Shown in pieces: positions 1 through 64,000 of a stretch of DNA of 64,000 bases. Both the position numbers and the translations under genes were made by a program. The notes under the pieces were generated by a model. That model did not search any database. It was not told the origin of the DNA and saw only the letters and a program-made list of their open reading frames with translations. The stretch is from positions 372,001-436,000 of IMG/VR virus record IMGVR_UViG_3300032315_001715. The stretch is one strand, 5' to 3'. Position 1 is the first letter of the stretch. Every line of letters begins with the position of its first letter.

Positions 1-376
1 ACATGTTACCGGATCTCGCCATTGGGACATTCCCAAGGGCAAGGTGGATCCTGGCGAATCCGAAATTGATGGTGCGGTGCGCGAGCTATACGAGGAAACC
101 AGCATGGTGGTTGACCCCGCCGTGCTGGTAGGGCTCGGTACCTTTCCTTACAAGCGAACCAAGGATCTCAGCCTTTGGCTGTATCGCACTGACATCATGC
201 CTGATCCCAAAACATTGGACTGTCTCAGCACCTTTGACTCTGGCAAGGGCGCAATGAAAAAGGAAATGGATGCGTTTGCGGTGGTGTCATGGGATAATGC
301 CCGAAATTACGTGATCCCGGACATGTGGGCGGTGCTGGAAAAGGTCAAGGCACTGATCGATGGCAAGAAAGCCTAA
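1..376 (+). CDS. Nudix hydrolase (5' truncated by window edge)
   Basis: Frame reads WDIPKGKVDPGESEIDGAVRELYEET = Nudix box. Confidence 0.9.
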   Translation, partial: HVTGSRHWDIPKGKVDPGESEIDGAVRELYEETSMVVDPAVLVGLGTFPYKRTKDLSLWLYRTDIMPDPKTLDCLSTFDSGKGAMKKEMDAFAVVSWDNARNYVIPDMWAVLEKVKALIDGKKA

Positions 377-887
377 AACTTCCCCGTCGACGCACGCATT
401 TATTGTGTTAATGGGATGCGTGATACTGCATTTTCAGGTGGCTATGTTTGCACCAGATACTGTGTTTTGGTCGATTGTTTACGTAAGCCTAGCAGTTATT
501 ACCATGATCCTAGCGATAGCTCCTTTTGTTGTCTCACGACGATGGGCAGTTTTGATCCTATCATGCTTTTATAGAAACTCCGTTCCGGTAGAGCTCATTG
601 ACCATGAAGGTGATCGGTATTATAGCCTTGCTGGTACCGATTCTGATGGACGGCTCGCGGCCCCGGTTCATTGGTCAACAAACATTGGGCATTGCATGCT
701 CAATGACGATGGCCGTGTTGATCCACGAAGCGACTCCTCATATGTGTATCTTTGGGCTCCGTTGCGGCGGAAAGAGCGTGTCTTCCATATGCTGCGGAAT
801 GATTTTCCCGACCTTGCCCAGCTGGACGAGCTTGACGTGCAGGAATGCCGTGTTATTATGAGGAACGCTTACAAAAACGGAGATTAA
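360..887 (+). CDS. hypothetical membrane protein
   Basis: 175 aa, two N-terminal hydrophobic segments. Confidence 0.65.
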   Translation: MARKPKTSPSTHAFIVLMGCVILHFQVAMFAPDTVFWSIVYVSLAVITMILAIAPFVVSRRWAVLILSCFYRNSVPVELIDHEGDRYYSLAGTDSDGRLAAPVHWSTNIGHCMLNDDGRVDPRSDSSYVYLWAPLRRKERVFHMLRNDFPDLAQLDELDVQECRVIMRNAYKNGD

Positions 888-889
888 CG

Positions 890-1702
890 ATGATCGGTGA
901 TGCACTTGGCGACCGCATGAAAACCTACGAAGCACAGGAAACCGCCCGTCGGTTCCTTCCTGGTTTGCCCATTTATGCCCGCATTGACGGGCGTGGATTC
1001 AGCAAGTTCACCAAGGGCATGCAACGTCCGTATGATCCTCGCATGAGCGCTGCCATGGTCGACGCTACCAAGACGCTGGTTGAGCAAACCCATGCAACCA
1101 TTGGATATGTGCAAAGCGACGAGATCAGCCTCGTCTGGATCCCCACGGAGAACGGACACGGGTGGTTTGATGGCAAGACCATGAAGATGGCCAGCGTTCT
1201 AGCCGGCCTCACCACGGCGTCGTTCATCGGGGCAATGGCGGATCATTTTGATGACTGGGAAATGCTGTTGTTCAAGCTGCCGCACTTTGACGCCCGCGTG
1301 ATCAGCATGCCTAGTGAAACGGAAGCGGCTAACATGCTGCTGTGGCGAAACCTCGATGCTACCAAGAATGCCGTTAGCATGGCCGCAAGCCACTACTACA
1401 GCCACAAGGAGCTACACGGCAAGAACGGCAGCGAAAAGCAGGAGATGCTATTCCAAAAGGAGGTGAATTTCAACGATTATCCCTTTTTCTTCAAACGTGG
1501 AACGTTTGTTCGTCGGATGGCCACGGAGCGCACGCTCACTACCGACGAACTTGCTCGCATCCCGGAGAATCATCGGCCGTCAGCCGATCAACTCCTGGTG
1601 AGGACCGAGGTTGTTGATTTTGATCTTCCTCCTCTCAATCGGATCTCAAACCGTACCGATGTTTTGTTCCGTGCTGCCGATGTGGTGGTAAATATCGGGT
1701 AA
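890..1702 (+). CDS. thg1: tRNA(His) guanylyltransferase / Thg1-like protein
   Basis: RMKTYE, ARIDGRGFSKFT, YVQSDEISL, FDARV, WRNLDATKNAVSM, FKRGTF motifs. Confidence 0.95.
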   Translation: MIGDALGDRMKTYEAQETARRFLPGLPIYARIDGRGFSKFTKGMQRPYDPRMSAAMVDATKTLVEQTHATIGYVQSDEISLVWIPTENGHGWFDGKTMKMASVLAGLTTASFIGAMADHFDDWEMLLFKLPHFDARVISMPSETEAANMLLWRNLDATKNAVSMAASHYYSHKELHGKNGSEKQEMLFQKEVNFNDYPFFFKRGTFVRRMATERTLTTDELARIPENHRPSADQLLVRTEVVDFDLPPLNRISNRTDVLFRAADVVVNIG

Positions 1703-1854
1703 CACAACCAGAGGACAACGCCGTGCATGCAACATCACCTAGCGTAAACCCGTTGACATGGTCATAACGCTAGGTCGATCTCTATGGAAAATCGCGTTTA
1801 TCCAACATATATTTTCAATGAGATCAACAAGTTAATCTCAGCACCATCTAGCTC

Positions 1855-3033
1855 ATGCAGCATGGTAGCAATGTGACTAATCATACATCCTCAACCTGGT
1901 GCGGTCGCTTGTTTGGTGACTACCTGATGAATTGGTCACAGGGACAGTGGAGGTCCTGCTGCAAGATGCCCTGGGATGTTGTTCAATCTCACGGCACTTC
2001 TCCGTGGCAGCAGGATCGCATCGATCAACGCAGATCTGCCGCATTGAACGGCATTCGTCATCAAGATTGCATATCTTGCTGGCAAGAGGAAGATCGAGGA
2101 TTGCCCAGCTTTCGACAAACCGCCGCAAGCTCAAAGATCATGAATCGATTCATATTGAATCTAGGAAATACCTGCAATCTAGCCTGCACATATTGCTACA
2201 GCGGTAACAGTTCAATATGGGCAAACAAAAACGGAAACCATCCACGGATACCGACCGATATATTGTTACAGCAGGAAACATTTTGGAAATGGTGGGATGC
2301 TGAAAAGAACCGCATAGAACGATTGGTGATTTCAGGTGGAGAACCCAGCCTAATGTCCGAAATGTATTCCTGGGTTGACAGGGCCGGCATTTCTGGAAAG
2401 GAAATATTGTTCAATACCAACGCAGCATCAAACCACCATTGGTGGTCAAGATTCCTGTCAAAGATGGATGAATTATCAGATGATAATCGCATCATAATAC
2501 GTGTTAGCATGGATGCGGTTGGTGATCGATTTGAATGGATACGCACCGGTCTTGATTGGGCGGTGTTTGAACGCAACATGCGAGAACTTGGGTCGTTAGC
2601 ATCGACCAAGAACATACTGGTTCGTATCAGCCCGACCCTGTCGTGCCTAACGCTTGAAGGCGTGCTGGAAACCGCGACATGGACCAACCGATTCTCACGA
2701 TCGATTGATAACGGATCAAAGATCGTGCAATATGACGCATTTAGCATGGTCAGTGATCCCATGCAGCAACGTCCAGATCCGTGGCTTGGTTACTTTAAAA
2801 GTGATATGGAAGAGATCATGGAGATGATGTCCGATGCTAACATTAATCAAGATGCCGTGATGCAGATACGGGGATTAATGAGGCTGGCTGACAAGGTTAT
2901 CCCAACGGTTGAAAATGCCAGCGGGGTTGTTAGCACCATGGATTCACTGGAGAAACAATGGAATAAGTCTCCTTGGTCGGCAGCATTTCCCAGGCTGCAT
3001 CGGGCCGTGTCAGCAACCCTGTCATTGGGTTAA
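1855..3033 (+). CDS. radical SAM protein with N-terminal twitch/SPASM-like Cys cluster
   Basis: CNLACTYC, ISGGEP, CC...CISCWQEE. Confidence 0.9.
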   Translation: MQHGSNVTNHTSSTWCGRLFGDYLMNWSQGQWRSCCKMPWDVVQSHGTSPWQQDRIDQRRSAALNGIRHQDCISCWQEEDRGLPSFRQTAASSKIMNRFILNLGNTCNLACTYCYSGNSSIWANKNGNHPRIPTDILLQQETFWKWWDAEKNRIERLVISGGEPSLMSEMYSWVDRAGISGKEILFNTNAASNHHWWSRFLSKMDELSDDNRIIIRVSMDAVGDRFEWIRTGLDWAVFERNMRELGSLASTKNILVRISPTLSCLTLEGVLETATWTNRFSRSIDNGSKIVQYDAFSMVSDPMQQRPDPWLGYFKSDMEEIMEMMSDANINQDAVMQIRGLMRLADKVIPTVENASGVVSTMDSLEKQWNKSPWSAAFPRLHRAVSATLSLG

Positions 3034-3034
3034 A

Positions 3035-3694
3035 TCAACCCATGCCGGGATCGTCCCGGCCAACGCATGCAAATCCCCATGCACGTTCCCGGCAATGGAA
3101 ACACTTACCACATCGTGGGCCGGATATGTGTTGTGTGCAGGATCTTGCCAAGCGGAACATTTCCTCTTGGTTGTTTTCAAACACCAGGTCAACCGTGTGA
3201 AACTTGTAAAGATGCAGGAATGGTAGCCATACCATTCCGCCTTCGCCCTTGCTTCGTTCCGGCCGCCCAATGGGATTGCCCTGGGCATCCTTTGGCCATC
3301 GGCTGTAATCCCAGGTAGGCGTGGCGTTTGACGCATAGAATACATAGTTGATTTCCGGATATTTTCTAGAGATTTCTCTCCACGCGGCTTCTCCCTGATC
3401 CCTGTGATGTATGTCTGGATTACCAACCTCGATCGGCTGCGGTAGATCATACGGGAACTGGGTGTTGATGTAGTTGACCATCGCTGCTGAGCTTTGTACC
3501 ATTTCATTCTTCTTAAGCATGACGAATGGTTGTATGTTTGGCTTCCAGCCGAGCTCACCGTGTGCCTTGAGCAAGAGATACAGCAATATACCGCTGTCTA
3601 TTCCGCCGCTGAGCATCATCCCGTATCTGCGATTTTCCTCGATGTTGAGCCGTATCTCGGTCCCATCGATCCTTGACTTGATGATCCTAATCAT
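3035..3694 (-). CDS. QueC-like PP-loop ATPase
   Basis: LSGGIDS PP-loop and C-terminal SC...CGKCFHCRER. Confidence 0.75.
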   Translation of the reverse strand: MIRIIKSRIDGTEIRLNIEENRRYGMMLSGGIDSGILLYLLLKAHGELGWKPNIQPFVMLKKNEMVQSSAAMVNYINTQFPYDLPQPIEVGNPDIHHRDQGEAAWREISRKYPEINYVFYASNATPTWDYSRWPKDAQGNPIGRPERSKGEGGMVWLPFLHLYKFHTVDLVFENNQEEMFRLARSCTQHISGPRCGKCFHCRERAWGFACVGRDDPGMG

Positions 3695-3734
3695 GCTGAT
3701 ATTTACCGTGTGACCGATTGCCGCCAGAAAACAA

Positions 3735-3762
3735 GAAAGGCGGGATTTCTCCCGCCTTTCTT
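3735..3762 (-). terminator. intrinsic terminator
   Basis: GAAAGGCGGGA-ttt-C-TCCCGCCTTTC hairpin with U-rich tail after the beta-barrel gene. Confidence 0.75.
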
Positions 3763-3787
3763 GCCGTGTTAACCTTGATTGTATGGA

Positions 3788-4429
3788 TCAGAAGCGGATG
3801 TTTAGGCCGCCGGTAACCATGTGTTGGTTGTAGGTTTCGCCGGCATTGAACGCACCAACATAGCGATAGCGAGCATCGAGATCAACGTTGCTTACGATAT
3901 TGAGCCGCACACCGCCGCCTACGTTATACAGGGCAAGATTGGAGCCGCTGTCACGCATGCCGAACGCATTACAGCACATTCCGCCGCCTGCTAGAACATA
4001 CGGAGTTACGGCAGTTTCACCCAACCTCTGGCTGGCAACAAGATTGCCCATTACCATCTGGCCATCGCCGCCGTTGTTCTGACGGTTGTAATCGTAAGTC
4101 AGCTCACCGGCTAGATTCCGATGGAACTGATAGCCAACCAACCCGCCGACCTGGTAGTCGGTAGAATCACGGAAATTGCTGCCGGCATTCATTCCGAGAT
4201 AAATTCTAGAGAGATTCATTCCGGTGCTAGCAGGGGCAGCAACGGTTGGCGTAACGGCAGCAGCGGTTGTTACCGGATCGGCTGCCGACGGACGAAGAAC
4301 TTCCAGCACCTGTGCGTTCAGTTGATCGGCAACATTGTCGTTGCTACGGCGTCGGGTTTGTGCATCAGCTGAGGTAGCGCTGACCGTGAGTATCAGGGCA
4401 AGTGTTGCCCCGATGACGTTCTTAATCAT
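3788..4429 (-). CDS. outer-membrane beta-barrel protein (OmpA/OmpW-like membrane domain)
   Basis: Signal peptide, alternating beta strands (VGYQF, PYVLAGGG, YNVGGGVR, DARYRY), terminal Phe. Confidence 0.85.
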   Translation of the reverse strand: MIKNVIGATLALILTVSATSADAQTRRRSNDNVADQLNAQVLEVLRPSAADPVTTAAAVTPTVAAPASTGMNLSRIYLGMNAGSNFRDSTDYQVGGLVGYQFHRNLAGELTYDYNRQNNGGDGQMVMGNLVASQRLGETAVTPYVLAGGGMCCNAFGMRDSGSNLALYNVGGGVRLNIVSNVDLDARYRYVGAFNAGETYNQHMVTGGLNIRF

Positions 4430-4667
4430 TTGATGTTCCTTTCATGAATGGATACAAATTGGCTGCCTTAACGTTGATATTCCTAGGCAGCACTGAACAA
4501 CTATGCATGATATGCGATCGGTGAGCAATATATGCCGCTGAATCTTGTTTGATTGAGGTCAACGACCGACAGGATAACACGCTTTGAGTTATATGTGGGT
4601 ATAAATAACTCTGTCCCTGTATGGGTCGGTGAGAATTTCCTCATCGACAAGGTAGGAGGTAAAAACT

Positions 4668-5939
4668 GTGGACAAGAACCTAAAAGCCGAGCTCGTGGCT
4701 CTGCGCAACGAAGTGCTGACAAATCTCAAGAATATCGAGAACGTGGTTGGCAAGATAGACCATAAGCTGCAAGATGAGGACGAGATAGCCTGTTTGCTAC
4801 GCTGTCCAACGCTTGATGCCTTGCTGCAACAATGCAAGACCATCAAATGGCATCCTGATACAGTGTCATGGAAAATTGACACATTTTTAAGAACTGTCAA
4901 GGATGTCGAGGATCTCATGTCGGTGTCAACCGCTGATCGATACACCGATGCCATGGTGAAGATCATTGATTTTTCCAAGAGATTGGATAAAAGGATGGGA
5001 GGTATTCCAGGGCGTTCGCCCAGCGATGAATACTGGGATAGCATTGAACCTGGCACCAACGATCGTGCGGTTGAGCAGCTATATGAGACCAAGATCAAGG
5101 AAGGCGACATCGAGCCACCAGCGGTTGCTGTTGACGACGCTGACGTTAAACACGCATTGGATCGCTTGAATCGCCGGCTTGATCAGCGAGAACCAATATA
5201 CACTAGCGATCTGCCAACCGATGCTGATGTTAGTCAAGCACCGGAATGGGCCCGGCACGTCGATCATAAAAGCAGCATGCAGATCCTAAAGGAAGCTGCT
5301 GAATGGGACGATGATAGCCAAACCCTGTTTGGACGCATGTGGAATAGAACAGCCCAGCGTCGCGTTGACACCATGGAAGCGGTGATGAACGAGGCCATTA
5401 CGCATGTTCGATCATATAACTACTACAATGAACGGATAACCATCAAAAACCAAGATGATGCCAAGAACCTGGTAGCCAAGTACGAGGCCTTGGAGCTTGC
5501 CAAGCTTCGGGTCATTGAGACCCTACAGGGATTTGATCGAAAGACCATCCAAGAGATACTTGATTCGGCGTCGGGCACTAATAATGTGCTAGAAACCGAC
5601 GCTCGGGAAGAAAATCTTGAAAATTGGGTAAGATACTATGATTGGTATCTGCGCTTGGTTACCGAGCTTGAAACCATTGCCAAGACCATGCCCCAGGGTG
5701 CTGAGGTTGCATTGAGCTGCATGAGCACGCTCAAGATAATATCAGCTAACAAGGAACTGGAAATCTGGGATCCAATGGTAATAGATCCGCAAACCTTTGA
5801 GATGGTTCCCATGAAGATACCACCGGCAAAGCTGGATGCCTTTAGGCAAAAGGCTAGGTCAGATTATCTACGTGATCTCAAGAACGCATATGCGTGGTTA
5901 GAACGAAACAAGCAAGCTCCGGCTGCTGCGGTCGGCTAA
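4668..5939 (+). CDS. hypothetical protein
   Basis: 423 aa, strong SD (AGGAGG) before GTG. Confidence 0.8.
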   Translation: MDKNLKAELVALRNEVLTNLKNIENVVGKIDHKLQDEDEIACLLRCPTLDALLQQCKTIKWHPDTVSWKIDTFLRTVKDVEDLMSVSTADRYTDAMVKIIDFSKRLDKRMGGIPGRSPSDEYWDSIEPGTNDRAVEQLYETKIKEGDIEPPAVAVDDADVKHALDRLNRRLDQREPIYTSDLPTDADVSQAPEWARHVDHKSSMQILKEAAEWDDDSQTLFGRMWNRTAQRRVDTMEAVMNEAITHVRSYNYYNERITIKNQDDAKNLVAKYEALELAKLRVIETLQGFDRKTIQEILDSASGTNNVLETDAREENLENWVRYYDWYLRLVTELETIAKTMPQGAEVALSCMSTLKIISANKELEIWDPMVIDPQTFEMVPMKIPPAKLDAFRQKARSDYLRDLKNAYAWLERNKQAPAAAVG

Positions 5940-6382
5940 GCGTATTCGTAGTTAACGGTGCCGGTGTTTTCTCTCAGCAACACGGCACCGTTTTTCATAT
6001 GAAATCTACGAGCCATCGAGGTTTGTGGGCTCAGGGTGACAAATCGACTGACGCTGGGCCTGGTTTTTTCGATGTAGCGCCTAGCATCAAATATCAATTT
6101 ACCACCAGCACCGGGTCGATAGCTCCATATGGTATAGAACACCGCAACAACACTGTTGCCGGCATCATCTAGCATTTCGTCGACGGTTTTAGGTACACCC
6201 GTGCAATACTTCACGCACACCGCTGCCGTGGGCGCATCCTGTTCGTCGACCAGCACGATGATTTCTGAATGCTGCCCGATGCGTTGCTCGATCGGTATCT
6301 CCGGTCTAACCGGATCATCATTGATCAACGAACACCATGTATCGTTGGTCGAATTAATCACTCGAAGATATGACATGGGCAA
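5936..6382 (-). CDS. GNAT-fold-like phage protein
   Basis: FYTIWSYRPGAGGKLI...VTLSP..MARRFHMKNGA. Confidence 0.6.
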   Translation of the reverse strand: MPMSYLRVINSTNDTWCSLINDDPVRPEIPIEQRIGQHSEIIVLVDEQDAPTAAVCVKYCTGVPKTVDEMLDDAGNSVVAVFYTIWSYRPGAGGKLIFDARRYIEKTRPSVSRFVTLSPQTSMARRFHMKNGAVLLRENTGTVNYEYA

Positions 6383-6406
6383 CCCTTCCCTTTAACGGGG
6401 TATTTA

Positions 6407-6787
6407 TTAACTGATGGCCCACCAAACTAAAACGATATACGTCAGTTGATGCAGGAATTGATCCAAGCCGGTTAATGCCCAAAACTGTGGATGCGTTGTG
6501 GCTCCCCAGCCCTTGATGCGATTGATGTTCATCTTTGCCCAGTCAATGTGATAGTGGACCAAGAAGTTCGCTGCCAATACCGCAAAGGCGGTGGTCATCG
6601 GAAAGAACGGCATAAAGCATGCGGCAGTACCGACGGAATTTTTAAGGGCATGCCTGATTCCACCGAAGTGGAGATATGTGCCCTTGTTCTGCCATTCATA
6701 CGGGGGTTGCCAGCACCAATCAACGATGAGATGCTTGACCTGCAACATTGCCAGTAGAATGAGGAGTGTTGTGGCTGCATGTTCCAT
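6407..6787 (-). CDS. DUF3307-like membrane protein
   Basis: KHLIVDW, HYHIDWAK, GLDQFLHQLTY. Confidence 0.8.
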   Translation of the reverse strand: MEHAATTLLILLAMLQVKHLIVDWCWQPPYEWQNKGTYLHFGGIRHALKNSVGTAACFMPFFPMTTAFAVLAANFLVHYHIDWAKMNINRIKGWGATTHPQFWALTGLDQFLHQLTYIVLVWWAIS

Positions 6788-6821
6788 TGGAAACCAATGA
6801 TTTTATCTCTGGTCGAAAGTA

Positions 6822-6897
6822 TGGAGGATGCGGCCCGGAATCTCACCGTCGTTCTCCGGTTTTGCAGACCGGCGCAATAATACTCTGCCACGCATCC
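6822..6897 (-). tRNA. tRNA-Cys(GCA), outside main array
   Basis: Cloverleaf, loop CT-GCA-AA, U73, CCA. Confidence 0.85.
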
Positions 6898-6977
6898 ATA
6901 AGCTCTTTGCTGTGTAACTATATCACTGTTGCACGGCATTGGTCAATGTTAATTTTGATTAGATCGCTGTGTTTTGT

Positions 6978-7463
6978 TCAACTGATCGGCATCTTGTATG
7001 GGATTCTCGACGCGACTTCCTCGTATGTTTGATCAAAGATGGAGATCTTAAACAAAATCCGTGGATTTGGTCCATTTTGCACCGCATGAGGTACGGTGGT
7101 GTTTAGCAGTGCTTGGCGATAAAAGACCTCACCGGATCGAAATGATATCGGTGCCGGATCGTCGCTGAGCACCATGTTGATCGAACACAAGGTGTTGATG
7201 TCCGTGTGCCAGTCCAGGAAAGACCCTGGATCTTGGAAGTAGAATCTCGGTTTACCATTGATTTTTAGATCTTCAACGATCTGCTGTATGTAAGGGCTGT
7301 CCCAGTATCCGATCTTAAAATATTCCTGGGATTTTCTCGCGGATTGTCCAGCCCTGAGCTCGTTAAATCCCTTGGCGATCTTCATGGCTCCCAGCGCATC
7401 GTCCATTAGACGTGCCATATCGAGCGGATAGTTTAGATGTGTTAACGGGGGCAAGTTGCTCAT
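6978..7463 (-). CDS. cupin/2OG-Fe(II) oxygenase-like protein
   Basis: WHTD...LNTTVPHAVQN...R. Confidence 0.65.
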   Translation of the reverse strand: MSNLPPLTHLNYPLDMARLMDDALGAMKIAKGFNELRAGQSARKSQEYFKIGYWDSPYIQQIVEDLKINGKPRFYFQDPGSFLDWHTDINTLCSINMVLSDDPAPISFRSGEVFYRQALLNTTVPHAVQNGPNPRILFKISIFDQTYEEVASRIPYKMPIS

Positions 7464-7522
7464 GATTAAGCCAATGTTGCTAGATTTGGTCCAATCGTGT
7501 CAAGATTTACGGATTATATGCA

Positions 7523-7625
7523 AACTGGACCTGCGGGAGTGAACCCCGCAGCACCACGCATCTTCGCGATCTTTTCGGTCTGTTCTCATGGAGAACGCCG
7601 GATCCTAACACTGATGCATCCAGTT
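7523..7625 (-). ncRNA. candidate structured RNA with T-arm-like hairpin
   Basis: AACTGGA/TCCAGTT closing stem, nested hairpin, GCGGG-GTTCACT-CCCGC. Confidence 0.4.
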
Positions 7626-7626
7626 A

Positions 7627-7656
7627 AGAAAGGGCGGTATTGCTACCGCCCTTTCT
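7627..7656. terminator. intrinsic terminator
   Basis: AGAAAGGGCGGTA-TTGC-TACCGCCCTTTCT perfect hairpin. Confidence 0.85.
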
Positions 7657-7682
7657 GTCACGATGGTAAGCGCAAGCGTTGC

Positions 7683-8408
7683 TTACTTCTTGCCCTTGAG
7701 GGCAGCCAGCTTGTCCTGCAAGCTCGACGGCTTTGGACCATGATCAACCTCAGCCAGGGCAGCATTGATCGCCGCGTCGGCTTCAACCGCCTTGCCTAAC
7801 ACACCACTGCGGATGTTATCCGCTGCGGCCTTTTGGCGCGCTGCCGCAGCATTGGCACCCATGGCGTTGATGGCCACGTCTGCACCGCTCAGACCCTTGC
7901 TAAGGCCTGCCATGCGCTCGCGGTCTGCACGGCGCTGGTCGGCGATCTTGGCCTCCTGGAGCGCACGGGCCTGATCGCGCTTGGCCTGCTCGATCTTGGT
8001 GCGGCCTTCCATGACCAAGCGCTGGGCGTTTTCAGCCGCGGCGCGGGTCTCTGCGGCCCACAGCTCGGCATCCTGTGCTTCGGCCTCGGCACCTTCCACC
8101 TTGCTAGCCCATTCCAGCGCTTGGTCAGCGGCCTTGTTAGCCGCGGCGTCGTTCCCGGCACTGGCCAGCTTTTCGGCAGCAGCCGTGTAGCGATCGAGAT
8201 TATTGCGGATGTTAGCAACCGCATCGCGCGCGGTCTTGGCATCCTGTCCGGCCTTGGCAGCGTTGGTGGCCATCTCGCGGGCAGTGGCATCCCATTCGGC
8301 CAGCTGGGCTTCGCCCACGCTTTCTGGGTCCCACTTGGCAACCAGCTTGACGGCGCCGTCCTGCAGATCACGTACCTTGGTGGAAATGTAGTTGGTGATA
8401 AAGCTCAT
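7683..8408 (-). CDS. PspA/IM30-like coiled-coil protein
   Basis: Ala-rich helical, C-terminal QDKLAALKGKK, adjacent DUF2491. Confidence 0.75.
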   Translation of the reverse strand: MSFITNYISTKVRDLQDGAVKLVAKWDPESVGEAQLAEWDATAREMATNAAKAGQDAKTARDAVANIRNNLDRYTAAAEKLASAGNDAAANKAADQALEWASKVEGAEAEAQDAELWAAETRAAAENAQRLVMEGRTKIEQAKRDQARALQEAKIADQRRADRERMAGLSKGLSGADVAINAMGANAAAARQKAAADNIRSGVLGKAVEADAAINAALAEVDHGPKPSSLQDKLAALKGKK

Positions 8409-8444
8409 GTTTCTATCCTTTTAGAATGATTGGTTGAATTCGAA

Positions 8445-9191
8445 CTAACTTTGCAAGACCTTGAGGTTCTGATGGTCCAGAGGAATACCGATGAACAAGT
8501 TCACCGAAGCACCCTCCGAGTCCTGCACCATCGTTGCTAGCAGCGATTCCGTCACGGCGTCAGCCGCATCTGTCAAACTCCTGTGGTATTCCATTGCCTC
8601 GTGTTTCACCGTCGTGGTGTTTCCCTGTGCATCCAGGATGGTCTCGGTATATGCTACCGGTGCCACGCCGTCGGTACCTGGGCTCCACGCACGATTGTAC
8701 ATGATGGCCGGAGGTCCGTCAACCCGAAATTGTGGCCATCCAATCAATCCCCATTCCTTGCGCAGCGCTTGGCCAAGCTTGTCGCGCAGGAAATCTCCCT
8801 GTGCATCACGCTGCCAGCTGCCAAGCCAGAATTCCCAGTCCTCGGAAGACTGCGGAAGGATTTCGTCCCGGCTGCACCACAGCCGAGCCTCGGTGAGCTT
8901 CCCGCCCTTGGAAACCAACTGGATGTAGCTGCGTCCATCCCCGAGATAGCAGTTGAATATATCCAGGCCCCACTTGTGATAGGTGCCTACCGCGGTGATG
9001 ATCTGCTGTCCCGTGGGTGGATTGATCACTGACCCGTCGGCCTGTGCCAGCGCGATATCAATGTCCGGAAGATCCACCAACGATGCTTGGTGCAGACCCA
9101 GAGGTACCTTGTTGCGTGGCAGCGGCACAGGGTTGGGAACCTGTTCGGTTTTCTTGCGGGCCATGTGGCCCAGTATGGATAGAAGTCCCAT
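8445..9191 (-). CDS. DUF2491 (YjfK-like) protein
   Basis: PLGL..., DWEFWLG, GLIGWPQF, HEAMEYHR, FIGIPL. Confidence 0.75.
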   Translation of the reverse strand: MGLLSILGHMARKKTEQVPNPVPLPRNKVPLGLHQASLVDLPDIDIALAQADGSVINPPTGQQIITAVGTYHKWGLDIFNCYLGDGRSYIQLVSKGGKLTEARLWCSRDEILPQSSEDWEFWLGSWQRDAQGDFLRDKLGQALRKEWGLIGWPQFRVDGPPAIMYNRAWSPGTDGVAPVAYTETILDAQGNTTTVKHEAMEYHRSLTDAADAVTESLLATMVQDSEGASVNLFIGIPLDHQNLKVLQS

Positions 9192-9210
9192 GATTTTATC
9201 TCCTGATGGA

Positions 9211-10320
9211 TCAACGCTTACGGATGATGAAGAACCAAGCGGCACCTGCCGCCGATAGTGCAACTACCAACCAGATGACCCAACCGAATCCACCAGAGGC
9301 AGGTGGCTTGGCACGGGCGGAGTCAACGGCCGCGGCATCCGCTTCAACGGCCTCGGGTGCGATGGCCAACGCTGCTGGCACGCCCGCGGGCAACGCTGAT
9401 ACTGCCTGGGCGGGCTGGTTGCCCTCGGAACGGATGCGAGCCATTTCTCGATCCATCTCGTCCACCCGGCGGCGTAGATCGGCGTTTTCCCGTGCCTGTT
9501 TTTCGAGATCCGCACGATATTGCGGATACCATGCTTGGTTGGTTTGACCGTTCATCCAGGTGGCCCGATCGTAAAGCCCGGTGCCAAGTGCTCCTAGGAA
9601 CATGCCGGTGAGGAAGTTGGTATCAAAGATGCCGTAGTTGGATCGCATGTTCTGCGTGGTTTGGAACACCTCGGGATTGCGGTCACGATAGTTGTAGTAG
9701 TGTTCACGTCGCTGCTCAACATATCGGGCAGGATCGCCACCATATGCCTGCCTGCTGGAGGTAAACACCGGGTCCTGTCGAACCTGCTGCGCAGCCACCG
9801 GCTGCGGTGGACTGGTAGCACGGCCTCGTTCAGCTTGGTAAGCACGGAGTGAATCCAGGCTTTGGCTACGCTGTTGGGCCTGTGCCACGGCGTTTGCTGG
9901 CGGTTGTTGCTGTGCTTGGGATTGACCGGCCGCTGCCGCACCAACCACCGCCGCACTGCCGGCACCGGCAGCCACCATCCCCGGGCGGTTGTATCCGTTG
10001 CTATTGGCAGCAACCGGGGGTGGTGCTGAGGTTGGACCGGATGGAGGTTGAACGGTGGCGGCCATGGGAGGCGGTGCCGCCGGCGGTCTAGAATAACCAC
10101 TGTTGCTTGCCGGAGCCGCTTGCGCAGGTGCAGGCGTGTTTGGTCGGGCATAGCTCGGTGCCGGAGCAGGTGTGCTCGGACGGGCATAGCTGGGACTTGG
10201 GGTTGACGGAGCAGGAGAGGAACTGCTGCCACGGCTATATTGCGCGTCCGCGGAAAATGAGCCAATTGATATGATCGTGGCTGCGGCTAGCGCCAAGATC
10301 CGACGATTAAACTGCAACAC
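9211..10320 (-). CDS. exported Pro/Ala-rich protein with C-terminal TM helix
   Basis: Signal peptide, YARP repeats, C-terminal TM plus RKR. Confidence 0.8.
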   Translation of the reverse strand: MLQFNRRILALAAATIISIGSFSADAQYSRGSSSSPAPSTPSPSYARPSTPAPAPSYARPNTPAPAQAAPASNSGYSRPPAAPPPMAATVQPPSGPTSAPPPVAANSNGYNRPGMVAAGAGSAAVVGAAAAGQSQAQQQPPANAVAQAQQRSQSLDSLRAYQAERGRATSPPQPVAAQQVRQDPVFTSSRQAYGGDPARYVEQRREHYYNYRDRNPEVFQTTQNMRSNYGIFDTNFLTGMFLGALGTGLYDRATWMNGQTNQAWYPQYRADLEKQARENADLRRRVDEMDREMARIRSEGNQPAQAVSALPAGVPAALAIAPEAVEADAAAVDSARAKPPASGGFGWVIWLVVALSAAGAAWFFIIRKR

Positions 10321-10380
10321 GATTCTCCTAGTGGGTTACAGGCGGATTACACGCTGATTTTAGCACATAACGACACAAGG

Positions 10381-10980
10381 TCAACCTTGATCAGGTGTGC
10401 TTTCGTGGTAGATCGTGCTGATGGTCCACCCGGTGCCGGAATCGGTGGGAGGCCTGCATGCCATCGGAACGCCGTGTGCGGTTCGGATGTTTGGTTCTAG
10501 ATGCATCGCTAGCCTAATTGCTCGAAACCAAGCACCGTGCCCGACTATCAAGGGCATGCCGTTGTGATCATCCCTGCTTGTTGCACGATTGACCGCGGCT
10601 ACGGCCCTAGCCAGCAGGGATGCAAATGGTTCGGCATTTAATGGAATATGTTCCCCGGCAATCCATTGGTTATACCAACCGCCGGCAGGCTTGCCTTCCT
10701 CGACGCCAAAGTCAACCTCTTGCAGGTCCAAATCAATGCTAACCGGAAGATTGAGGTTTTTACCAACCACTTCGGCCGTCGCCAATGCTCGGCCGATCGG
10801 GCTCGCAAAGATGCATGACACCCTGGCGGTCTTGAGAACCATGGCAGCATGCAAGGCCTGCATCTCACCTCGATCGGACATTGGAACCTCGGTTCGACCC
10901 TGGGCAAGACCCAGGACGTTCCATGAGGTTTCACCGTGCCTGAGAAAAATGAATGGTCTAGGATTTAGCTGCTGATGCAT
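10381..10980 (-). CDS. histidine phosphatase family protein
   Basis: LRHGET, ASPIGRALATA, VGHG. Confidence 0.92.
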   Translation of the reverse strand: MHQQLNPRPFIFLRHGETSWNVLGLAQGRTEVPMSDRGEMQALHAAMVLKTARVSCIFASPIGRALATAEVVGKNLNLPVSIDLDLQEVDFGVEEGKPAGGWYNQWIAGEHIPLNAEPFASLLARAVAAVNRATSRDDHNGMPLIVGHGAWFRAIRLAMHLEPNIRTAHGVPMACRPPTDSGTGWTISTIYHESTPDQG

Positions 10981-10999
10981 TTGATGTACCGATTAAAGG

Positions 11000-11047
11000 T
11001 GGTGCCCACGGCCGGACTCGAACCGGCACTCCATGGGAGTTTTAAAT
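11000..11047 (-). pseudogene. 3' fragment of a tRNA-Leu
   Basis: GCCGG-TTCGAGT-CCGGC T-arm plus CGTGGGCACCA; no 5' half. Confidence 0.7.
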
Positions 11048-11048
11048 T

Positions 11049-11125
11049 TGGTAGGGGCGGCGGGATTCGAACCCGCACTGTAGAGATTTTAAGTCTCCTG
11101 TCTCCTGCCTTTGGACTACGCCCCC
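11049..11125 (-). tRNA. tRNA-Leu(TAA), short variable loop
   Basis: loop CT-TAA-AA, CCA. Confidence 0.9.
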
Positions 11126-11252
11126 GAATGCTATATCATAGCATAGTGCAATTACCGATTGTTGTCAACGGTTGTTGAATAGCCTCCGATAGCGTTTACT
11201 ATGACTATTTGATTTTAAGACAAGTTATTTACCATTTGACATAAATAATCAT

Positions 11253-12043
11253 ATGAACTCAATTCCTAAAACCAAACACGCAGTTATACGAATATGCAAG
11301 TTAGTACTCAACACTGATGCTGACATAACAGAAACTGATGTGTTACATGTTAAACAGATATTTCGAGATTATCTCGAATCTGGCATGTCTCCCAGTGATA
11401 TTAAAAATCAGTACCTCATCGAACATTCAAATTTTGGTATGTTTCTAAAAACATGTTTAAATCTAAAATTGTTAAGCGTCAAGGACGCTATAAACAATTA
11501 CTATAAAAAGAAGGCCGGTCAACGACTGACGCTAAGACCATTTACTATAAACAGTGTTCGTTCTCATTCAATCCGTACTCGATCACGATTATACCCGGAT
11601 ATGAAAAGTTATTAAAACTGGGAATTTATCATGCTACTGATAATCCTGGAGGAGTATGTAGAGATCATATGATCTCAATTGCATATGGATGGAGAAATCA
11701 TATCGCACCGGAGATTATTTCTCATCCATGTAACTGTCAGTTTCTTACTAACTTAGAAAACATAGCGAAAAATGATCGATCGGTCTTAACAGTAGGTGAA
11801 CTCATATATCGTATAAAAAACAATATAATGTCTGCGTCTAGCACAGTTGCTAATCATTTGCCTAAGACACACGAACATAAAGCAAAGATTAGCTCTACTA
11901 ACAGTAGATACATGAGAATAACAAACGGTACACGAAACCTACGGATTCTTAAATCAGATCTCATACCCAACGGATACCGTCGAGGATTTACACGTTCTAA
12001 TAAACTGGTAGGGGTAGAGGGACTCGAACCCCCAATCCGTTAG
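11253..12043 (+). pseudogene. HNH-like endonuclease with NUMOD3-like tail, split by a -1 frameshift near 11510
   Basis: -1 frame is open from GRSTTDAK through RDHMISIAYGW...HPCNCQ...EN. Confidence 0.7.
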
Positions 12044-12090
12044 GAAGAGCATTTTGAGTGCTCCGCGTAGACCAGTTCCGCCATACCCCC
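12006..12090 (-). tRNA. tRNA-Leu(CAA)
   Basis: loop CT-CAA-AA, long variable arm, CCA. Confidence 0.92.
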
Positions 12091-12124
12091 ACATAATCAA
12101 TTCCACCACTGGGGCATTATATCT

Positions 12125-12209
12125 TGGTGCGGGCGAAAGGACTCGAACCTTCACACCTTGCGGTGCCAGAACCTAAATCTGGTGCGTCTACCGATTTCGC
12201 CACGCCCGC
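12125..12209 (-). tRNA. tRNA-Leu(TAG)
   Basis: loop TT-TAG-GT, long variable arm, CCA. Confidence 0.95.
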
Positions 12210-12235
12210 ACAACTCAGTATATTTATAAGGCCTT

Positions 12236-12595
12236 TTAAGTGTCTGTCAAGGCCTTTAACATGTTAACTCGGGTTGGATCCACCACGCTGGCAGCCCATA
12301 CCTTCATGGCCTTCATTTGGACATGATCCTCTGGATTGGGCCAGTTAGCAATGGTCGCCAGCATGTCCTCCATGCTGGCGACCTGATCACGCAGAACAGC
12401 AGCTTCTTTGGTGACGGCAGAGAGCATGTCACCTCGGCGATTGTACATCGCCACAAAGTTGTCAAACTGATCATCCGTGAAGGTTGTTCGTGGAACACCA
12501 AAGTTTTCCAGCGCCTGCTGGATATAGTCCAGCAGGCATTCGGCCATGTCCCGGTTGGTACCTTCAATCCATTCGTTAGACGGTTTGGTCATCAT
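12236..12595 (-). CDS. hypothetical protein
   Basis: 119 aa with SD AGGA. Confidence 0.7.
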   Translation of the reverse strand: MMTKPSNEWIEGTNRDMAECLLDYIQQALENFGVPRTTFTDDQFDNFVAMYNRRGDMLSAVTKEAAVLRDQVASMEDMLATIANWPNPEDHVQMKAMKVWAASVVDPTRVNMLKALTDT

Positions 12596-12695
12596 CGTTT
12601 CCTGTTTTGATGCACGGCCCCCTCTCCGCCTGCATCATGGATCTCCCGCTGAACCTACCCAGGTTAGGGCCATATGGAGATCTTCCTATGTTAAA

Positions 12696-12770
12696 TGGTG
12701 CACCGGGGGAATCCCGACATCCCAACCTTCCCGTTATGAGCGGGACGCTCCTCCTTTGAGCTACCAGTGC
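12696..12770 (-). tRNA. tRNA(CAT) Met/Ile2, atypical T-loop
   Basis: loop CT-CAT-AA, CCA. Confidence 0.8.
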
Positions 12771-12837
12771 ATTTAACTTAATTCGTCTTCCGTGTAAGCA
12801 ACGTACTGTATTAATAGAAGCATGTCAACGTTTACTT

Positions 12838-12914
12838 TGGTAGGGGATACCGGACTTGAACCGATAACCAACGCTTTATGAGAGCGCTGCTCTAACCAAT
12901 TGAGCTAATCCCCC
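12838..12914 (-). tRNA. tRNA(CAT), probably Ile2
   Basis: loop CT-CAT-AA, CCA. Confidence 0.88.
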
Positions 12915-13154
12915 TAACTAAGCATAGTTTAAACACCGTTCAACTTGGTGTCAATGACAATGTTTGGCTCTAAATTATTTAGTTGGAAGGGTTCTCACCA
13001 TCCGCGGGCCTCGCGCCCTCTGCTGGGACCCTCACCCAGTCCCCTCCGGAAACGGATCATCACCAAGGTCTTTCTGTTCCATGCAGAGCCTTGATTCCCC
13101 TCTGGCAAGGCACCAAGTCCTCACCAGCCGGTTTCGTTCGAAATCAAATCCGTG

Positions 13155-13544
13155 CTAGGCGTCGGGATATTTTTCCCGCAGCTTTTCCAACAGCTTGCGC
13201 TCGCTCTCAGCGGTCTTCATCAGCTTCTTTCGCAGGCGTTCCTCGGCCTGCACGCGGCGGGCGGCTTCTTCGCGATCTTCGCGATCCTTCTCTTCCTTGA
13301 GCCACTGCCGGATGCTGCCGATGCGCTTCTGCGCGGGTACCGCATCCTTTTCCAACAGGACAAGGCGAGTGTTGTCACCTCGAGCGGCTTCTTGGCTAAA
13401 TCTCCACCAGTTTTGCCTGAGAAGCTTGAGCTCCTCATCGGAGACCTGTTCCCAGTCGGTGACGCCTTCGCGCATGATGGAATTCGACACCTCGTCGTAA
13501 TCGGTATAACTGTCGTGAACAACAACGACACGCACTTCTTTCAT
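13155..13544 (-). CDS. hypothetical coiled-coil protein
   Basis: SD GGAGG; ERKLLEKLREKY C-terminus. Confidence 0.8.
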   Translation of the reverse strand: MKEVRVVVVHDSYTDYDEVSNSIMREGVTDWEQVSDEELKLLRQNWWRFSQEAARGDNTRLVLLEKDAVPAQKRIGSIRQWLKEEKDREDREEAARRVQAEERLRKKLMKTAESERKLLEKLREKYPDA

Positions 13545-13599
13545 GGAAAACCTCCTTGGATATAACACCGGTTTGATAAACCGGTTAAATTCTTTGAAA

Positions 13600-13808
13600 G
13601 GTTCCTGGTAGCAACCACGTGCGCCGTAGCTGACGTGTTAAGCCAAATTGCTTTGACTGATGTTACCTTGACCTGGCGTCCAGGCACGCCGCCCCGCGAC
13701 TATTGCGTCCTCACATCAGGAATGCCATCCTGTATGTGCGGCGCGGGCCCAGTGGTGGATCACACACCTGGCATGGTGTAGACTGATCCAGCAGAACTGG
13801 GGCACATA
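13600..13808 (-). ncRNA. candidate multi-stem structured RNA
   Basis: Nested pairings TGGATCA/TGATCCA, CACATACAGGA/TCCTGATGTG, CGCGCCGC/GCGGCGTG; no ORF. Confidence 0.5.
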
Positions 13809-13814
13809 CTCTAT

Positions 13815-13931
13815 TTACATGCAGAGGTCTTCGTAACGGGTGGTATAACGTCGGTGTTGGCTGACGTCGTATCCAGCGTTCTTGCGATTGGCTAGGATAC
13901 GATCCACCAAGATTTTAATGTAGTTGCTCAT
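13815..13931 (-). CDS. 38-aa small protein MSNYIKILVDRILANRKNAGYDVSQHRRYTTRYEDLCM
   Basis: ATG with AGGA upstream, TAA stop. Confidence 0.55.
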   Translation of the reverse strand: MSNYIKILVDRILANRKNAGYDVSQHRRYTTRYEDLCM

Positions 13932-13955
13932 GTTTGATCCTATCCAAAAAGAAAA

Positions 13956-14033
13956 TGGTCTCGGTGGCAAGATTCGAACTTGCGGTCTTCTGGTCCCAAA
14001 CCAGACGCGATAACCAGGCTTCGCTACACCGAG
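13956..14033 (-). tRNA. tRNA-Pro(TGG)
   Basis: loop TT-TGG-GA, CCA; 5' end overlaps HNH stop codon. Confidence 0.92.
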
Positions 14034-14602
14034 TTTTTGAACTTCTTCAAATATAATTCTATAGCCGATTGAACCATATGTCTATATCGACTATGGACAT
14101 ATTGATGATGTGTTGGGCACATCGGAATCAAGTTAGCTGGGTCATTGTTGTTATGATTGTGGTCATAGTGATGAACTGATACTATCTTGTCCTCACCGCA
14201 GATGATGCATGCCTTTTTGTGGTACTCAAAGCAGGTACTGCGATATTGGTCGTCACTCCAGTTGCCATTATTTTCGCCACGTCGAAAGTGTTTGTTTGCA
14301 CATGATCGACTACAAGTACCTTTTGATTTCTTGTAGTTTTTGACCGGATTATCGCATACCAAACACTTTACTGTATTAACCGGATTCAAATAGCATTCAA
14401 CTTCATGACTGCGTAAATTTGGAACACTAACTAATTTAGTGCAATACTGACAATTTTTCTTAGTTGCGTTGATACTCGCCCATCCTCCGGATCCTTTGTT
14501 GGACAGATGAGATCTTAACGCCTTTGCACTACAATAAATTTTACCATTATTTGGACTCGTAAATGTTCCATCAAGATTTTGATATTGTATAAGGTCTATC
14601 AT
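14024..14602 (-). CDS. HNH endonuclease
   Basis: CIICG...VHHYDHNHNNNDPANLIPMCPTHH, Zn fingers. Confidence 0.92.
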   Translation of the reverse strand: MIDLIQYQNLDGTFTSPNNGKIYCSAKALRSHLSNKGSGGWASINATKKNCQYCTKLVSVPNLRSHEVECYLNPVNTVKCLVCDNPVKNYKKSKGTCSRSCANKHFRRGENNGNWSDDQYRSTCFEYHKKACIICGEDKIVSVHHYDHNHNNNDPANLIPMCPTHHQYVHSRYRHMVQSAIELYLKKFKNSV

Positions 14603-14625
14603 AATGCTATTTATGCTCGGAGCGA

Positions 14626-14661
14626 CAAAGCAGGCGCACTACCAAGCTGTGCTACACCCCG
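14626..14661 (-). pseudogene. 5' half of tRNA-Pro broken in the anticodon
   Basis: CGGGGTGTAGCACAGCTTGGTAGTGCGCCTGCTTTG then unrelated sequence. Confidence 0.85.
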
Positions 14662-14712
14662 TTATTTAATACTACGGCCAGTTGATCGTTTTTGCAAGCA
14701 TATTTACTAACG

Positions 14713-15483
14713 TCAAGCCAATCTTTCCCACCAATCGTCGGAAAAGCCAGCAATTCTTCCGTGCCAGGACGGTCCCCAATGCATGAGATCCCTGGCCAGA
14801 AAGTTTCGCTTTTCACTGCGTCGCAGTGTTTCCATGGAATCGGCCATAGGTGCATACAGTTCAATTCCGTTATCCGTGCAAACGGCTCGCATGGCATCAA
14901 CCGTTCGGATGAATGAGATCCTAATTTCGTCGTCTTCGCTTAGGTGTCGATACAGTCCCAACTCCTCCCCGGTGGTCCACGGACCGAGCCGCCGTATCTT
15001 ACCAGCATCACCAAGCAATTCTCGCCGTCCGGAAAATGCTCCAATGGTATATGCTCGCCGGGGCCGTAGCAGTCCTGCCCAGGATTTCAACATGCGATAT
15101 TGGGTTTCAATGCCGGTGCCAGGCCATGCTAGATTGATGAACGCCCCGCCGATGCGTTGGTTTAGCTTCCATGCCCATGTATCCTCAACATTCAGGCCGA
15201 TTCCAAAGGTAATGCTGCAACCGAGATAGAAGTTCCCGGCACCAGGGGTTAGATCACTGAAATCCAGGGGAGTTCTAAATCCTCGATCATTTGATCGATA
15301 CCTGATGTTGGTCTTGGTCCACCCGCCGGCTATTAACCGTTCGCGGGTCGCCGTGTCGTTCCAGTGCCGATCAAACAGTTCTTCCGTGTCGGTAGCCGTC
15401 CACGGTTGTTCGTGATTAGCTGGCAATGGTCCATGGCCAAACCGATCCGGGTCGCGAGTTGGATCAAACCTAAGGAGATCCAT
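14713..15483 (-). CDS. SGNH-hydrolase-like phage protein
   Basis: GCSITFGIGL, NLAWPGTG, ARDLMHWG. Confidence 0.7.
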   Translation of the reverse strand: MDLLRFDPTRDPDRFGHGPLPANHEQPWTATDTEELFDRHWNDTATRERLIAGGWTKTNIRYRSNDRGFRTPLDFSDLTPGAGNFYLGCSITFGIGLNVEDTWAWKLNQRIGGAFINLAWPGTGIETQYRMLKSWAGLLRPRRAYTIGAFSGRRELLGDAGKIRRLGPWTTGEELGLYRHLSEDDEIRISFIRTVDAMRAVCTDNGIELYAPMADSMETLRRSEKRNFLARDLMHWGPSWHGRIAGFSDDWWERLA

Positions 15484-15486
15484 TCT

Positions 15487-16248
15487 TCATCCGTTGGCCA
15501 AGCCATTGCGGCGAAGCTCCTCGCGGCTGATCTGCCGCTGGCCGCTGCGATAACGCTCGCCTTCCTTGTCGTGACGCCGACCGGTAAACACATCGGTCCT
15601 CGATACCACCATGGATTTTTGGGTGACTTCGCCGGTGACCTTGTCGGTGTACCTTACCATCAGTGGAGGAGGGACATGATCCCATTTCACTTCGTACCAG
15701 ATGCCATCGACCTTACGGTACTCGGTACTGTCGCCGGCAACATGGATCTTAGCAGCCTCCTCGGCCTTCCTAGCGTCGGCTTCCCTGCGCTGGCGATGCT
15801 GCCAGGTTTCTCGATCCGCATTGAGGCAGAGGATACCGGTGCAGGGATCCACGTAAAACTCCATCCAAGAATCGCGCACCGGCTTCACCTGGCCCCAGCG
15901 ACCGGAGATCCATACTTCGCCATTGACCATGCTGGTTCGCACGCAGACGAAATCCTCAAGGTGATCTCGAACATGCTGTTGAACGGCGTTGGTCACGCTG
16001 AGGTGCTGGGAGATCTCGCTGTAGACATCGTCCCACAGCTGACCAACACGGCTGCGGATGAAGCGGCGCAGAGGCGCAAGATTTTCATTGAGCTCCTTGC
16101 CGCCGTAGTTGCGAACGTGTGGTGCTCGCATGCCTTCCTTGCTGACCATCAGGTCAGGATCAACCGTGCGACCCCGACGCTTGGTGGAATTGTCATATCC
16201 CGGGCGACGAGGTCGCTCGACGATCACCTTGCTCATGTCATGTCTCAT
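15487..16248 (-). CDS. conserved hypothetical basic protein (MSKVIVERPRR family)
   Basis: KELNENLAPLRRFIRSRVGQLWDDVYSEI. Confidence 0.8.
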   Translation of the reverse strand: MRHDMSKVIVERPRRPGYDNSTKRRGRTVDPDLMVSKEGMRAPHVRNYGGKELNENLAPLRRFIRSRVGQLWDDVYSEISQHLSVTNAVQQHVRDHLEDFVCVRTSMVNGEVWISGRWGQVKPVRDSWMEFYVDPCTGILCLNADRETWQHRQRREADARKAEEAAKIHVAGDSTEYRKVDGIWYEVKWDHVPPPLMVRYTDKVTGEVTQKSMVVSRTDVFTGRRHDKEGERYRSGQRQISREELRRNGLANG

Positions 16249-16279
16249 GCCATGTATGTAGCATTGATCGGCAAAACGG

Positions 16280-18355
16280 TCAACGATTTTTAACGTAGAT
16301 GGCATCAACCTCGTATTCGTGCCCGGTCTTTCGTGCTGATTCCATCTCAACAAATCCATATTGGGCAAGATATCGATCCATGTCCACCTTGAGGGTATGT
16401 CCGTGGTAATACGGTTTTAAAGCGGCCTCGGTTAGTATGACCTTGGCGGAATCCAGTATGTCGCTTGCGCCACGCAATATGTCCAGCTCAGCGCCCTGGG
16501 CGTCCATCCAGATCATGTCTGGTATGACGTTATGACGTGCGCACCAGGTGTTGAGGCTCACGGCGCCCACGGTAACCTCCCGCTGTATGCTTAGTTCGTG
16601 TCGAAACACGTTGGGATCAATCAAACGGAACTTGCTGGCCATTCCCGTGTTGTTACCAATTGATTTGGCGGTATCCACCGGGTAGAACTTGATGGCACCG
16701 TCAATGTCATTGAGGGCAAGGTTCTCGATGCTGATGCGTGAGCGCAGATCCTCATCCAGTGATGCAAAGTGCTCGAGGCAGTGCTGATAGTGCTCATCGG
16801 TTGGTTCAAACGCCCAAACCCGTGCGTTGGTAAAAACACGGGCTAGGTTCTTGCTTTCATATCCGTGTGCAGCACCAACGTCGATTATGTTTTTTACCTC
16901 GTTGAAATCAATGATATTTTCTAGGTGAGAAAGCCGTTCTGCCATCATATCCATGCTGAGACCGGTTGGGTTTCGCAGCAGTGCCGGGCCTCGATCGGGT
17001 GGTGAATGGCCCTGTGATATTTCCGGAATCCTAACCACCAGCATGATGTCGTCGTATCTGTTCTTGATGCCGCGTAGATCGACGATTTCGGCATATGGCT
17101 TGAGATGGAACGGTACCGCTGCTAGCAGCTGATCGGCCCAGTCTCGCCGGGCGATGTCCTCGATGACAAACAATCCACCGGGTCGCACCCTGGTTAGGAA
17201 ATGCTGCACGGCAAAAAGCTGGCTTTCCAGGGTGTGCGGACCGTCGTCGATGATGATGTCAGCTTGTGGAAAATGTGCCAGGCTTTCGAACATGTATGCA
17301 TTGCCGAGGCTGAGCTGTATCCGTCCCTGGTATTTGGCGCAGTTACGCTCACAGTCACCCCTAAGCTGTAGATCAACCCCGATGATGTGGGCCTGTGGCA
17401 AGGCCTCGGCCCACATCATGAGGCTACCGCCCTGATCAATGCCAATCTCGACAAGGGTCACCGGCTTGTCCCGGTAACGCCGGATCTCTCGTTCATAGAA
17501 ATGATCACAATAGGAGTGCAGGCTGTTCTTGTCGGTAACGAGCAAATGCCGTTCGATGATGTCGGCCAATCGGGTTTCAGAGGTCTCGCTTGCTAGAGCA
17601 GGAATGAATCTATTGGCGGTGTTTTCCATGTGGTTCCAGAACTTGCTTTGGTCGATGCGATGGTAGGGGTCATAACACCAATCCCGATGCGAGCTTGTTG
17701 GATTTCCGTACGGGGTTGGAAGATCGTGATCCTTTCCCCATTTTGCAGCAACGTAGCGCTCGTTCCTGGCCTGTGTTTCGCCATTGGCAGCACGGTAAGT
17801 GTCTGAACTGCGTATGGCCCAGCTACCATTATTAGCCTCACCGATGTCGCTGTTCAACGGCAATAGCTTAACGTTGCTCCTGCGCATGCGTATGATGTAA
17901 TCCAAATCCTCGCTGTAGATCGGCCAGATGTTCTCATCAAACAATCCAACCGTTGCGACCACCGCCGGTCCCATGGCAAAGCAGCTAAACGCACCGTTGG
18001 GTGCCGTGATGACCGAATCTTGGTTGGCTTGCCAGGATGCGTGTATCTTCATGAGATCTCCAGGAAGAAACAGGGTATCGTTGTTGGATATCAACCAATA
18101 CTGGCATTCAGGAAAGCTCTTGATGATGGAGTTCCATGCCGGTGCCACACCTGTGTTGCGAAACGGTCGCTCGACATATACCGAGTTGATCCATTGGTTC
18201 TTAACGGTGGTAATCTGTTCAACCGCTGCGACCACATCTGGATCGCCGCTGTTTTGAACTATGCATAGCTTGTCAACTGGATGGTCAATCGAGCTGACCA
18301 ATCTCAGCAAGAGGTCAGCTCGATTGAGCACCAGCACACCGAGGCATGGTATCAT
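16280..18355 (-). CDS. GT2 glycosyltransferase / class I methyltransferase / FkbM methyltransferase fusion
   Basis: SNND, GLFDENIWPIYSEDLDY; VEIGI, IIDDGPH; DVGAAHG, WMDAQGAE. Confidence 0.88.
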   Translation of the reverse strand: MIPCLGVLVLNRADLLLRLVSSIDHPVDKLCIVQNSGDPDVVAAVEQITTVKNQWINSVYVERPFRNTGVAPAWNSIIKSFPECQYWLISNNDTLFLPGDLMKIHASWQANQDSVITAPNGAFSCFAMGPAVVATVGLFDENIWPIYSEDLDYIIRMRRSNVKLLPLNSDIGEANNGSWAIRSSDTYRAANGETQARNERYVAAKWGKDHDLPTPYGNPTSSHRDWCYDPYHRIDQSKFWNHMENTANRFIPALASETSETRLADIIERHLLVTDKNSLHSYCDHFYEREIRRYRDKPVTLVEIGIDQGGSLMMWAEALPQAHIIGVDLQLRGDCERNCAKYQGRIQLSLGNAYMFESLAHFPQADIIIDDGPHTLESQLFAVQHFLTRVRPGGLFVIEDIARRDWADQLLAAVPFHLKPYAEIVDLRGIKNRYDDIMLVVRIPEISQGHSPPDRGPALLRNPTGLSMDMMAERLSHLENIIDFNEVKNIIDVGAAHGYESKNLARVFTNARVWAFEPTDEHYQHCLEHFASLDEDLRSRISIENLALNDIDGAIKFYPVDTAKSIGNNTGMASKFRLIDPNVFRHELSIQREVTVGAVSLNTWCARHNVIPDMIWMDAQGAELDILRGASDILDSAKVILTEAALKPYYHGHTLKVDMDRYLAQYGFVEMESARKTGHEYEVDAIYVKNR

Positions 18356-18891
18356 GATTGCGTCCTTTCTAACACAGTGAGGCCGTTGTCGTGGTAAAAT
18401 CTGTTTCGTATGGACCAGTTGGGATGCTTGGCAACAAACTCCTCAACCGCGGGCCAAAGGCCGGATCCACCATCCTCGCCGCGCTGTCTAAATGTTTCGG
18501 TATCATGCAGAACGATGTATCGCCTGACCCGATGATGATGCAGCATCATCTCAGCGGATAGCTGCGCATAGGTATGCAGACTATCAATGAAGAGCAGATC
18601 GGTTTCTTCCATGTCGTGTGCATCAAGACTGTTGGCTATGATGTATCGCACATCCCTGCCTTCGGATTCGGCGGCATAAAACAGTGATCGAGCTTGGTAT
18701 GTTGGTTCGATATCGTAGCCTCGAAAAACCGCACCGCTGTCTATGAATGCCGACGTGGATGAACCCCAGCGCACTCCGAACTCGGTGATGTGTGAGCAGG
18801 TTGCTGCCAGCTCTCGGAGAAACCCCAAATGGCCGCGTATGTCAGGCGACGTTTCAAGATGATGCAGATATATCTCTCTTACGGTTGCCAT
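18352..18891 (-). CDS. class I SAM methyltransferase (Methyltransf_24-like)
   Basis: TEFGVRWGSST, LFIDSLHTY, VLHDT. Confidence 0.85.
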   Translation of the reverse strand: MATVREIYLHHLETSPDIRGHLGFLRELAATCSHITEFGVRWGSSTSAFIDSGAVFRGYDIEPTYQARSLFYAAESEGRDVRYIIANSLDAHDMEETDLLFIDSLHTYAQLSAEMMLHHHRVRRYIVLHDTETFRQRGEDGGSGLWPAVEEFVAKHPNWSIRNRFYHDNGLTVLERTQS

Positions 18892-19892
18892 CAGAATAGC
18901 CTTTCGGTCCAGGTTCGTGGTATGAGATGATTCCGTATCTCAACATCAAAATGGTATTCAAAAGGTTTTGGCCCGCGAGAGCGTATGTTGTCGATCAACA
19001 GCTTTAGCCCGTCATCGAGGAACACTCGTGTTTCGTAGCCTAGAAGCCTGCGTGCTTTGTCAGCTGAGCAGGTTGCTAGCTTGACCTCAGCCGGTCTTCC
19101 AGGCATGTAAATGGGATCAAGATTCATGCCGGTGATGTTGGCCAAGCGTTGTGCAAGGTCATTGATGGTGACGAATTCCTCATCGGGTCCGATGTTAATG
19201 GTCTCGCCAACGACGTTGTCCTGCAGGGCCATGGCCTCGAGGCTGCCGATGCAATCGGTGATGTAGGAAAAGCAACGCTTTTGTTCTCCATCACCATAGA
19301 TGATGGGCTGCCGACCCTGCAACATGAGATTGGCCATGATGCTGACCACGTTGCGATATGGATCATCATATTTCTGCCTGGGACCGTATATGGAATGGGG
19401 AACGGCGATGACGTATTCAACTCCATGTGTATTACACAGGACCTTGAGAACCCGTTCGGCAGCCTCCTTGGCTATACCATAGGGATCCTGCGGAACGGGA
19501 CCGTAGCTTTCCAAAAACGGGGTCTGATTGGTACCATATCTTGCCATGCTTGAGCAGTAAACTATCCTCTTGGCACCTGCTTGTATCGCGGCGGTAAAAG
19601 TGTTGACTGACCCGGTGAAGATGTTCTCACAGATAAACGCAGGGGCAAACATGCTCACACCTTCATATGCGCATGCAGCAGCGTGTATGACCACGTCGCT
19701 ACCTTCCATGATATCCTTGTAACCATCAATAACGGTAACATCATGCTTGTAAAATTTAACACGTGGATCGACATTATCCAGGGTACCTCCAAATAGATTA
19801 TCGCATCCTGCTACATTAAACCCTCGAGCCAGGAATCTATCAGCAAGATGGCTCCCGAGAAATCCGGCTACGCCGGTTATAAAAATTTGCAT
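18891..19892 (-). CDS. NAD-dependent nucleotide-sugar epimerase/dehydratase
   Basis: ITGVAGFLGSHL, YGIAK, GDGEQKRCF. Confidence 0.95.
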   Translation of the reverse strand: MQIFITGVAGFLGSHLADRFLARGFNVAGCDNLFGGTLDNVDPRVKFYKHDVTVIDGYKDIMEGSDVVIHAAACAYEGVSMFAPAFICENIFTGSVNTFTAAIQAGAKRIVYCSSMARYGTNQTPFLESYGPVPQDPYGIAKEAAERVLKVLCNTHGVEYVIAVPHSIYGPRQKYDDPYRNVVSIMANLMLQGRQPIIYGDGEQKRCFSYITDCIGSLEAMALQDNVVGETINIGPDEEFVTINDLAQRLANITGMNLDPIYMPGRPAEVKLATCSADKARRLLGYETRVFLDDGLKLLIDNIRSRGPKPFEYHFDVEIRNHLIPRTWTERLF

Positions 19893-19895
19893 AAT

Positions 19896-20657
19896 TTACA
19901 CCTTACCGTTTAATTTGCATCGATCAAAATGATGCCGTTTCATGACAGGTCCTTTACCGGTTTTTAGGCAATAGGGACATTGGTATATTTTACCATTAAC
20001 ATGCCTTCCCGACTCAATCAAATTTTTGGTAAATTCTTTACCAAAATGATGAATACCTTTTGCTGTTCTTTGACAAGACGGGTTTCTTTCTCCTAGGAAG
20101 TTATGGGTACCTGCATCAATTCTACGCCTGTTGGATTCGGGCCCTAGGAAGTTATGGGTACCTGCATCAATTCTACGCCTGTTGGATTCAGGCCCTAGGA
20201 GATTATGGGTGCCTGCATCAATTCTGCGCCTGTTGGATTCAGGACCGAGAAAGTTATGGGTTCCGTCTTCTATACGTTTCATATTTGCAGATGGCCCATT
20301 CCAGTGATGGTTACCGATTTTTGATTTTTTTCTTGATGGATTCTGTTCACCAAGAAAATTATGGGTTCCGTCAGCAACCCGTTTGTTTGCAGCAGATCTT
20401 GCAAGCTCTTTGATCTCGTCACCAGTTATATCCAGATACTGAGAAAGATATAGTGCCGCTGCCCAATCTCCTTGATTTAGATGAATTTGATAATGCTCTT
20501 CGGGACTAACGGCTAATAGGTTCGACGGATCATTTTTTGAATGATTACCGTCTATGTGATGTATATGATATGATCTACCTTTTTCATCAATTGGTCTTGG
20601 GCCAAAATTGTTTTCGTAGATCCGTATATGATCGTTATTAGATTTTTTGTCAGACAT
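19896..20657 (-). CDS. HNH endonuclease with GTHNFLG repeats
   Basis: YHIHHIDGNHSKNDPSNL; C-terminal CPYC...HFDRC. Confidence 0.9.
   Translation of the reverse strand: MSDKKSNNDHIRIYENNFGPRPIDEKGRSYHIHHIDGNHSKNDPSNLLAVSPEEHYQIHLNQGDWAAALYLSQYLDITGDEIKELARSAANKRVADGTHNFLGEQNPSRKKSKIGNHHWNGPSANMKRIEDGTHNFLGPESNRRRIDAGTHNLLGPESNRRRIDAGTHNFLGPESNRRRIDAGTHNFLGERNPSCQRTAKGIHHFGKEFTKNLIESGRHVNGKIYQCPYCLKTGKGPVMKRHHFDRCKLNGKV
20092..20263. repeat. 51-bp tandem repeat, about 3.3 copies (NRRRIDAGTHNFLGPES)
   Basis: Direct repeats visible in sequence. Confidence 0.9.
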
Positions 20658-20819
20658 GCTAGTAATCCTTTCATATCTAATATGTATTATCGCAATGCAG
20701 CAGCCGCATTATGCATCCTGACATGTGAGAGTATCCAAGATTATATACAATCATCACCGATGCTGCAATATGCCACGACGAAATGGAAGGATCAGGAAAC
20801 GATGCTGGCTAACAGGAAA

Positions 20820-21191
20820 TCAGCGATTTTCAAGCTCGCGGATTCTATCCCGATTCTTGGCAATGGTGTCTTGCAATCCTTGCCGATAATCCTGCAACCC
20901 ATCAGGAACTGCAACGCTTCGGTGCAGGAGATCAGCTATCTCCTGCTCGACCTCGCGCAAGCTCCTGAGATCATTGCGAAGGCTGCGCTGACGATATTCA
21001 ATCTCAAGATCAAAGACGTGATTCTTCAGTTCCTGATACTCGGAAATGAACACCGGTCTCGGAAGTCCCAGCCCATCATATACCGTGCGGAATCCCCAGA
21101 TGGTGCTAACGGCGCCGAGGATTGACGCTACCGTTAGAATTGTGGCTTTGATCTTGTTGGCCTTGGTCCGGGCTACCATTGTTGTCAGCAT
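20820..21191 (-). CDS. TM plus coiled-coil hypothetical protein
   Basis: N-terminal hydrophobic helix. Confidence 0.65.
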   Translation of the reverse strand: MLTTMVARTKANKIKATILTVASILGAVSTIWGFRTVYDGLGLPRPVFISEYQELKNHVFDLEIEYRQRSLRNDLRSLREVEQEIADLLHRSVAVPDGLQDYRQGLQDTIAKNRDRIRELENR

Positions 21192-21231
21192 GCATTATTT
21201 ACATGTTGATCATCAGCAATATCTAGTGGGT

Positions 21232-21963
21232 TTAATAACCTTTGGTGATTTGAGTGTGTAGATCGAATGCTGTAACCGGATCAAATGGTATCTGGCATTC
21301 TATGCTAGCAGCAACGACAGCACCGACAGCGGCTAGCATTGGACCTTTGGTCGGTAATATCAATGCCATCTTGGTACCAGTTGGCATGATCACCGTTCGA
21401 CGATGATTTCTTTTGGCTGCGATCGTTGCATTAACGACATCGGGCCACCATGGGACGCAGTCGTCGATGACGATCAATGTTTCCGGATCGTCGATGAACA
21501 TGTCTATGTCTTGTGTGGGTATGCCGTTGGTATGGTCACCATCAACCAATACCATGTTAACTGGATTGATTTTTTTGAATTCTCGACTGTTAGCAACCAA
21601 CACTTCAAAATCATCGTGATGTTCAATGGTCTTTAAAAATCCAGGCAACCAAGATTTGTGCGTGTCGGCCATCGATATGAGAGAATCGATCATCGATGGC
21701 TCGCCTTCGATATTACCAACGTTTAGATACTCTTTCGTATAAGGTGTTACATAGGAAAATGTGTCAACGACCGTGATCAATGTATCGGTCGTTCTATTAT
21801 GCAACAACGGGTAGGTCGATCTACCACACCATGCTCCGATTTCCACTATGTGGCCTCCGGAAGGAACTTGGCTTGATAGCATGGCCAACCAATATAGTTC
21901 CTTGGGATACATCCATCCGGGTGTGGACTTGTTGATTTTGTATGCGGACTTGTCCAAGATCAT
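21232..21963 (-). CDS. class I SAM methyltransferase
   Basis: IVEIGAWCGRST, VLVDGDH. Confidence 0.88.
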   Translation of the reverse strand: MILDKSAYKINKSTPGWMYPKELYWLAMLSSQVPSGGHIVEIGAWCGRSTYPLLHNRTTDTLITVVDTFSYVTPYTKEYLNVGNIEGEPSMIDSLISMADTHKSWLPGFLKTIEHHDDFEVLVANSREFKKINPVNMVLVDGDHTNGIPTQDIDMFIDDPETLIVIDDCVPWWPDVVNATIAAKRNHRRTVIMPTGTKMALILPTKGPMLAAVGAVVAASIECQIPFDPVTAFDLHTQITKGY

Positions 21964-21982
21964 TAATGATATTTATTGCATG

Positions 21983-22016
21983 TTATAATCGTGCCGACGT
22001 GTCGGCACGATTATAA
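21983..22016. other. perfect 16-bp hairpin after the Ser tRNAs
   Basis: TTATAATCGTGCCGAC-GT-GTCGGCACGATTATAA. Confidence 0.7.
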
Positions 22017-22102
22017 TGGCGGATCCTAATCGCATCGAACGATTGACCTTGCGGTCACCACTGCTTTCGAAACAGTTTAGGGAGCCAACCCTGGTAGGAT
22101 CC
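22017..22102 (-). tRNA. tRNA-Ser(CGA), 8/4-compatible
   Basis: loop TT-CGA-AA, long variable arm, G73. Confidence 0.85.
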
Positions 22103-22108
22103 AAACAA

Positions 22109-22202
22109 TGGCGGAGAGCTGTGGTCTTGATCCACATACCAAATATTATTCGGTACCAACTGTTTTCCAAACAGTGCCATCCACCTGGATGGTTAACTCT
22201 CC
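22109..22202 (-). tRNA. tRNA-Ser(GGA), 6-bp D stem
   Basis: loop TT-GGA-AA; CCATCC-AGGT-GGATGG D arm. Confidence 0.85.
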
Positions 22203-22325
22203 AATTTTTACCCCAGCCGGTCGTTACACCGGCAGCTATGCTTGATGGACCAAATCCTCCCGGAGCGCCAGGAAACGATCTTGTCAGCTTTGATCCAGGC
22301 TTCACTTGGCGAACCATGGGGAACT

Positions 22326-22411
22326 TGGAGGAGGGTGATGGCATCGAACCATTGACCTTTCGGTCACCACAGTTTTCAAGACTGCGCAAGGAGCCAACCT
22401 TGGCACCCTCC
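22326..22411 (-). tRNA. tRNA-Ser(TGA), 8/4 fold
   Basis: GGAGGGTG/CACCCTCC 8-bp acceptor, 4-bp T stem, loop CT-TGA-AA. Confidence 0.85.
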
Positions 22412-22498
22412 ATGCGGCTATTTAAGCATATTTTATCGTGATTGTCAAGGAGTGTTCATAGAGACTTCGTTTCGGGGGTATCATCTAGACCGGTATGA

Positions 22499-23989
22499 TC
22501 ATATGCTATCAAGAAGTTGATTGTATTGCGTAACAAAAACCGCATGTCTATTTTTAATTTCCTCGGCGACGAACACATACTGTCCTGGTCTCTGTTGCGT
22601 TTTGTCAAAATCGGTTAATTTATAGCCTAGGCTCATTAGTGCTAATATATCCCAGCTTTTCAACCATGCGTTGTGTTTGTTCAACATTGGAGTTAGGATA
22701 TTGATGTTGAATTCACTAGCTTCTTGTTGTGTCCAATAATCAGTTTCCCACATATCAATGTTGTCGTTAGGGAACCGAAATCCATACTTGGCATGGTTAC
22801 GTTCAAATTCGCTATGATTGCCTATCTTTCTATTGATGTTAAGGGTTTGCATGACCGCACTATACAGATCATTTTGTGCAAACCAGTACACGGTATCCAC
22901 GAGACTTTCTTTTGTATCTCCAGGGAGACCAACAATGAAACTGAGATGCTGGAGCACCTTCTTGCCCCAGATATCATGATAAAGCGTTGGGATCCACTCC
23001 CTGGCATGTTTTCCTGACCAGCCTTTTCCGACTATTTGGCTGGCTTCCACGCCGAGGCTTTCTATACCATGGTATGCAGTAGCTAGCCCGGTCTCTTTTA
23101 AAAGGTACGGAACATCCTGGAATCGATGTAGAAGATCAGCCCTTAGGTATGCGGTGTATTGTATCTTGAACGGCAATCGACTGACCATGCTGTGCCAGGC
23201 TTTCATCTTGGTTTCGGTATCATTAAATGTGTCGCAGATTACAAAATAGTTGGTGATACCCCACTTGGCGTGATTATGGCACATTTCGGCCTCCACGCAC
23301 TCGAAACTTCTCAGATAATCCAGTTTGCCTCTGCCCAACAGCAAATGATTGCAGAATTTGCAGCTGAATATGCAACCTCTGCTAATTTCGATCGGGAGGG
23401 TCTCTCCTGGAATGATGCAATCCTGATCAGTAAACAGATGATTGTCGGATTGTATGTTGTGCTTGATCGATAACGGTCTGAGATATGTTTTTCTTTTGTA
23501 TGTTGGATCATATCCTGTGGGCCGCATTTCGAACGGAGGCTCAGGAGTACCTTTCTTTAGATGGTTGATCACATCTACAAATATGTCTTCTCCGTACTGA
23601 TTCACGCTGGCATCAGCTACGGCTGATCTAGCAACAGCATCGCTCTGATATCCGCCTAAAATGATCATTATCGTTGGATGCTCTGCCTTGATCCTATTTA
23701 GAACCCTGTAAAGATGATAAGGTATCCTAGCTCGAGTTCCGTCGGGCCAGTACCACCACCGTTGGCAAAGAAATGTGGTGCTGATTGCCAGCACCACGGT
23801 GTCGTTGTTTATAAACTTGCAGGTTATCTGGTATAGTCGGTCCTCGTCCATGCTTGTAATAAAATCTATCACCTGGACCTGATAACCAGCGGTTCGGCAT
23901 GAATGTGCGATCTTATAAGGACCTAGATATCGATAAGGCACATAGTGATCGTCAACGGTCTGACCGCTGGTCCAGATGATAACATCCAT
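22499..23989 (-). CDS. B12-binding-type radical SAM protein
   Basis: EISRGCIFSCKFC, DTFND, GIES, FIVGLPGDT. Confidence 0.9.
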   Translation of the reverse strand: MDVIIWTSGQTVDDHYVPYRYLGPYKIAHSCRTAGYQVQVIDFITSMDEDRLYQITCKFINNDTVVLAISTTFLCQRWWYWPDGTRARIPYHLYRVLNRIKAEHPTIMIILGGYQSDAVARSAVADASVNQYGEDIFVDVINHLKKGTPEPPFEMRPTGYDPTYKRKTYLRPLSIKHNIQSDNHLFTDQDCIIPGETLPIEISRGCIFSCKFCNHLLLGRGKLDYLRSFECVEAEMCHNHAKWGITNYFVICDTFNDTETKMKAWHSMVSRLPFKIQYTAYLRADLLHRFQDVPYLLKETGLATAYHGIESLGVEASQIVGKGWSGKHAREWIPTLYHDIWGKKVLQHLSFIVGLPGDTKESLVDTVYWFAQNDLYSAVMQTLNINRKIGNHSEFERNHAKYGFRFPNDNIDMWETDYWTQQEASEFNINILTPMLNKHNAWLKSWDILALMSLGYKLTDFDKTQQRPGQYVFVAEEIKNRHAVFVTQYNQLLDSI

Positions 23990-24148
23990 TTAAAATCGCT
24001 TCCGATGAAAACTCATATGTGTTGTTGATAACGCGGTTGCTACAGATATTTTGTAAGAAATTTCTATCTCACCGAGGTACAAACTCGTGTTCTTGTAATC
24101 CAGCATATTAATATTTATCTAGAGAAACGACGCTCATCATATGAAGCT

Positions 24149-24338
24149 AACCCAGGTGTTGTCAGTGCCTGTTAATGTTGTGCCTGGAGAGCCACCCCTC
24201 ACGGGATCTCCTTTAGCCCGGCATGGGCTGCTGCGTGGAATATATCCGCAGCGCTCACCGTCCATGCTATGGTGCAGACGGCCCCCCTGGACATTGGTCC
24301 AGTGCCTCTGAGCATGCGCTCGGGCATTCCTAGTGGGA
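24149..24338 (-). ncRNA. candidate structured RNA (six consecutive hairpins)
   Basis: CTGGAC/GTCCAG, GCTGCG/CGCAGC, AGCCC/GGGCT, GGAGA/TCTCC; no ORF. Confidence 0.55.
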
Positions 24339-24355
24339 TAAAATCATTTGATTGC
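24301..24355. repeat. 55-bp direct repeat, second copy at 26169-26223
   Basis: AGTGCCTCTGAGCATGCGCTCGGGCATTCCTAGTGGGATAAAATCATTTGATTGC in both places. Confidence 0.9.
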
Positions 24356-24392
24356 GGTGTTAACACTCGTAATCCGTTGTCGGTCTAACCGC

Positions 24393-24472
24393 TATACTTC
24401 TTTCATGCGCTTTCGTAGATTTTCTACATGCCGGTTGTTGCAGGTGATGCGAATCAATACGGTAGCTGGTTC
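24393..24472 (-). pseudogene. C-terminal remnant of a paralog of methyltransferase 26234-26950
   Basis: Encodes IRITCNNRHVENLRKRMKEV* versus MRITSNNRHIEHLRKRMKEV*. Confidence 0.8.
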
Positions 24473-24576
24473 TACTCTAATCTCTGACCTTGCTGTCACC
24501 ACGCCTTTCCGGGTCGGTTAGGGTGCTAACCCAGTCACACCCTCTATTATGTAAAATTATACGACATTCTGCGTTC

Positions 24577-26061
24577 TCATGCGACCGAATTCAGCAGGGT
24601 TGTGTAGGTTTTCATGTACGAGCTCGCAATGTTATTGGTCATCTTGGAATATTCGGTCCTGCCGATGGATCGCAGATTGTTCTTGTCAAAAAATTCATGA
24701 TTGTGTCCACGTCCCATTAGGTTTGCGACATCCCACGGGCTACATGTTAGATCCTTCCCGAGCTGTTCCAGCCGAGGTTTAAACTCATCGGCAACAAACT
24801 TGATGGCATCCTTGCGATGCCAATTAGGCAAATGCCAAACGGTCCTGTCATCGTCTGGAAATGTGTATCCATGTTTTTCAAGCTCGAAGCTTAGCCTGCT
24901 AGGAGAAAGCATGTCCTTGGCCAACCACAACGGTGCTATACCGATGTGATACAGATCATTTTCCATGAACCAGTCGGCCCACGTTAGTATGTCTTCCTTG
25001 GTATCTCCAGGCAAGCCTGCTATGAATCCGACCTGTTGTCGGATCTGTCCTTTCCATATATCATGATATAAGTGTGGGATGTAAGTTCGAGCGTGCTTAC
25101 CACTCCAGCCCTTACCGACTGCCATCGATGCTTCAAGCCCCAGGCTTTCGATGCCATGATATGTGGATACCAGCCCGGATTCTTGCAGCATTATCGGAAC
25201 GTCGGGCATGCTTTGTAATAGATCGGCCCTGAGGAATGCTGCATATCGTATCTTGAACGGCAAAGACATTACCATTTCGTGCCAGGCTTGCATTTTTATC
25301 ATGGTGTCATTAAAGGTATCGCATATTATGACGTAGCTTGTTGTTTGCCATTTTTCATGATTATATAGGAGTTCTTGCTTGATCATTTCCATGCTGCGAA
25401 GGTAATCAAGTTTCTTTCTCCCGAGTAATGGATGGTTGCAAAACTTGCAGCTGAATATGCACCCCCGGCTGACCTCCAAGGGCAAGGTTTCTTTTGGTAA
25501 TATAGCATCATGCTCAGTAAATCGAAAATCATCGCATTCTATGTTGTACCTTACCTGATTTGGTTTTTTCCAAGAGATTCTCGACGATACGGTTTCTCTG
25601 ATACCGACTGGGGCCGGCGTACCGAGCTTGAGATGCTCAAGGAGGTCTAGGAATATGTCCTCAGCGTATTCCTTGATGCTGCTATCAACGATACCCCAAT
25701 CCGGAAGCCAATTTGAGTTGAATCCTCCGATGATCACGTGTATCAATGGGTAATGAGACTTTATCACACGCATCGCTAAGTAAACATGATATGGAAGTAG
25801 GTGTTTTTGGCCGTCAGGCCATTGGTGCATTCTTTGCGATATGAATGTTGCACTTAGACCGAGTATCTTGGTGCTCGGGGTGATGAATCGATTAATGGAT
25901 GCTATTAGTTGGTTAGGTTCCATTCGAGCAACATGATCGATGATCTGAATGGTATGTCCGTGTTTTCTAACGAAATGGGCCAGCTTGTATGGCCCTATGT
26001 ATCGATGTATTATTCCCGGTACATCGCCTTCAGCACCATTCGATAGTATGATTGCATCCAT
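24577..26061 (-). CDS. B12-binding-type radical SAM protein (paralog of 22499-23989)
   Basis: EVSRGCIFSCKFC. Confidence 0.9.
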   Translation of the reverse strand: MDAIILSNGAEGDVPGIIHRYIGPYKLAHFVRKHGHTIQIIDHVARMEPNQLIASINRFITPSTKILGLSATFISQRMHQWPDGQKHLLPYHVYLAMRVIKSHYPLIHVIIGGFNSNWLPDWGIVDSSIKEYAEDIFLDLLEHLKLGTPAPVGIRETVSSRISWKKPNQVRYNIECDDFRFTEHDAILPKETLPLEVSRGCIFSCKFCNHPLLGRKKLDYLRSMEMIKQELLYNHEKWQTTSYVIICDTFNDTMIKMQAWHEMVMSLPFKIRYAAFLRADLLQSMPDVPIMLQESGLVSTYHGIESLGLEASMAVGKGWSGKHARTYIPHLYHDIWKGQIRQQVGFIAGLPGDTKEDILTWADWFMENDLYHIGIAPLWLAKDMLSPSRLSFELEKHGYTFPDDDRTVWHLPNWHRKDAIKFVADEFKPRLEQLGKDLTCSPWDVANLMGRGHNHEFFDKNNLRSIGRTEYSKMTNNIASSYMKTYTTLLNSVA

Positions 26062-26075
26062 TATGTACTATTTAA

Positions 26076-26166
26076 TGGCGGAAGGTAACAGAATCGAACT
26101 GTCAACTGTATTAAAGTTAAGACGGTTTTCAAGACCGCATCGTCACCTCGGTGATCTGATGATCCT
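26076..26166 (-). pseudogene. degenerate tRNA-Ser(TGA)
   Basis: Anticodon arm, T arm and GCCA intact; 5' acceptor strand does not pair. Confidence 0.6.
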
Positions 26167-26233
26167 CAAGTGCCTCTGAGCATGCGCTCGGGCATTCCTA
26201 GTGGGATAAAATCATTTGATTGCAATTTTAACG

Positions 26234-26950
26234 CTATACTTCTTTCATGCGCTTTCGTAGATGTTCTATGTGTCGATTGTTAGAGGTGATGCGCATCAAT
26301 GTTGTGGACGGTTCCATCATCGGACCGCGTTTTGGCACCACGATGGCAAATCTGCCCCAAGGAGGGCAATAAATCGCCCGATTGCTACCCATCCTGGCTA
26401 ATACCGATGCATTAATAACATCAGGCCAACTACTATTCCAGTCGTCTAACACGATCAAGCATTCGTCGTCGCCGAGGAATTTTTCTAAATCTCGCTGAGG
26501 AACTCCACCGTCATGTTGACCGTCGATAAACACCATGTTGATCGGTTCGGTTGGTAGATAATCGCCGCTGTCCATTTCTAAGATCTCGAGATTGGGTCGT
26601 TTGACCGCGCTGATCATTTTTTCCAAACACGGCCTCCATGACCCATGTGTCTTGGCCAATAATAGCATGTCTTCTAGAACGGTTCGGCTACCTTCCATGT
26701 TTTTATAAAGTCTAGGATTTTCGACAATATACGGGGATTGGTATGTAAATCTGTCAATCAGGGTTACCTTGACATTGTTGTTGCGGTTTGCAACGATCGA
26801 AAACGAGGATCGACCACACCAAGACCCAATCTCAACTATGTGACCGTTTGCTGGTACCTTTGACGTCAACCAACCGAGAAGCGACAGATCATAATCAGTT
26901 GGCCATCCGGGAATGTCTGGATCAATGAAAGGAAATGTTCTGAGATCCAT
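26234..26950 (-). CDS. class I SAM methyltransferase (paralog of 21232-21963)
   Basis: IVEIGSWCGRSS, VFIDGQH. Confidence 0.88.
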   Translation of the reverse strand: MDLRTFPFIDPDIPGWPTDYDLSLLGWLTSKVPANGHIVEIGSWCGRSSFSIVANRNNNVKVTLIDRFTYQSPYIVENPRLYKNMEGSRTVLEDMLLLAKTHGSWRPCLEKMISAVKRPNLEILEMDSGDYLPTEPINMVFIDGQHDGGVPQRDLEKFLGDDECLIVLDDWNSSWPDVINASVLARMGSNRAIYCPPWGRFAIVVPKRGPMMEPSTTLMRITSNNRHIEHLRKRMKEV

Positions 26951-27003
26951 TGTGATCGTGGTCCTTCTAATAAAAGCAGTTGTTAATTATTTATCCGGTA
27001 TGA

Positions 27004-27783
27004 TCACACCTGGACGATCTTTGCTCGCTCCATTATCTCTGGCCAATGTTTGGAATGGGGTCGGTGATCGCGGCACGGCCATGATAGGGCATATTTTCTG
27101 ATCGCCGACTTCCAAACATCGACGATCATTATCGTTCTTGGTTTTAACCCAACATGGGCAGTGCCATGGAGAACATTAGCGTCATCAAATCCAAAAATAT
27201 CGCCGTCTTTCCACTGGTGCTTCCACCCCTCTATGTCAAACACGCAGCCGTTTGCTTCATCGAGGCACAGATGTAGCCTGATGTAGTTGTGATTCAGCCC
27301 CCAATGGTGATTTAATATTGATCCTGGATGTGAGATATTGAAGGTTACTGAACCGATAAAATCCTTGACCATACCGATGTACGATGTCATGAACGGCATG
27401 CTCTCCGTCCAATATGTTGGGTTCCATCTAAGAGTTTCTTCTTCTTTCCAAGAGCTTGATTGTTTTTCGTTATCGTCCAACAGTGAATTCCGGATAAACA
27501 TGCTGATACCGTCAAATCTTCCGTGATAAAGAGGTTTTTGAAATCGATGGGTGATGCCATTTGGCTTTGATATCGTCTGATCCGTCCAGGTATTTTTGGT
27601 TCGAACACCTTTTTTAATCAAATAACTCCAAAGCTCATCGCGTATCCGCGTCCAATTTTCAGTCAAAGGATTGATAATGGGATTGTTGGTAAATCTAATA
27701 TACGGCGATTCTGTCAAATGCATTGCCATCAGAACTGATCCTCTGTTATCATGATATTTATCTGACGGCTGCCCTAACTTCAT
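27004..27783 (-). CDS. Asp/Asn beta-hydroxylase-like 2OG-Fe(II) oxygenase
   Basis: PGSILNHHWG, RLHLCL, WKDG..FGFDD...H, RTIMIVDVW. Confidence 0.85.
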   Translation of the reverse strand: MKLGQPSDKYHDNRGSVLMAMHLTESPYIRFTNNPIINPLTENWTRIRDELWSYLIKKGVRTKNTWTDQTISKPNGITHRFQKPLYHGRFDGISMFIRNSLLDDNEKQSSSWKEEETLRWNPTYWTESMPFMTSYIGMVKDFIGSVTFNISHPGSILNHHWGLNHNYIRLHLCLDEANGCVFDIEGWKHQWKDGDIFGFDDANVLHGTAHVGLKPRTIMIVDVWKSAIRKYALSWPCRDHRPHSKHWPEIMERAKIVQV

Positions 27784-27859
27784 TGGTGCTCCCGCCCGGA
27801 CTCAAACTGGGTTCTGAGGTTTACGCAAACCCCTGCATCACCATATATGCTTTGAGAGC
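27784..27859 (-). tRNA. tRNA-Thr(CGT) with 8-nt anticodon loop
   Basis: GGGGT-TTGCGTAA-ACCTC, CCA. Confidence 0.7.
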
Positions 27860-27874
27860 TTGATCTGATTTTTC

Positions 27875-28642
27875 TTATAGGAGGCTTATCAGTGTATTAA
27901 TACCCTCAACGGCCGTGTGCGACATGCTAACATCATGTCTACGATTGACCTTGCTCTCATATGGATTGATCCGTATCAACGTTGACGTCCGTTCTTCGGC
28001 GATGTAACGTATGGATGGTATCACCGTGCCGGCACCTATCTCAATACCCAGCACGCTCATCCTGGGTTCCATCCATCTGCGGAAACGATCCTCTCCGAGA
28101 TCTATGTTGGTCCAAACCATGCTTGGATCGCTAAACATCAGAACGTTGGGCCTCAAGGACTGCTGGCACCGAGCGCACCTAGGGATCTCATCGATCGATG
28201 ACAGGGTTGCAGTAAATCTTGGCATCGGTTGCAGTTGTCTCGTGCATGGCTGCTTGCATTGTGCATGCCGTAGATCGCCGTGTATCTCGTAAATGCGAGC
28301 AGGATCATATCCGGCCATGTGGAAATGCCCGTCAACATTGCTGGTCACCACGAAATAATCCTTGCCATGCTGGTTCACGGCATCGAGCAACCTGGTGTAA
28401 CCAGCATGGGGTTTGGTGTGACCATAGGCCAGCATGCGGCTTATGTAAAAATTCCAGGAGGCCAATGGATCGTCGTCAAATCCCCTAGCGGTTGCCAGGG
28501 ATATGAAATCCTCCTTGGCCTTGGTCCACATGCCATTGCTTCCACGGAAATCAGGCAATCCGCTATCAACGCTCATTCCGGCTCCGGCAAGTATGAGGAT
28601 ACCATCTGCTGAATGGAACAAGCTTGAAATGTAATCTTGCAT
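27875..28642 (-). CDS. Sir2/CobB-family NAD-dependent deacylase
   Basis: GAGMSVDSGLPDFRG, TSNVDGHF, EIHG, RPNVLMF. Confidence 0.95.
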   Translation of the reverse strand: MQDYISSLFHSADGILILAGAGMSVDSGLPDFRGSNGMWTKAKEDFISLATARGFDDDPLASWNFYISRMLAYGHTKPHAGYTRLLDAVNQHGKDYFVVTSNVDGHFHMAGYDPARIYEIHGDLRHAQCKQPCTRQLQPMPRFTATLSSIDEIPRCARCQQSLRPNVLMFSDPSMVWTNIDLGEDRFRRWMEPRMSVLGIEIGAGTVIPSIRYIAEERTSTLIRINPYESKVNRRHDVSMSHTAVEGINTLISLL

Positions 28643-28664
28643 TATCTCGACCTTTGCTTATCTA

Positions 28665-28739
28665 TGGTGCTCCCACCCGGACTTGCGCCGAGCTCAATCC
28701 CATACCAAGGGATCACATCGCTGTCTATGCTTTGGGAGC
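28665..28739 (-). tRNA. tRNA-Thr(GGT)
   Basis: loop TT-GGT-AT, CCA. Confidence 0.85.
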
Positions 28740-28743
28740 AAAC

Positions 28744-28913
28744 TGGTGCCGGATGAGGGATTTGAACCCCCGACCTTCGGTTTTTCTTGGACTTGCGGGC
28801 TTTAGGCCTTCTGTCCTTCATGGACGTACACAGAAGTAAATTCTCTGCACGGCTCCTGAGATGTTACCCATCACGGAAACAAAACCGCTGCACTACCACT
28901 GTGCTAACCCGGC
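28744..28913 (-). tRNA. tRNA-Thr(TGT) with ~95-nt anticodon-loop insert (28784-28878)
   Basis: Both halves canonical; removing the insert gives GCGGT-TT-TGT-AA-ACCGA. Confidence 0.85.
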
Positions 28914-28919
28914 ATATCC

Positions 28920-28995
28920 TGGTGGAGCATGTCGGATCTGCCCCGACGGCCTCTGCCATGCCATGACAGCGCTCTCCTAACTGAGCCAATGCCCC
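28920..28995 (-). tRNA. tRNA-Ala(GGC)
   Basis: G3-U70, loop AT-GGC-AT. Confidence 0.88.
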
Positions 28996-29018
28996 AAGAA
29001 ACAATTATTGCAGGCTAC

Positions 29019-29603
29019 TTATCTCCTGTCAACCACAAATGGGTTGAATATGTCGATTGCTTGGTCCCACTGGACCAATTCGTTGGTGCTGCGGTGCTTG
29101 AGGACCAAGCTCATGCACCATCGTCCCTCGTCTGTATCATTAACGATGTTGTGTGGACCTCCAACGTTGACCAAGCTTGGCTGGCCGATGTTGGCCGACC
29201 ATGCCATGTCGCAATCAGCCGGATCCCAGCGGTAGTATTCCGTTCCTATCCGTGTCTTGGCCGTGGTGTATCCTAGACCACCTTTGTTATCATTGTACCA
29301 ACACATGCGACTGCTGGCAGCACCGTAGGCCCAGTTCAGCTTGACATGCTCGTCAAGCCTGGAACCATCGGCATGTATGGCGGTTGACCATCTAGGCGCT
29401 GTGTAAAAGATCTCTGCATGATGAACCATGATACCACGCAGTGCAAGCCATCCGTGTATGCGAGGATCAATCTTCTCGACCGGTAGATTCCATATCGTGG
29501 ATTTTTGTGGTAGTCCGAACGATTTGATGCCATCCATGGCGTACGTCGTTGCGGTAAATCCGATGCCGATGATCCGTTCATATCTGTTTTTTATCATCGG
29601 CAT
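29019..29603 (-). CDS. cupin-like phage protein
   Basis: IHADG, KLNWAYG, PSLVNVGGPHNIVN...RWC. Confidence 0.75.
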   Translation of the reverse strand: MPMIKNRYERIIGIGFTATTYAMDGIKSFGLPQKSTIWNLPVEKIDPRIHGWLALRGIMVHHAEIFYTAPRWSTAIHADGSRLDEHVKLNWAYGAASSRMCWYNDNKGGLGYTTAKTRIGTEYYRWDPADCDMAWSANIGQPSLVNVGGPHNIVNDTDEGRWCMSLVLKHRSTNELVQWDQAIDIFNPFVVDRR

Positions 29604-29617
29604 CGGACATTTAAATT

Positions 29618-29693
29618 TGGTGGAGCCTATCGGGATCGAACCGATGACCTGAAGCTTGCAAAGCTACTGCTCTCCCATCTGAGCTAAGACCCC
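29618..29693 (-). tRNA. tRNA-Ala(TGC)
   Basis: G3-U70, loop TT-TGC-AA. Confidence 0.92.
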
Positions 29694-29785
29694 ATTTGCT
29701 TTTATTTAACTTCGCTAGAAGTGTCTGTCAACCCCCTCCTGCGTGATTTCGTCCGGTAATCTGGCAATATTATTGAATCGACAGA

Positions 29786-30415
29786 TTATCTAGAGTCGGT
29801 AACCGTGTAGTTATTAATCAACAAATGCATTCTGGGTTTATCGCCGTCGTTTTTAAACGTATGGGCTATGCGATTAGCTTCAACCTTCCAAACGCGCCCG
29901 TCGGCAGGCATGTGCAGCTTGGTTTTGTTGCCATTGTGATCAAATACCCAATGGCAATCCGGATTGGTAAAAACAGCCACATGGTATCGTTCGGCCACAT
30001 GCAGATCCTTGTGCATGGGATATTGACGACGCGAACCTAACCAGGTTAGCTGGCATCTTCCAACAAACGGCTGCCGTAATCCGAACGTGGAAACATCAGT
30101 TAACACCTGTCCTAGATAGAGATCCTTGATCTCGTCGAGCATTTCGGTAAAATCAATCTCCTTGATACCGTGTTCACGTAATTCCGAGTGGCTTTTTTGC
30201 CATAGATGCCATCTATCTGACCCCTGCAATCCTGGTATATGGGTAAGATTGATGGAGTATCCAAACCATCGTTCAACACTGCAAACATGATTGATCCAAT
30301 CAAGGGATATGTCCAATCGATCAAGCAGGGTCATCACGCTATCGCACAATCTCTGATGGTCGACGACGTAATCAATCGGATAACAAAAGTTTGGTATTGA
30401 GGTGACGGTTTGCAT
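29786..30415 (-). CDS. 2OG-Fe(II) oxygenase-like protein
   Basis: HKD, RYHVAVFTNP, HMPADGRV, HTFKN...RMHL. Confidence 0.75.
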   Translation of the reverse strand: MQTVTSIPNFCYPIDYVVDHQRLCDSVMTLLDRLDISLDWINHVCSVERWFGYSINLTHIPGLQGSDRWHLWQKSHSELREHGIKEIDFTEMLDEIKDLYLGQVLTDVSTFGLRQPFVGRCQLTWLGSRRQYPMHKDLHVAERYHVAVFTNPDCHWVFDHNGNKTKLHMPADGRVWKVEANRIAHTFKNDGDKPRMHLLINNYTVTDSR

Positions 30416-30432
30416 GCATGATTCTCCTAAAA

Positions 30433-30523
30433 ATGGCGGAACGGGTGGGATTCGAACCCACGGTACCTGTTAGGGTACGCACAGTTAGCAACCGTGTGCC
30501 TTCAGCCTCTCGGCCACCGTTCC
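30433..30523 (-). tRNA. tRNA-Ser(GCT)
   Basis: Canonical class II cloverleaf. Confidence 0.95.
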
Positions 30524-30534
30524 GTATCACTTAT

Positions 30535-31086
30535 TTAATAAAGATCCTTGATCTTTTCAAGAATCGATTTCATCTCAACAACGTCGCTGTGCTTGGTGAT
30601 GCTCACGGCATTGTCCATGTGTCGGTGCATCTTGGCTCGACGCTCGTCCATGATCAAATCAAACAGCGCATTGTTGAGGTTAAATCGGTCATCAAGCATG
30701 CGGATGATCCGTCCGTTTGGCAATAGTATGTCCCGCACGCTTTCAACGTAGCGATAAGCTGATTCAGCGTCCATGCCATGTTGTACCATGATGCCGATGG
30801 CAGCAGCGGTGCTGCGGCTGAGACCTTGATGGCAATGCACCAACAACCGATCGCCAGCTTGCAGGTTCTTGGAAAAATCAAGAATGGCATCAAGGTGTTG
30901 TTCATTTGGCAGCACCCACTCGTCCCTCAATTGGCTTTCAACATCATGGAGATGAATGACTAGATGGTTCTCGCAGGTAAACGGCAAGTTTACACCCGGA
31001 TCCACCATGCTGATGGTGTGCGTGGGCCAGCCATTGTGGGCCCACCTGCCCGCTTCGAATATACCGCCAATCTTTAATTCAAACAT
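30535..31086 (-). CDS. dual-specificity/tyrosine phosphatase family
   Basis: VHCHQGLSRS (CX5R). Confidence 0.9.
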   Translation of the reverse strand: MFELKIGGIFEAGRWAHNGWPTHTISMVDPGVNLPFTCENHLVIHLHDVESQLRDEWVLPNEQHLDAILDFSKNLQAGDRLLVHCHQGLSRSTAAAIGIMVQHGMDAESAYRYVESVRDILLPNGRIIRMLDDRFNLNNALFDLIMDERRAKMHRHMDNAVSITKHSDVVEMKSILEKIKDLY

Positions 31087-31176
31087 GCACGCCCCCGGTG
31101 AAATGATGCAGGGTATTACCAGCGTTAAGTCTGCGAGCTGGAGGAGTTTGACCAATGCACCTCCAAAGGTTCCTCG

Positions 31177-31362
31177 TTAGGCCTGGACGACCTTGAGCTG
31201 GTATCCACATGCAACCAGCCAGATGTTGAGATTTTCCATGACCTCTTCCGGGCTGCGGTTTTCCCAGTTCATGCTCACGCATCTAATATCCTCGCTGGAA
31301 CTGCGTTCCCGTGCGTTGTAGCTTACGTTCCAGCTTTCGTTTACTTGCTTGTTCTTGGCCAT
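31177..31362 (-). CDS. small hypothetical protein
   Basis: SD AAGGA, 61 aa. Confidence 0.6.
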   Translation of the reverse strand: MAKNKQVNESWNVSYNARERSSSEDIRCVSMNWENRSPEEVMENLNIWLVACGYQLKVVQA

Positions 31363-31388
31363 GTGTTTTCCTTGTTTTTTTTGAAAAT

Positions 31389-31506
31389 TGGCTCCTTCTG
31401 CTGGACTCGAACCAGCAACCACCTGATTAATCTTGGACCTGATGGAGTTGCACCATCCAATCTATTGATCCCACAGTCAGGGGCTCTACCATTGAGCTAA
31501 GAAGGA
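31389..31506 (-). tRNA. tRNA-Asn(GTT) with ~43-nt anticodon-loop insert (31430-31472)
   Basis: U1-A72, G73; removing the insert gives CCTGA-CT-GTT-AA-TCAGG. Confidence 0.85.
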
Positions 31507-31513
31507 ATAAAAC

Positions 31514-31590
31514 TGGAGTTGTGGGAGGCGCTCGCATCCTCGAATACCTGTTTTGCAGACAGGGCCATTACTATCTCTGGTCACCACAAC
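31514..31590 (-). tRNA. tRNA-Cys(GCA)
   Basis: loop CT-GCA-AA, U73, atypical T-loop. Confidence 0.8.
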
Positions 31591-31596
31591 ATAACT

Positions 31597-31670
31597 TGGA
31601 GTTCGGAGAGGGAATTGAACCCCCGTGGCGGGTTTTGCAGACCCGTGCCTAACCACTCGGCCACCCGAAC
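31597..31670 (-). tRNA. tRNA-Cys(GCA)
   Basis: loop CT-GCA-AA, U73. Confidence 0.92.
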
Positions 31671-31693
31671 ATTTAACTGATTCTAACATGACA

Positions 31694-31722
31694 TTTATAG
31701 TGGTCTTTTTCCCATAAAGCAA
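31694..31722 (-). promoter_or_regulatory. sigma70-like promoter upstream of the Cys tRNAs
   Basis: TTGCTT-N17-TATAAA. Confidence 0.55.
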
Positions 31723-31728
31723 CCAACA

Positions 31729-32301
31729 TCATGATTCCTTAATCCACGGACCGAGTCGATCAATGGCATCGGCCCATTGCAGGATCTTACCTGTGCGTAG
31801 ATTTCGTATGGTATAGCTGAAACACCACCTTCTATGTGGTGTATGGTTGATCACGGTGTGAGGTCGTCCGACGTTTAGCAAGCTTGGGCTTGCTGGTTCC
31901 ATATCAAGCACCTTGCGTATCTTGTGCGGCTCAAAAACTCGGCTAACCGTGCCGGCCGAGGTCACATGATCCACTCCGGTATAGCCTTCCTCAACTGGTT
32001 CGAACCACACCATTCGGCTGCCCGGCGCACCATATATCCAGTTTATCTTGCATCTGGTTGCGTTTGGACCATCTCGACCATCGGTATGGATACCAAGCGT
32101 CATGCCCGGAGGGGTATAAAACGCTTCGCTGTAGGCAACGTCAAGTTCTATGGTTCTCAACCAAGAAGAAACGATGTTGTCCCCGGAAAACGGTATTATA
32201 CCACGTTTGGTACAATCCGTCCATTTTGACATGCACTGCGCGATTATCTCCGGATCGGGCGATATTGGTATCGCTAACGGTTGGTGATATATGTTTTCCA
32301 T
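31729..32301 (-). CDS. cupin-like phage protein (paralog of 29019-29603)
   Basis: IHTDG, KINWIYG, PSLLNVGRPHTVIN. Confidence 0.75.
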   Translation of the reverse strand: MENIYHQPLAIPISPDPEIIAQCMSKWTDCTKRGIIPFSGDNIVSSWLRTIELDVAYSEAFYTPPGMTLGIHTDGRDGPNATRCKINWIYGAPGSRMVWFEPVEEGYTGVDHVTSAGTVSRVFEPHKIRKVLDMEPASPSLLNVGRPHTVINHTPHRRWCFSYTIRNLRTGKILQWADAIDRLGPWIKES

Positions 32302-32336
32302 GCCGTTTCATTACCATTGATGTGATTTAATGTGTT

Positions 32337-32413
32337 TGGCGGACCCGGAGGGATTCGAACCCCCATCGAAGAGCTTAGAAGGCTCTTGCCTTATCCTGTT
32401 AGACCACGGATCC
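32337..32413 (-). tRNA. tRNA-Arg(TCT)
   Basis: loop CT-TCT-AA. Confidence 0.93.
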
Positions 32414-32419
32414 AAATTT

Positions 32420-32495
32420 TGGAGCGGCGTGCGGGATTCGAACCCGCGTCATCAGCTTGGAAGGCTGGGGTAATTGGCCTTTATACGAACGCCGC
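32420..32495 (-). tRNA. tRNA-Gly(TCC)
   Basis: loop CT-TCC-AA, U73. Confidence 0.92.
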
Positions 32496-32505
32496 CTATG
32501 AAGTA

Positions 32506-32534
32506 TTTATACGCTATCTTACAGCGTCTGTCAA
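32506..32534 (-). promoter_or_regulatory. sigma70-like internal promoter
   Basis: TTGACA-N17-TATAAA. Confidence 0.7.
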
Positions 32535-32625
32535 GCACTTCCATGATCCTTCGTGCCAGTTCCACCCACCTTCGAGCATTGCTACCCGGGACGTGCATCC
32601 CATGGGATAAACACCTTGGATTCCA

Positions 32626-32701
32626 TGGCCGTCCCGGAGGGACTCGAACCCCCAACCTTCGCGTTCGAAGCGCGCTGCTCTATCCATTGAGCTACGGAAC
32701 G
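32626..32701 (-). tRNA. tRNA-Arg(TCG)
   Basis: loop CT-TCG-AA. Confidence 0.92.
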
Positions 32702-33196
32702 TTATCTGAAATACTGATACCTGTCCTCGAGGTTTGACCGGTCCTTGATCAATCCATCGAACTGGCCCTGACCATTTGGATAAAAACCGCTTGGATCAAG
32801 TATCTTGCCTCGGTTCTCTACCCAAGCATGTGGTATCCACCTCAGCTGATCCTCCATGTTTTCAGATCTAGCATACTTTGCACGATCCGTTTCCTTTCTT
32901 GGATTGAAGCCGTGCTGCTTCATCGCTGCCAGCTCCTCCTTAGTAAAGGCATCCAAGTCCAGATCCGGCACATCGGTCCGAAACCACCCCTTGGCCTTCT
33001 TGCCACCTCGCATGTGTCCAGCTGGTATGACCTCGGCGGTGACGATACCCCGGCTTTCTAAAAATTCTAGGAAATCAGACGCGGCACCGCCGCATCCGCC
33101 CCTGGTGGCATAGATGCTTAATCTCTTGTCTCCAGCGGTCTCCCAAAATTCCAGCAGCAACGGGTCAAAGCCTTGGGCTATTTCAATGAGTCTCAT
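32702..33196 (-). CDS. hypothetical protein
   Basis: ATG just after ATAAATA; GGCG...HAWVE...ILDP (papain/transglutaminase-like triad possible). Confidence 0.7.
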   Translation of the reverse strand: MRLIEIAQGFDPLLLEFWETAGDKRLSIYATRGGCGGAASDFLEFLESRGIVTAEVIPAGHMRGGKKAKGWFRTDVPDLDLDAFTKEELAAMKQHGFNPRKETDRAKYARSENMEDQLRWIPHAWVENRGKILDPSGFYPNGQGQFDGLIKDRSNLEDRYQYFR

Positions 33197-33221
33197 GCCG
33201 ATATTTATCGGCAATGGAGCA

Positions 33222-33315
33222 TGGCGGAGAGCAGTGGTCTTGATCCACATGCCGGTTTCTAGCCGGCACCCACTCCTTAGCAGGGAGGGACGAACACTCG
33301 TTCGCTTTACTCTCC
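33222..33315 (-). tRNA. tRNA-Ser(GCT), 6-bp D stem
   Basis: loop CT-GCT-AA, long variable arm. Confidence 0.82.
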
Positions 33316-33320
33316 AAAAT

Positions 33321-33396
33321 TGGCTGCCCACCCTCGGTTCGAACGAGGAACCTCCTGTTTCAGAGACAGGCGATCTGCCAGTTGATCTAGTGGGCA
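33321..33396 (-). tRNA. tRNA-Gln(CTG)
   Basis: U1-A72, loop CT-CTG-AA. Confidence 0.9.
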
Positions 33397-33405
33397 ATAA
33401 ATTAT

Positions 33406-33978
33406 TTATTTTTCGATAAAATACAGAGCTGTTTGAATGAATTGCTCTTTATCTTTGACACATTCTTTCCATTCTATTCGAAGTGTTTGCCATCCTTGCT
33501 CTAAAAGCCATGCATCTCGTTTTGCATCACTCTCTCTGGTGTTTTCGTGAGTGCCGCCGTCGATTTCAATGCATTTCTTTATTTCTGGCCAAGCAAAATC
33601 AAGTGAATAAATTCCAAATGGGTATTCCGCAATGTAGTTTTTATTCTCAAATCTTTTATCAATCACAGATTCGAACCACTGCTCTGGATAACTTTTTGGA
33701 CGCCCTTTGAAATTTTTTCCCAAAGTAGGGTATGTCCCCTCCTTCAAACGTCTCAGCATGTGATGTCTGAGCTTGATTTTGGTTTCATCTGAGTGCTTCT
33801 GAGGAGGTCGATGTTTCCTGCTCATCTTTTGAGCTTCGCTTTTAGAACGAGGTGTGAACAATCCATTTTTGATTGCCTTGTTGATCGTGTTCAAGGTTGG
33901 TCCTAATTCTCGCATTGGGACCCCACTATCATATAGGCTCTGTAATTCTTTCCAATTAAACGGAGTTTTGTTTCTCAT
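33406..33978 (-). CDS. DUF559/Vsr-like endonuclease with NUMOD3
   Basis: KHSDETKIKL; YSLDFAW, IEIDGGTH, DAKRDAWLLEQGWQTLRI. Confidence 0.88.
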   Translation of the reverse strand: MRNKTPFNWKELQSLYDSGVPMRELGPTLNTINKAIKNGLFTPRSKSEAQKMSRKHRPPQKHSDETKIKLRHHMLRRLKEGTYPTLGKNFKGRPKSYPEQWFESVIDKRFENKNYIAEYPFGIYSLDFAWPEIKKCIEIDGGTHENTRESDAKRDAWLLEQGWQTLRIEWKECVKDKEQFIQTALYFIEK

Positions 33979-33992
33979 GACTTATTTATGAT

Positions 33993-34025
33993 AAGTCGGT
34001 TGTTCTACCATTAAACTAATCCCCA
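33993..34025 (-). pseudogene. 5' half of tRNA-Gln broken in the anticodon
   Basis: TGGGGATTAGTTTAATGGTAGAACAACCGACTT then ATCATAAATA. Confidence 0.8.
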
Positions 34026-34032
34026 AAATTAT

Positions 34033-34108
34033 TGGCTGCCCGTGATGGTTTCGAACCACCAACATCGAGATTCAAAGTCTCGCGTTCTGCCAATTGAACT
34101 AACGGGCA
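34033..34108 (-). tRNA. tRNA-Gln(TTG)
   Basis: loop CT-TTG-AA. Confidence 0.92.
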
Positions 34109-34118
34109 ATAAACTCTT

Positions 34119-34195
34119 TGGTGTTCTCGACGGGATTCGAACCCATGACCTTCGGCTTAGGAGGCAGACGCTCTATCCAGCTGAGCTACGAGAAC
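34119..34195 (-). tRNA. tRNA-Arg(CCT)
   Basis: loop CT-CCT-AA. Confidence 0.9.
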
Positions 34196-34200
34196 AAGAT

Positions 34201-34275
34201 TGGTTGGACCGGTCAGGATCGAACTGACACTCTATCGGTTATCAACCGATTGCTTTACCATTAAGCTACGGTCCA
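34201..34275 (-). tRNA. tRNA-Ile(GAT)
   Basis: loop TT-GAT-AA. Confidence 0.92.
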
Positions 34276-34328
34276 ACAGCTAGTGATATTTATAGTCTAT
34301 CGCCGGCAAAAAAGCAAGCGATGATTTT

Positions 34329-34413
34329 TGGTGCCCAGGGCGAGATTTGAACCCGCATGACCTTGCGGCCGCCACCTTCTGAGGATGGAGTGTATGCATT
34401 CCACCACCTGGGC
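34329..34413 (-). tRNA. tRNA-Leu(CAG)
   Basis: loop CT-CAG-AA, long variable arm. Confidence 0.9.
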
Positions 34414-34543
34414 AATATCATGGGTCTTACGGTGCCAGGACACCCGCCCTTGTTATGGTTGCCGGATTCTGTTCCCGGGGCCGGCACCCCGGATCGTTCC
34501 CATGGCTTCTACTAAGCAGTCACTCCATGGGAACATCAATATT

Positions 34544-34620
34544 TGGTGCATCCGGTGGGATTCGAACCCACACTGTATGATCTCTCAAACCATTGACTCT
34601 ACCAGTTGGCCTACGGATGC
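34544..34620 (-). tRNA. tRNA-Leu(GAG), short variable loop
   Basis: loop TT-GAG-AG. Confidence 0.85.
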
Positions 34621-34625
34621 AAAAT

Positions 34626-34700
34626 TGGTAGGTGAGGAGAATTTTGAAATCCCGTCCCTCGGTATGTAACACCGATGCTCTGCCTCTGAGCTACTCACCC
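34626..34700 (-). tRNA. tRNA-Val(TAC)
   Basis: loop GT-TAC-AT. Confidence 0.85.
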
Positions 34701-34705
34701 ATGTT

Positions 34706-34781
34706 TGGTACCAACCGTGGGGATTGAACCCACCTAGATCTGCTTGTAAAGCAGACGCCCTCCCCAGATGGCTCGGTTGGC
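34706..34781 (-). tRNA. tRNA-Val(TAC)
   Basis: loop TT-TAC-AA; near-identical to 35234-35309. Confidence 0.85.
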
Positions 34782-34810
34782 ATACAACTGATATCATGAT
34801 AGACGGGCTA

Positions 34811-35101
34811 TTAAGCCTCGCTTACTGCATCCGGGAATGGTGGATTTCCGCCGCTGCCAACTCCCGTGACTGACACGAAGCCGGTATATCCCGATAGTCC
34901 TGGTAGCTCCAGCACGCCGGTTGGTGCAGGCACTGCTGCATCGCCAACGCGCACGATGACGGTCATTTCAGAGTCATCCTTGCTGATAATCGCACGCGGA
35001 ACGACGATCCATGATGATCCGTCAAATCCTAGGACGGTGTCACCGTCTAGTCTGTAATCTCCTGTATTTGCCATTTTCTTGGCTCCTTTCTCTTGATCCA
35101 T
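34811..35101 (-). CDS. hypothetical protein
   Basis: 96 aa (or start at internal MANTG after SD AGGAG). Confidence 0.65.
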   Translation of the reverse strand: MDQEKGAKKMANTGDYRLDGDTVLGFDGSSWIVVPRAIISKDDSEMTVIVRVGDAAVPAPTGVLELPGLSGYTGFVSVTGVGSGGNPPFPDAVSEA

Positions 35102-35153
35102 GTTGGATTCAATGCATATTTATGTTCTAACATGGACAAAAAGCAATAAATGA

Positions 35154-35229
35154 TGGTACCTACTGTGGGGATCGAACCCACCTCTAACAGCGTGTCGAGC
35201 TGTCGCCATCCCCAGATGACAAAGCAGGC
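35154..35229 (-). tRNA. tRNA-Val(GAC)
   Basis: loop TC-GAC-AC. Confidence 0.82.
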
Positions 35230-35233
35230 ATAT

Positions 35234-35309
35234 TGGTACCAACCGTGGGGATTGAACCCACCTAGATCTGCTTGTAAAACAGACGCCCTCCCCAGATGGC
35301 TCGGTTGGC
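35234..35309 (-). tRNA. tRNA-Val(TAC), duplicate
   Basis: One substitution versus 34706-34781. Confidence 0.85.
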
Positions 35310-35318
35310 ATGTAAAAC

Positions 35319-35395
35319 TGGTGCCCGTGGAGGGATTCGAACCCCCAACATCCTGGTTCTAAACCAGGCGCCTCTTCCAGTTGCGCTACACGGGC
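35319..35395 (-). tRNA. tRNA-Leu(TAG), short variable loop
   Basis: loop TT-TAG-AA. Confidence 0.87.
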
Positions 35396-35401
35396 AAAAC
35401 T

Positions 35402-35475
35402 TGGCGACCATACGGGGAATCGAACTCCGGCGACCTGCTAGACAGGCAAGCGTTCTACCATTAAACTATATGGCC
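35402..35475 (-). tRNA. tRNA-Asp(GTC)
   Basis: loop CT-GTC-TA, G73. Confidence 0.9.
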
Positions 35476-35482
35476 ATAAAAT

Positions 35483-35983
35483 TCAAGGATTGTTGAGTTT
35501 CCACCAACGATTAATGGAATCAGCACCAATCTCATCACACACCTCAACAAGCTTGCCGCCGAGGCCAAGGATATCATCAAAGTGTTGGGCTAACAGCATG
35601 TTCGGGCATGCTCGCGGACGATCCGCTTTTAGCCATTCCACACCTTCCTCAAGCCTATCAACACCGTTGGCCTGCAACCACAGCGCCAGCGCCGACGCCG
35701 TTGAGCGGCATGCACCAGCAAAGCAATGCACCACCACCCGGGCATCTCCGGGCAAACGCTGGCCAAACTCTAGGATCGATTCTGCGTGCTCTCTCGTCGG
35801 TGCATACAGCTTGGCAGGATCCTCTTCGTCATCAAAGTTGATGGCAAAGTGATTCTTGGCATCGATGCGTGGCGGACGGAATACCCGATCACCAACATCC
35901 AGCATGGTGATGAGATGCGTGGCAGCAAACCGCTTGGCGGTCTTTTTGACCTCGCTCTTTCCACAAACGGTAAACTCGGGCAC
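35483..35983 (-). CDS. dual-specificity/tyrosine phosphatase family
   Basis: VHCFAGACRS (CX5R); GTG start with GGAGG. Confidence 0.9.
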   Translation of the reverse strand: MPEFTVCGKSEVKKTAKRFAATHLITMLDVGDRVFRPPRIDAKNHFAINFDDEEDPAKLYAPTREHAESILEFGQRLPGDARVVVHCFAGACRSTASALALWLQANGVDRLEEGVEWLKADRPRACPNMLLAQHFDDILGLGGKLVEVCDEIGADSINRWWKLNNP

Positions 35984-36005
35984 GTTACACCTCCTTGTTA
36001 GAAAA

Positions 36006-36080
36006 TGGTCTCGCGTGCGGGTGCCGGCCCCGCTACTCCGGGATGAAAGCCCGGTGTTTTAGCTGGTAAACTAACGCGAG
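36006..36080 (-). tRNA. tRNA-Glu(TTC), atypical T-loop
   Basis: loop CT-TTC-AT. Confidence 0.8.
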
Positions 36081-36224
36081 TTACGATTCCGCATGCGCTG
36101 GCCCCCCAATCCCGCCGCGCTGCACGACACCACCTGCCTTGCTTCTTTCGTCGCGTAACATGGCATCTTACCGGTCCATGACATGCTAACCTGTCCGCAG
36201 ACAGGGAACCATGCACGGATGATT

Positions 36225-36309
36225 TGGCTCAACCGGCAGGCTTCGAACCTGCACGCCTTGCGGCGCCTGATTAACAGTCAGGTGGGTCTACCAGTTCCCC
36301 CACAGTTGA
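36225..36309 (-). tRNA. tRNA-Asn(GTT) with long variable arm
   Basis: loop CT-GTT-AA; GCC-GCAA-GGC extra arm. Confidence 0.85.
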
Positions 36310-36368
36310 ATAAAACCCAGTAGTTGTTGTTCTTGTTGCATGCTTTATAGCACGCACCGTATTTGGTG

Positions 36369-37043
36369 TCAACGCCTATTTTTTATCGTTCTTCCTTTGA
36401 TCCATCCGACTGGTATAGGATCAGATTTTTTAATTTTTACAGATTTTTGACCATCTGTTATCCACATTGTGTCAAACTGACTATTGGATTTGCCAAATCC
36501 TCGCCCTTTTGATGATTCGGACATTTTAGATCTAGTTTCAGCCGAATGTGTCTTTCCTTTGAAAGATGCAAATATGTCAGGCGTATATTTTGATTTAATG
36601 GTTTCTTGCCATTTTTTTGAACGATTTGCAACTCTTTCTGTATCTAATAGAAAAAGTCTTAGACCCTCCTTGGCTTTTTCTTCTATCCCTCTAGATTTTG
36701 CTACTTTCATAGCCTTTTGATTTTTTTCTTTTCTTAACGATTCATTTGAATTGATATAACCAAATCCGCCATGTCCTCCTGGACATAAATTATATGTATC
36801 TGGTCTTGCACACATTTCTTCTGTCACAAGTTCTTTTTCTTTGTCGTTCATTTCTTTTTCACAAGAAAAGACGTGTAAGATTTCTTTGGAAAAATTTTCA
36901 ATACCATATTTGTCAATTGCAAGTTTTATGAGCTTGCCAGATCCAAAATATTCATCATTAAGGTCAGCAGTTTTATGCTTTCCTATATAAATCTTGCTGT
37001 TAAGGAGATTAGTAATTTTGTATATTATGAAGAACATAAACAC
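36369..37043 (-). CDS. GIY-YIG homing endonuclease (Seg-like) with NUMOD3
   Basis: IIYKITN...IYIGKH...YFGSG, YNLCPGG, GKTHSAETRSKMS. Confidence 0.95.
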   Translation of the reverse strand: MFMFFIIYKITNLLNSKIYIGKHKTADLNDEYFGSGKLIKLAIDKYGIENFSKEILHVFSCEKEMNDKEKELVTEEMCARPDTYNLCPGGHGGFGYINSNESLRKEKNQKAMKVAKSRGIEEKAKEGLRLFLLDTERVANRSKKWQETIKSKYTPDIFASFKGKTHSAETRSKMSESSKGRGFGKSNSQFDTMWITDGQKSVKIKKSDPIPVGWIKGRTIKNRR

Positions 37044-37069
37044 CCCCGTTTGGAGTATTTATGAAAAAA

Positions 37070-37142
37070 TGAGCGGGTAGCGAGAATCGAACTCGCGCGT
37101 CCACCATGGCAAGGTGGCAGGCTACCTCTACATCATACCCGC
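37070..37142 (-). tRNA. tRNA-Gly(GCC), CCA incomplete
   Basis: loop TT-GCC-AT; 3' end abuts the GIY-YIG leader. Confidence 0.88.
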
Positions 37143-37380
37143 ATTATATGGTTAGTTATCCATGCAAGGCGCGTCTAATCCAGTTCTGTCCAAGAGGACG
37201 ACCTTCATGTGGGGTCGCGTCGTTCAATGCACCTTGCCTTGGTGCACCTTGCAAGATTGAAATCCCGTGTTCTACGATACTCGGCTGTAGGTGACTAGCC
37301 CACTATATCCTGGACGGTTGAGTCCAGGCCACCGAATGCTACCATGTCACGGGGTCTTTGGTGGGGGTAAGTCCCAGATT

Positions 37381-37968
37381 CTATATCAACCCTAAACTTT
37401 TGAGCTTGGTTTTATCCCATACCTCGCAGACGACATCTGGATATAACTGGCGCCAAAGCTCGAACTTTTCTTTGTTTGCTTTTCGCCAATAACCCTTGAC
37501 CTCTATGATTTTTCCGCAGGATAAAACAAAGTCAGGTCTGTATGACCTATTTTTTGATAACAGGAAAACCTTCTTGCTGTAATCCCATTTGATACCTTGG
37601 CTATCGAGGTAAGACGCAACTTTCACCTCCCAGGATGAATCCATCCTGATGCCATTATAATAACTTTGTCTATCTCCTCTATGTTTGGCGTTATTGTTAC
37701 CTCTCATAGATTCGGATATTTTAGCTTTGGTGTCATCGGTATGTTTCACCAACGAATTGAGCTTTCTGCCTTTTATCTTTAAGGCATGCCCTAGAATCCT
37801 TGAATCTGTTTCCTTGCTAAGTCCTTTGTTCCAGCTAACATGCGCTGTCTTGAGACGTGCTCGATAACCGGGACATTTGTAATAAACTGGTTGGCAGCAC
37901 CACCCGCTCCATTTAGAGCGAGGTGGATACGAAGCGGTGTCTCCGCAATACTTGCATGTGTTGTTCAT
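37381..37968 (-). CDS. PD-(D/E)xK endonuclease with NUMOD3
   Basis: KHTDDTKAKIS; DSSWE, YRPDFVL...IEVKGY. Confidence 0.88.
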   Translation of the reverse strand: MNNTCKYCGDTASYPPRSKWSGWCCQPVYYKCPGYRARLKTAHVSWNKGLSKETDSRILGHALKIKGRKLNSLVKHTDDTKAKISESMRGNNNAKHRGDRQSYYNGIRMDSSWEVKVASYLDSQGIKWDYSKKVFLLSKNRSYRPDFVLSCGKIIEVKGYWRKANKEKFELWRQLYPDVVCEVWDKTKLKSLGLI

Positions 37969-37984
37969 GAAAGTATTTATGCAA

Positions 37985-38021
37985 ACAGTCTGCTCCAACC
38001 CTCCAACGTTGGCGCTTCCCC
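37985..38021 (-). pseudogene. 5' half of tRNA-Tyr broken in the anticodon (3' remnant at 37359-37380)
   Basis: GGGGAAGCGCCAACGTTGGAGGGTTGGAGCAGACTGT; after the ORF stop AATCTG...CCCCACCA. Confidence 0.75.
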
Positions 38022-38026
38022 AAATT

Positions 38027-38105
38027 TGGTAGACCAGGTGGGACTCGAACCCACGGTTTTTACTGATTAAGAATCAGCTGCCTTGGCCGCTCGGCGCACT
38101 GGTCT
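38027..38105 (-). tRNA. tRNA-Lys(CTT)
   Basis: loop TT-CTT-AA. Confidence 0.9.
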
Positions 38106-38226
38106 GTGGTATAATGGCCTTAGAACACTCCGCCGGTGCTGCCCTAACCCTTGTTTGCGCTCAAGTCCCCGGTCTACGGCTGCATCTCAACCAGGGAGGG
38201 CTATCTGCTCTCGTCGTGCTCTAACT

Positions 38227-38301
38227 TGGTCTCGCGTGCGGGTGCCGGCCCCGCTACTCCGGGATGAAAGCCCAGTATTTTAGCTGGTAAACTAACGCGA
38301 G
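38227..38301 (-). tRNA. tRNA-Glu(TTC), near-duplicate of 36006-36080
   Basis: Two substitutions. Confidence 0.8.
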
Positions 38302-38317
38302 AAATCTCATTCTAACT

Positions 38318-38397
38318 TGGAGGACCACCAGGGAATCGAACCCTGCTTGTTGCTGCTTCCGCGGTGGGTTTTAGCGCAACAAGAGCCATCGTGGCCC
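38318..38397 (-). ncRNA. D-armless tRNA-like RNA
   Basis: Acceptor, T arm and CCA; CTTGTTGC/GCAACAAG stem with 22-nt loop. Confidence 0.7.
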
Positions 38398-38451
38398 GTA
38401 AATTTGGTATAAATAGATTAAATAGTTTTTTAAGCAACAGGAGAATGTCGC

Positions 38452-39081
38452 ATGTCTTATGAAATTTTCATTAAAAGTCAGTCATACACTCGACAATCAC
38501 CTAATCTTTCTAAGCTTGGGTTTGATTTTGTAAACCATGATAGCAAAGCTGAATATCAAAAAATTCAGAACCTTCTTAGCACTGAATATTTAATTCTTGG
38601 CGAAAGTATGATAACCTTGCAAGAAAAATACAGCATCCCAAGTTCACGGACCTTACATGATTTGTTCAAACTATTTGATATTGAAGCACGATCATTTAGT
38701 AATGCTAATAGGTTAGCATTGACAACGGAGCGATCCACAATGCCGTGTTGTTACAAATACAAGACAGGATGGCATACAACTTGGGATCAAAAACAAGTCT
38801 TCTTGCGAAGTTCGTATGAATTTGATTATGCGAAAATTCTCGATGAGTCAAAAATACCGTATGAGGTGGAAGCACTTCGAATCAAATACTATTCCTCAAC
38901 CGAGGAGAAATATCGTATAGCTATACCCGATTTTTTACTACCTTGCAGTCATACCATAGTTGAGATCAAATCTCAATTTACCTACGATAGTCAACAAATG
39001 AAAGACAAGTTCTGTGCATATCAAGCACTCGGATATAAAGCGATTTTGATTCTAGAGGGCAAAGAAACCTCTCTAGAATGA
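38452..39081 (+). CDS. PD-(D/E)xK endonuclease (TnsA-N-like)
   Basis: LRSSYE, YEVE, IPDF...IVEIKS. Confidence 0.85.
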   Translation: MSYEIFIKSQSYTRQSPNLSKLGFDFVNHDSKAEYQKIQNLLSTEYLILGESMITLQEKYSIPSSRTLHDLFKLFDIEARSFSNANRLALTTERSTMPCCYKYKTGWHTTWDQKQVFLRSSYEFDYAKILDESKIPYEVEALRIKYYSSTEEKYRIAIPDFLLPCSHTIVEIKSQFTYDSQQMKDKFCAYQALGYKAILILEGKETSLE

Positions 39082-39084
39082 AGT

Positions 39085-39218
39085 TGGAGGACCCCGGTGG
39101 TAACGATCCACTTGCGGGCGGGTTAATCTTGGCATAGAGGACTTGCACCTCATGTGACCTGGTTGTCATCTGCCTAAAGTCCGCTGCCGGCACCTGCCTG
39201 GCTATACGCTCGGGGTCC
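39085..39218 (-). tRNA. tRNA-Lys(TTT)-like with ~50-nt anticodon-loop insert (39126-39175)
   Basis: GGACCCCG/CGGGGTCC acceptor; removing the insert gives GCGGA-CT-TTT-AA-CCCGC. Confidence 0.72.
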
Positions 39219-39267
39219 TTGTTATCTATTGTTTAATGGGATTTCCTTGGTAATGCAAGGAAAAACT

Positions 39268-39340
39268 TGGAGGACCGTGTGGGAATCAAACCTTCCCGGC
39301 CGGATTAAGAGCCCAGCTGAGCCTCAGGCTGCAATGGTCC
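39268..39340 (-). tRNA. tRNA-Lys(CTT), minimal D arm
   Basis: loop CT-CTT-AA. Confidence 0.65.
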
Positions 39341-39437
39341 ATCTAACTCTCGGAAGAGCCGCACGCTCTCCATTCCCGTGTCGCCCAGGGACCCTTATCG
39401 GACCCTTCTGGTGCGGTTAGGCAACGCGGGGTATTCT

Positions 39438-39514
39438 TGGTAGCCCCACCGGGATTTGAACCCGGATTTCCCGCTTGAGAGGCGAGTGTTCTAGACCGCT
39501 TAAACTATGGGGCC
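39438..39514 (-). tRNA. tRNA-Glu(CTC)
   Basis: loop CT-CTC-AA. Confidence 0.9.
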
Positions 39515-39562
39515 GTATGGTTGGTTCACAAACTACCGTGCTTGTGAATGTGTTTGATCTGT

Positions 39563-40150
39563 TTAACGAGGAGCAAACGGATCTATTATCACCGGGCAAT
39601 CGCCTCGTTGCATGATGTTTTCATCATGTAGATCAAAATCAATTGCTGAATTGGTACTAACAACATTAGCCAGTAGCTCGATTGCATGTAAGAAATCCGG
39701 CCATTTTTTAATGAAATGCTCGATGTGAGATTTGAGTTTCTCGTCAGTCATGTTGCTGAGATAGTCTCGCCATTTAGGCTCGTCGATGTATCTCAAAAAC
39801 CAATCAGTTGCTATATGATCAGGGTCGGTTCGAACATATTCCCAGGGTGACAGCATTTCTAATCTCAATGCACGGATACCTGGGACCAAAGTAACCGGTA
39901 ATCCTCTAAACTTTGGAAAATGTGGATTATCCTGATGTTTTCGGGCTAGTTCGACAAATTTAGCGTAACCTATATCTGCCTCGTCGTACAGCTTTAGAAC
40001 ATAATTCAAGTTCGGATGTTGCCAAACACTGCCAAATGTGCCGTCTCCCAGCATTTCGAATCCATGCTTGAGAAGCTTTTTCTTCGCGCTGTCTGTGTTT
40101 GTGATGTCTTGTCGCAGGCTATCTGCGCCCACAAGTTCATTGAGTTTCAT
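39563..40150 (-). CDS. protein-kinase-like protein
   Basis: LGDGTFGSVW, VLK, DLHDENIM, IIDP. Confidence 0.85.
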   Translation of the reverse strand: MKLNELVGADSLRQDITNTDSAKKKLLKHGFEMLGDGTFGSVWQHPNLNYVLKLYDEADIGYAKFVELARKHQDNPHFPKFRGLPVTLVPGIRALRLEMLSPWEYVRTDPDHIATDWFLRYIDEPKWRDYLSNMTDEKLKSHIEHFIKKWPDFLHAIELLANVVSTNSAIDFDLHDENIMQRGDCPVIIDPFAPR

Positions 40151-40162
40151 GATGCTATTTAT

Positions 40163-40237
40163 TGGTCAGCGTGGGGAATTTTGCGATCCCGGCCTCCAGG
40201 CTCCCGACCTGGCACTCTTCTCCTGAGCTACACGCTG
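40163..40237 (-). tRNA. tRNA-Pro(GGG)
   Basis: C1-G72, loop TC-GGG-AG. Confidence 0.8.
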
Positions 40238-40244
40238 TTGTAAA

Positions 40245-40319
40245 TGGTCAGGGAGGGGAATTTCGAAATCCCGGCTTCCAGGTTCCAGGCCTGGCACTCT
40301 GCCTCTGAGCTACTCCCTG
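40245..40319 (-). tRNA. tRNA-Pro(TGG)
   Basis: C1-G72, loop CC-TGG-AA. Confidence 0.82.
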
Positions 40320-40326
40320 ATGTTGT

Positions 40327-40403
40327 TAGATGCGGAGGATGGATTCGCACCATCGACCTCTTGGTTATGAGCCAAGCGAGCTACTAGACTGCTCCACTCC
40401 GCA
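40327..40403 (-). tRNA. tRNA-Met(CAT), initiator-like body, no encoded CCA
   Basis: GTGGAGCAG...GTAGCTCG D arm, loop CT-CAT-AA. Confidence 0.8.
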
Positions 40404-40410
40404 ATAAACT

Positions 40411-40487
40411 TGGCGATCCTAGAGGGATTCGAACCCCCATTCTCCGGTTTCGTAGACCAGCGCTCTATCCAGTTGAGCCATAGGATC
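40411..40487 (-). tRNA. tRNA-Arg(ACG)
   Basis: loop CT-ACG-AA. Confidence 0.93.
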
Positions 40488-40494
40488 AAATAAT

Positions 40495-40571
40495 TGGTGG
40501 ACGCGTCTGGATTCGAACCAGATGGGGTAGCGAACCCCGTCGCCATAGCTTGATACCTACCAAGGAAGCCC
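40495..40571 (-). ncRNA. Ala/tmRNA-like element
   Basis: T arm plus TCCACCA, 5' GGG, no canonical D or anticodon arm. Confidence 0.5.
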
Positions 40572-40575
40572 ATAT

Positions 40576-40721
40576 TGGTGGACCCGACGGGAATCGAACC
40601 CGCCTGCATCACGCCCGTGATTGGCTTAGCGTTTTACCCCATGTCCACACCATGTTGTGCGTGGTACTCGATCTCCCAACAGCTTTGAACTGAGAGATTG
40701 GAAGCATGGGCAACGCTAACC
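40576..40721 (-). ncRNA. structured RNA ending in an Ala/tmRNA-like T arm and CCA
   Basis: GCGGG-TTCGATT-CCCGT, GGGTCCACCA; upstream TTAGCGTT/AACGCTAA stem. Confidence 0.55.
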
Positions 40722-40798
40722 TGGCGATCCTGGAGAGATTCGAACTCCCAACCTGCGGCTTCGAAGGCCGACACTCTGTCCAGTTGAGCTACAGGACC
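40722..40798 (-). tRNA. tRNA-Arg(TCG)
   Basis: loop CT-TCG-AA. Confidence 0.9.
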
Positions 40799-40803
40799 AA
40801 TAT

Positions 40804-40879
40804 TGGCGCACATGACGGGAATTGAACCCGCCTAAACCTGTTAGACAGACAGGTGTTCTCACCAGAGAACTACATGTGC
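40804..40879 (-). tRNA. tRNA-Asp(GTC)
   Basis: loop CT-GTC-TA, G73. Confidence 0.88.
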
Positions 40880-40886
40880 ATATCAG

Positions 40887-40962
40887 TGGTGCCGGCGGTT
40901 GGTTCCGCCCCAACTCCTCCTGCTCTTCAGGCAGGCGCTTCTACTAAGTTAGCTTCACCGGC
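40887..40962 (-). tRNA. tRNA-Phe(GAA)
   Basis: loop CT-GAA-GA, atypical T-loop. Confidence 0.85.
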
Positions 40963-40967
40963 AAAAA

Positions 40968-41039
40968 TGGAAGCGGGAGAATGAGTCGAACATTCGTAGG
41001 AAAGTTTATGAGACTTTCTGGACACCGTGTCTTCCCGCT
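40968..41039 (-). tRNA. tRNA(CAT), minimal D arm
   Basis: AAAGT-CT-CAT-AA-ACTTT. Confidence 0.7.
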
Positions 41040-41046
41040 GTAAACT

Positions 41047-41137
41047 TGGTGTGTAAGGTGGGATTCGAACCCTTCGCCCAGCGCGCGTTTTACAGCATCA
41101 GGGTTACTGCCATCCAGCTGCTGCTGGAGCCTCACAC
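41047..41137 (-). ncRNA. tRNA-like RNA (Tyr-like, unpaired anticodon arm)
   Basis: Acceptor, TTCGAAT loop and ACCA; contains CTGTAAA. Confidence 0.55.
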
Positions 41138-41149
41138 ATAAAACTAAAT

Positions 41150-41248
41150 TGGCTCTTTGTGATGGGTGCTGCCCCCACGTTGTCTGGGCCCTTGCATGGG
41201 ACCTCTCCATACCTACCGGGTCGCGAACGCCAGCGATACACACAAAGA
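41150..41248 (-). ncRNA. tRNA-like RNA with branched central domain
   Basis: TCTTTGTG/CACAAAGA acceptor plus GCCA. Confidence 0.6.
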
Positions 41249-41255
41249 TCAAAAC

Positions 41256-41329
41256 TGGTACCGGCTGCAGGTAACGCTCCTGCCTCGAACATCGTTATGA
41301 GCAATGTCGGGTCGCTTGACCAAACCGGC
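41256..41329 (-). tRNA. tRNA(CAT), minimal D arm
   Basis: loop CT-CAT-AA. Confidence 0.72.
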
Positions 41330-41470
41330 TTAGCAACAACGTGGCCCAACAGAACTACACCGTCTGGGGGTGCCTCTTGGAGGACTCTATGTCCTTGCAT
41401 TTTTTGCCATGTCATGCCAGCGTTCTGCGCCTTATCGTTGCCGCTGCGTATGCATGCTCTATGGCTTATT

Positions 41471-41546
41471 TGGGGTGACCGACGGGTACTGCCCCCGCTT
41501 GGATGGTTTCACAGACCACCGTCCATACTTACTGACTCCGGCCACC
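41471..41546 (-). tRNA. tRNA-His(GTG) with encoded G-1:C73
   Basis: loop CT-GTG-AA. Confidence 0.88.
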
Positions 41547-41688
41547 ATGTTAATGTACCCTGCCCGGGCTGTACCCAACAATAGGTGGGGCCTTGGCTTC
41601 TCGGTGCTAGGGTTATTTGTTTTCCTTGACCACGCTGGCCATTGGCCTTTCCCTACTTTTGTCATATCGGTAGTGGTTCTAAGGAACT

Positions 41689-41762
41689 TGGTTGGCCTGG
41701 ATGGGATTGAACCATCATCGGTCGATTATCGGTCGACTGCTCTACCATTGAGCTACAAGCCA
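41689..41762 (-). tRNA. tRNA-Ile(GAT)
   Basis: loop CC-GAT-AA. Confidence 0.88.
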
Positions 41763-41766
41763 GCAT

Positions 41767-41838
41767 TGGTTACGATTGGCGCTCACCGACCTAACCCGGG
41801 TTCACAGCCCAGCGAAGCGATGCGGCACTCTAATCGCA
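41767..41838 (-). tRNA. atypical tRNA-His(GTG)-like, A73, no G-1
   Basis: CTGGG-CT-GTG-AA-CCCGG; weak D and T arms. Confidence 0.45.
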
Positions 41839-41841
41839 TAT

Positions 41842-41929
41842 TGGCAGAAGTGACAGGGTTCGAACCTGCTCAGGCGTTAGCTCACTGGTTTTGGAGACCA
41901 GCCCGTCTCTCCATCTACGGCGCACTTCC
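41842..41929 (-). tRNA. tRNA-Trp(CCA) with long variable region
   Basis: loop CT-CCA-AA, G73. Confidence 0.85.
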
Positions 41930-41937
41930 ATAAAACT

Positions 41938-42009
41938 TGGTGGGATGCGGTGGAGTTTAACCACCCTCGACACTGCTACCAGTGCTCAGCCACCCGGCTG
42001 TTCCATCCC
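41938..42009 (-). ncRNA. tRNA-like RNA with GTAG tetraloop in place of an anticodon loop
   Basis: GCACTG-GTAG-CAGTGT; acceptor plus ACCA. Confidence 0.6.
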
Positions 42010-42015
42010 ATAAAC

Positions 42016-42106
42016 TGGTGGAGGGCTTTGGAGTCGAACCAAACAATGTGTTTTGCCGTAAACATTCATGGCTGGATGATGCCCGCACCACGCGAGCAAG
42101 CCCTCC
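42016..42106 (-). ncRNA. Tyr-like tRNA body with non-canonical anticodon arm
   Basis: GGAGGGC/GCCCTCC, perfect T arm, TCAT-CCAGCC-ATGA. Confidence 0.65.
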
Positions 42107-42112
42107 GTAAAT

Positions 42113-42188
42113 TGGTGGAGCATGTCGGTTCTGCCCCGACTACCTCCGCATTGCAAATGCGGCGCTCTCCTGATTGAGCTAATGCCCC
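42113..42188 (-). tRNA. tRNA-Ala(TGC)
   Basis: G3-U70, loop TT-TGC-AA. Confidence 0.88.
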
Positions 42189-42196
42189 AGTTAACC

Positions 42197-42294
42197 TGGC
42201 ACCGGATCATGGATTCGAACCATGCAAGCGACTGTCCGTACTTCATCTGAGTCGCGCGCTTTTTGGATTGGGTTCACCAGCTCCCTCATCCGGT
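42197..42294 (-). ncRNA. tRNA-like RNA with enlarged anticodon domain
   Basis: ACCGGAT/ATCCGGT, CATGG-TTCGAAT-CCATG, GCGACT/AGTCGC with 16-nt loop. Confidence 0.65.
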
Positions 42295-42303
42295 ATGTTA
42301 TTT

Positions 42304-42399
42304 TGGTGCATCGCCCGATGTCCGACTCGGCTCTTCCAACAACACCTTGCCTAGGCAACGTCGTTGGACGTTTTATCCGCTACTAAACTAGCCCGATGC
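42304..42399 (-). ncRNA. tRNA-like RNA with extended (~14 bp) anticodon stem
   Basis: TCCAACGACGTTGC-CTAG-GCAAGGTGTTGTTGGA. Confidence 0.65.
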
Positions 42400-42412
42400 A
42401 TATACAATATAT

Positions 42413-42497
42413 TGGTGGGAGTGGTAGGATTCGAACCTACTCACCCAAAGGAACGGATTTACAGTCCGCCGCCGCTCTCCAACTCAGCCGCACTCCC
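42413..42497 (-). tRNA. tRNA-Tyr(GTA), first tRNA of the array
   Basis: loop CT-GTA-AA, A73. Confidence 0.93.
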
Positions 42498-42734
42498 ATG
42501 AAACCATCTGCGAAACAGCGCAACACGCTGCTTGGCGGATGGTTCCTAACTCGGGGGTGTTGCGCTTACATAACGCAACACCCCGTCATTTCTTCTTACA
42601 TGCCGGGACCTAAGTGGATGCTTGGCCCAGTTGCGCCGTGGTTCCTGTGCCGCGATGCGGACAGTCAGCACGAAACTCCTGGAGTTCCAAACGATCCGCA
42701 TGGTTTCCCAGCAACTTATCGTTTCCTGATTCGA

Positions 42735-42747
42735 TTTTTAAACAGCA
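42735..42747 (-). promoter_or_regulatory. boxA-like antitermination site
   Basis: TGCTGTTTAAAAA versus rrn boxA TGCTCTTTAACAA. Confidence 0.55.
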
Positions 42748-42763
42748 CAACTTTGAAAACAAT

Positions 42764-42794
42764 AAAAAACCCCGGTAAGCTGTTGCTTCCGGGG
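42764..42794 (-). terminator. attenuator terminator
   Basis: CCCCGGAAGC-AACA-GCTTACCGGGG-TTTTTT. Confidence 0.9.
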
Positions 42795-42840
42795 CCTGTC
42801 CACTTGTTTTGATCCAATGATCAATCTAGGTGGCAGACCC
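42792..42840 (-). promoter_or_regulatory. antiterminator hairpin
   Basis: GGGTCTGCCAC (last leader codons) pairs with GTGGACAGGCCC, which overlaps the terminator 5' arm; inner TTGATC/GATCAA hairpin. Confidence 0.8.
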
Positions 42841-42903
42841 TCGTGTATCAGGCTTTTGGGCCCAATGGCTAAACAGTTCGACGCGATAATTCATTGTAAT
42901 CAT
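42826..42903 (-). CDS. attenuator leader peptide MITMNYRVELFSHWAQKPDTRGSAT
   Basis: 25 codons, 19 different amino acids, stop at the edge of the antiterminator 5' strand. Confidence 0.85.
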   Translation of the reverse strand: MITMNYRVELFSHWAQKPDTRGSAT

Positions 42904-42939
42904 TGTTGAAGAGAAAATCCTTTTTGTCTCGTGCAGTTA

Positions 42940-42967
42940 TTTATACACGCTTTATTTAGCGTGTCAA
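42940..42967 (-). promoter_or_regulatory. promoter of the leader/tRNA array
   Basis: TTGACA-N16-TATAAA, overlapping a TATAAATA late-type box. Confidence 0.75.
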
Positions 42968-43092
42968 CCACTTTCTGCCGTTGAATTGGTATTATTTCAA
43001 CCTTTTCCGTGCAAAGCGTGATCAACTCCGCCGTGCCATGTGTTTACAACGGTATGGCAAAGCTGTCAACCGTGTTTTTTGGCGTTTGATCG

Positions 43093-43296
43093 TTAGCAAC
43101 GATAGTAGCAGCGTCCACCGTAATATGGACGTGGTGCATAATAGGACCGAGGTGCGTAATAGGGCCGAGGTGCCACATAAACTGGCGGCCTATGGACGAT
43201 CACCGGTGCAGGCGCCACATAGTACGGATCGGCCGGATAAACCGCACATCCGGGGAGGGCAACGATCAAGCATGCTGCTAACAGGAACTTTTTCAT
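43093..43296 (-). CDS. small Pro/Tyr-rich lipoprotein
   Basis: Lipobox LPGC, YYAPR repeats. Confidence 0.7.
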   Translation of the reverse strand: MKKFLLAACLIVALPGCAVYPADPYYVAPAPVIVHRPPVYVAPRPYYAPRSYYAPRPYYGGRCYYRC

Positions 43297-43304
43297 GCAA
43301 TTAT

Positions 43305-43574
43305 TTACCGACACACGCGATACGATACATATTGTTTCAGATAGTGGTCGTATCTGTTTTCCCAATAGCACGTTGGACGATACCGATGTGGTTCATAATG
43401 GTATCTCGGCGGGGCATAATATCGCGGAGGCTCGTGATATCTATGTTGATAGTGGTGATGATGGGGACGATCGTATCGCCGACGGTGATCATGATATTGG
43501 GCAGCGGCATCCGCCGTTCCCAATCCTAGAGTGATCACCGTTGCTGTGATCAGCAGCTTGCCCAAACGGTTCAT
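43305..43574 (-). CDS. small secreted His/Tyr/Arg-rich protein
   Basis: Signal peptide, C-terminal CYW...RVCR. Confidence 0.7.
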   Translation of the reverse strand: MNRLGKLLITATVITLGLGTADAAAQYHDHRRRYDRPHHHHYQHRYHEPPRYYAPPRYHYEPHRYRPTCYWENRYDHYLKQYVSYRVCR

Positions 43575-43616
43575 GCCGTGCCCTTTCCGTGCGATCCTCA
43601 GACCGCAATACTTATA

Positions 43617-44156
43617 TTATAGCATCGTCGACGGATTGGTCAAGCCGATTTCTTGCAATATTCGTGTCACGGCCCATTCACCGCCGACGACGGTCTTGAA
43701 CGGTATGTCACGTGCGTCCAACAGGGCTGCGACCTTTTGATCATAGATCTCGGCTGCTTCTAGATCCTTTTGATTTCGCCCAATGGGATTGTACTCAAAA
43801 TTCCGCTGCAAGAGGAAGTTATGATTTTCAAAGGAGTCAAACACCTCCATGACGAGATCACGAAAGTTGTTGCTCAGGGAGCCTTCCCTGAGATATACCA
43901 ATCCAAGTGCAATTGGGCTATCGGTAATGACCCAGTCTATGCGGTGATCGCGAAGCCTGGAAATCCGGCGTTGCTGCTTGGCAAAGATATAGATCTGATC
44001 CTCGAGGATGTTGTGCCGACCTTCCCATACCATGTCCTTGGCGTATTCGGTAACCAGCTCAACTTCCAGCCGCATTTTTTTCATTTCATAGAACAAACCA
44101 GCCGCCGTGGTGCTCTTACCAGCGCCGGGACCGCCGAACAAATTGATTACCTGCAT
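43617..44156 (-). CDS. AAA_28/NadR-like P-loop kinase
   Basis: INLFGGPGAGKST, EYAKD, ITDSP. Confidence 0.88.
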   Translation of the reverse strand: MQVINLFGGPGAGKSTTAAGLFYEMKKMRLEVELVTEYAKDMVWEGRHNILEDQIYIFAKQQRRISRLRDHRIDWVITDSPIALGLVYLREGSLSNNFRDLVMEVFDSFENHNFLLQRNFEYNPIGRNQKDLEAAEIYDQKVAALLDARDIPFKTVVGGEWAVTRILQEIGLTNPSTML

Positions 44157-44181
44157 GGTATTCTCCCCTGAGAATTGTGTT

Positions 44182-44982
44182 TTACAAGCGGCGTTCAAGC
44201 TCTGCCGCAACACTAGCGGCTAGATCAGCGTCATACCCATCCTTGTCCTCGTTGAGGGCATCCATGTTCTCCATGGCCCACATGTAGTAATCCGTTTCAA
44301 TTTCGGACAACAGCTTGCCACGATTCTTGCCAAATGGCCATGTTACCACGATCAACGGTTTCCAACACAAGGCATGTATCTGCTCACCTAGATCCGGGCC
44401 CTCGGTAACCTGGTTGGTAGCAAGGGCGTAGTCAACCAGGAACTCAAAAAGCAAGGCACATGTTATGGTATCGGCTCCCGCCCTGTGGGCACCTAGCTCG
44501 TCGGGAACCGGCAGATCAAGCTTGTAGCGAAGATAGCTGAGATTATATTGTAAATCAGGGAAATCAACGTTGAGAAGCTGCTTGCTTAGCCGGTGCGTGC
44601 AAATCCACTTGGATCTGTCAGCGGCAATCTCAGCATCCTCGATTGAACCTGCGTTGGCCCATGCATACATCAGCACGTCTTGATCGTACTTGCAGTTGTG
44701 GGCTACCAAATATGGTTGCGTCCACCCGAGGATATGCTTGGCCTGATCTGGTGCATCGAGCATGGTTGGCAAACCCTCGATCATTCGATTGCTGATGTGA
44801 TTCTTGGCGGATGCTTCCGGAGGTATGCCGTTTTCGGCGCCGAACAACATGTCAGAAACCTGCCATCTCTGCCCGTCGTAGCGAGCCCCGGCGATTTCAA
44901 CTATTTCTGCTTGTGCTGGGTGTAGATTTGTGGTTTCGGTATCAAGCACCGATACGGTGCTGAGAAATGTGTCTCTGTTCAT
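44182..44982 (-). CDS. DEDDh 3'-5' exonuclease (ExoX-like)
   Basis: VLDTETT, VAHNCKYD, AHRAGAD, PFGKNRG. Confidence 0.92.
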   Translation of the reverse strand: MNRDTFLSTVSVLDTETTNLHPAQAEIVEIAGARYDGQRWQVSDMLFGAENGIPPEASAKNHISNRMIEGLPTMLDAPDQAKHILGWTQPYLVAHNCKYDQDVLMYAWANAGSIEDAEIAADRSKWICTHRLSKQLLNVDFPDLQYNLSYLRYKLDLPVPDELGAHRAGADTITCALLFEFLVDYALATNQVTEGPDLGEQIHALCWKPLIVVTWPFGKNRGKLLSEIETDYYMWAMENMDALNEDKDGYDADLAASVAAELERRL

Positions 44983-45443
44983 TCCACATGTGTAATACCG
45001 TTACCGTGGAATGTAAATCTCAGAAAGAAAAAGGCCTGCTTGTTTTGCAGGTTTTGGACCATGAACCAGTAGGTGTCATTTTGATAGATCCATTGATAGA
45101 GATCAGCTTCTTGCAGGTTGTTTTCGTCGGCTTGATCCAACACCCAAAAGTTCCATTTGCATCCATTTGGTCCAAGATTTATGGTACCCTGGGATGACAC
45201 CGGTGCGGCCGTCATGCTGATACCAACCGGTTCTCGTGACGGCCAACAGCGTATCACCGGAACGAAACAGCTTTCAAATGGTGTGGTGTCAGCCGCGTCA
45301 ACAACCACCTGGTTGTAGTACCTGCGCATCTTGAACGGGAAACACAGCGTGGTTGACGGTGGAAGAACGTAATAGTGTTCTTTTTCCAGGGTAGTAACGA
45401 TCTTTGACCCTTGTGGAAGGCCGCCGGAATAGTAGGTGCTCAT
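44979..45443 (-). CDS. hypothetical protein
   Basis: 154 aa, ATGA-coupled to the exonuclease. Confidence 0.75.
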   Translation of the reverse strand: MSTYYSGGLPQGSKIVTTLEKEHYYVLPPSTTLCFPFKMRRYYNQVVVDAADTTPFESCFVPVIRCWPSREPVGISMTAAPVSSQGTINLGPNGCKWNFWVLDQADENNLQEADLYQWIYQNDTYWFMVQNLQNKQAFFFLRFTFHGNGITHVE

Positions 45444-45490
45444 GATATATTTATCGCTAAATAACCCAAAGCAATTGGTGGTCTTGAGAA

Positions 45491-46846
45491 ATGAGCATTT
45501 ACAACTATCCTGTCACTGGATTACCTGGTCCAACTGGTATCACGGGTGCGATCGGTCCAACCGGAAATACCGGACCAACCGGAAATACTGGACCAAGTGG
45601 CATCAGCTTCACCGGGCCTACCGGTGCAACTGGCGCCGATTCCACGATAACCGGGCCTACCGGTGCAACCGGTGATTCTTTCACCGGACCAACCGGCGCG
45701 ACCGGATCTGATTCAATGGTAACCGGTCCTACCGGCGCGACGGTTACTGGTCCCACGGGAGAACGCGGTCCAACCGGTGCGACCGGCCGAGCTAGCACGG
45801 TTGCTGGTCCCAGCGGTCCGACCGGACAGCGAGGTTTCACCGGCCCGATCGGGCTGCGTGGTGCAACAGGTCCGTCGGGCGTAACGGGTTCGACCGGACC
45901 ATTTGGTGAGGGCAGCACGGGTCCGCAGGGTGAGGTTGGTCCAGAAGGACCGACGGGTCCCAGCGGTGCAGGCAGCACGGGACCTTCGGGTGCCACCGGA
46001 CCAGCTGGGGGTCCTACTGGATCCCCAGGATCGACCGGTACTACCGGACCGACAGGTCGAGCAGGTACCAGTTTCACCGGTCCAACAGGTTCACAGGGCA
46101 CCATTGGAGCACAGGGACCAACCGGTGCGACCGGTGCCCAGGGAGTGCAGGGCCTGACCGGGTCACCATCGACCACACCAGGACCAACCGGTCCGCAAGG
46201 ATCGCAGGGCAATGCCGGTGCAACAGGACCAACTGGGGCAAGTGGTGCTACTGGTCCGCAGGGATTGATCGGAAATACCGGTCCACAGGGTGTGCAAGGC
46301 CCACAGGGCAATGTTGGTGCCACGGGCGCTATCGGTACAACAGGTGCCACGGGCGCTACCGGTACAACCGGACCGCAGGGTGTGCAGGGGTCACAAGGCA
46401 ATCTAGGATCAACCGGGACCACGGGTGCTACCGGTGCTACCGGTGCTACCGGCCCAACAGGGCTGCTAGGATCAACAGGTCCACGGGGGTCACAGGGTAA
46501 TCTAGGTGCCACTGGATCAACCGGATCGACCGGGCCAACCGGCGTGTCAAGCTATCCAACATCTAGATCCCAGGTAACCACATCGACATGGAATGCGGTG
46601 ATCACCGATCAATACCTCGGCGTGACCTACTCTGGTAACGTAACCATTAATCTTCCCACGGGAGTTGATCAAAAGGGATTGATAATCAAGGATGAAAACG
46701 GGTCTGCTAACAGCAATCCCATCACCTTGGTGCCGAACGGTTCCCAGACCATTGACGGTCAATCGTCGGTCAGCATTAACAACAGCCACGGTGCCGCAAC
46801 GTTATGGTTCCACAGCGGTGTTTGGCATGTGATAAGCAAGGCATGA
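45491..46846 (+). CDS. collagen-like fibre protein
   Basis: About 350 aa of G-X-T/Q repeats plus C-terminal globular domain. Confidence 0.9.
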
Positions 46847-46883
46847 TGCACCACATAAATATCATGAGATTGGATGACAAGAA

Positions 46884-47837
46884 ATGACCGTAGGTAGCCG
46901 AGTAAATCCCAACTTTCCGATACCTGGCATCGACCAAAGCAGCCGCGGTTTCCGCGATAACTTTGCCACGATCAAACAGGAAATCGAAAACATACAAAGC
47001 AAGCACATACAGCTGACTGGGGCGTTCATCAGCGATCCGATTGAAATTGGCAATGGCGAGAGCGACGTAATAATACCTGTCAACGTTAGCCTTACCAACA
47101 TACAAGCGGCTGGGGCTAATCTCAGCGTTCAATACAATCTAAACAACACCATCACCGGTTCAGAGATGTATTATAATTCCGGCCGTGTTGGTATCAACAC
47201 CAGCCTACCAACCGAAGCGCTGGATGTGGTGGGTAACATCAAGATCGTCAACGGTGAATCCACCACCATGCAGCTTGGTAGCAATCTACGCATCAAGGCT
47301 GGTCAGGCATCAACCGTATTTTCGATCAACAATTCAAATATCATCGTCATTGACAACGCCAACAGTTATGTAGGCATTGGTACCAATCCAATGACCACCC
47401 TTGACATGGTGTCGGCCAACTCTGATGCCATGATGATACGATACACCAAAAACAACAGTGATAGCGGTGTTCGTTTGACGACAACCCAGACCAACACCAC
47501 CCTGGCCACGGTATTTGAGCAGAGAAACACCAACAAGGTCGGCGGCATGCGATTGGATCAGCAAGGCAATCTAAGCCTGCATGTCAACGAAAGCATGGAT
47601 GCTAATCTCAGTGATGCCAGCCGTGTCGTGGTGATATTGCCAAACAACAACGTTGGTATCGGTTCAATGGTACCAAAAAATCAGCTGGATGTGCAAGGCA
47701 ATGCGCATGTCAGCGGTATGCTGTCGGTCGGATCAGTGCCAAGCATAACCGGATCAAGGGGTGGTAACGCTGCCTTGGCCAGCTTGCTGACCGCCCTGGT
47801 TGGCATGGGACTCATAGTAGACAACACAACAGCATGA
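46884..47837 (+). CDS. virion structural (tail/baseplate-like) protein
   Basis: FPIPGIDQSSRGFRDNF; VGIGT...LDV repeats. Confidence 0.8.
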   Translation: MTVGSRVNPNFPIPGIDQSSRGFRDNFATIKQEIENIQSKHIQLTGAFISDPIEIGNGESDVIIPVNVSLTNIQAAGANLSVQYNLNNTITGSEMYYNSGRVGINTSLPTEALDVVGNIKIVNGESTTMQLGSNLRIKAGQASTVFSINNSNIIVIDNANSYVGIGTNPMTTLDMVSANSDAMMIRYTKNNSDSGVRLTTTQTNTTLATVFEQRNTNKVGGMRLDQQGNLSLHVNESMDANLSDASRVVVILPNNNVGIGSMVPKNQLDVQGNAHVSGMLSVGSVPSITGSRGGNAALASLLTALVGMGLIVDNTTA

Positions 47838-47851
47838 TCTGGAGCAGATAG

Positions 47852-48181
47852 ATGGTCACCCAAACACCAAAAATATTCGGACAAAACAAACCCGACGCTG
47901 GTATCAACACCAATCTGTTCACGGTGTCGACCGGTAACAACGCACAGATCAGCATCTTTGTTGCCAACCAGCTGGAAGATTACGATCGGTTTAACATCGC
48001 GTTGGTCCCAGCATCGACCAGCCAACAACCGGAAAACTATCTTGCATATTCAACCCCGTTAAGCGCCAACGGAGTGCTGGCATTTAGCGGTATCTATCTA
48101 AATTCAGGGGACAAGGTATTCGTGTCGTCTGAGCTAGGCAACTGTTCGTTTACCGCAACTGGTATTGATTTTAGCGCATGA
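47852..48181 (+). CDS. small structural protein
   Basis: 109 aa beta-rich, GIYLNSGDKVFV. Confidence 0.75.
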   Translation: MVTQTPKIFGQNKPDAGINTNLFTVSTGNNAQISIFVANQLEDYDRFNIALVPASTSQQPENYLAYSTPLSANGVLAFSGIYLNSGDKVFVSSELGNCSFTATGIDFSA

Positions 48182-48212
48182 TCAGCTCAGTTTGGCCTGT
48201 TGTTACGTAAAT

Positions 48213-48488
48213 ATGCCGGCAATGGGCAAACTGATAAGATTCCCTGGCAAGAAAACACCATCCAAGATCCGCTTGGAGGATTTCTTCCTCCAACGGCTTC
48301 CAGACCATCAACAATATTGCGATCTTGGTAACGTGCAGTTTACCTGTGCATCATGCGGAAACGTTTCCAAGTTCTCATTCACCGGCGTGGTGTTTAGGGA
48401 ATGCCATTTTTATTGCAGCCAGTGTGGCGTCGGATATAAGCTTAACAATCCACTATTTGGTCGCAAACGCGGCTCTGGGAGCCAGTAA
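48213..48488 (+). CDS. Zn-ribbon protein
   Basis: CASCG...CSQCG. Confidence 0.7.
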   Translation: MPAMGKLIRFPGKKTPSKIRLEDFFLQRLPDHQQYCDLGNVQFTCASCGNVSKFSFTGVVFRECHFYCSQCGVGYKLNNPLFGRKRGSGSQ

Positions 48489-48754
48489 TGTTTGGCGGAG
48501 ATCATCCATTTTCAATACCACTGGGAGAGCTAACATCAGAAGAGCTCGACCAACGCTACTCCACGCTGATGAATCGCTGGCACATTGCCCGACGCATGAA
48601 CATGGATCAGGGAGTCATGCATCAGCTTGATCTGCTGCTGTCATCGATCGACATGGAAAAAGAAAAGCGTGCTGCCGTTGACGATCGCATCAACGGTGTA
48701 GTATTAGATACAGACCCGATCCAAATGAACGGATCCAAAGAAAAGAGAACTTAA
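48488..48754 (+). CDS. hypothetical protein
   Basis: TAATG-coupled, 88 aa. Confidence 0.75.
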   Translation: MFGGDHPFSIPLGELTSEELDQRYSTLMNRWHIARRMNMDQGVMHQLDLLLSSIDMEKEKRAAVDDRINGVVLDTDPIQMNGSKEKRT

Positions 48755-48755
48755 A

Positions 48756-49415
48756 TTGCCTTTGATCCTGGAAACCAAGATGCATGCGGCATTTCGCATC
48801 ATCAGGTTATTGGATAATCAATTGATCGCTAGCAACTGCATCATTGATTGTTCCATTGATATCTTGCCAACATCTAACCCGTCAAATGCCAAGGATCGCA
48901 TAAAAGCCATGCGTTTATGGATCGAGGAATACCTCGACGGTGCGTTAGCATTTGGCATCAATACCAATGCTAATACTGAAACCTTTGAATCCATCGGAAA
49001 TCAGATCATGATGTGCCCTGATGATCCGCACGATTATCTGTTGCTGTTGTTGATACACAGCAAGCTGGATGCCATCGGCGGCAGTGGGATCGTGGTATCA
49101 AAAACCAATCTAATCTCGGATACCGGAGAAGGATTTTCCAATTCCGTTGAAGGAACTGCGGAGGATTGGTTACCAGTGAATTCCCAATGGATCGGAGAGC
49201 CTGCATATCACGATCGCCCTTGGTGGCACCGAGACGACAGCAGCACGGTTGATATGAAATATGAGGAAGGTGAGGACATCACCGATGTTCCAGAGCTTGG
49301 TATCAATCTCATTGAGCTCGTTGGCCAAAAGCAGCCATCTCCCGATAATGAACAACCGTTGGCCGAAATCGTCAAGCCGGCATTTAAACCTCGAGTGCTA
49401 ACACTGGATGATTGA
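48756..49415 (+). CDS. hypothetical protein
   Basis: 219 aa, PWWHRDDSST motif. Confidence 0.75.
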   Translation: MPLILETKMHAAFRIIRLLDNQLIASNCIIDCSIDILPTSNPSNAKDRIKAMRLWIEEYLDGALAFGINTNANTETFESIGNQIMMCPDDPHDYLLLLLIHSKLDAIGGSGIVVSKTNLISDTGEGFSNSVEGTAEDWLPVNSQWIGEPAYHDRPWWHRDDSSTVDMKYEEGEDITDVPELGINLIELVGQKQPSPDNEQPLAEIVKPAFKPRVLTLDD

Positions 49416-49929
49416 TCTAGGTAATCGCCGTATATTGGACGACGGCACCGTGATTTGTACCAGCGACGCCGTGATGGAAATGCTGTACTCCGGAAAAAGC
49501 ATTGCCGGAGTTTTGTGTGAGGATTGGAGAGATGCCGACGAATGGGCCACGGCTTCCAAGGTTTGCGACAACGAATGGCCTGGACCGGTACATGCAACAG
49601 GGAAATACTACCAAGACATTGATTGGTTCCAGCACTGGTTGACCCCAGAGCCATATACCCTCATTGATCTAGGCAGCTGGTGCAGGGAAAGATGCCGCAC
49701 GCCCGACGAACTCAGTCGGGTAGATTTGGAAATCCGTGAGTTTGAAACTCGCGGCATGATTCCCATAATGAAACACCTAATATATTGCGTCGATGTTTGG
49801 CGGCAACACGGCGTCGTATGGGGTGTTGGCCGCGGTAGCTCGGTGTGCTCGTTTGTTTTGCATTTAATTGGCATAAATCGCATAAATCCCATCGAACACG
49901 GTCTTGATATCGGCGAATGGTTGAAATAA
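49408..49929 (+). CDS. DNA polymerase III alpha-like fragment (split DnaE)
   Basis: WGVGRGSSVCSFVLHLIGINRINPIEHGL. Confidence 0.88.
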   Translation: MIDLGNRRILDDGTVICTSDAVMEMLYSGKSIAGVLCEDWRDADEWATASKVCDNEWPGPVHATGKYYQDIDWFQHWLTPEPYTLIDLGSWCRERCRTPDELSRVDLEIREFETRGMIPIMKHLIYCVDVWRQHGVVWGVGRGSSVCSFVLHLIGINRINPIEHGLDIGEWLK

Positions 49930-49956
49930 ATACCCACATATAACAAGGAGCCCAAC

Positions 49957-50394
49957 ATGGCAAAAAAGCACTACACGTCATTGGGAGAGCAGATCGACAT
50001 GTCGGCACTCGCCATCAAGCATTCACAAACGGTTGCACTTGGTAACGCTAGGATGAACGCCAGGGGAGACATTCTCGGCAACGGCGGGGTCGTTCTTCGC
50101 ACGCAGGAACAGATCGAATCAGAATGGAAGCGCACACAGACCGAGAATCGGGACCTTTCAGGTATTTCCGCAAACATCAAGGATCCGCTGCCAGCGTCGA
50201 TGACCAAGGGTAAAAGGCTCACCGAAGATCGGGATTTTGATCCGGCGGTTGCTGATTCGTCGGTGCCAGCGGCAGCCACACATACCGCTGTTGAAGACCA
50301 AGCAACCAATGGTGCAATCCTCAAGGAATTGGTGGAAAAGCAAGCAACCGGCAACGTTCCCCCACGTCGTCGCAAGATAGTGGATTCAGACTAA
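49957..50394 (+). CDS. hypothetical protein
   Basis: ALGNARMNARGDILGNGG; SD AAGGAG. Confidence 0.8.
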   Translation: MAKKHYTSLGEQIDMSALAIKHSQTVALGNARMNARGDILGNGGVVLRTQEQIESEWKRTQTENRDLSGISANIKDPLPASMTKGKRLTEDRDFDPAVADSSVPAAATHTAVEDQATNGAILKELVEKQATGNVPPRRRKIVDSD

Positions 50395-50708
50395 TGGGAA
50401 AAACCATCAAGGCCTTGCATGACAAGGTGCTGGTCGTCAACATCGAAAACGGCGGTAAGATCACCTCCGGAGGCATCATCATCCCCGATGACAATGGCAA
50501 GGAGCGAGGCATCCGCCCTAGATGGGCTGAGATCTATGCCGTCGGATCTGACATCACGGATCTAACCCCGGGGCAGTGGATACTGATCAGCCACGGTCGA
50601 TGGAGCCGAGGAGTTGACTTTGTTACGGATGCCGGAAAGATCACCCTTCGCCAGGTCGATTATCCCGAGGCCGTGCTGCTGGTTTCCGACACTGATCCTC
50701 TAGCCTAA
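50394..50708 (+). CDS. groES: GroES-like co-chaperonin
   Basis: IKALHDKVLV, TSGGIIIPD, YAVG. Confidence 0.9.
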   Translation: MGKTIKALHDKVLVVNIENGGKITSGGIIIPDDNGKERGIRPRWAEIYAVGSDITDLTPGQWILISHGRWSRGVDFVTDAGKITLRQVDYPEAVLLVSDTDPLA

Positions 50709-50752
50709 ACAAACACCTTGACACAACCGAGAGGTTGTTACATAGTTGATGT

Positions 50753-51208
50753 ATGATCACCTATGTTCAAGGCGACCTTCTAGGAGCCACCCAAAAGGTA
50801 ATAGTCCATGGTACCAATAACCGTGGCGTAATGGGATCTGGCGTGGCCCGCCAGATCCGAGCTAGATGGCCAAACGTCTATGAGGTATATGCACTCAAGC
50901 ACAAGGTCTTTGGCCTTGATCTGGGAGACGTGATACCGGTAGCAACGCTGGATGGCAAGGTCATCGTCAATGCCGTGACGCAGGACGGATTTGGTCGGGA
51001 TGGTCAACGATATGTTGACTATGCTGCCATCGAGCGATGCTTTGAGATCATCAACGATAAGGTACATGCCTGGGAGGTCACCGAGGTGGCATTTCCTTTT
51101 ATCGGTGCAGGCCTCGGAGGAGGAGACTGGAAGATCATAGAAGAGATTCTCACCCGAACTGCAACGTTTTATACACCGGTGGTCTATGATTTCCAGGTAG
51201 ATCCGTGA
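50753..51208 (+). CDS. macrodomain (ADP-ribose binding/hydrolase)
   Basis: GDLL, NNRGVMGSGVA, PFIGAGLGGGDW. Confidence 0.93.
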   Translation: MITYVQGDLLGATQKVIVHGTNNRGVMGSGVARQIRARWPNVYEVYALKHKVFGLDLGDVIPVATLDGKVIVNAVTQDGFGRDGQRYVDYAAIERCFEIINDKVHAWEVTEVAFPFIGAGLGGGDWKIIEEILTRTATFYTPVVYDFQVDP

Positions 51209-51236
51209 TATGCTTGCGTTCAAACAGGGGATTTAG

Positions 51237-52169
51237 ATGAGCATCAAAAATAATTTATGGACTGAGCGCTATCGCCCAATCAAGCTAGACGACTATGTAT
51301 GGATCGATGACGATCAGAAGCGAGAAGTTGAAGGCTGGGTTGCTGAAAAAGAAATCCCACATATCCTATTAAGTGGTGGTCCGGGCTGCGGTAAGACCAG
51401 CCTTGCTAAAATGGTCCTCAAGGAAATGGGAGTGGATGACAGCGACGTCAAGTATGTCAACGCATCGATGATGACCGGTATCGATGGCATGCGCGACCTC
51501 GTTGGATTCTGTGAAACCATGCCTAGCGGTGATTTTCGATATGTGTTGCTTGACGAAGCTGATCGTCTGAGCCCACAGGCACAGGACTCACTCAAGAACA
51601 TGATAGAGGAATACAGCTCAATATGCCGCTGGATCCTTACCACCAATCGACCACACAAGATATTTGGTCCGATACATTCTCGTGTGCAGGGCTTCCATGT
51701 CGAGGCATTGGACCGGGAACAGTTCGTTACACGGGTGGGAACAATTCTTCTCACCGAGGGCGTTGATCTCAATGAACAAAATCTCGAAATACTTGATGAA
51801 TATGTCACGGTCACATACCCTGATCTTCGCAAGTGTCTCAACATGCTACAGCAAAATTGCAAGGATGGCGAGCTGCGTCGACCCAAGAAATCCGGCGGCG
51901 GTGTGGCTGAATACATGATCGAGGCCGTTTCCCTGTTCAAGAACGGTAAGATCCATGAGGCTCGCAAATTGGTATGCGCTAATGCAAGCGATGCTGATTA
52001 CGAGGAGATTTATCGGCTGCTGTATCGCAATCTCGAATGGTGGGGTCGTGATGACGATACACAAAATCGTGCGGTGGTGATCATTGCCAACCGGCTAAAG
52101 GATCATGCACTGGTAGCAGATCCTGAAATTGCCATGGCAGCATGCTTGATTGAATTATCGATGCTGTGA
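51237..52169 (+). CDS. clamp loader ATPase subunit (RFC/gp44-like)
   Basis: LWTERYRP, GPGCGKTS, LDEADRLS, IHSRV. Confidence 0.95.
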   Translation: MSIKNNLWTERYRPIKLDDYVWIDDDQKREVEGWVAEKEIPHILLSGGPGCGKTSLAKMVLKEMGVDDSDVKYVNASMMTGIDGMRDLVGFCETMPSGDFRYVLLDEADRLSPQAQDSLKNMIEEYSSICRWILTTNRPHKIFGPIHSRVQGFHVEALDREQFVTRVGTILLTEGVDLNEQNLEILDEYVTVTYPDLRKCLNMLQQNCKDGELRRPKKSGGGVAEYMIEAVSLFKNGKIHEARKLVCANASDADYEEIYRLLYRNLEWWGRDDDTQNRAVVIIANRLKDHALVADPEIAMAACLIELSML

Positions 52170-52328
52170 TGATTTATTAAAAATCCATGTGCTGTATGTG
52201 GATATCACATACAGCACAATATGAAATGATTATTGTGGTATCTCTAGCCAAATGACTTCCCAGGGAAAACCAGATTAGGCGGTGATATCACGCAATGCTT
52301 GGCGATAAACGGTTCGAAGGCTGACCAG

Positions 52329-52805
52329 TTATAAACTACTGTCACTGTGGGGAGCCTCCGGCCACATAATGTTTAGGGGGAATTCGGGCTGGTCAGGAAG
52401 GTCTCTAAGGGCTTGACGATAAGCTGCCCAAGCAGCTTTGTCCACTGGTGCATCCGCTACTTGTGTCCAATCACAAGCGGTGAGCCTAGCGTTGCGTTGG
52501 TTGCGGATCAATGTTGCAATGTTTATATCTACCGTGCTTTTCTCTTGGTCAGTCATAGGCACAACTGCAAAAGTCTGCCTCCAGATTCCGTATTCATTTC
52601 GAACAGGAGCAACCTCTACCGTTTTTTCGTAGCGTCCTGTATCGGGCGTATTGGAAAAATCGTAAATGCCATAACCCAACGATTCTACTGTATCTGCTGT
52701 GAAATAGTTTGGAAACGATGTGTATGGAAAGAGTTGCCGGAAATTTTCCTCTGCAATTGGATAACCCACAGGTTGCCCGTCTAGTAACTGAATGAATAAT
52801 GTCAT
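52329..52805 (-). CDS. tail fibre assembly chaperone
   Basis: RNQRNARLTACDWTQ, YRQALRDLPDQPEFP...WP. Confidence 0.88.
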   Translation of the reverse strand: MTLFIQLLDGQPVGYPIAEENFRQLFPYTSFPNYFTADTVESLGYGIYDFSNTPDTGRYEKTVEVAPVRNEYGIWRQTFAVVPMTDQEKSTVDINIATLIRNQRNARLTACDWTQVADAPVDKAAWAAYRQALRDLPDQPEFPLNIMWPEAPHSDSSL

Positions 52806-53776
52806 CACACATTCCCCGTGTTGGTTGATGGAAATTGCCGTGTGGTTCCTGGCCAAATTATGCGTACTGCGCCCACACCGCCATTTCCACCTACAGATGT
52901 ACCCGAACTAGCGTTTCCAGATCCGCCGCCTCCACCATATGATCCACCGTCGCCACCAAACTGACTTCCCAAGTTTACAGGTACAAATCCGTTGGTGCCG
53001 CCTGAACCTGCTTGTCCCACCATTGTGGCATCAGGAGATGCTGATGTAAGATCCGTAGTGCCTGCCGCCCCGTTTGAGCCTGATCCTAATATACCCACAC
53101 CTCCTCCACCGGCGCCACCATAGTTGATGGTACCGGTTGAAGTTGCCATACCAGCACCGCCACCACCGCCACCTCCGGAGCCTGCAGTGGGTTGAACATA
53201 TGTACCGTTACTTGCTAGACTTCCGGCTCCTGCACCGCCGGTGCCGCTATACCCTCCGGCACCTCCACCCCCCGATGACATATAACTTGAATCACCACCA
53301 GCATTGGCAGAATAATTACCTGCACTGATTCCACCTGTGCCACCACCATCAAAAGTCCCAGAAGCTACCCCACCTGAGGGGGCTGTGGCAGATGAGTTTC
53401 CCGAACCGTGCTGCCCACCTGTTGCGCTCACCGTGATAACACCATTAGAGAATGAACTAGTTCCACCAGTATAGGGTGTGCCCAAACTACCTGCTGCTGT
53501 AGCCTGTGATGTGCCGGCAGGCAGTCCTGTGCCGCGTGCACCTACAATTACCGTATAAGATTGGTTGGGAACCACCGCGATATTATTTTTATATGCCAGG
53601 CCTCCCCCTGCTCCACCAGAACCAAAGTAGTTTCCCCCACCCCCGCCGCCCCCAACAACCACCACAGAAACGGAAGTTACTCCTGCGGGTGCAGTCCAGC
53701 TAAATGTGCCTGCAGTTGTGTATGCCTGCTGTCCACTTACAATACTGGTGACTCCAGATGTACTAGCGCCAAACAT
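52805..53776 (-). CDS. glycine-rich virion protein
   Basis: WTAPAGVTSVSVVVVGGGGGG, GAVRIIW. Confidence 0.85.
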   Translation of the reverse strand: MFGASTSGVTSIVSGQQAYTTAGTFSWTAPAGVTSVSVVVVGGGGGGGNYFGSGGAGGGLAYKNNIAVVPNQSYTVIVGARGTGLPAGTSQATAAGSLGTPYTGGTSSFSNGVITVSATGGQHGSGNSSATAPSGGVASGTFDGGGTGGISAGNYSANAGGDSSYMSSGGGGAGGYSGTGGAGAGSLASNGTYVQPTAGSGGGGGGGAGMATSTGTINYGGAGGGGVGILGSGSNGAAGTTDLTSASPDATMVGQAGSGGTNGFVPVNLGSQFGGDGGSYGGGGGSGNASSGTSVGGNGGVGAVRIIWPGTTRQFPSTNTGNV

Positions 53777-54300
53777 TATAGATAATTCTGCCCTGCGTTT
53801 GATCCCCACCAATATAGACCATCAGCAGTGAACACAAACTTGTCTCCTTTGCTGGCAGTAGCAGTGATTGTGGGTGCTGAGGAACTGGGCCACTTGACTG
53901 ATGCTGGCCAAGTAGCGCTGCGGCTACCAGTGGCGTCTTGTTGCAAGAACAAGGTAAACGACTTTCCCACCGTGGGTGTGGGGAAAGTGAATGTGCAGTT
54001 GCCTGTCAATGTCAAAATTTGTAGTGTGCCAGTGGTCAAATCAATGGTATAAGCAGTGCCAGTGTTGGCAGCCAAGGTTTTTTCCGTGTATCCACCGTTC
54101 ACATCTAGATTACCTGATATGGTCAATCCGCCTGTGGAGGTGAAAACTGGTATCTCCTGGTATGACAGACTAGTGCCAGATGACACCAACCTTTTATACA
54201 ACTTGTTGGTGGTGGTGTTAAAATATTCATCTCCCACATCGCCAGTGACTGGAGCAGAAGTGGATGGCAAATGTTTCACATAATCCTTGGATGACATCAA
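53776..54300 (-). CDS. tail-fibre-associated protein
   Basis: LQQDATGSRSATWPASVKW. Confidence 0.8.
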   Translation of the reverse strand: MMSSKDYVKHLPSTSAPVTGDVGDEYFNTTTNKLYKRLVSSGTSLSYQEIPVFTSTGGLTISGNLDVNGGYTEKTLAANTGTAYTIDLTTGTLQILTLTGNCTFTFPTPTVGKSFTLFLQQDATGSRSATWPASVKWPSSSAPTITATASKGDKFVFTADGLYWWGSNAGQNYL

Positions 54301-54319
54301 TCGTTCCTATGGGTTAGCA

Positions 54320-57202
54320 TTAAGCCTGTGCTTCTTTCCAGGCCAAGCGGGCTGCAACTGATGCGTTAGTCGCCAACGGAGTCACGCATACTGTGATGAT
54401 ATCCGGGCCGTCTGGAAAGATGTTTGCAGGAGTGGTGGGAGCAGTCAGGGTGTTTCCTCCGCCCAAAATACTGTTACCAATATCACGAATCTCACTTAAA
54501 CTCGATGTAGTAACAGAATTAATTGGCACAATAGATGTGTAGATTGATTCACCACCTGAGATTGTGGCAGTATTTCCGTGTGTTGCAAATTGTGCCAGAC
54601 TGGAGCCACCCACGGCAGCAAATGTGCCTGTGCTCACCCTACCATTTAAAAGCAATTCCACACGCACAGCAGCAGTGGTTGTATAAACACCAATACTGGC
54701 GGGTGCCAATTGCATGCGATTGATGATTTCTCTTGCACCCAGCAAACCGGTACTACCATTGTCCACAGTGGGTGCTAGTCGGATACTGAACACGGGATAA
54801 CGGGTGCCTGCTGTGGCATAGATAGACTGTGTGTTTTGACCATAGTTGAACAAGAATGATTTATCATCGTCATAGCGTCCGTCCATGATCACCGAACTAC
54901 CCCAGTGACTGATTGTGCTGGCAACCTGTGGACTGTACAATTCCACCATCACAGGTGCTGTGCCACCCGGGTTGCCCGCAGTGGCACCAGTCACAGTGAA
55001 TGTGGTGGCTGTGGTACCGCCTGTTTGTGCTCTAGCCGCAATGGTCAAAGTGGTGGCAGTTTTGGCACTATATGTTATGTATTCAATTGCACCAGCTGTG
55101 GCGGCGGGTGTGTACAATACTGCTGTGCCACTGGGAGGCCAGCCTGTGGTGTCTGCCACACTGATGGTTCCACCCGTGCTGGTGGCACTGGACAAGGTGG
55201 CTGTCAGGTATGTGTAATAGGACAAGTGATTTACTTCGTATCGTGCGGGCAGGTTACCTGACCGCATGTATGCTTCTGTGTTCACGTTGTTGTTGGGAAT
55301 TCTGTGGCAATATATGACCTCGCCACGATTATTTTTAAATCCAAATCGCACCGCGCCCGCACCATACCAGGTATAGTCTGCATAGAACATCTGCATCTTG
55401 GTCAGGTCCAAATTGAATTGACTTGCACCAGTTCCGTCGCATTTATCAATATTCCATGCACTTTGTGGATATCTGGTGTTAATAGTTTTGCTTAAAATAC
55501 CAGCGGCTAGGGTGGTTCCGCGGTATTCGGGATAGATATACATCTGTGTGTCGCTGGTGATTCCAGTAACCAAATAACTCATTCCACGGATAACAACAAA
55601 ATCTCCTTGTTTTAGCTGCTGGCTAAATTTTGTAGCAGTGCCAACCACAGATTGTACACCGTTGCTGACTGCGATTTTTCCAGCCAGCTGGGTGGTGCTG
55701 GATCGTTCAACTGCAAACAGTGTCTGCCCATCGTATTCAAAATAGAATCCATTTTGACTGTCAAACATACCCAAGCGGTTGGATGCACCATACCATGTGA
55801 AGGGGCCCACAATGATGTTGGTGCCAGTGGCAGGTGAAGCACTGGGCGTGGATCCAGCAGTGTAGGTGAATGTCAATTGAGTGGCTGCAGATACAACTGT
55901 AAAGGTTCCATTATAGGCTGTTTCGTTACAGCCAGACACTCTGACCACTGCGCCAGCGAATAAACCATGGGGGTATTTTGTGGTCACGGTGACAGTTGCG
56001 CCTGAGCTGGTTACGTTATCCAGTGCCAGTGTGGGCTTGACAATGCTGCCAGTGGAGAATTGAATGCCTTTGCCACTCTGATAACGGAATTGGCGACGGG
56101 TTTGACGCATGACCTGATAACCATGGTAGGGGATCACGTTGGTGAATTGCACACCACCATCGAACGGTCTGTGTTCCACATAACCCAGTGCTCGGGGGTA
56201 CAAGCTGGCATTTGCACCTGCTGCTAGTGTTACTGTGCCTGTGGCAGTTGTGGCAAATGTGAACACGCTGTTGGACGGGGTTGTGGCCACAATCCAGCTG
56301 GAGTTGATGGTGCCTGCTGCGGTGCCTGATCCACTGGTGCCCGTGGTGCCGTTGATGTAAACTGAATCACCCACCCTCAAGCCGTGCGCATATGTGGTGG
56401 TCACAGTGCCCACTGAGCCGCTGAGTGAGATGCTGGTACAGGGAATACCTGCACCGGTGTAGAAAAATGCAGGATAAAAGTATGTTTTTGTTGCATCATA
56501 TAATGCTGCGGCTGGGGCGGTGGTGCATGTAAACTGAATGTTGGTGTTGGAGTTCACCACCTCAATTATCCACCATCCATCTGCGTTGGCCACATCCAAA
56601 GTACCAAAAATGAAAAATGGAGTGCCCACTGTGAGGCCAGTGGTGTTGGGCATGGCCACGGTGACGGTTCTACCGCTTGCGGTCACGTTGGTGATGCTGT
56701 AGTTGCTGGCATTTGAGCCATTGAATACTACTGGCTGTGCTGTGCTGGTTATTGGTTGGGTGGGATCATAAAATGCACTGGGACGATTGTTTAGCAGGTT
56801 TAGGCTTTCCCATTTAGTGCTTTGTAAACCATATTCAAAGTCCGTGTCAATCAATGACTGTGGTGTGGACACACGCAATTTATCCACCGGGTCACGCAAC
56901 ACCTCTGAGGGCGTGATTTCCTGATAAGTTTCTTCCACCAATATAGAAATCTTGTCAGTTGAGTTCATTGAACCAGTGGCATAACTTAGAACAATTGTGG
57001 CAGTTTCCTGCCCTGTGGTTGCGTCCACAGTGTTGGTGACAGTTCCCATCAGACTGGGATCACTGAAGTTATAGATGACTGTGCCTGTGGTCACGTTGGT
57101 GATCAACAACAACTGTTCCTTGCGGATGTTTTTACCTGTGACCACCACGGTTTTTGTGCTGGGGGTAAATGTATAGCTTTCCAGTATTACGTGCTTTGCC
57201 AT
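54320..57202 (-). CDS. large virion structural protein
   Basis: 960 aa Thr-rich; LRVSTPQSLIDTDFEYG, WYGAGAVRFG. Confidence 0.85.
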   Translation of the reverse strand: MAKHVILESYTFTPSTKTVVVTGKNIRKEQLLLITNVTTGTVIYNFSDPSLMGTVTNTVDATTGQETATIVLSYATGSMNSTDKISILVEETYQEITPSEVLRDPVDKLRVSTPQSLIDTDFEYGLQSTKWESLNLLNNRPSAFYDPTQPITSTAQPVVFNGSNASNYSITNVTASGRTVTVAMPNTTGLTVGTPFFIFGTLDVANADGWWIIEVVNSNTNIQFTCTTAPAAALYDATKTYFYPAFFYTGAGIPCTSISLSGSVGTVTTTYAHGLRVGDSVYINGTTGTSGSGTAAGTINSSWIVATTPSNSVFTFATTATGTVTLAAGANASLYPRALGYVEHRPFDGGVQFTNVIPYHGYQVMRQTRRQFRYQSGKGIQFSTGSIVKPTLALDNVTSSGATVTVTTKYPHGLFAGAVVRVSGCNETAYNGTFTVVSAATQLTFTYTAGSTPSASPATGTNIIVGPFTWYGASNRLGMFDSQNGFYFEYDGQTLFAVERSSTTQLAGKIAVSNGVQSVVGTATKFSQQLKQGDFVVIRGMSYLVTGITSDTQMYIYPEYRGTTLAAGILSKTINTRYPQSAWNIDKCDGTGASQFNLDLTKMQMFYADYTWYGAGAVRFGFKNNRGEVIYCHRIPNNNVNTEAYMRSGNLPARYEVNHLSYYTYLTATLSSATSTGGTISVADTTGWPPSGTAVLYTPAATAGAIEYITYSAKTATTLTIAARAQTGGTTATTFTVTGATAGNPGGTAPVMVELYSPQVASTISHWGSSVIMDGRYDDDKSFLFNYGQNTQSIYATAGTRYPVFSIRLAPTVDNGSTGLLGAREIINRMQLAPASIGVYTTTAAVRVELLLNGRVSTGTFAAVGGSSLAQFATHGNTATISGGESIYTSIVPINSVTTSSLSEIRDIGNSILGGGNTLTAPTTPANIFPDGPDIITVCVTPLATNASVAARLAWKEAQA

Positions 57203-57208
57203 TTTAAA

Positions 57209-57817
57209 TTAATCTCCTAACGCGATCGTTGTTGCTGAATATGGATACGATCTTGTTTGTTTGCTTGCTGATATACTTAGCTGTGTTACTGATATCTGAG
57301 ATCCAACATCTGGCGCATTGTAAATAACCAACTGATTTGCCGTTGTCCCCGTGGTAACCACGGCAAATCCTTTGTTATTAATGAACGTGTTAATCCAAGG
57401 ATACGTTCTTTCCGTCACATATGGAGGGATCATTCTTCCGTTTACAACAACCTGTAAATCCTTGTTATCAACTATTCCGGTTACGGCGGTTTGATCGATC
57501 AATAACGGGAACACCGCTTTTAGGCCGTCTGCCTGATTGGAAATATCGTTGAGTACCAGCGGTAATCCTGTTCGTAGGATTATTGTACCGCCAACATACA
57601 GGTTTCCGCTGATGCTAGCGTCGCCAAATGCTGATAGCGTGTTACCAGTGGTGATGGTGGTGGCGGTTCCAATGCCTACGTTGCCGGTAGAACTGATGAT
57701 GATTGACCCAACAGCACGAACGTTACTGCCGTCACCAACCGACAACACTGATCCCTGCGCATACGTGACGTTGCCGTCCGATGCATATAGGCTCGATAGT
57801 GGTACGTTATATGCCAT
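57209..57817 (-). CDS. virion structural protein
   Basis: GNVGIGT motif, operonic position. Confidence 0.75.
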   Translation of the reverse strand: MAYNVPLSSLYASDGNVTYAQGSVLSVGDGSNVRAVGSIIISSTGNVGIGTATTITTGNTLSAFGDASISGNLYVGGTIILRTGLPLVLNDISNQADGLKAVFPLLIDQTAVTGIVDNKDLQVVVNGRMIPPYVTERTYPWINTFINNKGFAVVTTGTTANQLVIYNAPDVGSQISVTQLSISASKQTRSYPYSATTIALGD

Positions 57818-57872
57818 GGCTGTTTTCCAGATGTATTGATATATTTACCAGCATAAACTCCCGATGATCATT

Positions 57873-64000
<6,128 letters not shown>

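What the first reader, a model, noticed from the sequence alone, without database searches (positions are those of the whole stretch)
41047..42399. Cluster of tRNA mimics with intact acceptor/T arms but rewired anticodon domains just downstream of the attenuator
At least six elements (41047, 41150, 41938, 42016, 42197, 42304) keep paired acceptor stems, T arms and encoded CCA. Their anticodon arms are replaced by a tetraloop, a 6-nt or 16-nt loop, a ~14-bp stem or a branched domain. New well-paired stems argue against random decay. Inference: processed but non-decoding RNAs acting as decoys for anticodon nucleases, synthetases or RelA, induced when translation is attacked.
Basis: partly seen in the sequence, partly recalled or inferred. 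Interest (0 to 1): 0.75.

Follow-up and report, generated by a model that had tools for sequence, protein, structure and literature searches.

The report
Anticodon-less tRNA look-alikes in a phage tRNA array
A giant freshwater phage carries, among its roughly 45 tRNA genes, several tRNA-shaped RNA genes that cannot read codons; at least two are kept by natural selection, so they are probably working RNAs of unknown job, not dead tRNA genes.

Summary
The six elements are real. All lie on the minus strand, in tRNA phase, at the start of a 36-kb tRNA array of a 453-kb T4/cyanophage-like jumbo phage. Each ends in NCCA and has a 6-9 bp acceptor stem. None reaches the Rfam tRNA threshold.

They are heterogeneous:
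- **E3 (42106-42016)** is an 8/4 allo-tRNA/tRNA-Ser-like cloverleaf. Its anticodon arm is a 6-bp stem capped by a GNNA tetraloop in relatives. It is 91-96% identical across a phage clade, as conserved as the best true tRNAs there.
- **E4 (42009-41938)** is a mini-cloverleaf with tetraloop-capped D and anticodon arms. A lake variant keeps all 22 pairs through 15 substitutions, including two compensatory pairs.
- **E6** keeps a 7-nt loop (C33) in an allo-tRNA shape.
- **E1, E2 and E5** are lineage-specific. E2 and E5 have central domains no more stable than shuffled sequence. E1's T arm is degenerate.

Expression could not be tested because no RNA run was listed.

Best reading: these are co-transcribed, tRNA-processed, non-decoding tRNA-body mimics, analogous to T4 RNAC/RNAD and irregular allo-tRNA polycistrons. 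Decoy roles for anticodon nucleases or RelA are unlikely, since the anticodon loop is missing. The "attenuator" hairpin has no U-tract.

The parts
42304..42399 (-). E1: 96-nt tRNA-like unit. It has a 6-bp acceptor plus a G.G mismatch, discriminator A and CCA, and a 4-bp D arm. The central arm is about 14 bp (10 bp, a 2-nt bulge, 4 bp, loop CUAG). The T arm is degenerate (4 bp, 8-nt loop).
   Evidence: Central-domain z = -3.2. Absent from L098 and the X9 variant; present with indels in X2 and X3.
42197..42294 (-). E2: 98-nt tRNA-like unit. It has a 7/7 acceptor (A1-U72), discriminator G and CCA, a canonical T arm (CAUGG UUCGAAU CCAUG), and a D arm with GG. The central part is a 6-bp stem with a 16-nt loop after a 14-nt unpaired linker.
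   Evidence: Central-domain z = +0.4, not better than shuffles. Absent from L098 and X9.
42016..42106 (-). E3: 91-nt conserved anticodon-less 8/4 (allo-tRNA / tRNA-Ser-like) cloverleaf. It has an 8-bp acceptor, a 7-bp D stem with a 5-nt loop, and a 6-bp central stem with a GNNA tetraloop (C.A mismatch in this copy). It also has a short variable hairpin and a 4-bp T stem with loop UUCGACU, then ACCA.
   Evidence: ARAGORN calls it 'Trp cca'. Rfam tRNA-Sec scores 32.7 bits, below the gathering score of 47. Alignment A1 and RNAalifold. 91-96% identity to relatives. Found in 13 loci, about 12 distinct contigs. The E3 model's best non-self hits are the phage's tRNA-Ser genes.
41938..42009 (-). E4: 72-nt mini-cloverleaf. 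It has a 6-bp acceptor plus G.G, a D arm of 5 bp with tetraloop GGGU, and a central arm of 6 bp with tetraloop GUAG. The T arm is 5 bp with loop UUAAACU, then ACCA.
   Evidence: The lake variant X9 keeps all stems with compensatory changes at 29:36 and 47:59. In L098, L099, L100 and L104 this slot holds a different structured element.
41150..41248 (-). E5: 99-nt unit with an 8-bp acceptor and a 5-bp T stem whose loop is non-canonical (GGCAGCA), then G-CCA. The central domain is poorly defined (a possible 6-bp stem with 7-nt loop AGAGGUC).
   Evidence: Central-domain z = +0.5. Almost no coverage in related metagenome contigs.
41047..41137 (-). E6: 91-nt allo-tRNA-like (8/3-4) cloverleaf. It has an 8-bp acceptor, a 6-bp D stem with tetraloop AGCA, and a 6-bp anticodon stem with 7-nt loop ACCCUGA (C33). 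It also has a weak variable arm and a T stem GGG/CCC with loop UUCGAAU, then ACCA.
   Evidence: Same architecture as the 8/4 tRNA-Ser-like units at 22202-22109 and 33315-33222. No relatives were recovered.
41767..41838 (-).
   Evidence: Carries a 5-nt deletion in the X2 and X9 variants.
40495..40616 (-). Extra 122-nt tRNA-like RNA outside the flagged span: 7-bp acceptor, canonical T arm, ACCA, and a central domain of three or four hairpins.
   Evidence: Conserved in L098, L099, L104 and L106; 10 of 31 pairs show compensatory changes.
41842..42497 (-). Decoding tRNAs interleaved with E1-E4: Tyr(GUA) 42497-42413, Ala(UGC) 42188-42113 (T loop GGCAGAA), and Trp(CCA) 41929-41842 (long variable arm).
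42554..42584 (-).
   Evidence: The stem covaries in L098, L100, L106 and L109. Relatives have TTGACA-N18-TATAAT immediately upstream. Not called a terminator.
42764..42796 (-). Intrinsic terminator-like hairpin with a U-tract that ends the upstream small-protein genes, conserved in relatives.

Best explanation
The six elements are genuine tRNA-shaped, non-decoding RNA genes. They sit in the first 1.5 kb of the phage's minus-strand tRNA operon.

Each keeps what bacterial RNase P and 3' trimming need: a roughly 12-bp acceptor/T coaxial helix, an encoded NCCA, and short AU-rich spacers. They should therefore be cut out of the polycistronic precursor like tRNAs and accumulate as stable 70-100-nt RNAs (inferred).

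They cannot read codons. The anticodon loop is replaced by a tetraloop-capped stem (E3, E4), a long hairpin (E1) or an oversized loop (E2). In E6 the loop lacks U33.

The set is mixed:
- E3 is a conserved derivative of the phage's 8-bp-acceptor tRNA-Ser lineage.
- E4 is an accessory cloverleaf whose stems are held by selection.
- E1, E2, E5 and E6 are lineage-specific cassettes. Some of them may be decaying.

Most likely mode of action (inferred): they mimic the tRNA body. They would engage proteins that recognise the acceptor/T/elbow and CCA end without reading the anticodon. Candidates are processing and CCA-repair enzymes, anticodon-independent synthetases such as SerRS for E3, or host effectors that attack the acceptor end. 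They would act as competing ligands or as charged non-decoding carriers, and they would be immune to anticodon-loop nucleases.

My confidence that E3 and E4 are functional non-decoding RNAs is about 0.75. My confidence in the mimic/sponge mechanism is about 0.3.
For: - Geometry, phasing and CCA of all six.
- Signature enrichment: 47 observed against 0.18 expected.
- None passes the tRNA model.
- E3 is present in 13 related loci, about 12 distinct contigs. It is 91-96% identical where Trp is 90-93%, Ile 87%, His 74% and Ala 59%.
- The E3 consensus fold is 8/4 with a tetraloop-capped central stem. Loop positions 36 and 37 vary freely, and A41G restores a pair in every relative.
- The E3 model hits the phage's tRNA-Ser genes next best: 33.4 and 28.5 bits.
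- E4 has 15 substitutions and 2 loop insertions in the X9 variant with 0 broken pairs and 2 compensatory pairs.
- A further 122-nt tRNA-like RNA has 10 covarying pairs.
- Cassette-like gain and loss between close relatives in a region full of homing endonucleases.
- The phage also carries two CCA-adding-type nucleotidyltransferases and an Rnl1-type ligase, so it invests in tRNA-end and anticodon-loop repair.
- Precedents: T4 RNAC/RNAD of unknown function (PMC9697503), and irregular allo-tRNA polycistrons, some charged but not used in translation (PMC5389517).
Against: - There are no expression, processing or charging data.
- Comparative support exists only for E3 and E4.
- E3's stems are almost invariant, so they give no covariation (0 compensatory pairs). 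Three relatives carry a U2.C71 mismatch in the acceptor.
- E4 rests on one reconstructed variant.
- E2 and E5 central domains fold no better than shuffles.
- E1 and E2 are dispensable in relatives.
- No partner protein was identified. No Ro/TROVE gene is present.
Confidence: 0.4

Rival explanations
1. These are decaying tRNA pseudogenes or neutral debris of a fast-turnover array shuffled by homing endonucleases. Acceptor, T arm and CCA persist only because they are still needed as RNase P and 3'-end cutting signals, so that neighbouring tRNAs are released correctly (tRNA punctuation). The central domains drift freely.
For: - E2 and E5 central domains are no more stable than shuffles.
- E1's T arm is degenerate.
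- E1 and E2 are absent from L098 and X9. E5 and E6 are hardly seen in relatives. E4's slot holds another element in relatives.
- The array contains many homing-endonuclease genes.
- In the Anabaena trn operon, 3 of 26 genes behave as pseudogenes (PMC8421152).
Against: - E3 is as conserved as the best true tRNAs, including its loops.
- E4 keeps all pairs through 15 substitutions, P about 9e-5.
- Tetraloop-capped 6-bp stems recur in unrelated elements: E3, E4 and 40646-40576.
- The elements abut other tRNAs directly, so no extra punctuation is needed there.
Confidence: 0.3
2. Some of them are irregular but decoding tRNAs of the allo-tRNA kind. E6 would read with CCU from loop ACCCUGA, and E5 from loop AGAGGUC. 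They would act as missense or otherwise unusual decoders.
For: - E6 has the full 8/4 allo-tRNA architecture with a 6-bp stem and 7-nt loop, like the 8/4 tRNA-Ser-like units at 22202-22109 (GGA) and 33315-33222 (GCU).
- 8/4 tRNA-Ser and tRNA-His are reported in phage tRNA clusters, and allo-tRNAs have diverse anticodons (PMC5389517).
Against: - E6 has C33 instead of the near-universal U33, only a 3-bp T stem and a weak variable arm.
- E5's loop lacks U33 and a purine at 37.
- This cannot apply to E1-E4.
- The window's long ORFs give no sign of recoding.
Confidence: 0.1
3. One reading: decoys for anticodon nucleases, synthetases or RelA, switched on by an upstream attenuator when translation is attacked.
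For: - The phage carries tRNA-repair functions (Rnl1-type ligase, CCA-adding-type enzymes). This suggests pressure from tRNA-targeting defences.
- There is a conserved hairpin upstream of the array.
Against: - Known anticodon nucleases recognise the anticodon loop, and RelA needs codon-paired tRNA (established knowledge). These RNAs lack that loop.
- The hairpin has no U-tract and is not called a terminator.
- Its loop AUG is not conserved: it is AGG in L109.
- No leader ORF was found.
Confidence: 0.07
4. They are intron-containing tRNAs whose expanded anticodon domains are removed by splicing to give normal tRNAs.
For: - The same phage clade does carry insertions in anticodon loops: window 31506-31389 and 28913-28744, and tRNA-Tyr of L098, L104 and L100.
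- ARAGORN at a low threshold joins E1 and E2 into one 'tRNA-Phe' with a 117-nt intron.
Against: - Those insertions share a signature: they follow UGU of a GUN anticodon and end in ..UCCAAGAWW. E1-E6 lack it.
- Removing any single segment from E1-E5 does not leave a 5-bp stem with a 7-nt loop containing U33.
- The ARAGORN join needs a 6/7 acceptor and appears only at -ps80.
Confidence: 0.03

Closest known systems
Phage T4 stable RNAs RNAC and RNAD (species 1 and 2), encoded next to the T4 tRNA cluster
   Same: Small non-coding RNAs of a T4-like phage, encoded with its tRNA genes. Function is still unknown (PMC9697503). The tRNA region is associated with homing endonucleases such as SegB (PMC8421152).
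   Different: No sequence relation was tested, and none appeared among the listed phage hits. Here there are at least six to nine units with encoded CCA and clear cloverleaf geometry. Two have comparative support. T4 RNAC and RNAD are classed as late RNAs, whereas relatives of this array have a sigma-70-type promoter.
allo-tRNAs / (8/4) tRNA-Ser and polycistrons of irregular tRNAs (Mukai et al. 2017, PMC5389517)
   Same: E3 and E6 have the 12-bp acceptor branch split 8/4, a 6-7-bp D stem with a 4-5-nt loop, and an extra arm. 8/4 tRNA-Ser genes occur in phage tRNA clusters. Some irregular members are charged but not used in translation.
   Different: E3 has no anticodon loop at all: it has a tetraloop-capped stem. 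E6 has C33. These are conserved in a jumbo-phage clade rather than in Acidobacteria or next to toxin-antitoxin loci. Charging is untested.
Viral and cellular tRNA-like small RNAs processed by RNase P/Z (mascRNA, MHV68 vtRNAs, YrlA)
   Same: Cloverleaf-like RNAs with acceptor and T arms but a reduced or replaced anticodon arm. They are made by the tRNA-processing machinery and do not decode (my knowledge; Rfam families RF01684 and RF02553).
   Different: No Rfam match to these families lies over E1-E6; the only such matches are weak (20 bits or less, far under their cut-offs) and lie over true tRNAs at 40726-40859. Those are eukaryotic or Ro-associated, and this phage has no TROVE gene. Here the CCA is encoded.
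tRNA pseudogenes in long tRNA arrays (the Anabaena trn operon L-array)
   Same: A long array with encoded CCA, an associated homing endonuclease, and a few members that are not detected as tRNAs (PMC8421152).
   Different: E3 and E4 show purifying selection on sequence or structure. This array is viral and much larger. No TrcR-type or translational-stress control is evident.

Membership tests
Canonical elongator tRNA (Rfam RF00005) | Covariance-model score at or above the gathering threshold (29 bits) | tested here: not met
   None of E1-E6 appears among the 42 matches at gathering score. At E<=10 only E3 appears, as tRNA-Sec at 32.7 bits against a threshold of 47.
Canonical elongator tRNA (Rfam RF00005) | 5-bp anticodon stem with a 7-nt loop carrying U33 and a purine at 37 | tested here: not met
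   E4 has a tetraloop. E3 has a tetraloop in relatives and a 6-nt loop here. E2 has a 16-nt loop. E1 has a 14-bp hairpin. E5's loop is AGAGGUC. E6's loop is ACCCUGA with C33.
Canonical elongator tRNA (Rfam RF00005) | 7-bp acceptor plus 5-bp T stem, UUCRANY T loop, and a 3' NCCA | tested here: inconclusive
   Met by E2, and by E3 in its 7/5 register. E4 has a 6-bp acceptor plus a mismatch and loop UUAAACU. E5 is 8/5 with loop GGCAGCA. E6 is 8/3-4. E1 is 6/4 with a degenerate loop. All six have NCCA.
allo-tRNA / (8/4) tRNA-Ser | 12-bp acceptor branch split 8/4 or 9/3 | tested here: met
   E3: RNAalifold gives an 8-bp acceptor and a 4-bp T stem, and the single-sequence MFE gives 9/3. E6: 8 bp plus 3-4 bp.
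allo-tRNA / (8/4) tRNA-Ser | Long variable arm and a functional 7-nt anticodon loop | tested here: not met
   E3 has a 3-5-bp variable hairpin, and its central arm ends in a tetraloop. E6 has a weak 3-bp variable arm and a 7-nt loop with C33.
allo-tRNA / (8/4) tRNA-Ser | Relatedness to bona fide 8-bp-acceptor tRNA-Ser genes | tested here: met
   The best non-self hits of the E3 model in the window are tRNA-Ser(UGA) 22411-22326 at 33.4 bits and the 8/4 Ser(GGA)-like unit 22202-22109 at 28.5 bits. The first six acceptor pairs are shared.
allo-tRNA / (8/4) tRNA-Ser | Aminoacylation by SerRS | not testable with these tools
   Needs an in vitro charging assay or an acid-gel Northern.
T4 RNAC/RNAD-type stable RNAs of a phage tRNA cluster | Encoded in or next to the tRNA cluster, on the same strand, with no ORF | tested here: met
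   The units lie in tRNA phase on the minus strand. Overlapping ORFs have no Pfam match.
T4 RNAC/RNAD-type stable RNAs of a phage tRNA cluster | Accumulate as discrete stable RNAs during infection | not testable with these tools
   No RNA run was listed for this sequence.
T4 RNAC/RNAD-type stable RNAs of a phage tRNA cluster | Sequence homology to T4 rnaC or rnaD | not tested
   A distant blastn against GenBank phages listed only matches over the true tRNAs (Tyr, Ala, Ile) among the 40 rows shown. No direct comparison with T4 was made.
Intron-containing tRNA | Removing one insertion restores a standard anticodon stem-loop | tested here: not met
   By inspection of E1-E6. The clade's real anticodon-loop insertions have a signature (they follow UGU and end in UCCAAGAWW) that these six lack.
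Transcription attenuator upstream of the array | Terminator hairpin followed by a U-tract, plus an alternative structure or leader ORF | tested here: not met
   The hairpin at 42584-42554 has no U-tract and is not called a terminator. The loop AUG is not conserved.

The most novel reading that the evidence does not exclude
E3 is a new class of viral tRNA mimic: an anticodon-less derivative of an 8/4 tRNA-Ser, conserved across a clade of freshwater jumbo phages. It would be matured and possibly serylated like a tRNA but could never enter decoding.

Together with swappable accessory cloverleaves (E4, E1, E2, and the 122-nt RNA at 40616-40495), it would form a phage RNA arsenal. That arsenal would titrate or feed host factors that recognise the tRNA body and CCA end, for example acceptor-end-modifying or acceptor-end-cleaving defence toxins. 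Capping the anticodon arm with a tetraloop would make the RNAs immune to anticodon nucleases.
Probability: 0.2. Interest if true: 0.85.

Novelty: new variant of a known kind. Interest (0 to 1): 0.6.

Why it matters
Phage tRNA clusters are usually read as codon-usage or anti-nuclease spare parts. The non-tRNA RNAs encoded beside the T4 tRNA genes (RNAC, RNAD) still have no known function (PMC9697503).

This array offers a tractable case. It holds several tRNA-shaped RNAs that cannot decode. One is as conserved as real tRNAs and is traceable to an 8/4 tRNA-Ser ancestor. Another has its stems kept by compensatory change. All sit in a cassette-like, fast-turnover region.

If they are matured and bind or are charged by tRNA enzymes, they would be RNA-level mimics in the phage-host conflict over tRNAs. 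They would also be natural examples of minimal tRNA bodies for RNase P, CCA-enzyme and synthetase recognition.

The case also shows that standard tRNA finders both miss real tRNAs here (His at 41546-41471, and the 8/4 Ser-like units) and mislabel mimics (E3 called as Trp).

Tried and rejected
- **Neighbouring proteins.** I looked for relatives through the AAA_28 protein (43617-44213) and the ORF at 39563-40150. These gave only the identical twin contig or distant phages with no adjacent array.
- **The 960-aa structural protein.** It gave 80 related loci. The 92%-identical contigs hold no tRNAs. One 67% relative (G008) has a 26-tRNA array of ordinary tRNAs plus an amber suppressor, with no homologs of the six.
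- **GenBank phages.** Only true tRNAs matched.
- **Pattern scans.** The E4 pattern in IMG/VR found only the twin contig. The E3 21-mer in bacterial and archaeal genomes found nothing.
- **RNA sequencing runs.** None was listed, so expression, ends and charging are untested.
- **Read laying.** It printed only part of the variant list, so the E1 and E2 variants in runs X2 and X3 could not be reconstructed.
- **Paralogs.** No paralogs of E1-E6 exist elsewhere in the 453-kb genome.
- **Whole-element and central-domain folding z-scores.** They do not separate real tRNAs from mimics.
- **ARAGORN's low-threshold 'tRNA-Phe with 117-nt intron'.** This call joins E1 and E2. I rejected it because it needs a 6/7 acceptor and appears only at -ps80.
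- **Coding potential.** ORFs overlapping the region have no Pfam match.
- **Ro/Y-RNA-type explanation.** No TROVE gene is present.
Full report
**Context**

The window is bases 372001-436000 of a 452,799-bp IMG/VR virus record. Its structural proteins are about 41% identical to those of T4-like cyanophages. The sequence recurs in freshwater lake metagenomes.

Between 6.8 and 42.5 kb the minus strand carries a very large tRNA array. ARAGORN finds 40 genes there, and Rfam finds 42 matches at gathering score. The array is interspersed with homing-endonuclease-like genes (GIY-YIG/NUMOD3, endonuclease I-like, HNH). It also holds auxiliary genes: dual-specificity phosphatases, radical SAM enzymes, methyltransferases and SIR2.

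The flagged span is the 5' end of this operon. It lies just after a terminator (42796-42764) and a conserved leader hairpin (42584-42554).

**The observation**

The six coordinates are the CCA ends of minus-strand units. I call them E1 (42399-42304), E2 (42294-42197), E3 (42106-42016), E4 (42009-41938), E5 (41248-41150) and E6 (41137-41047).

They are packed in tRNA phase. The order is Tyr, 13 nt, E1, 9 nt, E2, 8 nt, Ala, 6 nt, E3, 6 nt, E4, 8 nt, Trp. Further on it is Met, 7 nt, E5, 12 nt, E6, 7 nt, Met. The spacers are AU-rich. All six end in N-CCA.

A strict signature (7/7 acceptor, 5/5 T stem, NCCA, 62-128 nt) occurs 47 times on the array strand. Shuffles give 0.18, and the rest of the genome gives about one per 37 kb per strand. 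Chance is therefore excluded.

None of the six reaches the Rfam tRNA threshold. Only E3 gives any clan match at E<=10: tRNA-Sec at 32.7 bits against a threshold of 47. ARAGORN labels E3 'tRNA-Trp (cca)', which the fold does not support.

**Anatomy of each element**

| Element | Acceptor / T arm | Central (anticodon) domain |
|---|---|---|
| E4 | 6 bp plus G.G / 5 bp, loop UUAAACU | Clean mini-cloverleaf. D arm is 5 bp with a tetraloop; central arm is 6 bp with a tetraloop |
| E3 | 8 bp / 4 bp, canonical T loop | 7-bp D stem, 6-bp central stem, short variable hairpin |
| E6 | 8 bp / 3-4 bp | 6-bp D stem with a tetraloop; genuine 6-bp stem with 7-nt loop ACCCUGA (C33, not U33) |
| E5 | 8 bp / 5 bp, loop GGCAGCA | Ill-defined |
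| E2 | 7/7 / canonical T arm | Normal D arm, then a 14-nt linker and a 6-bp stem with a 16-nt loop |
| E1 | 6 bp / degenerate | About 14-bp hairpin |

In relatives, E3's central stem is capped by GNNA (GCCA, GGUA or GGCA).

E6 has the same 8/4 plan as two unannotated tRNA-Ser-like units in this window: 22202-22109 (anticodon GGA) and 33315-33222 (GCU).

Central-domain folding energies beat shuffles only for E1 (z -3.2) and E4 (z -2.5). Real tRNAs from the array score between +1.2 and -2.6, so this test has little power.

**Comparative evidence**

No RNA run was listed, so I used DNA variation.

Laying contigs from four lake metagenome runs on 40200-43000 showed relatives at roughly 90-95% identity, with striking cassette turnover:
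- One variant (X9) replaces 42123-42411 (Ala, E2 and E1) with 77 nt.
- Another (X3) replaces 41820-42015 (Trp and E4) with 266 nt.
- E5 and E6 are barely covered.

For E4, the X9 variant differs by 15 substitutions and two 1-nt insertions:
- All 22 base pairs survive.
- 29:36 changes from U-A to C-G.
- 47:59 changes from U-A to C-G.
- One G-C becomes G-U.
- Every other change lies in a loop or junction.
- Random placement of 15 substitutions leaves all pairs intact in 9e-5 of trials.

In that variant the T loop is the canonical UUCGAUC. The central loop is 5 nt (GGGAA), so it is still not an anticodon loop.

A 22-mer from E3 recovered one more IMG/VR contig and 11 JGI metagenome loci (one of them the same contig). 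In these, E3 is always 91 nt. Its first 35 nt are invariant except G2 (U in three relatives). It is 91-96% identical to the window copy. In the same comparisons Trp is 90-93%, Ile 87%, His 74%, the 122-nt element 72-73% and Ala about 59%. A nearby protein gene is about 71% identical at the DNA level.

Because E3's stems hardly vary, it shows no compensatory pairs. The support for E3 is conservation, free variation at tetraloop positions 36 and 37, and A41G restoring a pair in every relative.

A covariance model of E3 finds the phage's own 8-bp-acceptor tRNA-Ser genes as its next-best hits, at 33.4 and 28.5 bits. The first six acceptor pairs are shared. E3 is therefore best read as an anticodon-less descendant of that lineage.

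E1 and E2 are absent from L098, where Tyr is followed directly by Ala and then E3. In L098, L099, L100 and L104, E4's slot holds an unrelated structured element of about 70 nt without CCA.

Outside the flagged span, a 122-nt tRNA-like RNA (40616-40495) is conserved in four relatives. Ten of its 31 pairs show compensatory change. Conserved tRNA-shaped non-tRNAs are therefore a theme of this clade.

**Interpretation**

- **Shown:** real, phased, tRNA-shaped genes that cannot decode; selection on E3 (sequence) and E4 (structure); rapid gain and loss of the others.
- **Inferred:** maturation by RNase P and 3' trimming, because the acceptor/T minihelix and encoded CCA are the known substrate determinants.

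I favour a role as tRNA-body mimics for partners that do not read the anticodon. E3 keeps a Ser-type acceptor, and SerRS does not read the anticodon (established knowledge), so charging is conceivable.

The phage also encodes two CCA-adding-type nucleotidyltransferases and an Rnl1-type ligase. This fits a conflict over tRNA ends and loops. It encodes no Ro/TROVE protein.

The 'attenuator' has no U-tract, its loop AUG is not conserved, and relatives carry TTGACA-N18-TATAAT immediately upstream. It looks like the 5' hairpin of the primary transcript.

For E2, E5 and perhaps E1, decay of former tRNAs that are kept only as processing signals remains a fair alternative. E6 could be an odd decoding allo-tRNA.

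**Comparison with known systems**

- **T4 RNAC/RNAD** are stable RNAs encoded by phage T4 (beside its tRNA cluster, from my knowledge), and their function is still unknown (PMC9697503).
- **8/4 tRNA-Ser and tRNA-His in phage clusters, and polycistrons of irregular allo-tRNA-like sequences**, some charged but not used in translation (PMC5389517).
- **tRNA-like small RNAs** such as mascRNA, MHV68 vtRNAs and YrlA. No Rfam match to these families lies over E1-E6; the only such matches are weak, far under their cut-offs, and lie over true tRNAs.
- **Pseudogenes in long bacterial tRNA arrays** (PMC8421152).

E3 meets the 8/4 geometry of allo-tRNAs but fails the anticodon-loop criterion, so I do not file it as an allo-tRNA. 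The set is a new variant of a known kind.

**Verdict**

Interest is 0.6.

Noticed in passing
window 31389-31506 (-) and 28744-28913 (-); L098:7274-7430 (-); L104, L108 and L109 tRNA-Tyr; L100 tRNA-Tyr: tRNAs of the GUN-anticodon family carry insertions inside the anticodon loop, right after U33-G34-U35: Asn GUU here (118 nt), a GUA tRNA here (170 nt), and Tyr GUA in relatives (156-157 nt). The insertions are 43-95 nt long. Two of the three shown (window 31506-31389 and Tyr of L098/L104) start with GGGAUC, all three end in ..UCCAAGAWW, and they fold as a hairpin. In L100 the Tyr insertion is long and holds an ORF with an RBS and NUMOD-like motifs. At 43-95 nt they are shorter than any group I intron I know of (my knowledge). 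Whether and how they are removed is unknown.
   Followed up: partly
window 41471-41546 (-): A tRNA-His(GUG) with G-1:C73 and a non-canonical T loop (GGCAGUA) is missed by both ARAGORN and Rfam. A 74%-identical homolog in L100 keeps the CUGUGAA loop with a fully covarying anticodon stem.
   Followed up: partly
window 42113-42188, 28920-28995, 40887-40962, 41150-41248 (-); L098, L100, L104: Several tRNAs and tRNA-likes share non-canonical T loops of the form GGCRGNA in place of UUCRANY. Examples are Ala(UGC) with G3:U70, loops GGCAGAA and GGCAGAU. The feature is also conserved in relatives. It implies an altered elbow.
   Followed up: no
window 22109-22202 (-), 33222-33315 (-), 22326-22411 (-): There are 8/4 (allo-tRNA-type) tRNA-Ser-like genes with anticodons GGA and GCU that neither ARAGORN nor Rfam reports. 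tRNA-Ser(UGA) scores as tRNA-Sec in Rfam (52.2 bits) because of its 8-bp acceptor.
   Followed up: partly
window 40495-40616 (-), overlapping 40576-40646 (-): A 122-nt tRNA-like RNA is conserved with 10 covarying pairs. Its 5' part overlaps a 71-nt tRNA-like unit whose anticodon arm is a 5-bp stem with tetraloop GGGC. The two folds exclude each other. There are weak Rfam tmRNA-type matches here.
   Followed up: partly
window 41842-41929 (-): tRNA-Trp(CCA) has a 15-nt variable region (88 nt in all). It is conserved at 90-93% in relatives. This is unusual for a Trp tRNA.
   Followed up: no
window 42554-42584 (-): The leader hairpin before the first tRNA is conserved, with a covarying 11-12-bp stem and loop UUAUGUAAG (UUAGGUAAG in L109), and no U-tract. 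Relatives have a consensus TTGACA-N18-TATAAT just upstream. The window copy has lost both hexamers.
   Followed up: partly
G000:C1:111695-112033 (-); 321051-321206 (+); 125898-126263 and 186499-186861 (+); 264791-265201 (-): Outside the window the phage encodes a permuted tmRNA, two adjacent tRNA(CUA) amber-suppressor-type genes, two PolyA_pol/CCA-adding-type nucleotidyltransferases and an Rnl1-type RNA ligase. Relatives G008 and L002 also carry tRNA(CUA).
   Followed up: no
L098:6994-7075 (-), L104:5421-5497 (-), L099, L100, L106: In relatives, the slot that holds E4 in the window is filled by a different element of about 70 nt. It has a 7-8-bp closing stem and two hairpins, no CCA, and 4 pairs with compensatory change.
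   Followed up: partly
window 40622-40719 (-): A 98-nt unit has a 7/7 terminal stem plus G-CCA and a 10-bp internal hairpin. It has the strongest folding z-score of the region (-3.07). It overlaps the next unit by 25 nt.
   Followed up: no
window 43093-43574 (-); 45491-46846 (+); 27875-28642 (-): Two small signal-peptide or lipoprotein-like ORFs rich in Y/P/R/H repeats sit just upstream of the array. There is also a 451-aa collagen-repeat protein, and a SIR2-family protein inside the array.
   Followed up: no
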